Positions 1-10,342 of a stretch of 10,342 nucleotides of DNA are shown here, one piece after another. The stretch comes from a virus (lineage: Duplodnaviria; Heunggongvirae; Uroviricota; Caudoviricetes), in IMG/VR virus record IMGVR_UViG_2663763154_000010; one strand, 5' to 3'. Under the pieces are notes generated by a model. That model had not been told where the DNA came from. It saw only the letters and a list, made by a program, of their open reading frames with translations, and searched no databases. The translations under genes were made by a program, and so were the position numbers. Positions within the stretch are counted from its first letter, which is position 1, and every line of letters begins with the position of its first letter.

Positions 1-516
1 CTGACTCATTTGAGTGGAAAGGATGTTGCCGGTCTTCTCGCATACCTTGGTTTGGGAGAAGGTTCTGCATTACCTGTTGGTGCGCCTGTTCCGTGGCCTT
101 CTGAGACACCTCCAACAGGCTGGATGAAATGCAACGGTGCGGTTTTTTCTGCTGAAGAATACCCGGAACTGGCAAAGGCTTATCCGACAAATAAATTGCC
201 TGATTTACGAGGTGAATTTATTCGTGGCTGGGATGACGGGCGTGATGTTGATAGTGGACGCGCTTTATTAAGCGAACAACTTGACGCTATGCAAAATGTT
301 ACGGGTTCTCTGATTGATAACACTATGGGGTCAGCTTCCTCAGCATCTGGAGTTTTTAATGTTGGTTCTAGTTCTGGGGTTAAATATGCCGCTCCATCAA
401 CTGGTAATGCATTTAGTTACTATGGTGTGACACTTGATTTATCCAGGAGTGCAAGAACATCAGCAGAAACAAGGCCACGTAACATTGCATTTAACTACAT
501 TGTAAGGGCAGCATGA
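1..516 (+). CDS. H: Tail fibre protein, C-terminal part (5' end lies upstream of the window); the variable receptor-binding domain in the currently expressed orientation
   Basis: Frame 1 is open from the window edge to TGA at 514-516. The translation ends ...TRPRNIAFNYIVRAA, a C-terminal signature recalled from Mu S / P1 S / P2 H-type fibres. The stop overlaps the start of the downstream assembly gene (ATGATG). Confidence 0.85.
   Translation: MTHLSGKDVAGLLAYLGLGEGSALPVGAPVPWPSETPPTGWMKCNGAVFSAEEYPELAKAYPTNKLPDLRGEFIRGWDDGRDVDSGRALLSEQLDAMQNVTGSLIDNTMGSASSASGVFNVGSSSGVKYAAPSTGNAFSYYGVTLDLSRSARTSAETRPRNIAFNYIVRAA
35..60. repeat. Left crossover site of the invertible segment (gix/hix/pix-like 26-bp site)
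   Basis: TTCTCGCATACC-TT-GGTTTGGGAGAA: two imperfect 12-bp half-sites fitting the TTCTCnnAAACC pattern around a central TT dinucleotide. Its distal 14 bp (47-60) are the exact inverted repeat of 1868-1881. Confidence 0.7.
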
Positions 517-1124
517 TGACCACAAAAAAAATCACTTTGGATGAAAACGGATTTGCCACAGAGGCTGGCTTCATTACCGTTTACAACTACAACGGAGAAA
601 CGCGGGAATATATTTCCATATCAACTGAATATCTTGCGGTTGGCGTCGGTATCCCGGCATGTTCTTGTTTAGATGCACCAGTTACACATAAGGCTGGTTA
701 TGCAATCTGCCGTTCTGCAGATTTTAACTCATGGGAATATGTGCCAGACCATCGCGGTGAAATCGTCTTTAGCACCGAAACAGGAGAATCAAAAGAAATC
801 ACAGCTCCGGGTGATTACCCTGATAATACAACCACTATCGCCCCGTTAACACCATACGATAAATGGGATGGTGAGAAATGGGTGACGGATACCGATGCAC
901 AGCATAGCGCCGCAGTAGATGCAGCAGAAGCACAACGCCAGTCGCTGATTGATACTGCAATGGCTTCCATCAGTCTGATTCAACTGAAATTGCAGGCCGG
1001 GCGGAAGCTGACGCAGCCAGAAAACACCCGACTTAACGCTGTGCTGGATTACATTGACGCGGTGACGGCAACAGATACCAGCACCGCGCCGGATGTCATC
1101 TGGCCTGAACTGCCGGAGGCGTAG
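513..1124 (+). CDS. Tail fibre assembly protein (chaperone for the + orientation fibre)
   Basis: 203-aa ORF translationally coupled to the fibre gene (ATGA overlap), with AAGGG 5 nt upstream. The C-terminal region ...DTAMASISLIQLKLQAGRKLTQPENTRLNAVLDYIDAVTATDTSTAPDVIWPELPEA resembles the Tfa/gpG/Mu U family C-terminus. Confidence 0.85.
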   Translation: MMTTKKITLDENGFATEAGFITVYNYNGETREYISISTEYLAVGVGIPACSCLDAPVTHKAGYAICRSADFNSWEYVPDHRGEIVFSTETGESKEITAPGDYPDNTTTIAPLTPYDKWDGEKWVTDTDAQHSAAVDAAEAQRQSLIDTAMASISLIQLKLQAGRKLTQPENTRLNAVLDYIDAVTATDTSTAPDVIWPELPEA

Positions 1125-1515
1125 GCCATTCAATATCGAGTGCTGTTAAAGTATTAATACGCATCAATAGCACGCGATATTTTTTCCATGCCAGTAACAG
1201 TTTCGTTTCATCATCTGTTGCCATACCTAAATCAACCGCATCCTGAAGCGGCGCTATTACATTCGTTGCCTCTGCTATCAGTGCAGATTTCTTTTCATCA
1301 TTTATTAAGGCTAATTGTTCTGGTGTTGGAGAAGGACGGTCAACAATGACAGGGTGACCGTTCTCACCACAGGTAATCATTTTTGTTACACTCTGTGAGT
1401 TAATCAGTGTTTTCCACTCTGATTCCGAGATTTCCACTGCATCATCAGGAATATTGGTGCCGTGAAATTCAGTCGAATAAAATCCGTTTGTCGATGCAGA
1501 ATAAAAATATGACAT
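1096..1515 (-). CDS. Alternative tail fibre assembly protein (for the inverted orientation)
   Basis: The - strand ORF ends ...MATDDETKLLLAWKKYRVLLMRINTLTALDIEWPTPPAVQAR, matching the Tfa family C-terminus. The start is placed at the Met of MSYFYSASTNGFY (ATG at 1513-1515), 4 nt after the stop of the upstream silent fibre cassette. In-frame starts at 1548, 1563 and 1611 are possible, so the 5' end is uncertain. Confidence 0.7.
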   Translation of the reverse strand: MSYFYSASTNGFYSTEFHGTNIPDDAVEISESEWKTLINSQSVTKMITCGENGHPVIVDRPSPTPEQLALINDEKKSALIAEATNVIAPLQDAVDLGMATDDETKLLLAWKKYRVLLMRINTLTALDIEWPTPPAVQAR

Positions 1516-1519
1516 TTCG

Positions 1520-1881
1520 TTAATATCCCATTGCAATGTAATACGCATCAGCAGATGAACCATATCCTGAACCGGGCGACACTGTAATATTAAATCCAGT
1601 GTTATGGACATTTGTCGCCGATACAGTCGGCTGCCCTGACGCGCCAGTAACGTTCAATGTAACTGTGACAGCAAGGACTCTTGAGAATGTCATCGGGAAC
1701 CTCATCCCGTATGTTGAAGATACATTCGGGGAGCCATTCAACTGACCGCACTGTAAAATTAATCCAGACGGAAATTTTTGCGCAGCAGCCGTTGCGGTAT
1801 TACTTGACGCGAACAGGCTCATATCAGGTATCTGATTCGCCCCTGTACCTACATTCCTTTTAGCCGCTTCTCCCAAACCAA
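1520..1881 (-). CDS. Silent alternative tail fibre C-terminal cassette (expressed only after inversion fuses it to the constant N-terminal part of the fibre gene)
   Basis: The - strand frame is open from the right crossover site to TAA at 1520-1522. It encodes GLGEAAKRNVGTGANQIPDMS...YYIAMGY. The GLGE codons at the crossover are identical to those at the left site, and the core dinucleotide occupies codon positions 2-3 in both, so inversion gives an in-frame fusion. Confidence 0.75.
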
Positions 1882-1893
1882 CGTTTATGAAAA
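1868..1893. repeat. Right crossover site of the invertible segment
   Basis: TTCTCCCAAACC-AA-CGTTTATGAAAA; the first 14 bp are the exact reverse complement of 47-60. The central AA is the complement of the left-site TT, as expected for sites in inverted orientation. Confidence 0.7.
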
Positions 1894-1948
1894 TGCAGAG
1901 ATAACGGGCAACTGGCATCATCTCCGGTTTTTATTCAGGGGGATGCTC

Positions 1949-2542
1949 ATGCTTATTGGCTATGTACGCGTGTCAACAAATGACCAGAACACGGAATTGC
2001 AGCGTAATGCGCTGGAGTGTGCAGGATGTGAGCTGATTTTTGAGGATAAAATCAGCGGCACGAAGTCTGACCGACCGGGACTGAAAAAACTGCTCAGAAC
2101 ATTATCAGCAGGTGACACTCTGGTAGTCTGGAAGCTGGACAGGCTGGGGCGTAGTATGCGGCATCTGGTCATTCTGGTTGAGGAACTGCGCGAACGCGGC
2201 GTTAATTTTCGCAGCCTGACAGATGCTATTGATACCAGCACGCCGATGGGGCGTTTTTTCTTTCATGTGATGGGTGCCCTGGCAGAAATGGAGCGAGAAC
2301 TCATTGTCGAGCGGACACGCGCCGGACTGGAAGCAGCCAGAGCCAAAGGTCGTATTGGTGGCAGACGACCGAAACTCACCACGAGTGAGTGGGAGCAGGT
2401 CGGACGGTTGCTGGCTGCGGGGGAATCTCGTCAACGTGTGGCGCTGATTTTTGATATTGGCCTGTCCACGCTCTATAAAAAATTCCCCTCATCAGCGACA
2501 AAGAATAAATTGTGTCATCCCTTAGCCAACCGGGACAAATAG
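1949..2542 (+). CDS. Site-specific DNA invertase, serine recombinase (Gin/Hin/Pin/Cin family)
   Basis: The translation from the third Met, MLIGYVRVSTNDQNTELQRNAL...GRRPKLT...STLYKKFP, has the resolvase/invertase N-terminal catalytic domain with the active-site Ser in the YVRVS motif and a C-terminal helix-turn-helix. AGGGGG lies 7 nt upstream of the ATG at 1949. The ORF track start at 1943 is too close to that RBS. Confidence 0.93.
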   Translation: MLIGYVRVSTNDQNTELQRNALECAGCELIFEDKISGTKSDRPGLKKLLRTLSAGDTLVVWKLDRLGRSMRHLVILVEELRERGVNFRSLTDAIDTSTPMGRFFFHVMGALAEMERELIVERTRAGLEAARAKGRIGGRRPKLTTSEWEQVGRLLAAGESRQRVALIFDIGLSTLYKKFPSSATKNKLCHPLANRDK

Positions 2543-2601
2543 CCTGACATCTCCGGCACAACTGAAAATACCACTCACCTATTAACCACGGAGTTAAACG
2601 G

Positions 2602-3792
2602 ATGAGTGACTATCATCACGGCGTGCAGGTGCTGGAGATTAACGACGGCACCCGCGTCATTTCCACCGTATCCACCGCCATTGTCGGCATGGTCTGCACA
2701 GCCAGCGATGCGGATGCGGAAACCTTCCCCCTCAATAAACCGGTGCTGATTACCAATGTGCAGAGCGCAATTGCAAAGGCCGGTAAAAAAGGCACGCTGG
2801 CGGCATCGTTGCAGGCCATCGCCGACCAGTCAAAACCGGTCACCGTTGTCGTGCGTGTGGAAGATGGCACCGGTGACGACGAGGAAACGAAACTCGCGCA
2901 GACCGTTTCCAATATCATCGGCACCACCGACGAAAACGGTCAGTACACCGGACTGAAAGCCCTGCTGGCGGCGGAATCGGTAACCGGTGTTAAACCGCGT
3001 ATTCTCGGCGTGCCGGGACTGGACACCAAAGAGGTGGCTGTTGCACTGGCATCAGTCTGTCAGAAGCTGCGCGCTTTCGGGTATATCAGCGCATGGGGCT
3101 GTAAAACCATTTCCGAGGTGAAAGCCTACCGCCAGAATTTCAGCCAGCGTGAGCTGATGGTCATCTGGCCGGATTTCCTCGCATGGGATACGGTCAGCAG
3201 CACCACCGCCACCGCGTATGCCACCGCCCGTGCGCTGGGGCTGCGCGCTAAAATCGACCAGGAGCAGGGCTGGCATAAAACGCTGTCCAATGTCGGGGTA
3301 AACGGTGTTACCGGCATCAGTGCCTCTGTATTCTGGGATTTGCAGGAGTCCGGCACCGATGCTGACCTGTTGAACGAGTCAGGTGTCACAACGCTGATTC
3401 GCCGTGACGGTTTCCGCTTCTGGGGTAACCGTACCTGCTCGGATGACCCGCTGTTCCTTTTTGAAAACTATACCCGCACCGCGCAGGTGCTGGCCGACAC
3501 GATGGCTGAGGCGCACATGTGGGCGGTGGACAAGCCCATCACTGTAACGCTGATTCGCGACATCGTTGACGGCATCAATGCCAAATTCCGTGAGCTGAAA
3601 ACAAACGGCTATATCGTGGATGCGACCTGCTGGTTCAGCGAAGAATCCAACGATGCGGAAACCCTCAAGGCCGGAAAACTGTATATCGACTACGACTATA
3701 CACCGGTGCCTCCTCTTGAAAACCTGACCCTGCGCCAGCGTATTACCGATAAATACCTGGCAAATCTGGTCACCTCGGTTAACAGCAATTAA
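2602..3792 (+). CDS. FI: Contractile tail sheath protein
   Basis: 396 aa, the same length as P2 gpFI. The N-terminus MSDYHHGVQVLEINDGTRVISTVSTAIVGMV is recalled from P2-family sheath proteins. GGAG RBS; position upstream of FII-E-T-U-D. Confidence 0.95.
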   Translation: MSDYHHGVQVLEINDGTRVISTVSTAIVGMVCTASDADAETFPLNKPVLITNVQSAIAKAGKKGTLAASLQAIADQSKPVTVVVRVEDGTGDDEETKLAQTVSNIIGTTDENGQYTGLKALLAAESVTGVKPRILGVPGLDTKEVAVALASVCQKLRAFGYISAWGCKTISEVKAYRQNFSQRELMVIWPDFLAWDTVSSTTATAYATARALGLRAKIDQEQGWHKTLSNVGVNGVTGISASVFWDLQESGTDADLLNESGVTTLIRRDGFRFWGNRTCSDDPLFLFENYTRTAQVLADTMAEAHMWAVDKPITVTLIRDIVDGINAKFRELKTNGYIVDATCWFSEESNDAETLKAGKLYIDYDYTPVPPLENLTLRQRITDKYLANLVTSVNSN

Positions 3793-3804
3793 GGAGCCTG
3801 ACCG

Positions 3805-4323
3805 ATGGCAATGCCGCGCAAACTCAAGTTAATGAACGTCTTTCTGAACGGCTACAGCTATCAGGGCGTCGCGAAGTCCGTCACGCTACCAAAACTGACC
3901 CGTAAGCTCGAAAACTATCGCGGTGCGGGGATGAACGGCAGCGCACCGGTAGACCTCGGCCTTGATGACGATGCGCTGTCAATGGAGTGGTCGCTCGGTG
4001 GCTTCCCGGATTCGGTTATCTGGGAGCTTTACGCCGCAACCGGTGTGGATGCCGTGCCGATTCGTTTTGCAGGCTCTTACCAGCGCGACGATACCGGCGA
4101 AACGGTGGCCGTCGAAGTGGTCATGCGTGGACGTCAGAAAGAAATCGACACCGGTGAGGGTAAACAGGGTGAAGACACCGAGTCGAAAATCTCCGTAGTC
4201 TGCACCTATTTCCGGCTGACGATGGACGGTAAGGAGCTGGTCGAAATCGACACCATCAACATGATTGAGAAGGTGAACGGCGTCGACCGGCTGGAGCAAC
4301 ACCGCCGCAATATCGGCCTGTAA
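3805..4323 (+). CDS. FII: Tail tube protein
   Basis: 172 aa with AAGGAG RBS, immediately after FI. The N-terminus MAMPRKLKLMNVFLNGYSYQGVAKSVTLPKL matches P2 gpFII. Confidence 0.95.
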   Translation: MAMPRKLKLMNVFLNGYSYQGVAKSVTLPKLTRKLENYRGAGMNGSAPVDLGLDDDALSMEWSLGGFPDSVIWELYAATGVDAVPIRFAGSYQRDDTGETVAVEVVMRGRQKEIDTGEGKQGEDTESKISVVCTYFRLTMDGKELVEIDTINMIEKVNGVDRLEQHRRNIGL

Positions 4324-4379
4324 TTTTCATCCGGTCAGCCAGGCTGACCGGTTAACCCTGATTCAGAAGTGAGAAAACC

Positions 4380-4655
4380 ATGAACAAAGAAAATGTGATT
4401 ACCCTGGACAATCCGGTCAAGCGTGGTGAGCAGGTCATCGAACAGGTCACGCTGATGAAACCCAATGCCGGGACGCTGCGCGGTGTCAGTCTGGCAGCGG
4501 TCGCGAACTCCGAAGTCGATGCACTGATTAAGGTGCTGCCGCGCATGACGGCACCGATGCTGACCGAGCAGGAAGTCGCCGCGCTGGAACTGCCTGACCT
4601 TGTGGCGCTGGCCGGTAAGGTGGTCGGTTTTTTGTCGCCGAACTCGGTGCAGTGA
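4380..4655 (+). CDS. E: Tail assembly chaperone E (zero-frame product)
   Basis: 91-aa ORF between the tube and tape-measure genes. It contains the slippery heptamer TTTTTTG at 4628-4634, 7 codons before its stop. Confidence 0.9.
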   Translation: MNKENVITLDNPVKRGEQVIEQVTLMKPNAGTLRGVSLAAVANSEVDALIKVLPRMTAPMLTEQEVAALELPDLVALAGKVVGFLSPNSVQ

Positions 4656-4807
4656 CGTTTCCGAAAAATCTGTCGGTCGATGACCTGATGGCGGATGTGG
4701 CAGTGATATTTCACTGGCCGCCATCAGAACTGTATCCCATGAGCCTGACCGAACTCATCACATGGCGCGAAAAGGCGCTCCGGCGAAGCGGAAACACGAA
4801 TGAGTAA
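4380..4807 (+). CDS. E+E': Tail assembly chaperone E+E' (programmed -1 translational frameshift product; slip at 4628-4634)
   Basis: The -1 frame downstream of T6G is open to TAA at 4805-4807 and encodes VAELGAVTFPKNLSVDDLMADVAVIFHWPPSELYPMSLTELITWREKALRRSGNTNE. The predicted fusion is 142 aa, and the E' end overlaps the start of T, as recalled for P2. Confidence 0.8.
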
Positions 4808-7247
4808 CAATGTAAAATTACAGGTATTACTCAGGGCAGTTGACCAGGCATCCCGCCCGTTTAAATCCATCCGTGCAGCGAGCAAATCGCTGTCGGGGGA
4901 TATCCGGGAAACACAAAAATCACTGCGCGAGCTGAACGGTCAGGCATCCCGTATTGAGGGATTTCGCAAGACCAGTGCACAGCTCGCCGTGACTGGTCAT
5001 GCACTTGAAAAGGCTCGGCAGGAAGCCGAAGCCCTTGCCACACAGTTTAAAAACACCGAACGTCCGACCCGTGCTCAGGCGAAAGTGCTGGAATCCGCAA
5101 AGCGTGCGGCGGAGGACTTACAGGCGAAATATAACCGCCTGACGGATTCCGTTAAACGCCAGCAGCGGGAACTGGCCGTTGTGGGAATTAATACCCGCAA
5201 TCTTGCACGTGATGAGCAGGGACTGAAAAACCGTATCAGTGAAACCACCGCACAGCTTAACCGTCAGCGTGATGCGCTGGCGCGTGTCAGTGCGCAACAG
5301 GCAAAACTTAACGCAGTAAAACAGCGTTATCAGGCAGGCAAGGAACTGGCCGGAAATATGGCCTCGGTGGGCGCTGCCGGTGTGGGGATTGCGGCGGCGG
5401 GAACGATGGCCGGAGTTAAGCTGCTGATGCCCGGTTATGAGTTTGCGCAGAAAAACTCAGAATTGCAGGCCGTGCTCGGAGTGGAAAAAGACTCCGCCGA
5501 AATGACCGCACTACGCAAACAGGCGCGCCAGCTCGGCGACAATACCGCCGCCTCGGCGGATGATGCGGCCGGTGCACAGATAATCATCGCGAAAGCGGGT
5601 GGGGATGTTGATGCCATTCAGGCGGCAACGCCGGTCACGCTGAATATGGCGCTGGCGAACCGCCGCACGATGGAAGAAAACGCCGCCCTGCTGATGGGGA
5701 TGAAATCCGCCTTTCAGCTTTCAAACGATAAGGTCGCTCATATCGGGGATGTTCTCTCCATGACGATGAACAAAACCGCCGCCGATTTTGACGGCATGAG
5801 CGATGCGCTGACCTATGCCGCACCTGTGGCAAAAAATGCCGGTGTCAGCATTGAAGAAACCGCCGCAATGGTCGGGGCGCTGCATGATGCAAAAATCACA
5901 GGCTCAATGGCGGGGACGGGAAGCCGTGCCGTGTTAAGCCGCCTGCAGGCACCGACGGGAAAAGCATGGGATGCACTCAAAGAGCTTGGAGTGAAAACCT
6001 CAGACAGCAAGGGAAACACCCGGCCAATATTTACCATTCTGAAAGAAATGCAGGCCAGTTTTGAGAAAAACCGGCTCGGTACTGCCCAGCAGGCTGAATA
6101 CATGAAAACTATTTTCGGGGAGGAGGCCAGCTCAGCCGCCGCCGTGCTGATGACTGCCGCCTCAACCGGAAAGCTGGACAAACTGACCGCTGCGTTTAAA
6201 GCCTCAGACGGGAAGACCGCAGAGCTGGTAAATATCATGCAGGACAACCTCGGCGGTGACTTTAAGGAGTTTCAGTCCGCTTATGAGGCGGTGGGGACTG
6301 ACCTGTTTGACCAGCAGGAAGGCGCACTGCGTAAGCTCACACAGACGGCCACAAAGTATGTGTTAAAACTCGACGGCTGGATACAGAAAAACAAATCACT
6401 GGCGTCAACCATTGGCCTCATTGCCGGTGGCGCGCTGGCGCTTACTGGCATCATCGGTGCCATTGGTCTTGTAGCCTGGCCGGTTATCACCGGTATCAAT
6501 GCCATCATCGCGGCAGCAGGCGCAATGGGGGCAATCTTCACGACGGTTGGCAGTGCCGTTATGACGGCCATCGGGGCGATTAGCTGGCCGGTTGTGGCCG
6601 TGGTGGCCGCTATTGTCGCCGGGGCGTTACTTATCCGTAAATACTGGGAGCCTGTCAGCGCATTCTTTGGCGGTGTGGTTGAAGGGCTGAAAGCGGCATT
6701 TGCGCCGGTGGGGGAACTGTTCACGCCACTTAAGCCGCTGTTTGACTGGCTGGGTGAAAAGTTACAGGCCGCGTGGCAGTGGTTTAAAAACCTGATTGCC
6801 CCGGTTAAAGCCACCCAGGACACCCTGAACCGTTGCCGTGACACGGGCGTCATGTTCGGGCAGGCACTGGCTGACGCGCTGATGCTGCCGCTTAATGCGT
6901 TCAACAAACTGCGCAGCGGTATTGACTGGGTACTGGAAAAACTCGGTGTTATCAACAAAGAGTCAGACACACTTGACCAGACCGCCGCAAGGACTCATGC
7001 CGCCACGTATGGCACCGGTGGTTATATTCCGGCGACCAGCTCTTATGCAGGTTATCAGGCTTATCAGCCAGTCACGGCACCGGCTGGCCGCTCTTATGTG
7101 GACCAGAGTAAAAACGAATATCACATCAGCCTGACGGGTGGTACTGCGCCGGGGACACAGCTTGACCGCCAGTTACAGGATGCACTCGAAAAATACGAGC
7201 GGGATAAACGTGCGCGCGCCCGTGCCAGCATGATGCATGACGGTTAA
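4800..7247 (+). CDS. T: Tail tape measure protein
   Basis: 815 aa, the same length as P2 gpT. The N-terminal region is rich in Q/R/A/L/E, consistent with coiled coil. There is a long Gly/Ala/Ile-rich hydrophobic block (about 6400-6660) and a C-terminal domain. It follows the E/E' frameshift pair as in other tail modules. Confidence 0.95.
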   Translation: MSNNVKLQVLLRAVDQASRPFKSIRAASKSLSGDIRETQKSLRELNGQASRIEGFRKTSAQLAVTGHALEKARQEAEALATQFKNTERPTRAQAKVLESAKRAAEDLQAKYNRLTDSVKRQQRELAVVGINTRNLARDEQGLKNRISETTAQLNRQRDALARVSAQQAKLNAVKQRYQAGKELAGNMASVGAAGVGIAAAGTMAGVKLLMPGYEFAQKNSELQAVLGVEKDSAEMTALRKQARQLGDNTAASADDAAGAQIIIAKAGGDVDAIQAATPVTLNMALANRRTMEENAALLMGMKSAFQLSNDKVAHIGDVLSMTMNKTAADFDGMSDALTYAAPVAKNAGVSIEETAAMVGALHDAKITGSMAGTGSRAVLSRLQAPTGKAWDALKELGVKTSDSKGNTRPIFTILKEMQASFEKNRLGTAQQAEYMKTIFGEEASSAAAVLMTAASTGKLDKLTAAFKASDGKTAELVNIMQDNLGGDFKEFQSAYEAVGTDLFDQQEGALRKLTQTATKYVLKLDGWIQKNKSLASTIGLIAGGALALTGIIGAIGLVAWPVITGINAIIAAAGAMGAIFTTVGSAVMTAIGAISWPVVAVVAAIVAGALLIRKYWEPVSAFFGGVVEGLKAAFAPVGELFTPLKPLFDWLGEKLQAAWQWFKNLIAPVKATQDTLNRCRDTGVMFGQALADALMLPLNAFNKLRSGIDWVLEKLGVINKESDTLDQTAARTHAATYGTGGYIPATSSYAGYQAYQPVTAPAGRSYVDQSKNEYHISLTGGTAPGTQLDRQLQDALEKYERDKRARARASMMHDG

Positions 7248-7261
7248 GGAGGTGACGAAAA

Positions 7262-7741
7262 ATGATGCTCGCGTTAGGTATGTTTGTTTTTATGCGCCAG
7301 ACGCTGCCACACCAGACCATGCAGCGTGAATCAGATTATCGCTGGCCGTCAAATTCCCGTATCGGTAAACGGGATGCCTTTCAGTTTCTCGGTGTTGGCG
7401 ATGAAAACATCACGCTTGCCGGTGTGCTTTATCCTGAACTGACCGGCGGAAAGCTGACGATGACCACGCTCAGGCTGATGGCAGAGGAAGGCCGGGCGTG
7501 GCCGTTGCTGGATGGCACCGGCATGATTTACGGCATGTATGTCATCAGCAAGGTGAGTGAAACAGGGAGTATTTTCTTTGCAGACGGCACACCCCGAAAA
7601 ATTGATTTTACGCTGTCGCTCACCCGTGTTGATGAATCACTGGCCGCGCTTTATGGCGATATCGGTAAACAGGCGGAATCGCTCATCGGTAAGGCTGGCA
7701 GTATGGCGGCTAAATTCACGGGTATGACGGGGGCGGAATAA
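7262..7741 (+). CDS. U: Tail protein U
   Basis: 159 aa with AGGAGG RBS. The sequence MMLALGMFVFMRQTLPHQTMQRESDYRWPSNSRIGKRDAFQF matches P2 gpU. Its stop overlaps the D start (TAATG). Confidence 0.95.
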   Translation: MMLALGMFVFMRQTLPHQTMQRESDYRWPSNSRIGKRDAFQFLGVGDENITLAGVLYPELTGGKLTMTTLRLMAEEGRAWPLLDGTGMIYGMYVISKVSETGSIFFADGTPRKIDFTLSLTRVDESLAALYGDIGKQAESLIGKAGSMAAKFTGMTGAE

Positions 7742-8904
7742 TGCTGGATGCGCGGACATTTTATGCAGGCAGTACGCTGACGCCGGATTACATGCTGATG
7801 CTCGACAGCAGGGATATTACCGGCAATATCAGCGACCGTCTGATGAGCATGACCCTGACGGATAACCGGGGCTTTGAGGCTGACCAGCTTGATATTGAAC
7901 TGAACGATGCCGACGGGCAGGTCGGGCTGCCGGTTCGTGGCGCTGTCCTGACGGTGTATATCGGCTGGAAAGGTTTTGCCCTGGTATGCAAAGGGAAATT
8001 TACCGTTGATGAGGTTGAACACCGGGGCGCGCCGGATGTGGTCACCATCCGTGCCCGGAGTGCAGATTTTCGCGGGACGCTCAATTCCCGCCGGGAAGGC
8101 TCATGGCATGACACCACGCTCGGTGCGATTGTTGAGGCGATAGCCTCCCGTAACAGGCTGGAAGCCAGTGTCGCTCCGTCACTGGCAGGAATTAAAATCC
8201 CGCACATCGACCAGTCGCAGGAGTCTGATGCGAAATTCCTGACCCGTCTTGCAGAACGCAACGGCGGTGAGGTCTCGGTAAAAATGGGAAAACTGTTGTT
8301 TCTCAAAGCGGGGCAGGGGGTGACGGCCAGTGGTAAAAAAATCCCGCAGATTACCATCACCCGCAGCGACGGCGACCGTCATCATTTTGCGATTGCTGAC
8401 CGTGGAGCTTACACCGGCGTAACGGCAAAGTGGTTACACACCAAAGACCCGAAGCCGCAAAAGCAGAAGGTAAAACTGAAACGCAAAAAGAAAGAGAAAC
8501 ACCTGCGCGCACTGGAGCACCCGAAAGCGAAACCGGTCACGCAGAAGAAAGCGCCAAAAGTACCGGAAGCGCGCGAAGGTGAATACATGGCCGGTGAGGC
8601 TGACAACGTTTTTGCACTGACCACGGTATATGCCACGAAAGCACAGGCCATGCGCGCCGCTCAGGCGAAGTGGGACAAACTGCAACGGGGTGTGGCGGAG
8701 TTCTCCATCAGCCTGGCTACCGGTCGGGCAGATATTTACACGGAAACACCGGTTAAAGTGTCAGGCTTTAAGCGCGTCATAGACGAGCAGGACTGGACAA
8801 TCACTAAGGTGACACATTTTCTGAATAATAGCGGCTTCACGACGTCCTTAGAGCTTGAGGTCAGGCTTTCTGATGTGGAGTACGAAACAGAAGATGATGA
8901 GTGA
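7741..8904 (+). CDS. D: Tail protein D (late control gene D family)
   Basis: 387 aa, the same length as P2 gpD. Translationally coupled to U. Contains the family's Lys-rich low-complexity linker (KPQKQKVKLKRKKKEKHLRALEHPKAKPVTQKKAPK). Confidence 0.95.
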   Translation: MLDARTFYAGSTLTPDYMLMLDSRDITGNISDRLMSMTLTDNRGFEADQLDIELNDADGQVGLPVRGAVLTVYIGWKGFALVCKGKFTVDEVEHRGAPDVVTIRARSADFRGTLNSRREGSWHDTTLGAIVEAIASRNRLEASVAPSLAGIKIPHIDQSQESDAKFLTRLAERNGGEVSVKMGKLLFLKAGQGVTASGKKIPQITITRSDGDRHHFAIADRGAYTGVTAKWLHTKDPKPQKQKVKLKRKKKEKHLRALEHPKAKPVTQKKAPKVPEAREGEYMAGEADNVFALTTVYATKAQAMRAAQAKWDKLQRGVAEFSISLATGRADIYTETPVKVSGFKRVIDEQDWTITKVTHFLNNSGFTTSLELEVRLSDVEYETEDDE

Positions 8905-8922
8905 TGTGATTTATTTATCTAT

Positions 8923-8951
8923 TTGTTTTGTAAAGATAAATTAACTAAAAT
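8923..8951 (+). promoter_or_regulatory. Putative sigma70-type promoter for ogr
   Basis: TTGTTT (8923-8928), a 17-bp spacer, then TAAAAT (8946-8951), about 35 nt upstream of the ogr ATG. The -35 hexamer is weak, so this is a by-eye call. Confidence 0.3.
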
Positions 8952-8985
8952 GGCAACATCAACAAAACCGGAAGAGGTGCTCGCG

Positions 8986-9204
8986 ATGTTTCATTGTCCT
9001 TTATGCCAGCATGCCGCACATGCGCGTACAAGCCGCTATATCACTGACACGACAAAAGAGCGTTATCACCAGTGTCAGAACGTGAATTGCAGCGCCACGT
9101 TCATCACCTATGAGTCGGTACAGAGATACATCGTGAAGCCGGGAGAAGTCCACGCCGTAAGGCCGCACCCGTTGCCGTCAGGGCAGCAAATTATGTGGAT
9201 GTGA
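8986..9204 (+). CDS. ogr: Ogr, zinc-finger transcriptional activator of late genes
   Basis: 72 aa starting MFHCPLCQHAAHARTSRYITDTTKERYHQCQNVNC, with the C-X2-C-X22-C-X4-C zinc-binding arrangement. GAGG lies 8 nt upstream of ATG 8986. The longer ORF from 8923 is an upstream in-frame extension, and 8923-8951 is better read as the promoter. Confidence 0.9.
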   Translation: MFHCPLCQHAAHARTSRYITDTTKERYHQCQNVNCSATFITYESVQRYIVKPGEVHAVRPHPLPSGQQIMWM

Positions 9205-9212
9205 TCACAAAA

Positions 9213-9240
9213 ATAGCCCCTCAGTTGAGGGGCTTTATTT
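9213..9240 (+). terminator. Rho-independent terminator after ogr
   Basis: Perfect 8-bp GC-rich stem AGCCCCTC (9215-9222) / GAGGGGCT (9227-9234) with a 4-nt loop, followed by TTATTT. Confidence 0.7.
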
Positions 9241-9247
9241 ATGGTCG

Positions 9248-9267
9248 ATGTGGACGCTATGTGGACA
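9248..9267 (+). repeat. Two direct repeats ATGTGGAC spaced 11 bp apart; candidate integrase arm-type binding sites
   Basis: ATGTGGAC at 9248-9255 and 9259-9266 (the second extends to TGTGGACA at 9260-9267), between the ogr terminator and host DNA, where the P' arm of a P2-type att site is expected. Confidence 0.4.
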
Positions 9268-9332
9268 GCGGTTGACATAAATCCATTTATATCATCAGGT
9301 TAGGTGCTTTTTTGTGACACCATCCCTGTCTT

Positions 9333-9358
9333 CCCCCACATGATGTGGGGTTTTTTTT
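9333..9358 (+). terminator. Rho-independent terminator, probably the host cpxP 3' UTR / CpxQ terminator
   Basis: Stem CCCCACA (9334-9340) / TGTGGGG (9344-9350) with a 3-nt loop, followed by T8 (9351-9358). Confidence 0.7.
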
Positions 9359-9439
9359 ATCCTCAATTTGCCTGCTGCTTAATGCATTGCAGATGATTTG
9401 CTTCCGTTATACTAGCGTCAGTTGATAGCGGGAGTATTT

Positions 9440-10342
9440 ATGAATCAATCTTATGGACGGCTGGTCAGTCGGGCGGCGATTGCTGCGACGGCGATGGCTT
9501 CGTTGCTATTGCTGATTAAAATTTTTGCATGGTGGTATACCGGGTCGGTGAGTATTCTCGCCGCGCTGGTGGATTCGCTGGTGGATATCGGCGCGTCGTT
9601 GACGAATTTACTGGTGGTGCGATATTCCCTGCAACCTGCCGACGATAATCACTCGTTTGGTCACGGTAAAGCTGAGTCCCTCGCGGCGCTGGCGCAAAGT
9701 ATGTTTATCTCCGGTTCGGCACTATTCCTGTTTTTGACGGGTATTCAACATCTGGTATCTCCAACACCGATGACAGATCCAGGCGTCGGGGTTATCGTGA
9801 CAATTGTGGCGCTAATTTGTACGATTATCCTTGTCTCGTTTCAGCGGTGGGTGGTGCGCCGGACGCAAAGCCAGGCGGTGCGGGCTGATATGCTACATTA
9901 CCAGTCTGATGTTATGATGAACGGCGCAATTCTGCTGGCGCTGGGGTTGTCTTGGTACGGCTGGCATCGCGCCGATGCTCTGTTTGCATTGGGAATCGGC
10001 ATCTATATTTTATATAGCGCGTTACGCATGGGATATGAGGCGGTACAGTCATTACTGGATCGCGCATTGCCTGATGAAGAACGGCAAGAAATTATTGATA
10101 TCGTGACTTCCTGGCCGGGTGTTAGCGGCGCTCACGATCTTCGCACGCGGCAGTCAGGGCCGACCCGCTTTATTCAGATTCATTTGGAAATGGAAGACTC
10201 TCTGCCTTTGGTTCAGGCACATATGGTGGCGGATCAGGTAGAGCAGGCTATTTTACGGCGTTTTCCGGGATCGGATGTGATTATCCATCAGGACCCCTGT
10301 TCCGTCGTACCCAGGGAGGGTAAACGGTCTATGCTTTCATAA
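9440..10342 (+). CDS. fieF: Cation diffusion facilitator family Fe2+/Zn2+ efflux transporter FieF (YiiP)
   Basis: 300 aa starting [59 protein letters not shown], recognised as E. coli FieF. GGGAG lies 5 nt upstream of ATG 9440. The ORF track start at 9422 is a TTG extension. Confidence 0.93.

Follow-up and report, generated by a model that had tools for sequence, protein, structure and literature searches.

The window analyzed here, i.e., the whole stretch of 10,342 nucleotides, belongs to a P2-like E. coli prophage integrated beside fieF and carries the end of a tail-fiber gene, a two-tip segment bordered by crossover sites, a recombinase gene, and a P2 tail operon. The features of the locus are as follows.

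1–46, plus strand: last codons of the constant (H-like) fiber part; the gene starts upstream of the window and the frame is open from base 1
35–60: left crossover site, 26 bp, TTCTCGCATACC TT GGTTTGGGAGAA, central dinucleotide 47–48
47–516, plus strand: tip A, the variable fiber tip fused to the constant part; Phage Tail Collar PF07484, E = 1.1e-15
513–1124, plus strand: tfa (chaperone) gene for tip A; Pfam Caudo_TAP, E = 1.5e-32
1096–1515, minus strand: second tfa gene, for tip B; Pfam Caudo_TAP, E = 6.7e-30
1520–1881, minus strand: tip B, the silent alternative fiber tip, with its stop at 1520; Gp53-like_C PF21882, E = 4.7e-14
1868–1893: right crossover site, 26 bp, TTCTCCCAAACC AA CGTTTATGAAAA, central dinucleotide 1880–1881
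1949–2542, plus strand: serine DNA invertase of Pin/Gin type, 197 aa; Pfam Resolvase, E = 2.7e-52, and HTH_7, E = 4.7e-13
1971–2033: putative recombinational enhancer within the 5′ end of the invertase gene, with two Fis-core-like 15-mers
1971–1985: Fis-core-like 15-mer 1, TGTCAACAAATGACC, center 1978
2019–2033: Fis-core-like 15-mer 2, GTGCAGGATGTGAGC, center 2026
2505–2533, plus strand: counterpart of the pF activator (Ogr) site, inside the last invertase codons, aligned to P2 17555–17583
2602–9204, plus strand: P2 tail operon FI, FII, E/E′, T, U, D, then ogr, assigned by identity to P2 and Pfam matches (sheath, tube, tape measure, GPD, Ogr_Delta)

The fiber-tip ORF spans 1–516 of the plus strand, of which merely 34–46 nt encode the constant part; this stretch (1–46) is 100% identical to its counterpart in the fiber gene of E. 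coli LD27-1 and 91% identical to that of strain GF75. Tip A is of the HK97/HK106 stf type, with DNA 95% identical to HK97/HK106 stf-tfa, and the second tfa gene is 96–98% identical in DNA to SfIV/SfI. The two tfa genes are convergent and overlap by 29 nt (1096–1124), with no significant similarity between the second and the first; tip A and tip B, when compared, are likewise unrelated. Beyond the right site and outside the segment, the ORF of tip B remains open as far as an ATG at 1921. When the segment is flipped in silico at the central TT, tip B is joined in frame (...LGLGE|AAKRNVGTGANQIPD...). Thus, a constant N-terminus lies outside the segment, while two C-termini, each with its own tfa, lie inside on opposite strands and both join in frame. 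An earlier, sequence-only reading of this DNA had described a fiber tip and tfa on the plus strand and a second tfa and a second, promoterless tip on the minus strand. ORFs and Pfam matches bear out the arrangement, including the place and strand of tip B, with the qualification that the minus-strand tip, whose ORF reaches the ATG at 1921, does not strictly lack a start codon. A consensus promoter scan of 1–2700 gave fewer promoter-like matches than shuffled sequences, and the terminator-like matches in the same region sit within coding sequence. In close relatives, RefSeq annotation labels such genes pseudogenes or ‘partial’.

The same reading had claimed two 26-bp sites in inverted orientation at 35–60 and 1868–1893, and both were found. 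The reverse complement of the right site is TTTTCATAAACG TT GGTTTGGGAGAA, which agrees with the left site in 21 of 26 positions. With both sites read in one sense, the core dinucleotide is TT in each, and each is an imperfect dyad whose 12-bp half-sites flank the core and match each other at 10/12 and 8/12 positions, a form that agrees with Mu gix. Taken by itself, the inverted repeat could have arisen by chance, since at least 21/26 inverted matches occur in 5 of 40 dinucleotide-type shuffles of 1–3200. The pair might in principle be a chance repeat, or a product of homologous recombination between fiber genes, with the convergent gene pairs static. Against this, the right site is identical at 26/26 positions to the e14 pix site adjoining pinE in E. 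coli K-12, the invertase gene starts 55 bp away, and the inversions seen in relatives have their ends inside these 26 bp; moreover, 26 bp with five mismatches are too short for RecA-dependent exchange, which counts against homologous recombination. Despite the chance-level repeat, we consider the sites real because of the e14 identity, the conservation of an AAACC-NN-GGTTT site upstream of invertase genes in other Enterobacterales at about equal distance, the single reading frame of the two fiber ORFs that both sites share, and the natural inversions ending there.

These inversions are directly visible in relatives of the window genome. In E. coli LD27-1, the segment is present at 98.5% identity but lies the other way round with respect to the shared flanks. 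In strains GF75 and GF8, a related prophage occupies the same position in the chromosome; across 5,603 bp, the two loci differ only by an exact 1,824-bp reverse complement of the stretch between the sites. A one-base difference between the inner half-sites allows the crossover to be located within the site. The GF75/GF8 invertase, 97.5% identical to that of the window, evidently flipped its segment between these sister isolates. The end points of natural inversions, like those of the cassette homologies described below, fall in the left site, and in four other genera, draft contigs break off within the site that precedes the invertase gene, a pattern expected if the sequenced culture held both orientations. 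By genome comparison, both segment orientations occur in nature. The e14 site identity and the GF75/GF8 inversion end points refute the reading of a chance or static repeat, to which we attach virtually no probability. At least 80% of the window is carried by 334 of 5,426 complete E. coli genomes, and no complete E. coli genome reaches 99% identity across the greater part of 1–2600. For e14 and the P2-like prophages of EPEC E2348/69, sequencing and PCR have shown that both orientations coexist (PMC4272514).

P2-like loci with three sites and four variants have also been described (PMC4272514), which raises the question of whether the window holds a multiple-inversion system of the Min/p15B-like or three-site EPEC type with more than two fiber variants. 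A scan for AAACC-NN-GGTTT with up to two mismatches returned just the two known sites at one mismatch and six further matches with two mismatches each, all outside the cassette; the total of eight, compared to a shuffle mean of 4.4 and reached by 20 of 200 shuffles, is within chance. The window also holds no more than two tips and two tfa genes, and we regard a multiple-inversion system as extremely improbable here.

The gene just outside the right site, proposed earlier to encode a serine invertase, does so by its Resolvase and HTH_7 domains and is intact and full length. Its product is 86% identical to PinE and 76–79% identical to Gin, and it matches the Gin structures 3UJ3 (over residues 1–182) and 4M6F at E = 1e-93. 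By sequence, the protein is a member of the Gin/Pin/Hin subfamily, with the catalytic Ser9 present. Inversion by Gin, Hin, Cin, and Pin depends on host Fis and negative supercoiling. His106 and Met114 of the window invertase are wild type, and the enzyme is thus not of the Fis-independent type known from Gin mutants. In addition, it has K46/K47/R50 (basic, in helix B) and Q150/R153/L154 (in the DNA-binding domain) at the positions aligned with Hin K47, R48, K51, Q151, R154, and L155, which contact Fis or the enhancer and are conserved only in Fis/enhancer-dependent invertases (PMC3798978). By analogy with the family, inversion at the window locus would be Fis-dependent.

In known invertase systems, the enhancer sits in the 5′ part of the invertase gene and, as reportedly described by Johnson et al. 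in 1987, has two Fis sites ~48 bp apart. The invertase gene of the window agrees with the family consensus in this region. Under the G-N13-C rule, the centers of its two Fis-core-like 15-mers are 48 bp apart in the register that places Y–R steps at ±3–4, a feature of the Fis motif (PMC4784862), and 49 bp apart in another register; sequence alone does not call Fis sites reliably, and both 15-mers are candidates. The second matches gin at 14 of 15 positions, and the first has T, not G, at position −7. In a set of 33 phage-type invertase genes, synonymous codon identity is highest at codons 7–33 (0.58 vs. 0.39 elsewhere), a peak that was not found in these codons of 34 transposon-type control genes. 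Raised synonymous conservation in the first ~35 codons, confined to the phage-type invertases, is the pattern expected for a Fis enhancer.

An inherited architecture does not have to be a working one, and the segment could be frozen in place, for example with the invertase unexpressed or the locus part of a decaying prophage remnant. Locked copies do exist: the LD27-1 invertase has lost ~400 bp (window-equivalent 2044–2442) with its segment in the flipped state, and SfI/SfIV and HK97 carry single fixed tips of these kinds. A consensus scan also found no sigma-70-like promoter between the right site and the invertase start (1894–1948). In the window, however, the invertase ORF is full length with all signature residues, both sites are intact, the enhancer region fits the family consensus, and the closely related GF75/GF8 invertase was evidently functional. 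We thus consider a frozen switch very unlikely, and judge from the sequence evidence that the switch is real and probably active in the window genome.

Comparison with named systems places the locus among known invertible fiber cassettes. One of the closest is the P segment of e14, a cryptic prophage of K-12, which shares, besides the right site and the high invertase identity, a similar site-to-invertase gap (53 bp, compared to 55 bp in the window), convergent stf-tip/tfa pairs with overlapping tfa ends, and a stfE/tfaE pair with ~89% DNA identity to the tip A–tfa pair. The two differ in that e14 is a lambdoid remnant, whereas the window holds a P2-like myovirus tail module, and tip B and its tfa differ from StfP/TfaP. 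Compared with PinE, the window invertase extends 13 residues further at its C-terminus, and these extra codons come from the junction with the P2 pF promoter. The Mu G segment and Gin have the same layout (Sc, site, Sv-U / U′-Sv′, site, invertase), but the Mu segment measures ~3 kb, its central dinucleotide is GA rather than TT, its fiber tips are unrelated, and the phage is of a different type. The earlier assignment to the Mu G / P1 C / e14 P architecture therefore holds for each element testable in silico. Hin/hix of Salmonella resembles the locus in recombinase subfamily (~64% invertase identity to Hin), in a 26-bp site with an AA/TT core, and in an enhancer at the 5′ end of the recombinase gene (PMC3798978). 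However, Hin flips a promoter and its gene lies inside the segment, while the window locus swaps coding C-termini and has its recombinase gene outside the segment. Among P2-like elements, the prophages of EPEC E2348/69 have a DNA invertase between the fiber genes and FI of a P2-like tail module, and the T22 ‘P2’ record KC618326 (91% identical over 60% of the query) has an annotated DNA invertase and two tfa genes in the corresponding place. Both carry other tips, and whereas the window has two sites, one of the EPEC loci has three, with four variants (PMC4272514).

To the right of the module, much of the window matches classical phage P2. The FI-to-ogr gene order with the upstream pF late promoter is present, the DNA from ~2510/2522 to 9294 is 94–97% identical to P2, and the pF start maps to 2576–2578 (P2 17626–17628). 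Homology stops at 9294, just short of the P2 attP core, and the attachment region differs. In the P2 record NC_001895, a single H tip is followed by G and by fun(Z), which lies on the minus strand where the window has its module and precedes pF and FI; the record has neither an invertase nor a second tip, in line with what the sequence-only reading had stated about P2. Its further proposal of a module replacement relative to P2 also stands and can now be bounded: the right edge falls at ~2510, inside the activator-binding site of pF, and the replacement extends to the left beyond the cassette, given that the constant fiber part of GF75 is only 42–44% identical to P2 H.

Taken together, the locus is very likely a Pin/Gin-type site-specific inversion switch in the tail-fiber region of a P2-like prophage. 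By analogy with the family, dimers of the 197-aa serine invertase would bind both 26-bp sites and pair at a Fis-bound enhancer located within ~100 bp of the start of the invertase gene. Cleavage at the central TT/AA, followed by strand exchange, would turn over 47–1881. In the present orientation, the constant part reads into tip A (Collar domain, HK97-like) and then its chaperone; in the flipped one, it reads in frame into tip B (gp53-like) and then the other chaperone. The sole promoter for the fiber and tfa genes is that of the late operon, upstream of them, so a given cell and the particles it releases would have one fiber type, and a lysogen culture would, we propose, release a mixture of particles with two receptor specificities. 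That inversion gives two host ranges is suggested by the unrelated tips and by the precedent of Mu and P1. Since the mechanism and the family are already known, as is the occurrence of such systems in P2-like prophages, this is an ordinary and widespread feature; the view that the system belongs to a known class is borne out by published inversion in P2-like prophages (PMC4272514).

The cassette may have moved beyond lineage inheritance. A 99.5% identical copy of window 47–1886 resides in a prophage that is integrated at dusA and has baseplate genes of e14/Mu type; the strain concerned additionally carries a P2-like prophage encoding the same two tfa proteins. In several comparisons, cassette homology starts within the left site (36–47), and it ends in the right site or just past the enhancer, at 2046. 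Such boundaries could reflect a portable unit, running from the left site through the two tip/chaperone pairs and the right site to the enhancer, that passes from one prophage to another, unrelated one in the same cell when recombination takes place at the crossover sites, a speculative extension that we put forward as doubtful.

The significance of the locus lies mainly in correct annotation, and no new question is opened by it. The minus-strand tip and the second tfa should not be labeled pseudogenes or ‘partial’, and the locus matters for assembly quality, as drafts often break at the crossover sites. For the biology of the strain, its P2-like prophage can probably release particles with two fiber tips, which is relevant to the prediction of prophage host range.

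The cassette is a fibre switch of the Pin/Gin type, with two sites, carried by a P2-like prophage; both the observation and the interpretation of the sequence-only reading stand. The window starts within the final codons of a tail-fibre gene, in a frame open from base 1. The sequence-only reading had placed two pairs of fibre-tip and assembly genes on opposite strands, with an invertase outside the right site, and the open reading frames and Pfam-type domains of their products agree with this layout.

Features of the invertible cassette and its invertase gene (window coordinates)
35-60: left crossover site, TTCTCGCATACC-TT-GGTTTGGGAGAA
to 516, + strand: fibre tip A, Phage Tail Collar domain
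513-1124, + strand: assembly gene of tip A, Caudo_TAP
1096-1515, - strand: second assembly gene (tip B), Caudo_TAP
stop at 1520, - strand: fibre tip B, Gp53-like C-terminal domain
1868-1893: right crossover site, other strand reads TTTTCATAAACG-TT-GGTTTGGGAGAA
1949-2542, + strand: invertase, Resolvase and HTH_7 protein, just outside the right site
1971-1985: first enhancer candidate 15-mer, TGTCAACAAATGACC
2019-2033: second enhancer candidate 15-mer, GTGCAGGATGTGAGC, matching gin at 14 of 15 positions

By sequence comparison, tips A and B are mutually unrelated, as are the two assembly proteins. When 47-1881 is inverted in silico, both sites are restored and the constant part of the fibre comes into frame with tip B (...LSGKDVAGLLAYLGLGE joined to AAKRNVGTGANQIPDMSLF...), the frame stopping after 133 codons and the second assembly gene following 4 nt on. 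The last 29 nt of the two convergent assembly genes overlap (1096-1124), an arrangement shared with tfaP/tfaE of e14, the cryptic prophage of E. coli K-12. This overlap leaves no space for a terminator between them, and late transcription of the active pair must continue as antisense through the silent one.

Two inverted 26-bp sites had been proposed, and they stand: the longest inverted repeat found by a repeat search of 1-3200 is 35-61/1867-1893, and the two 26-mers, each an imperfect dyad with TT at its centre, match at 21 of 26 positions, and their inner half-sites are identical. Inverted 26-mers matching at 21 or more positions turned up in 5 of 40 shuffled versions of the 3.2-kb region; taken alone, the inverted repeat is no more than chance, and the weight rests on independent facts. 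The right site is identical at all 26 positions to the site beside pinE, the e14 invertase gene, at a nearly equal distance from the invertase start. The Mu site of Gin, gix, has the same form, and invertase genes of Shigella, Kluyvera, Dryocola, Rosenbergiella, Pantoea, and Pectobacterium are preceded, at a distance of ~70 bp, by a site centred on AAACC-NN-GGTTT. A search across the window found no further crossover site of this kind.

The product of 1949-2542 has the predicted similarity to Gin and Pin. Residues 1-182 align with the Gin structures 3UJ3 (E = 1e-93) and 4M6F (2.7e-92), and identity is 86% to PinE and 76% (global alignment) or 79% (tblastn) to Gin. Ser9 is present, as are K46, K47, R50, Q150, R153, and L154, the equivalents of Hin K47, R48, K51, Q151, R154, and L155, which are conserved only in Fis/enhancer-dependent invertases (McLean et al., PMC3798978). 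The start at 1949 (MLIGYVRVS) agrees with the family; an ATG at 1943 would add two residues absent from every relative. Another set of relatives, at ~50 loci (L039-L088), is 185 aa long (MLIGYARVSTQDQNLELQREAL...) and shares ~64% identity with the window invertase. Its protein is nearly the same across Proteobacteria that are very distant from one another, and it turns up even in a MAG of an actinomycete, a spread that suggests a recombinase carried widely by transposons or plasmids.

In known systems, a Fis-bound enhancer reportedly lies within the 5' end of the invertase gene, in work attributed to Kahmann and to Johnson and Simon, both in 1985 and both cited in PMC3798978. Constraint on DNA independent of protein was measured as the fraction of sequence pairs in which a shared amino acid is also encoded by an identical codon. 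The set comprised 33 distinct invertase genes of phage type, drawn from many Enterobacterales, with 34 transposon-type relatives from the 185-aa group, not beside fibre cassettes, as controls. Among the phage-type genes, this fraction was 0.58 in codons 7-30 versus 0.39 elsewhere, the eight best 24-codon intervals all started at codons 4-11, and synonymous positions in codons 9-12 (TCA ACA AAT GAC) were nearly invariant. The 5'-end peak was absent from the 34 controls (rank 115 of 157). The two candidate 15-mers lie 48 bp apart, centre to centre. These data support a predicted Fis-type enhancer in the 5' end of the window invertase gene.

Three lines of evidence point to inversion of the segment in relatives of the window cassette. 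Between the same P2-like flanks, E. coli LD27-1 has this segment (98.5% identical over 44-1884) turned the other way round, with its fibre gene fused to tip B. The LD27-1 invertase has an internal deletion of ~400 bp (window-equivalent 2044-2442; locus L001, 2826-2933), so this copy of the cassette is naturally locked in the flipped orientation. GF75 and GF8, chicken-meat isolates from one study, hold a related prophage at identical coordinates, with an invertase 97.5% identical to the window's; their 5,603-bp loci are identical apart from 1,824 bp, which are exact reverse complements, and a one-base difference between the inner half-sites places the exchange inside the 26-bp site. Database searches with native and with flipped queries matched many genomes in each orientation. 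Draft contigs of Citrobacter, Kluyvera, and Photorhabdus end within the site ~75-85 bp upstream of the invertase start (L010, L013, L016, L025), and such ends look like assembly breaks from mixed orientations in the sequenced culture. Sequencing and PCR detected both orientations side by side in e14 and in two EPEC E2348/69 prophages of P2-like type (PMC4272514), in keeping with the claim that this is a known class of system.

Judged by sequence identity, the cassette is a mosaic shared among phages. Tip A and its chaperone are 95% identical to stf-tfa of HK97/HK106 and 89% to stfE-tfaE of e14, while tip B and its chaperone are 96-98% identical to those of SfI/SfIV. A copy of 47-1886 at 99.5% identity occurs in E. 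coli strain Br_178_kylling (L091, 5001-6846). The prophage that carries it is not of the P2 type: it is integrated at dusA, its baseplate genes are of e14/Mu type, and it has an invertase of its own. Its match to the window spans 36 to 2046, which takes in the predicted enhancer. Elsewhere in this strain's genome, a different P2-like prophage, with a sheath gene only 67% identical, carries the whole module (8-2487) at 94.5%. The two segments are 96.7% identical to one another, and the tfa proteins WP_032160441.1 and WP_078165802.1 are encoded in both prophages (L091, L002). Shigella phage SfIV matches window 610-1886 in one piece, a stretch that takes in tip B with its tfa and the greater part of the oppositely oriented tfa of tip A; no invertase is annotated in the SfIV region under this match, which resembles the remains of a former invertible segment in a phage. 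Fibre-tip exchange among unrelated phages is said to have long been known, from Haggard-Ljungquist in 1992 and Sandmeier in 1994.

Window 2522-9294 is 94-97% identical to phage P2 and contains pF (the late promoter before FI), FI, FII, E/E', T, U, D, ogr, and the Int/IHF arm to the attP core. That P2 lacks the switch, making this a module replacement, was confirmed: the P2 record reads H, G, a terminator, minus-strand fun(Z), and pF, with no invertase. The right junction with P2 (~2510) falls within the annotated pF activator-binding site, so the last ~12 invertase codons are promoter DNA; they cover the counterpart of the activator (Ogr) site (2505-2533). The invertase stop codon is at 2540-2542 and the pF start at 2576-2578, 34 nt downstream. 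Because the reading frame ends in P2 promoter DNA, the invertase C-terminus is 13 residues longer than that of PinE. GF75/GF8 have the same junction, and a terminator is absent between the invertase gene and the late tail operon. The replacement reaches left past the window edge, the constant part of the GF75 fibre being only 42-44% identical to P2 H.

At the prophage end (9295-9330), homology to P2 has stopped at 9294, just short of the expected attP core position, and K-12 homology takes over at 9316 and extends through fieF, which lies 150 bp downstream of that point. Position 9316 falls inside cpxQ, annotated as an sRNA that forms the 3' end of cpxP mRNA. The attachment core therefore differs from that of P2. 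Integration cuts the 3' portion of cpxQ off from cpxP, unless the far end of the prophage makes good the loss. The mechanically called ogr frame (8923-9204, TTG start) encodes 93 aa, compared with 72 aa for P2 ogr, and the true start is probably the ATG at 8986 (MFHCPLCQH...). At least 80% of the window is present in 334 of 5,426 complete E. coli genomes.

The switch in the window is intact and probably active, with dependence on Fis and two receptor specificities as its predicted properties. It belongs to a class that is already known, is common in E. coli, and has been experimentally shown in P2-like prophages.

Follow-up and report, generated by a model that had tools for sequence, protein, structure and literature searches.

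The window analysed here, a single 10.3-kb stretch of DNA, shows the late gene order of P2-type phages: H, fibre assembly, FI sheath, FII tube, E/E+E', T, U, D and ogr. Its open reading frames match, gene for gene, the annotated sheath, tube, GpE, tape-measure, D-family and OgrK features of a related prophage locus (L002) that is 96.5% identical to the window, and the tail genes flanking the region of interest are intact in the list of open reading frames. Moreover, a serine invertase gene and its flanks match Peduovirus pro483. Taken as one reading, it is highly probable that the window represents the late-gene right arm of an E. coli P2-like prophage, integrated beside fieF, and that a Pin/Gin-type inversion module separates the tail-fibre gene H from the sheath gene.

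Two fibre ends and their chaperones

The 3' end of the P2-type tail-fibre gene H occupies 1..516 of the + strand. The gene is cut off by the left edge of the window, and its constant part stops at position 48. From the GLGE motif to the stop codon, the expressed variable C-terminus (Sv) comprises 155 aa and contains a phage tail collar domain (Pfam Collar PF07484, E = 1.1e-15), with T4 gp37 and short tail fibres as its PDB relatives. Full-length homologues of the fibre gene are present in two related loci, L002 and L003. On the - strand, at 1520..1881, lies a silent alternative C-terminus (Sv') of 119 aa from GLGE, which ends in YYIAMGY; both lengths are close to the values of about 156 and 120 aa given in a first-pass annotation of this DNA. 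Sv' carries a gp53-like C-terminal, lectin-like domain (Pfam Gp53-like_C PF21882, E = 4.7e-14) and is near-identical to the tail-fibre end that Shigella phage SfIV expresses. A PDB sequence search with this gp53-like end returned no match.

The same annotation had described the two C-termini as unrelated beyond the junction. This is confirmed by their membership in different Pfam families and by the lack of significant similarity between them (best BLASTP E = 0.09), and the two ends may recognise different receptors. Near-identical ends serve different phages, namely HK97 (Stf-like) and SfIV. Among complete E. coli genomes, the last ~60 codons of the collar-type end diverge from the closest silent copies, and full-length DNA matches to the gp53-like tip are at most 92.6% identical. 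The - strand open reading frame that contains Sv', as called mechanically, spans 1921-1520 and begins at an ATG at 1921, outside the invertible segment. Whichever copy is silent always gains an ATG-initiated reading frame (MMPVARYLCIFINV...) from the fixed flank, and there is a slight possibility that a free receptor-binding fragment is made from it at a low level.

Each variable end is accompanied inside the segment by its own Caudo_TAP gene, which is a trait of switches of the Mu G, P1 C, e14 P and p15B Min type. The tail-fibre assembly chaperone for the collar-type end is encoded at 513..1124 on the + strand (203 aa; Pfam Caudo_TAP PF02413, E = 1.5e-32), in a region with ~95% DNA identity to HK97 stf-tfa. 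The chaperone for the alternative end is encoded at 1096..1515 on the - strand (139 aa from the ATG at 1515; Caudo_TAP, E = 6.7e-30). The two genes are convergent and their 3' ends overlap by 29 bp, as in tfaP/tfaE of e14. An exact-protein look-up with the 203-aa chaperone, uninformative on orientation, retrieved only two contigs, a decayed prophage and a 1.1-kb fragment.

Crossover sites, invertase and candidate enhancer

The segment is bounded by two 26-bp crossover sites, a left one at 35-60 (TTCTCGCATACC TT GGTTTGGGAGAA, central dinucleotide 47-48) and a right one at 1868-1893 (TTCTCCCAAACC AA CGTTTATGAAAA, central dinucleotide 1880-1881). They lie in inverted orientation and their cores match, AA being TT on the other strand. 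Both are imperfect palindromes in which 12-bp half-sites flank a 2-bp core, as is characteristic of Hin/Gin/Cin/Pin (Din) sites. When the 10.3-kb window was scanned with the palindromic consensus TTCTCnnAAACCnnGGTTTnnGAGAA, allowing at most 3 mismatches, only these two places were detected, against 0 expected from 200 shuffles; the same consensus scan also detects the Mu gix sites. No third crossover site was found in the window even at up to 5 mismatches, and a shufflon-like multi-inversion arrangement was therefore rejected for the window.

The left site has an identical copy in four related prophage loci (L001-L004) and in pro483, and the right site is identical at 26/26 positions to the E. 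coli K-12 e14 site adjoining pinE, the e14 sites having been taken straight from the K-12 record. Only the two inner half-sites match TTCTCnnAAACC exactly; the left outer half-site has 1 mismatch (ATACC) and the right outer half-site, read as TTTTCATAAACG, has 2. The first-pass statement that three of the four half-sites fit is therefore approximate, holding strictly for the two inner ones, and the right outer half does deviate, though the term "degenerate" overstates this.

Beyond the right site, at 1949..2542 on the + strand, lies the gene for a serine DNA invertase of the Hin/Gin/Cin/Pin group (197 aa), with a Resolvase domain (Pfam E = 2.8e-52) and a C-terminal helix-turn-helix, HTH_7 (E = 4.8e-13). 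The catalytic serine is residue 9, within MLIGYVRVSTNDQ, a motif conserved relative to Mu Gin. The length of ~190 aa, the N-terminal catalytic domain with a serine at ~9-10 and the C-terminal helix-turn-helix are those of the Din family. The protein matches the Mu Gin structure 3uj3 over residues 1-182 (E = 1e-93), and the Hin DNA-binding domain also matches it. It is 86% identical to PinE, ~76% to Mu Gin and 76-79% across Mu Gin and P1 Cin, 98.5% to the copy in L001, and 97.5-98% to those of phages pro483 (97.5%) and MET_P1_103_31. None of the five proteins searched had an NCBIfam match above the curated cut-off, and the invertase matched distant large-serine-recombinase or Mpi models below cut-off only; the family assignment therefore rests on Pfam, PDB and direct comparison with PinE, Gin and Cin. 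A consensus scan found no sigma-70-like promoter for either the invertase or the silent copy, a scan that is uninformative on this point.

A candidate recombinational enhancer is located at 1967..2038, inside the 5' end of the invertase gene. It contains two Fis-like 15-mers that are 48 bp apart (1971-1985, TGTCAACAAATGACC; 2019-2033, GTGCAGGATGTGAGC), both of which are present at the same gene positions in pinE and gin. Additionally, 1967..2038 aligns with nucleotides 19-90 of P1 cin, annotated in the P1 record as the Cin enhancer. The assignment is thus a putative one, by position and motif conservation; as the motifs lie in coding sequence, their conservation would be expected anyway and alone proves nothing.

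The junction and its two orientations

An exact inverted repeat of 15 bp (47-61 paired with 1867-1881), the left arm of which, TTGGTTTGGGAGAAG, encodes (L)GLGE, spans the core and the inner half-sites. On the + strand, CTT 46-48 lies in frame 1 of the fibre reading frame, and on the - strand, GTT (the complement of 1882-1880) is codon 14 of the reading frame 1921-1520. The central TT therefore occupies codon positions 2-3 on both strands, as had been claimed in the first-pass annotation. In-silico inversion and translation produced an intact in-frame fusion, ...AYLGLGEAAKRNVG...YYIAMGY, that is, ...AYL-GLGEAAKRNVG...YYIAMGY. The exact swap predicted earlier (...AYL-GLGEAAKR...YYIAMGY) is thereby reproduced, and it is also seen in natural sequences. 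All exchange points from 47 to 61 gave one identical product in silico, so that the frame is independent of the exact position of the core, and sequence comparison cannot place the exchange point or its mode within the 15 bp. Consequently, the earlier proposal that a crossover elsewhere would leave the fusion out of frame applies only outside the repeat, where shared sequence is lacking, and not to 47-61.

The flipped arrangement exists naturally. In E. coli WP3-S18-ESBL-09 and in phage pro483, the two sites are the same but the configuration is the opposite one, with the predicted junction: the fibre gene reads ...AYLGLGEAAKRDVG... and the silent copy adjoining the invertase reads ...FINVGLGEGSALPVG.... 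Natural fused fibre reading frames of 399 aa are present in L001 and pro483. Comparison of the O157:H7 strains TW14359 and SS52 revealed an inversion; its breakpoints in the alignment overlap nowhere but within the 15-bp repeat. Queries representing the two orientations were covered over at least 80% of their length by 123 and 117 complete E. coli genomes, respectively; the orientations are thus about equally common among related prophages.

For the cassette of the window itself, the exact predicted 43-nt recombinant junction was found in 4 IMG/VR viral contigs, which match the in-silico inverted window over 108 nt at 95-99%; an exact scan of genome_contigs for the same 43 nt gave 0 matches. 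Searches of complete E. coli genomes did not find the exact cassette pair of the window in one orientation or the other. In these genomes, the right junction has no end-to-end match of high identity, be it in its current form or as inverted in silico, the best full-length match to the current one being 92.6% identical. Sequencing has demonstrated inversion of tail-fibre segments in e14 and in E. coli P2-like prophages, with additional PCR evidence for e14 (PMC4272514), and an invertase with inversion of adjacent genes has been noted at the P2 Z/fun hotspot (bioRxiv 10.1101/2024.10.15.618418).

A proposed two-state host-range switch and its known relatives

Taken together, we are confident that the 1.8-kb segment is an inversion switch of the Gin/Pin type, predicted to act on host range, by which the constant part of H would be joined to either of two receptor-binding ends. 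In the proposed mechanism, invertase dimers would bind both 26-bp sites (35-60 and 1868-1893), presumably with the help of an enhancer that binds Fis and lies inside the 5' end of the invertase gene, and on which inversion may depend. By analogy with the known systems, the invertase would cut at the central TT/AA with a 2-bp stagger; rotation of half the synaptic complex, followed by religation, would leave 49-1879 flipped. The inner half-sites and the core form a 15-bp repeat, and as both strands encode (L/V)GLGE there with one common phase, the constant part of H would be joined in frame. In the present state (state 1), H would be expressed with the collar-type end and its chaperone; in state 2, it would be expressed with the gp53-like, lectin-type end and that end's own chaperone. 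The unused end would lie, promoterless, next to the invertase gene. With H joined to one end or the other, a lysogen population would release phage with two different receptor-binding tips, a form of bet-hedging on host range, provided that this particular lysogen does switch.

The arrangement could in principle reflect chance or general recombination. A short inverted repeat between unrelated reading frames has, if given, a 1-in-3 chance of shared phase; however, two consensus sites were found where none was expected in the window, e14, Mu, pro483 and many prophages show the same junction, phase and GLGE/GLQE motif, and the recombinant junctions occur in nature, so that coincidence is refuted for practical purposes. 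Equally negligible in our estimate is inversion by general RecA-dependent homologous recombination between the inverted repeats, with the recombinase gene being incidental. Exact inverted repeats would suit such a route, as any exchange inside them leads to the same product, but the identical stretch is only 15 bp, far below the efficient length for RecA-mediated recombination. Moreover, this repeat lies inside two palindromes of 26 bp of the hix/gix/cix/pix type beside a Gin/Pin orthologue, which is the defining layout of site-specific inversion.

The switch might instead be a fossil, locked without meaningful inversion and retaining the second C-terminus as a mere remnant; possible causes are that the invertase gene is silent, that the left or the right outer half-site is weak, or that the prophage is defective. 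No recognisable sigma-70 promoter was found by the scan upstream of the invertase, and the outer half-sites are 1 and 2 positions off the consensus. Decayed modules do exist: SfIV retains a fibre end, a chaperone and a truncated opposite chaperone beside an IS, without an invertase. In the window, however, the invertase frame is intact with its catalytic motif and nearly identical to the copies in L001, pro483 and MET_P1_103_31, both variable ends and both chaperone genes are intact, and so are the flanking tail genes. Related prophages that occur in both orientations have the very same two sites, and the right site is that of e14, which inverts in K-12 cultures (PMC4272514). We therefore regard a fossil as very unlikely, although somewhat less so than the two preceding explanations, and retain the Gin/Pin-type switch as the preferred reading.

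The architecture of the switch is already known, being the standard Gin/Cin/Pin layout and reported in P2-like prophages, and the discovery value is small: the analysis confirms that the prophage carries a standard two-state tail-fibre switch, which is probably functional. Nevertheless, there are practical consequences. The orientation of the segment is a phase-variable state and should be mistaken neither for a difference between strains nor for a fault of assembly. One of the orientations is mislabelled by automatic annotation, which splits an intact fibre gene into an "incomplete" pseudogene and a separate gp53-like coding sequence. The conserved L-GLGE crossover site also marks the border of a module, where P2-like, lambdoid and Mu-like phages exchange their fibre tips, and is useful for host-range prediction or engineering. 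More speculatively, and with little confidence, the pairing of an HK97-Stf-like collar end, whose last ~60 codons have no close match in complete E. coli genomes, with an SfIV-type lectin end might open two host groups to a single P2-like phage. Unrelated phages otherwise serve such groups, e.g. surface types of E. coli and Shigella flexneri.

The G segment of Mu, the C segment of P1 and the P segment of e14 are the textbook systems of this kind. The e14 P (pin) segment has the same order as the window, with a fibre constant part, Sv, tfa, tfa', Sv' and invertase (stfP/tfaP - tfaE/stfE - pinE), and likewise places the core at codon positions 2-3, followed by GLGE. Its left site shares the core and the inner half with that of the window but differs in the outer half (CTCTCGAAAACC in e14 versus TTCTCGCATACC in the window). 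The silent end of e14, ...GLGEGSALPVG..., is of the same collar type as the expressed end of the window; e14 pairs this type with a GLGEGAKLNAA end, whereas the window pairs it with a GLGEAAKRNVG end. stfE is annotated as a pseudogene in K-12, and the host element of e14 is a defective lambdoid prophage rather than a P2-like myovirus.

Closer in backbone and in the position of the module between fibre and sheath genes are pro483 and the P2-like prophages at the Z/fun hotspot of O157:H7 TW14359 and SS52 and of EPEC E2348/69. In such invertase-bearing relatives both crossover sites are identical to those of the window, and both orientations occur among strains. They differ from the window only in the distal alleles of the fibre tip, as the cassettes are mosaic. 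One EPEC prophage has three sites and three alternative ends (PMC4272514), compared with two in the window.

The Hin/hix system of Salmonella uses the same recombinase family and 26-bp sites whose core is 2 bp long, and its enhancer, to which Fis binds, lies within the 5' end of the recombinase gene (PMC3798978); unlike the window, this system flips a promoter, carries the recombinase gene inside the segment and involves no in-frame protein fusion. Mu G/Gin and P1 C/Cin share with the window a serine invertase, 26-bp imperfect palindromic sites and alternative S/S' ends, each with its own chaperone (U or U'). The equivalent 26-bp sites of Mu and P1 have, at their centre, the annotated G-segment boundary and the annotated crossover, respectively, and P1 has its enhancer annotated within the 5' end of the invertase gene, comparable to the candidate in the window. 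In contrast, the half-site sequences of Mu and P1, their variable ends and the phages themselves differ, the core dinucleotide of Mu is TC/GA, the segments are longer (~3 kb in Mu and ~4.2 kb in P1, versus 1.8 kb), and P1 cin lies on the opposite side relative to the fibre gene. In Mu the core again occupies positions 2-3 of a Leu codon, followed by GLQE. The window agrees with e14, Mu and pro483 in core phase and GLGE/GLQE junction; being common to e14 and Mu, the codon phase and the L-GLGE/GLQE junction look like a shared feature of the family.

Composition of the inversion module

The window holds the late genes in the right arm of a P2-like E. coli prophage that adjoins the chromosomal gene fieF (9422-10342). 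The + strand carries ORFs for the 3' end of tail-fibre gene H (1-516, open at the left edge) and a tail-fibre assembly gene (513-1124), and the - strand carries a second assembly gene (1096-1515) and a fibre-like ORF of 133 aa (1520-1921). The recombinase gene (1949-2542) lies beyond them on the + strand, as do the ORFs for sheath (2602-3792), tube (3805-4323), E/E+E' (4380-4807), tape measure (4800-7247), U (7262-7741), D (7741-8904) and ogr (ending at 9204). The whole window is matched at at least 80% coverage by 334 complete E. coli genomes, the best matches being about 96-97% identical with the same annotated genes and with fieF/pfkA adjoining. The prophage end falls between ogr and fieF (9205-9421), where two terminator-like hairpin-plus-T-run sequences (CCCCTCAGTTGAGGGGCTTTATTT and CCCCACATGATGTGGGGTTTTTTTT) are found and where the attachment-site junction presumably also lies. 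In P2-like phages, a programmed -1 frameshift yields E+E'; GGTTTTTTG at 4626-4634, a short distance 5' of where the gpE-like ORF (4380-4655) stops, and the overlapping ORF that comes after it (4652-4807) fit such an event.

In the recombinase, which contains Resolvase and HTH_7 domains, residues 1-182 align with the Mu Gin of known crystal structure (E = 1e-93) and MLIGYVRVSTNDQ is conserved. Identity is 86% to K-12 PinE, 76% to Gin and 97.5-98% to the pro483 and MET_P1_103_31 phage invertases. This Gin/Pin orthologue directly adjoins the right crossover site. A scan with the 26-bp palindromic consensus, allowing up to three mismatches, found only two places in the window, the left site (35-60, TTCTCGCATACC TT GGTTTGGGAGAA) and the right site (1868-1893, TTCTCCCAAACC AA CGTTTATGAAAA), which bears out the positions in the first-pass annotation. 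The chance expectation was 0.00 from 200 shuffles, and relaxing the scan to five mismatches revealed no further site in the window. Both sites are of the hix/gix/cix/pix type, in inverted orientation and with matching non-palindromic cores. The site observation is confirmed except for the count of three half-sites out of four fitting TTCTCnnAAACC, which was generous: the two inner halves fit exactly, but the outer halves carry one (left) and two (right) mismatches.

The expressed fibre end carries a phage tail collar domain whose relatives are fibres of the T4 gp37/gp12 type and, together with its chaperone gene, shares about 95% DNA identity with HK97 stf-tfa. The silent end has a gp53-like C-terminal domain and is near-identical to the tail-fibre end that Shigella phage SfIV expresses. 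From GLGE to stop they span 155 and 119 aa, close to the earlier estimates of about 156 and 120, and similarity between them is undetectable (best BLASTP E = 0.09), in line with the impression that they are unrelated. Behind each end comes a separate Caudo_TAP chaperone gene. The two genes converge and share 29 bp at their 3' ends on opposite strands (1096-1124), an overlap also seen in e14 tfaP/tfaE (3018-3046 in the K-12 e14 record). Only the two distal-tip alleles stand out in this prophage as somewhat unusual. Outside the right site, the fixed flank (1882-1921) supplies an ATG and 13 codons, MMPVARYLCIFIN, and then the Val codon spanning the core; therefore, any end in the silent position forms an ATG-initiated ORF. 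In public genomes, this silent ORF is annotated as a separate CDS.

Predicted in-frame inversion and natural occurrence of both orientations

As first proposed, the core falls at codon positions 2-3 in either frame: the + strand fibre frame reads CTT as a codon at 46-48, and in the - strand ORF codon 14 is GTT (complement of 1882-1880). Inversion of 49-1879 in silico gave the predicted in-frame fusion, ...LTHLSGKDVAGLLAYL-GLGEAAKRNVGTGANQ...YYIAMGY*, and left ...FINV-GLGEGSALPVG... beside the recombinase gene. Exact complementarity extends over 15 bp (47-61 versus 1867-1881), and every exchange point from 47 to 61 gave one identical product. The frame is preserved because this repeat has the same reading phase on both strands; the expected fusion was therefore correct, but the core's place within the codon is not its cause.

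Both states occur naturally. The E. coli WP3-S18-ESBL-09 locus (L001) is in the flipped state with two sites identical to those of the window; its intact fibre ORF of 399 aa reads ...AYLGLGEAAKRDVG... and its silent copy MMPVARYLCIFINVGLGEGSALPVG..., an arrangement shared by phage pro483. At at least 80% coverage, 117 genomes match this region as found and 123 match it when flipped in silico. Moreover, the O157:H7 TW14359 and SS52 prophages are collinear in both flanks with the middle inverted at 98.7% identity, and the only overlap between their alignments is the 15-bp repeat. The predicted 43-nt junction of the window cassette, TCGCATACCTTGGTTTGGGAGAA + GCGGCTAAAAGGAATGTAGG, is exact in four IMG/VR viral contigs, which match the inverted window at 95-99% over 108 nt; the same scan did not find it in the species-representative genome collection.

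In flipped-state genomes (L001 2506-3705 and the related prophage locus L004 1607-2806), RefSeq annotation breaks the fibre gene into an 'incomplete, missing C-terminus' pseudogene and a 'gp53-like domain-containing protein' CDS of its own. The split is an artefact of annotating a phase-variable state, the L001 ORF being intact. In E. coli TUM11352 (H81, H95), both the chromosome and an 88-kb plasmid bear related modules, which were in opposite orientations relative to their own invertase genes when sequenced. An IMG/VR contig (L015) carries the final 61 nt of the constant fibre part, left outer half-site included, as two inverted copies (1017-1077 and 2918-2978), one joined to a collar-type end and the other to an AAKRNVG-type end; it may contain several sites or a pair of fibre genes that face each other. 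In the E. coli strain 571 locus, the inner half of the right site (5871-5896) is TTCTCCAAAACC and accordingly the silent copy reads GFGE, not GLGE; the inner half of the left site differs, being TTCTCCCAAACC, so inversion would swap a mismatch between the sites.

Proposed mechanism and alternative explanations

By analogy with Hin (PMC3798978), invertase dimers would synapse at a Fis-bound enhancer, make a 2-bp staggered cut at the central dinucleotide, rotate and religate. In support of a central crossover, the G-segment boundary annotated for Mu falls in the middle of the 26-bp gix sites that the consensus scan found, and the crossover annotated for P1 coincides with the middle of cixL. Two Fis-like 15-mers (1971-1985 and 2019-2033) lie exactly 48 bp apart and recur at matching gene positions in pinE and gin, although coding sequence such as this would be conserved in any case. 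They fall in the stretch aligning with cin nucleotides 19-90, annotated as enhancer in the P1 record, and it is this position that points to a candidate enhancer in the invertase gene.

Taken together, our data support the interpretation of an invertible tail-fibre switch. That the segment is a locked fossil that no longer inverts is improbable, since all components are intact and its sites match exactly those of prophages seen in both states. RecA-mediated exchange between the repeats deserves hardly any weight, as identity spans 15 bp. A chance arrangement of repeat and phase is just as negligible and is excluded by the two consensus sites against a zero expectation, the TW14359/SS52 breakpoints in the repeat, the 43-nt junction in the four contigs, and the codon phase and GLGE/GLQE junction common to e14, Mu, pro483 and related prophages.

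Relic modules and known inversion systems

The SfIV tail fibre (2491-4061 of its locus) ends ...LENLGLGEAAKRNVG...YYIAMGY, near-identical to the silent end of the window, and is followed by its chaperone gene and a truncated opposite-strand chaperone gene abutting an ISEhe3 copy. One crossover-like site (3759-3784) is kept without an invertase, and the region resembles a decayed inversion module locked in a single orientation. HK97, a phage without an invertase, carries a relic crossover-like site in stf (1995-2020, CTCGCACAAACC TT GGTTTGGGAGAA) at ...TNLGLGEGSALPVG...; its homology to the window begins at position 41, within the left site, and the site therefore also bounds horizontally exchanged fibre modules.

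In e14, the site next to pinE is identical to the right site of the window (26/26), and the left site has the core and inner half in common with the window's left site. The core lies at codon positions 2-3 in e14, Mu, pro483 and all fetched related prophages, as in the window; therefore, this phase is a feature shared by the switch family, and it is probably inherited rather than peculiar to this locus. The core codon is Leu in the expressed fibre genes, and in silent copies it is Val in e14 and P2-like prophages and Leu in Mu; it is followed by GLGE, or GLQE in Mu. The textbook cases are Mu G, P1 C, p15B Min and e14 P; canonical P2 is not known to carry this module. Inversion has been shown by sequencing for the e14 segment, whose variants were also confirmed by PCR, and for the tail-fibre segments of two EPEC P2-like prophages, one with two variants and the other with three alternative C-termini (PMC4272514). 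A recent survey describes a DNA invertase and inversion of adjacent genes at the P2 Z/fun hotspot (bioRxiv 10.1101/2024.10.15.618418). This kind of system was already known, and hundreds of sequenced E. coli prophages carry it.

Follow-up and report, generated by a model that had tools for sequence, protein, structure and literature searches.

A phage P2-type E/E+E' frameshift site in a P2-like prophage of Escherichia coli

The prophage and its tail operon

The window, that is, the whole 10,342-nt stretch of DNA analysed, carries on its + strand a P2-type contractile-tail operon, as mapped from its open reading frames (ORFs) and a Pfam scan of the full length, with the gene order FI-FII-E-E'-T-U-D-ogr adjoining E. 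coli fieF. The sheath gene FI (2602-3792) is followed by the tail tube gene FII (3805-4323; PF04985 Phage_tube, 203.6 bits), which matches P2 FII and is the upstream neighbour of E. Gene E (4380-4655) is an ORF with a 91-aa zero-frame product belonging to the tail assembly chaperones (PF10109 Phage_TAC_7), and E' (4634-4807) is its -1 frame extension, recognized by translation and by PF06528 Phage_P2_GpE. Downstream lie the tape measure gene T (4800-7247; PF10145 PhageMin_Tail, 155 bits; P2 gpT), U (7262-7741), D (7741-8904) and a gene for an Ogr/Delta zinc-finger regulator (8923-9204), all on the + strand, and a fieF-like host cation-efflux gene with Pfam Cation_efflux and ZT_dimer domains ends at 10342.

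Megablast against phage records gave 95-97% identity to P2-like phages over 2510-9361. The right end, comprising ogr and fieF, is matched in part in all 5426 complete E. coli genomes surveyed, and the full ogr/fieF junction is present in 692 of them. Based on the identity to P2 and the occurrence of the junction in E. coli genomes, the window represents E. coli chromosome with a P2-like prophage integrated beside fieF. The E/E' locus itself occurs in 1583 of the 5426 genomes (~29%).

The element is P2-like rather than P2 itself. Its att region beside fieF differs, and it carries an invertible tail-fibre segment and an invertase that are unmatched in canonical P2-type records. The prophage-host junction occupies 9205-10342, where homology to P2 continues through the ogr terminator (~9215-9237) to ~9295, beyond which the sequence diverges from the P2 attP core. 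The ogr-like ORF was called from a TTG start as 93 aa, with the Ogr/Delta zinc finger at residues 24-70; P2 Ogr has 72 aa (219-nt CDS), and the true ogr start is probably an internal ATG. At the opposite end, the invertible tail-fibre segment spans 1-2542. Within it, 27-nt inverted repeats at 35-61 and 1867-1893, which we take to resemble hix/gix/cix-type crossover sites, flank ~1.8 kb. The + strand of the segment encodes a Collar-domain fibre tip (10-516) and a Caudo_TAP assembly protein (513-1124), the - strand encodes an alternative TAP (1096-1611) and an alternative fibre tip (1520-1921), and a serine DNA invertase (1943-2542; Pfam Resolvase and HTH_7) adjoins them. Canonical P2-type records match only from ~2510, and the tail-fibre segment is covered only by phages of the magyaro, pro483 and MET_P1 types.

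The E/E' overlap and its counterpart in phage P2

Gene E runs from an ATG at 4380 to a TGA at 4653-4655. Near its end, at 4626-4636, the sequence reads GGTTTTTTGTC and is translated through the codons GGT (4626), TTT (4629) and TTG (4632), followed by TCG. These codon positions place the heptamer T_TTT_TTG at 4628-4634 on the + strand in X_XXY_YYZ phase with E; the coordinates in the preliminary description, 4626-4636, exceed the heptamer by 2 nt at either side. In the -1 frame, a TAA (4616-4618) precedes an open stretch that begins at 4619 and ends with a second TAA at 4805-4807. Bounded by the first of these stops and by the stop of E, the 37 nt at 4619-4655 are the only stretch in which both frames are open, so the shift must fall within them. 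After a slip at the heptamer, 57 sense codons follow (4634-4804), the first being GTC at 4634, and the joined reading frame (4380..4634, 4634..4807) encodes an E+E' product of 142 aa, whose C-terminal portion would be the sole form in which E' is expressed. The ATG of T at 4800 overlaps the E' stop (ATGAGTAA).

The preliminary description had proposed a slippery T-TTT-TTG read as Phe-Leu in the zero frame, at which a -1 slip leads into a 57-codon frame that ends at 4807 and overlaps the tape-measure start. The phase of the heptamer with E, the -1 translation and the position of the T ATG relative to the E' stop agree with it on each of these points. Its placement of the site upstream of the tape measure gene likewise holds, as E/E' lies between the tube gene FII and T. 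The bare heptamer motif is common, with four copies in the window against 2.4 expected, and by our own arithmetic any X_XXY_YYZ would arise in a 37-nt stretch by chance in ~5% of cases (~12 in-phase positions at 1/256 each). The non-random features are the phase of the heptamer and its place within the 37-nt overlap, and conservation is the stronger argument.

Both halves of the predicted fusion belong to tail protein families. The zero-frame ORF matches PF10109 with 47.1 bits (cut-off 25) over residues 7-85, and the -1 frame matches PF06528 with 76.3 bits (cut-off 23; E-value 1e-21) over fusion residues 104-139. PHROG assigned E to family 103 ('tail') and E' to families 1756 and 6416, tail families in both cases. 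NCBIfam returned no match for E or E+E', the sequence search returned no PDB relative, and Rfam gave no match anywhere in the window. Read by eye, the predicted 142-aa product, in the version with the junction GFFVAEL, equals a record named 'GpE family phage tail protein [E. coli]' (P0013). Protein records differ at this junction, which is GFLVAEL in phage Wphi (P0010) and GFFVAEL in the NCBI E. coli 142-aa record (P0013). The former would correspond to a tandem slip once Leu-tRNA has bound, the latter to slippage in the P site while the A site is empty. RefSeq, examined at one E. coli locus identical to this one, annotates E' as a separate 51-aa CDS from GTG with no fusion, and several phage records likewise list E' as a separate small CDS; recognition of the slip site during genome annotation would thus yield the correct protein, the E+E' fusion.

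The region 4330-4830 is 99% identical to phage P2 (AF063097), and the slip site and its flanks are identical. The genes and their order, the heptamer, the 37-nt overlap, the 91- and 142-aa products and the overlap with the start of T are common to both, and the 99% nucleotide alignment implies that E differs by one amino acid (N29S) and E' by none. The P2 record annotates gpE, gpE+E' and a 'site of -1 translational frameshift', and describes gpE+E' with the words 'shares amino terminus with gpE; -1 frameshift; essential tail protein'. Together with the 99% identity, this annotation confirms the E+E' naming that had been chosen from the sequence. In P2, a -1 frameshift at TTTTTTG gives the 91-aa E and the 142-aa E+E' and operates without a downstream hairpin (PMC3091744); P2 E' overlaps the start of T, lacks a ribosome-binding site (RBS) and reaches 37 nt back into E, with T6G as the slippery sequence (PMC3931495). 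Passages in both of these papers credit the T6G site to Christie et al. 2002 (PMID 12426340).

Conservation of the slippery site and the interpretation of the locus

With the fusion as query, tblastn matched 424 phage records; in 401 of these the match extends over 80% or more of the query and is split into two pieces lying in two frames. Fifteen lineages were sampled at 38-77% identity, from phages of Klebsiella, Erwinia, Yersinia, Burkholderia, Ralstonia, Pseudomonas, Zymomonas, Vibrio, Mannheimia, Salmonella and E. coli. In all 15 of these diverse P2-like phages E' lies in the -1 frame, and the overlap contains an in-phase X_XXY_YYZ: TTTTTTG in 11 lineages, and TTTTTTT, TTTTTTC, GGGAAAG and AAATTTT in the others. 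On this sequence comparison, a heptamer whose letters vary and whose slippery form is kept is the signature of tRNA re-pairing and not of a homopolymer-dependent process.

Closer relatives were scanned with the E' alignment, one genome per species, at 80 Enterobacterales loci. T_TTT_TTN occurs at the same position in 79 of them, ending in G in 75, in A in two and in C in two. The sole exception (L057; Enterobacter sp. EA-1, CP025776.1, ~690-700) has T5 instead of T6, along with further indels and an E frame broken upstream; it was rejected as a true exception, the indels within E pointing to a likely homopolymer assembly error or a decaying prophage. The description of the site as a conserved chaperone frameshift is accordingly borne out by in-phase heptamers in 15/15 lineages and 79/80 Enterobacterales loci. 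All of the distinct relatives (77/77) keep the T6 run unchanged. The first T of the heptamer comes from a fourfold-degenerate Gly codon, which is GGT in each distinct sequence (75/75); the remaining Gly codons of E vary freely, with 1.4-1.8 bits of synonymous entropy. Three loci fix the shift at the heptamer: in L066, L091 and L016 its first T is precisely where the -1 frame becomes open, leaving an overlap of just 13 nt in the case of L091. What has been observed directly is the layout of the locus, its homology, and the conservation of the site together with its phase and frame.

Three other explanations of the locus were weighed against a ribosomal frameshift. Independent production of E', as a 39-51-aa peptide started at GTG 4652 or at the conserved ATG 4688 with the T-run incidental, would agree with the 51-aa GTG ORF at 4652-4807 in the ORF list and with the separate 'GpE family phage tail protein' CDS annotated by RefSeq, GenBank and other pipelines in many genomes; moreover, the Pfam domain begins at E' residue ~19, where Met (ATG 4688) is found in 77 of 78 close relatives. 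However, the GTG of the window occurs in just one of 77 distinct sequences, and no E' start codon is conserved, ATG, GTG and TTG all being absent from the E' frame between heptamer and domain in 60 of the 77 (RBS strength for E' was judged by eye). The Met encoded at 4688 is replaced by Ile, Trp or Ala in several distant phages, and this ATG has no upstream SD-like sequence and sits inside the 5' arm of a hairpin of -25 kcal/mol. An independent start would also leave the invariant in-phase heptamer and the GGT codon unexplained, and the literature describes E' as devoid of an RBS and expressed as a -1 extension (PMC3091744, PMC3931495). We consider this reading very improbable.

Fusion at the mRNA level, through RNA polymerase slippage on T6 that adds a U to some transcripts, is to our judgement just as improbable. 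The homopolymeric T6 is invariant in 77/77 close relatives and is extended to T7 in some P2-like phages, as slippage would permit. Six T are nevertheless short for efficient slippage by bacterial RNA polymerase, for which 8-9 or more are usually needed. The run is always in X_XXY_YYZ phase (15 lineages, 79/80 loci), whereas slippage sites consist of a long run whose phase is irrelevant, and the GGGAAAG and AAATTTT of distant relatives fit tandem tRNA re-pairing rather than homopolymer runs. Fusions of this kind can arise through transcriptional slippage (PMC5009743); we count against it here the P2 efficiency, reported as two- to threefold above that of lambda (PMC5009743). Still less credence can be given to an intrinsic terminator or attenuator within E, formed by a stem at 4607-4628 with the T-run and lowering expression of T, U and D. 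A pattern scan did find an 8-pair stem with T-run at this place, folding at -10.5 kcal/mol (z -2.05). Yet the terminator scan returned three sites in the region against 1.4 expected, the stem includes several G-U pairs, and at least 7 of its 8 pairs are present in only 39 of 77 relatives (median dG -6.1); in addition, the same operon continues past the stem with T, U and D, tail genes that are essential in P2. This candidate was rejected as weak and not conserved.

We therefore identify the locus, with a probability of about 97%, as the known phage P2 E/E+E' programmed -1 frameshift site, here in a P2-like E. coli prophage; nothing in the sequence counts against a P2-type frameshift. The frameshift is already known, having been characterized in 2002, and the window adds one more copy and biologically nothing new. 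According to the P2-type mechanism, most ribosomes would stay in the E frame and terminate at 4655, yielding the 91-aa gpE. A minority would reach U_UUU_UUG with the P site occupied by Phe-tRNA on UUU (4629-4631) and the A site by UUG (4632-4634), slip back one base there and re-pair with UUU/UUU. The -1 frame would then be read from GUC (4634) for 57 codons to UAA (4805-4807), and the predicted product is a 142-aa gpE+E' that combines the N-terminus of gpE with a C-terminal Phage_P2_GpE domain. Synthesis of the fusion, and an efficiency two- to threefold above that of lambda, come from the literature on P2-type phages.

The analogy with lambda G/GT made in the preliminary description is the one drawn in the literature (PMC5009743, PMC3931495). 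Like E/E', lambda G/GT consists of two overlapping ORFs between the major tail (tube) and tape-measure genes, and ribosomes that slip by -1 shortly before the first ORF ends make a fusion protein as the minor product; E/E' (4380-4807) shows this lambda-type placement between FII (PF04985) and T (PF10145). The lambda heptamer is G_GGA_AAG, unlike the P2-type T_TTT_TTG, and the lambda proteins were reportedly studied by Levin et al. in 1993 and by Xu et al. in 2004, 2013 and 2014. There is no amino-acid similarity between lambda G/GT and P2 E/E+E' (PMC3931495), the P2 tail is contractile, and P2-type frameshifting is the more efficient by the two- to threefold factor given above (PMC5009743). 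In lambda, the two products must be present in a balanced ratio, and their binding partners are the tape measure and tube proteins (PMC5009743). The ratio requirement and the binding partners have been demonstrated for lambda only; for P2 we infer the chaperone mechanism and the ratio requirement from this analogy, by which gpE and gpE+E' would act together on the tape-measure protein T in tail assembly and be absent from the virion.

Sequences flanking the heptamer and hairpins in the region

Folding and comparison of relatives revealed no conserved hairpin 3' of the heptamer at a spacing of 5-9 nt, in agreement with PMC3091744. A small hairpin directly 3' of the heptamer was considered as a stimulator and rejected, with a z of -0.35 and only a CCG/CGG 3-bp core conserved, starting 3 nt past the heptamer; its outer pairs are retained in about half of the relatives.

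On the 5' side, conservation points to the SD-like AGGUGGUC (4618-4625, + strand) as a candidate stimulator or pause element. Among the distinct relatives, A4618, G4619, G4620 and T4621 never vary (77/77), and nearly all have G4622 (72/77). Although 4619 is the third base of a Lys/Gln/Glu codon, where a change would be synonymous, it is fixed: AAG is used in 66/66 cases at this codon, as opposed to mixed AAA/AAG at the other Lys codons of E. Apart from one G-U pair, AGGUGGUC is complementary to the 3' end of 16S rRNA, 5'-GAUCACCU-3'. The AGGUG core (4618-4622) ends 5 nt before the heptamer, and the full AGGUGGUC spans to 2 nt before it. Most of the 15 sampled distant phages also have SD-like G-rich motifs, judged by eye, at 4-17 nt upstream. 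A systematic study of E. coli heptamers did not place U_UUU_UUG among the most efficient, and searched for SD-like sequences 6-17 nt upstream, so that AGGUG at 5 nt falls at the edge of its range (PMC4066793).

A possible parallel is E. coli dnaX (A_AAA_AAG with a 5' SD and a 3' hairpin), where a -1 slip likewise takes place on a heptamer downstream of an SD sequence, the equivalent role of AGGUG here being putative. The window differs from dnaX in having no conserved 3' hairpin at 5-9 nt and in a much shorter distance between SD-like element and heptamer, 5 nt compared with ~10 nt in dnaX; moreover, its frameshift product is longer, not shorter, than the zero-frame product.

On the sequence pattern, AGGUG is a plausible stimulator or pause site, despite its short distance of 5 nt to the heptamer. 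Christie et al. (2002) reportedly found E+E' to be essential and the frameshift efficiency to be ~10%. The AGGUG element is a candidate answer to how ~10% slippage could arise on a heptamer outside the top tier without 3' structure. The fuller proposal, in which AGGUG(R)UY lifts the mediocre U_UUU_UUG to P2-type efficiency without 3' structure, and/or the hairpin at 4685-4727 tunes translation of T, is tentative and in our view more doubtful than probable. The observations on the SD-like AGGUG and on the hairpin within E' may be new.

This hairpin is a stable 43-nt RNA structure with 10-bp and 6-bp stems (4685-4727, + strand) in the single-coding part of E'. Its folding energy of -25.2 kcal/mol corresponds to a z of -5.4 against dinucleotide shuffles and of -3.1 against synonymous recodings; it is stronger than 99.9% of the recodings, and one of 104 control windows was equally extreme. 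Over 71 distinct sequences, 94% of cells are paired, mostly via sequence conservation, and covariation is weak, with a compensatory change at only one pair. Lying 50 nt from the heptamer, the hairpin is probably not a frameshift stimulator. It may tune translation of T, whose start overlaps the E' stop, and if so could couple gpT synthesis to frameshifted ribosomes. Hardly any variation is seen in the stem at the rare Ser codon TCA and at GCG/CCG, and phages of Burkholderia, Zymomonas and Vibrio have hairpins at the same spot in a different register. A second hairpin at 4764-4779, over the WREKA codons, was rejected as no stabler than its synonymous recodings (z -0.05).

A further hairpin occupies the intergenic gap between FII and E (4331-4351). 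Its strong 9-bp stem (CCGGUCAGC...GCUGACCGG; -16.5 kcal/mol, z -4.0) has no T-tract and is retained in P2 with one G-U change, and a Mannheimia phage record annotates a rho-independent terminator at the equivalent place. It may serve as an attenuator or stabilizer that divides the abundant sheath and tube genes from the low-copy E-T-U-D genes.

Follow-up and report, generated by a model that had tools for sequence, protein, structure and literature searches.

The probable attR junction of a WΦ-type P2-like prophage between cpxP and fieF of Escherichia coli, with its attachment core in the 3′ part of the sRNA gene cpxQ

Phage integration at the 3′ end of a tRNA or tmRNA gene, with restoration of that gene, is well documented for phages such as 186, HP1 and Fels-2 (PMC3448106). 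At those sites a phage block identical to the host rebuilds the 3′ part of the RNA and a truncated duplicate is left at the other junction, which is likewise the arrangement described here, although the target in this case is a 3′-UTR-derived sRNA together with an mRNA terminator; phage 186 also differs in its Int group, since the integrase considered here belongs to the group with P2-type arm sites. Among the P2-like phages themselves, the core of classical P2 matches exactly, as its reverse complement, the final 27 nt of K-12 cyaR, and it also corresponds to the Rho-independent terminator of an Hfq-dependent sRNA (CyaR). In K-12 this core (retrieved locus L008, region 615-1321) is followed by a P arm and an ogrK-D′ relic, the cryptic prophage PR-X. 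The orientation of the two systems is nevertheless opposite: the ogr side of P2 abuts the intact cyaR, whereas it is the int side of WΦ that abuts the intact cpxQ.

The closest relatives of the att site described here are WΦ (Peduovirus Wphi, NC_005056) and, grouped with it, L-413C, fiAA91-ss and R18C. The genome paper of E. coli W lists “cpxP-fieF: Wphi1 (P2)” among the prophage insertion sites (PMC3032704), and Nilsson et al. 2011 give MG1655 position 4104392 as the site of WΦ and L-413C (PMC3448106). The feature is, in other words, already known, being the documented WΦ attachment site in E. coli. The versions of the MG1655 sequence are presumably shifted by about 2 kb, in which case position 4104392 would fall inside the core, at 4106344-4106390 of NC_000913.3. 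The primary description of the WΦ core is that of Ahlgren-Berg et al. 2009, where it is reportedly a 47-nt identity at 88.6 min. The description of the WΦ site predates the naming of CpxQ, and no link between CpxQ and WΦ attB was found in the literature searched.

The window studied here (the whole stretch of 10,342 nt) contains, with a probability that we put at about 93%, the right-hand junction (attR) of a WΦ-type P2-like (Peduovirus) prophage in the cpxP-fieF gap of E. coli (Table 1). According to the ORF listing and Pfam, a rightward block of P2-type late genes ends with ogr, whose counterpart is annotated ogrK in lysogens sharing this junction, and after a gap of 235 nt comes fieF, 99% identical to K-12 fieF and annotated under that name both in K-12 and in the lysogens. 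The order in K-12 is cpxP, cpxQ (sRNA gene, b4716) and fieF, with nothing else between them. A preliminary description of this DNA had proposed that the phage genes end with ogr and its terminator, that an attR-type junction of a P2-like prophage lies between ogr and the chromosomal fieF, and that the insertion is in the cpxP-fieF gap. All of this holds: ogr, the terminator hairpin (9215-9234) and fieF follow one another, K-12 is matched from 9316 and WΦ up to 9361, and in five lysogens sharing the junction int is directly followed by cpxP at the far end. The alignment of 9205-9440 to prophage-free K-12 that was suggested there gives identity from 9316 only, and a match over the whole interval was not seen.

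Table 1. Features of the window and of the ogr-fieF interval, in window coordinates
Feature	Position	Strand or direction	Basis
Tail sheath FI	2602-3792	rightward	ORF listing, Pfam
Tail tube FII	3805-4323	rightward	ORF listing, Pfam
E/E′	between FII and T	rightward	ORF listing, Pfam
Tape measure T	4800-7247	rightward	ORF listing, Pfam
U	7262-7741	rightward	ORF listing, Pfam
D	7741-8904	rightward	Pfam Phage_GPD
ogr, late-gene activator, last phage gene	8986-9204	+	Pfam Ogr_Delta, 76.9 bits
Rho-independent terminator of ogr and the F operon	9215-9240	+	terminator scan, fold
P-arm Int arm-type sites, two direct TGTGGAC repeats	9248-9268	+	alignment with P2 “Int P arm”
Putative IHF-type bending site and A/T tract	~9276-9309	+	aligned with P2 IHF protein_bind
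Attachment core (common core O of attR)	9316-9361	+	BLAST limits; attR/attP/attL/attB alignments
Putative strand-exchange zone	9316-9342	+	A/C marker at 9343
5′-truncated CpxQ duplicate (nt 15-58)	9316-9358	+	K-12 annotation, terminator scan, folds
Host DNA between core and fieF (B′ side)	9362-9439	+	within 99% K-12 alignment
fieF, chromosomal CDF metal exporter	9440-10342	+	Pfam Cation_efflux and ZT_dimer

The prophage is a mosaic: it is 94% identical to WΦ from 2510 to 9361, and its tail-fibre and invertase module in 1-2500 is of another kind. None of the complete genomes searched with the window matched it better than about 97%. In that left part, a serine recombinase (1943-2542; Resolvase and HTH_7, 177 bits) lies beside tail-fibre and fibre-assembly ORFs on both strands. 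The module (1-2542) is absent from WΦ, its arrangement varies among related lysogens, and it looks like a Gin/Cin-type invertible host-range segment.

A 451-nt query spanning the ogr-fieF gap finds matches in all 5426 complete E. coli genomes. In the prophage-free ones, including K-12, identity begins at 9316, and in free phage genomes (R18C, fiAA91-ss, P24B2 and others) the match ends at 9361. Local BLAST delimits 9316-10342 for K-12, 2510-9361 for WΦ and a match up to 9361 for fiAA91-ss, while the matches to classical P2 and to the K-12 P2 relic end at 9294 and 9295, respectively. The segment 9316-9361 is therefore present in both phage and host, which identifies it as the attachment core. 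When the window (attR) is aligned, four or five ways, with the attP of WΦ and fiAA91-ss, the attL at the other end of the prophage in strain WP3-S18-ESBL-09 and the attB of K-12, one 47-nt block proves common to all of them, GACACCATCCCTGTCTTCCCCCACATG(A/C)TGTGGGGGTTTTTTTTATC. The core of the window reads GACACCATCCCTGTCTTCCCCCACATGATGTGGGG(G)TTTTTTTTATC, where the bracketed G is missing; because of this single loss from a run of five it has 46 nt rather than 47, and 46 of 47 positions match the WΦ attP core. The run is thus G4 here (9347-9350) where WΦ, K-12 and nearly every other copy have G5, although G4T9 variants of the core are present in some other lysogens, and the missing base could be either a real mutation or a homopolymer sequencing error. 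Its absence takes the stem of the hairpin from 8 to 7 pairs (-19.7 versus -16.7 kcal/mol, phage-left context); the G4 hairpin is nonetheless scored as a terminator by the terminator scan.

Beyond the core, the DNA up to fieF equals that of K-12 base for base and is found in all 5426 complete E. coli genomes. The junction, of use mainly for correct annotation, thus pins the right prophage end to a single base, puts the element in the WΦ integration class and shows that neither fieF nor the stretch separating it from the core has been altered. The preliminary description had confined the junction to about 9241-9340, and that estimate stands in part: the putative exchange zone lies almost wholly inside it, but the core overruns it by 21 nt, to 9361.

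To the left of the core, the window follows the layout of the P2 record, in which ogr is succeeded by the terminator, the Int P-arm site, the IHF site, the core, the Cox sites and the Int P′ arm. The alignment with P2 spans the terminator, the Int P-arm site and the IHF site and diverges exactly at the start of the core, so that the architecture (ogr terminator, two TGTGGAC-type repeats, IHF site, core) is shared with classical P2. The terminator consists of the hairpin and a T-rich tail (-16.7 kcal/mol, z = -3.6), scores on the minus strand too, and is homologous to the “terminator for ogr transcript and F operon” of P2 (NC_001895). A resemblance between this terminator region and the P2 core had been pointed out before. 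The architectural likeness is real, and the terminator-like look of the P2 core is explained by its being the CyaR terminator itself; an att function for the ogr terminator is rejected, given that P2 has the same hairpin by ogr and annotates it apart from the core.

The two copies of TGTGGAC (9249-9255 and 9260-9266) are spaced by 11 bp and match the published consensus of P2-type arms, tgTGGaCa (PMC3448106). Viral contigs and genomes yielded 32 distinct WΦ-type P arms. None of these departs from the repeats ATGTGGACGCTATGTGGACAG, the IHF region hardly changes among them (in particular its ATATAAATCCATTTATATCA), and the terminator stem varies in sequence. The arm of the window differs from that of WΦ at two positions only. 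As for the IHF-type site, TATCATCAGGTTA at 9290-9302 has one mismatch with respect to WATCAANNNNTTR and is preceded by an A/T tract; since a consensus search returns 8 matches versus 7.2 expected, the motif alone is not above chance and the assignment of a putative site relies on homology to the one annotated in P2. In some lysogens a cargo gene separates the ogr terminator from the Int P-arm site (none in the window, about 9236-9246). The examples encode hypothetical proteins of 213 aa in strain 6EVA (L006, 5347-5988) and of 133 aa in strain A8, the latter on the opposite strand (L007, 1606-2007), and this gap may be a hotspot for morons or defence genes.

Which integrase would recognise this core? 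Five complete lysogens that share this junction all run from cpxP through core, P′ arm, int, C and cox to ogr, P arm, core and fieF at the right end. The integrase compared directly among these lysogens, that of WP3, is 98% identical to WΦ Int. Likewise, genes 75-99% identical to WΦ Int adjoin the same core in Escherichia sp., Citrobacter, Yokenella and one MAG. WΦ Int and P2 Int share 52% identity, with the first ~40 residues highly similar and the remainder divergent, which fits the combination of shared arm sites and a different core. As int and attL lie outside the window, the integrase of this prophage is deduced from related genomes, and these comparisons support an enzyme of WΦ type whose specificity would differ from that of P2, in agreement with what had been suggested earlier.

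It could still be imagined that an integrase of classical P2 specificity had used a secondary site, because the late genes are P2-like and P2 is generally known to integrate at several sites. The classical 27-nt core, AAAAAATAAGCCCGTGTAAGGGAGATT, had been given exactly in the preliminary description, according to which the att region does not match it; it is indeed the annotated attP core of the P2 reference record and has no match in the window with up to 3 mismatches. It also bears no similarity to the WΦ-type core. Moreover, the P2 alignment breaks off at 9294, short of the core, which in turn is identical to that of WΦ attP save for the one missing G, and the Int genes linked to this core are only ~51-52% identical to P2 Int. 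The WΦ-type core, the absent P2 core and the end of the P2 alignment refute the use of a secondary site by a classical P2 integrase, and we give it practically no credence. The window agrees instead with WΦ in core, P arm, arm repeats, ogr-attP-int layout and site, and departs from it in the G run and in the tail-fibre and invertase module.

A natural marker within the core indicates where the strands may be exchanged. Core position 28 (window 9343, in the loop of the hairpin; K-12 locus L001, 1372) is A in every one of the 115 species representatives, as it is in the attP copies examined (WΦ, fiAA91-ss and two IMG/VR copies), and C in K-12 and its relatives, which means that K-12 carries a minority allele. 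Junctions of the type attR(C) occur at 100% identity in at least nine complete genomes, whereas no attL(C) junction was found for the two main P′-arm types, which were the two tested. In four out of four lysogens with C at attR, attL of the same genome has A, and the IMG/VR copies show C in 3 of 27 attR and in 0 of 18 attL. One of those four lysogens differs in its P′ arm and Int allele, so that no fewer than two separate integrations are represented, and the mapping is to be read as based on that number (two or more) rather than on many. Position 28 would accordingly be host-derived at attR and phage-derived at attL, which places the exchange within 9316-9342 and would make 9343-9361 of the window the original host terminator. 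A plausible candidate for the 7-bp overlap is CCATCCC (9320-9326), flanked by an inverted pair, GACA and TGTC.

The results show where phage and host meet, what core and arm consist of, that the P2 core is lacking, that a WΦ-type Int accompanies this core in other genomes and how the marker segregates, and all of this is consistent with the following mechanism. The phage attP sits between ogr and int, its ogr side offering two Int arm-type sites and an IHF site, presumably used for bending, followed by the 47-nt core identical to the host, and its int side a second pair of arm sites. Recombination in the left part of the core, with cleavage perhaps at the candidate overlap, would split attP in such a way that the int-side half joins cpxP (attL), where phage DNA would rebuild the terminator half of CpxQ, and the ogr-side half joins fieF (attR), where the host terminator would be kept, now preceded by phage DNA, ahead of an intact fieF. 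The prophage studied here would accordingly be expected to have int and attL at its far end. As the terminator is kept and the 78 nt ahead of the gene are unchanged, fieF is not disrupted and should be shielded from transcription running on out of ogr.

The junction could be as described and yet belong to a decayed remnant unable to excise, similar to the ogr-D′ relic by cyaR that shows that such relics exist in K-12. Only ~9.3 kb of the element is visible, its attR core has a 1-nt deletion with respect to all comparators, and one related lysogen bears an IS5-family insertion in a tail fibre gene. The visible late genes, from FI to ogr, are nonetheless all full-length ORFs matching intact phages, lysogens sharing this junction carry complete elements, with ~31-33 kb separating their two copies of the core, and the deletion lies to the right of the putative exchange zone, all of which makes decay unlikely in our view.

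In the K-12 locus (L001) cpxQ spans 1331-1388 and the core 1345-1391, so that the core comprises nt 15-58 of CpxQ plus 3 nt. At attR the copy lacks the first 14 nt, which are replaced by phage DNA, and does not amount to the full 58-nt gene, while it keeps the terminator hairpin (9334-9350) and a U8 tail (9351-9358); at attL the whole 58-nt CpxQ is reconstituted in lysogens. The 5′ seed for nhaB and cfa lies within the missing nt 1-14 (PMC6755755). The first 43 nt of the core are found exactly in 115 species-representative genomes, including Klebsiella, Citrobacter, Enterobacter, Salmonella arizonae, Serratia and Mixta, and in most of them the U-tail is followed by GCC or GTC rather than ATC, meaning that only the part of the core within CpxQ is broadly conserved. 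A scan of the species representatives with the P arm plus core gave no matches. Two of the representatives, Citrobacter amalonaticus P55 and another species (L040, 1090-2990; L095, 5040-6570), show the cpxQ core, an attL-like flank (ATCAA...ACTTAG...), then 1-2 genes and fieF; the genes include a Fic/DOC protein, no integrase is present, and these loci are probably relics of elements using the same site.

The Rfam search of the junction returned nothing at the gathering threshold, and no match named CpxQ was obtained at the window or at the K-12 locus. The only match worth mentioning was RF02628 (Hrs1), on the minus strand, with 28.8 bits at 9293-9358 of the window (gathering score 56.4) and 41.4 bits, also below gathering, at 1316-1388 of L001 in K-12. 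Hrs1 seems to represent a homologue of CpxQ deposited the wrong way round.

Might the truncated copy of attP and attR be expressed? The WΦ-type attP could carry most of CpxQ for a reason beyond restoring the host gene, a speculation drawn from sequence features that we consider very improbable. The portion carried comprises the internal region, the terminator and the Hfq-binding tail, and on this view read-through from ogr or the late F operon would yield a shortened CpxQ-like RNA whose 5′ end is phage-specific, acting as a CpxQ mimic or as a competitor for Hfq. If this were true, such an RNA would tune or block the sRNA arm of the Cpx envelope-stress response during lytic growth or lysogeny. 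The kept hairpin and U8 tail, which give a stable fold, would be in line with it, as would the conservation of 13 nt from the IHF site to the core (TTAGGTG-N-T-N-TTTT-N-T) across divergent arms and a G/UUUU context resembling that of cleavage in the host. Against it, no sigma-70-like site was found in the promoter scan of 8880-9500, which offers no support for an attR-borne transcript (nor for a mapped fieF promoter), and a strong terminator lies only ~80 nt upstream. Furthermore, the nhaB/cfa seed is outside the core (PMC6755755), and binding of Int at core-type sites and of IHF would explain the conservation equally well, so that expression of a functional copy has, to our judgement, a very slim chance of being real.

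The attL junction is found in 794 of the 5426 complete E. coli genomes (788-793 with shorter junction queries) and ~790 of the 5426 carry both junctions; a first attR query recovered 623 genomes only, the lower count being explained by the cargo gene that some prophages have between the ogr terminator and the P arm. In E. coli, each of the two characterised P2-type cores, P2/cyaR and WΦ/cpxQ, is the terminator of an sRNA that depends on Hfq. Phage DNA supplies the terminator half of CpxQ in lysogens, which is the case in about one in seven complete E. coli genomes and is therefore relevant for studies on CpxQ alleles or on the 3′ end of cpxP.

Follow-up and report, generated by a model that had tools for sequence, protein, structure and literature searches.

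What is a sequence resembling the small RNA CpxQ doing at the right end of a prophage, beside fieF, and does lysogeny at this locus disturb the stress RNA that it resembles? We addressed this in a 10,342-nt stretch of DNA (which we refer to as the window, meaning the whole of that length), in which open reading frames and RefSeq matches identify first the right end of a P2-like prophage and then host DNA; the attL and the integrase of this prophage fall outside the window. The prophage genes identified were tail-fibre genes with an invertase, sheath, tube, tape measure, U, D and ogr, and the prophage body is ~96–97% identical to its nearest relatives. Positions 10–2542 form a Gin/Cin-type invertible tail-fibre host-range switch, in which 27-nt inverted repeats (35–61 and 1867–1893) bracket two opposed sets of fibre C-terminus and assembly genes, with the following domain matches:

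10–516, plus strand: Collar, first fibre set
513–1124, plus strand: Caudo_TAP, first fibre set
1096–1611, minus strand: Caudo_TAP, opposed fibre set
1520–1921, minus strand: Gp53-like_C, opposed fibre set
1943–2542: serine invertase (Resolvase and HTH_7), after the fibre sets

At the other end of the window, positions 9205–9361 are very probably the attR of a WPhi-type P2-like (Peduovirus) prophage that, judged from the sequence comparisons, would have integrated in cpxQ, between cpxP and fieF, its own copy of the core restoring a full cpxQ at attL and leaving a second copy, without the 5′ seed, at attR. The features on which this reading draws are:

8986–9204, plus strand: ogr, activator of late genes in the P2 family and the final gene at the prophage right end (Pfam Ogr_Delta, E = 1.1e-21; annotated ogrK in matching RefSeq genomes)
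9213–9236, scoring on both strands: ogr / F-operon rho-independent terminator, stem at 9215–9234 (terminator scan; aligns with the annotated terminator of P2, NC_001895)
9245–9272, plus strand: att P arm with two direct P2-type Int arm repeats, TGTGGAC, at 9249–9255 and 9260–9266 (aligns with the annotated P2 “Int P arm”)
9276–9309, plus strand: candidate IHF region, homologous by position to the IHF protein_bind feature annotated in P2
9303–9315, plus strand: phage-specific GGTGCTTTTTTGT in place of CpxQ nt 1–14 (identical in the WPhi attP, different from host TTTTCCTTGCCATA)
9316–9358, plus strand: orphan copy of CpxQ nt 15–58, with the small hairpin, C-rich internal region and terminator and without the 5′ seed (alignment to annotated K-12 cpxQ)
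9316–9361, plus strand: att common core, shared by attP, attB, attL and attR (empty-site and free-phage matches, five-way alignment, flank listing)
9334–9358, plus strand: CpxQ terminator hairpin, 7-bp stem at 9334–9350 with loop TGA, then T8 at 9351–9358 (terminator scan; RNA fold)
9343, plus strand: loop polymorphism at core position 28, A in the window and phages and C in K-12, which marks the side of the crossover inherited
9362–10342, plus strand: unaltered host DNA, comprising the fieF upstream region and fieF (9440–10342) (K-12 alignment; Pfam Cation_efflux and ZT_dimer)

A sequence-only reading of this DNA had proposed that the segment resembles the cpxP 3′ UTR and CpxQ, and alignment bore this out. 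The string GACACCATCCCTGTCTTCCCCCACATGATGTGGGG followed by T8 occurs verbatim at 9316–9358, and the segment corresponds to nt 15–58 of the annotated K-12 cpxQ (NC_000913, 4106330–4106387, equivalent to L001:1831–1888; sequence UUUUCCUUGCCAUA-GACACCAUCCCUGUCUUCCCCCACAUGCUGUGGGGG-U8) with two differences, a loop C to A at 9343 and a run of four rather than five Gs at 9347–9350. The internal hairpin and C-rich region (nt 15–38) are identical to K-12. Window 9301–9358 has a predicted RNA fold of −16.7 kcal/mol, the 7-bp terminator stem being one base pair below the native 8-bp stem and the U8 tail being intact. The same reading held that the sequence just upstream is unlike the CpxQ 5′ region, and GGTGCTTTTTTGT is indeed unrelated to UUUUCCUUGCCAUA: it is phage DNA, identical to WPhi upstream of the att core. 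The string was rightly reported but misplaced, as it lies at 9303–9315, two bases rightward of the 9301–9313 given. CpxQ nt 1–14, the 5′ seed UUUUCCUUGCCAUA (located following PMC6755755), are absent from the window, which has GGUGCUUUUUUGU there instead; the native RNase E context CCCUG/UUUUCC (slash at the cut) is likewise absent from the window copy, though a U-run is present. Upstream of this copy lie ogr, its terminator and the phage P arm, not the cpxP stop codon, and in related lysogens cpxP stands ~32 kb from the attR copy, beyond the prophage. The proposed orphaned, 5′-altered CpxQ module beside fieF is thus real, with nt 1–14 replaced by phage DNA.

Rfam 15 at gathering thresholds gave no match in the window, and no sense-strand CpxQ family was matched in Rfam 15, permissive thresholds included. 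The one meaningful match at permissive thresholds, the Rfam family Hrs1 (RF02628), scored on the minus strand at 41.4 bits on K-12 cpxQ versus 28.8 bits on the window copy, neither of which reached the gathering threshold of 56.4 bits, and the drop quantifies the loss of the CpxQ 5′ part in the window copy. Hrs1 (“Hfq-regulated sRNA 1”) covers K-12 cpxQ end to end on the opposite strand (L001:1816–1888; window 9293–9358, minus), and its consensus starts with A7 then CCCC, resembling a reverse-complemented terminator. Hrs1 appears to be the CpxQ homologue modelled on the wrong strand.

The extent of the att core follows from two sets of matches. Prophage-free E. coli genomes align with the window only rightward of 9316 (query position 167), where the block 9316–9450 shares 98.5–99.3% identity with empty-site genomes (E ~1e-60), and free phages (R18C, P24B2, fiAA91-ss and Yersinia-plated P2-like phages) align from the left and end at 9361; the core is placed at 9316–9361 because phage matches and empty-site matches overlap there. 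The sequence-only reading had considered an att core inside the cpxP 3′ UTR, and more exactly it sits within cpxQ itself. A five-way alignment of attB (K-12), attL and attR (lysogen O169:H41, NZ_CP024223), attP (R18C) and the window gave the core as GACACCATCCCTGTCTTCCCCCACATG[A/C]TGTGGGGGTTTTTTTTATC, 47 bp long elsewhere and 46 bp in the window, which has one G missing. The count of 47 bp agrees with the 47 nt that we take to be the length of the WPhi core. The WPhi genome (NC_005056) carries the same 47-bp core, matched by the window at 46/47 positions with the single G deletion, and the 126 bp 5′ of the core (window 9190–9315) differ between the two at two positions only. The ogr terminator, Int arm repeats and IHF region of the window also precede the core in the free genomes of both WPhi and R18C; the window P arm equals the attP of both, save one base versus WPhi at 9269. 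The arm repeats fit the published P2-type arm consensus tgTGGaCa (PMC3448106), and an IHF-consensus-like TATCATCAGGTTA was matched by eye at 9290–9302. The phage-core junction reads GGUGCUUUUUUGUGACACC (9303–9321); on the host side, identity to the K-12 cpxQ–fieF spacer begins at 9359, and 9362–9445, which includes the fieF upstream region and start codon, is identical to K-12.

These comparisons suggest how the junction may have arisen. The phage attP consists of the ogr terminator, the Int arm-site pair, the IHF region and a 47-bp core equal to cpxQ nt 15–58 plus ATC, and a WPhi-type tyrosine integrase would recombine this core with the same chromosomal sequence. Because attP holds that 47-bp copy, and the phage thereby supplies its own version of the 3′ three-quarters of the gene, integration would rebuild a full cpxQ directly 3′ of cpxP. 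The attL would then comprise the cpxP stop and a full-length cpxQ with its terminator, and attR, the junction in the window, keeps a second copy that has neither the 5′ seed nor the site of RNase E processing and is cut off from the CpxR-dependent promoter of cpxP.

Related lysogens have this arrangement. In four complete E. coli lysogens whose whole prophage region was read (L003, L006, L007 and L008), attL runs from the cpxP stop through AAACCCTG, TTTTCCTTGCCATA and the 47-bp core into the phage P′ arm and an integrase 98.8–99.7% identical to WPhi Int; by this order the gene is complete at attL and retains the native 5′ seed and processing context. An attL partner (core direct repeat, WPhi-type integrase and cpxP) is present in all lysogens read, these four and L076, which serve as proxies for the attL of the window, and full-length cpxQ follows cpxP at attL in 5/5 of these E. 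coli/Escherichia lysogens. The predicted folds of the attL cpxQ and of K-12 cpxQ are the same, at −17.4 kcal/mol each. WPhi-type junctions occur in 787–791 of 5,426 complete E. coli genomes (~14.5%), and an 85-nt segment of cpxP stop plus cpxQ is found at full coverage in 5,426/5,426. The sequence-only reading had named an unchanged CpxQ beside cpxP at the other prophage junction as the observation that would count against it, and an intact cpxQ is what was found there in every relative examined. For the genome of the window this holds by proxy, because the window stops short of its own attL; judged from the relatives, its cpxQ is probably intact too, and the closest proxy, strain A36, whose attR is of the same rare four-G kind, has cpxQ intact at attL. 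The statement that lysogeny would split cpxP from its native 3′ end fared in between: it is literally right by the allele data below, but the replacement is sequence-equivalent and a full cpxQ is rebuilt. A 32,330-bp record from an E. coli assembly, NZ_JBQJRQ010000002.1, matches the 45–46-bp att core at ~16241–16286 and neither host flank, as an excised or circular P2-like phage (attP form) would look as its own contig.

Three other readings of the locus were weighed. That the resemblance is generic to terminators, or chance, draws on nothing more than weak Rfam matches of the hairpin to unrelated terminator-containing families; the alignments refute it, and we discard it entirely, since there are 42/43 identities plus one gap that reach 18 nt 5′ of the hairpin, and the match runs on into 980 nt of syntenic fieF DNA. 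The sequence-only reading further supposed that lysogeny could perturb envelope-stress sRNA regulation, by severing cpxP from CpxQ or giving it an altered CpxQ. On its side, the attL cpxQ is a host-phage chimera whose loop base becomes A in C-allele hosts, and the C-int (repressor-integrase) operon at attL is directed at cpxQ and cpxP. No minus-strand terminator was detected from the int stop codon to cpxP at attL (L003:6340–7900, NZ_CP024223), where the sole minus-strand terminator-like site lies inside cpxP; antisense read-through across cpxQ is conceivable because of this, and lysogens might make antisense RNA across cpxQ. In the free phage it is instead the bidirectional ogr terminator that comes after int. 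Against perturbation, every lysogen read has a rebuilt cpxQ of full length, all 5,426 genomes keep the gene, the A loop is the majority native allele, the predicted folds are identical, and the seed, processing site and promoter are all untouched, so that we consider perturbation very unlikely.

The remaining reading gives the orphan module a function as RNA, either mimicking CpxQ in part under phage control or serving as a decoy for Hfq or CpxQ targets. RNase E, with Hfq assisting, makes CpxQ by cutting close to the cpxP stop codon (PMC9438474), and the 5′ seed of CpxQ (nt 1–14) serves nhaB and cfa, C11 being needed for cfa regulation (PMC6755755). A route to such an RNA can be drawn within this reading, as improbable as the reading itself: read-through of the imperfect ogr terminator (U-tract UUAUUUAU) that ends at the perfect CpxQ terminator, followed by an RNase E-type cut in GC/UUUUUU that would give a ~50-nt Hfq-binding RNA with the internal C-rich seed and without the 5′ seed. 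The U8 terminator and the C-rich region, which is predicted to be single-stranded, are intact; the module is present in every free WPhi-type phage genome, just 3′ of ogr. The CpxQ seeds are R1 and R2. That CpxQ has two seed regions (PMC7213987) and is a dominant partner of phage RNAs in lambda infection (bioRxiv 10.1101/2024.10.31.621285) also speaks for a working RNA. On the other side, there is no promoter-like site from ogr to the module, TTGACA at 9272–9277 having no properly spaced −10, and a full terminator stands 100 nt 5′ of it; the seed for nhaB and cfa is missing, a stem deletion is tolerated in two genomes, and Int and IHF binding, with the requirement for a match to attB, fully account for the conservation. 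Because the scan of 8850–9500 gave no promoter-like site, we gave up the idea that the orphan copy has its own promoter. We regard a working RNA as very unlikely. The same slight chance attaches to a half-CpxQ (internal seed plus Hfq-binding terminator) transcribed by read-through, in the lysogenic or the lytic state, that would retune the inner-membrane stress response as a truncated mimic or decoy, and, separately, to C-int antisense RNA across the rebuilt cpxQ at attL. An expressed orphan copy would mean that a phage carries part of a host stress sRNA, but none of the present results points in that direction. We infer instead that the orphan copy is mainly a recombination site and a second terminator that insulates fieF from phage transcription, not an sRNA gene. 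A recombination site is its most economical role; it would also be a backstop, terminating ogr and late transcription ahead of fieF in the way that the native cpxQ terminator serves cpxP.

The loop base indicates which part of each junction came from which partner. All phage copies read have A at core position 28, and in two lysogens with different prophage types that were read directly, AH21 and JKHS016, attL has A and attR has C. A synthetic attR query with C had nine exact matches among complete E. coli genomes, and synthetic attL queries with C, one for each of two P′-arm types (~793 lysogens together), had no exact match; as exact matches, these counts could be inflated by clonal relatives and could overlook junctions with one additional SNP. 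The position-28 base thus travels with the right-hand partner, which places strand exchange most likely at or 5′ of core position 28 (window 9343). The attR loop, descending stem and T-run would on this pattern be the original cpxQ terminator of the host, cpxP receiving a near-identical phage copy at attL. Within this part of the core, the dyad AGACA-N7-TGTCT, which forms the CpxQ small hairpin, is our preferred candidate for the core-binding and overlap region where exchange occurs, as a 5-bp dyad whose geometry suits core-type sites on either side of a 7-bp overlap. The terminator palindrome is an alternative exchange region, since heteroduplex segregation could mimic the pattern in two events: were position 28 inside the overlap, segregation could give attL = A and attR = C with 50% probability per event, and the segregation was read directly in two verified independent events. 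The allele pattern favours exchange 5′ of the loop.

The A base could not be retained as a phage-specific change, as A is the majority native allele: the A-loop version of cpxQ is matched exactly by 4,107/5,426 E. coli genomes, and the allele is also predominant in the 120 species representatives. The other 1,319/5,426 complete E. coli genomes (about a quarter) differ from the A-loop cpxQ, with K-12 and related laboratory strains (loop C) among them. An exact attR with C is found in only nine of ~790 lysogens, counts that are lower bounds uncorrected for clonality; phylogroup structure could account for so few, or integration could be poorer into C-allele hosts if the base lies near the overlap.

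The G absent from the descending arm of the window terminator (9347–9350) is, among the 5,426 complete genomes, shared only with strain A36 (L006), whose attL cpxQ has the normal five Gs. With one other complete genome only, we rejected the missing G as a general attR feature. The orphan copy could be under relaxed constraint, the loss could be a homopolymer sequencing error, or a core-type Int site could be damaged, with possible impairment of excision; the deletion falls within what is probably the core-binding dyad.

The integration site itself is known. For WPhi and L-413C, PMC3448106 gives an integration position in MG1655 of 4104392 by its own coordinates, which we take to lie within the cpxP–fieF intergenic region; for E. 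coli W, a table in PMC3032704 places the Wphi1 prophage at “cpxP-fieF” and also lists P2-like prophages at the sRNA genes rybB and cyaR. The window is thus the ordinary attR scar of a known phage type at an already published site. A literature search for CpxQ as a phage integration site returned nothing relevant, and no searchable paper names cpxQ as the WPhi attB, the site being called “cpxP-fieF”; to name cpxQ as attB is re-labelling, not discovery. CpxQ was reportedly described in 2016, later than the mapping of the WPhi site.

Of the known systems the closest is WPhi, with attB between cpxP (yiiO) and fieF (yiiP), grouped with L-413C, R18C, fiAA91-ss and the Wphi1 prophage. The window is like the WPhi attP in its core, chromosomal site and gene order D-ogr-att; the P arm and IHF region match save two bases, and the window lacks one G of the terminator arm. 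P2 (NC_001895) has the same layout of ogr, terminator, Int P arm (TGTGGAC repeats), IHF site, core, Cox sites, P′ arm and int, and its arm repeats and terminator align with those of the window, but it differs in having an unrelated 27-bp core and an unrelated host site (locI/locH), with an Int 51.5% identical to WPhi Int. The alignment of the annotated P2 attP with the window diverges at the core, between P2 type and WPhi type.

A long common core that restores the targeted RNA gene is a standard principle (PMC3448106), and integrations at RNA-gene 3′ ends include 186 in tRNA-Ile, Fels-2 and SopEPhi in ssrA, and P2-like prophages at cyaR and rybB (PMC3448106; PMC3032704). Like these tRNA-, tmRNA- and sRNA-targeting phages, the WPhi type has its core over the conserved 3′ end and terminator of an RNA gene, which is left intact at attL with a partial duplicate at attR; the difference is that the target here is a 3′UTR-derived sRNA without its own promoter. 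Restoration of such a gene must therefore leave it attached to the cpxP mRNA as well, and it does so. Compared with native CpxQ, Hfq-dependent and cut by RNase E from the cpxP 3′ UTR, the window copy shares nt 15–58, including the small hairpin, C-rich region, terminator and U8, whereas the nt 1–14 seed with C11, the RNase E site, cpxP and the CpxR-dependent promoter are missing.

The target sequence extends well beyond E. coli. At least 120 Enterobacterales species representatives have an exact copy of a 35-nt segment of the core, and in 117/120 loci an identical 14-nt 5′ seed lies upstream of it. An exact search of the species-representative genomes for P arm plus core gave 0 matches. Integrases like that of WPhi (70–99% amino-acid identity) lie at cpxQ in Yokenella, Citrobacter meridianamericanus, Kluyvera, Kosakonia and an Escherichia species. 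Outside Escherichia the loci with such integrases (L015, L023, L053, L066 and L127) are from Kosakonia sacchari (apparently a remnant), Yokenella regensburgei, a soil MAG, Citrobacter meridianamericanus and Kluyvera sp. The attL copies in these non-Escherichia species end in T8-ATC-aat, versus T8-GCC in most other representatives (taken as unoccupied), which is consistent with an attL 3′ end supplied by the phage.

For annotation, a partial cpxQ-like second match beside fieF, as in ~15% of E. coli genomes, is best annotated as a WPhi-type attR, not as a damaged or duplicated sRNA gene, and an intact cpxQ is to be expected at the other end of the prophage. The rule that the targets of temperate phages are ultra-conserved 3′ ends of RNA genes, for which the phages bring the replacement piece, gains a further example here, with a 3′UTR-derived sRNA.
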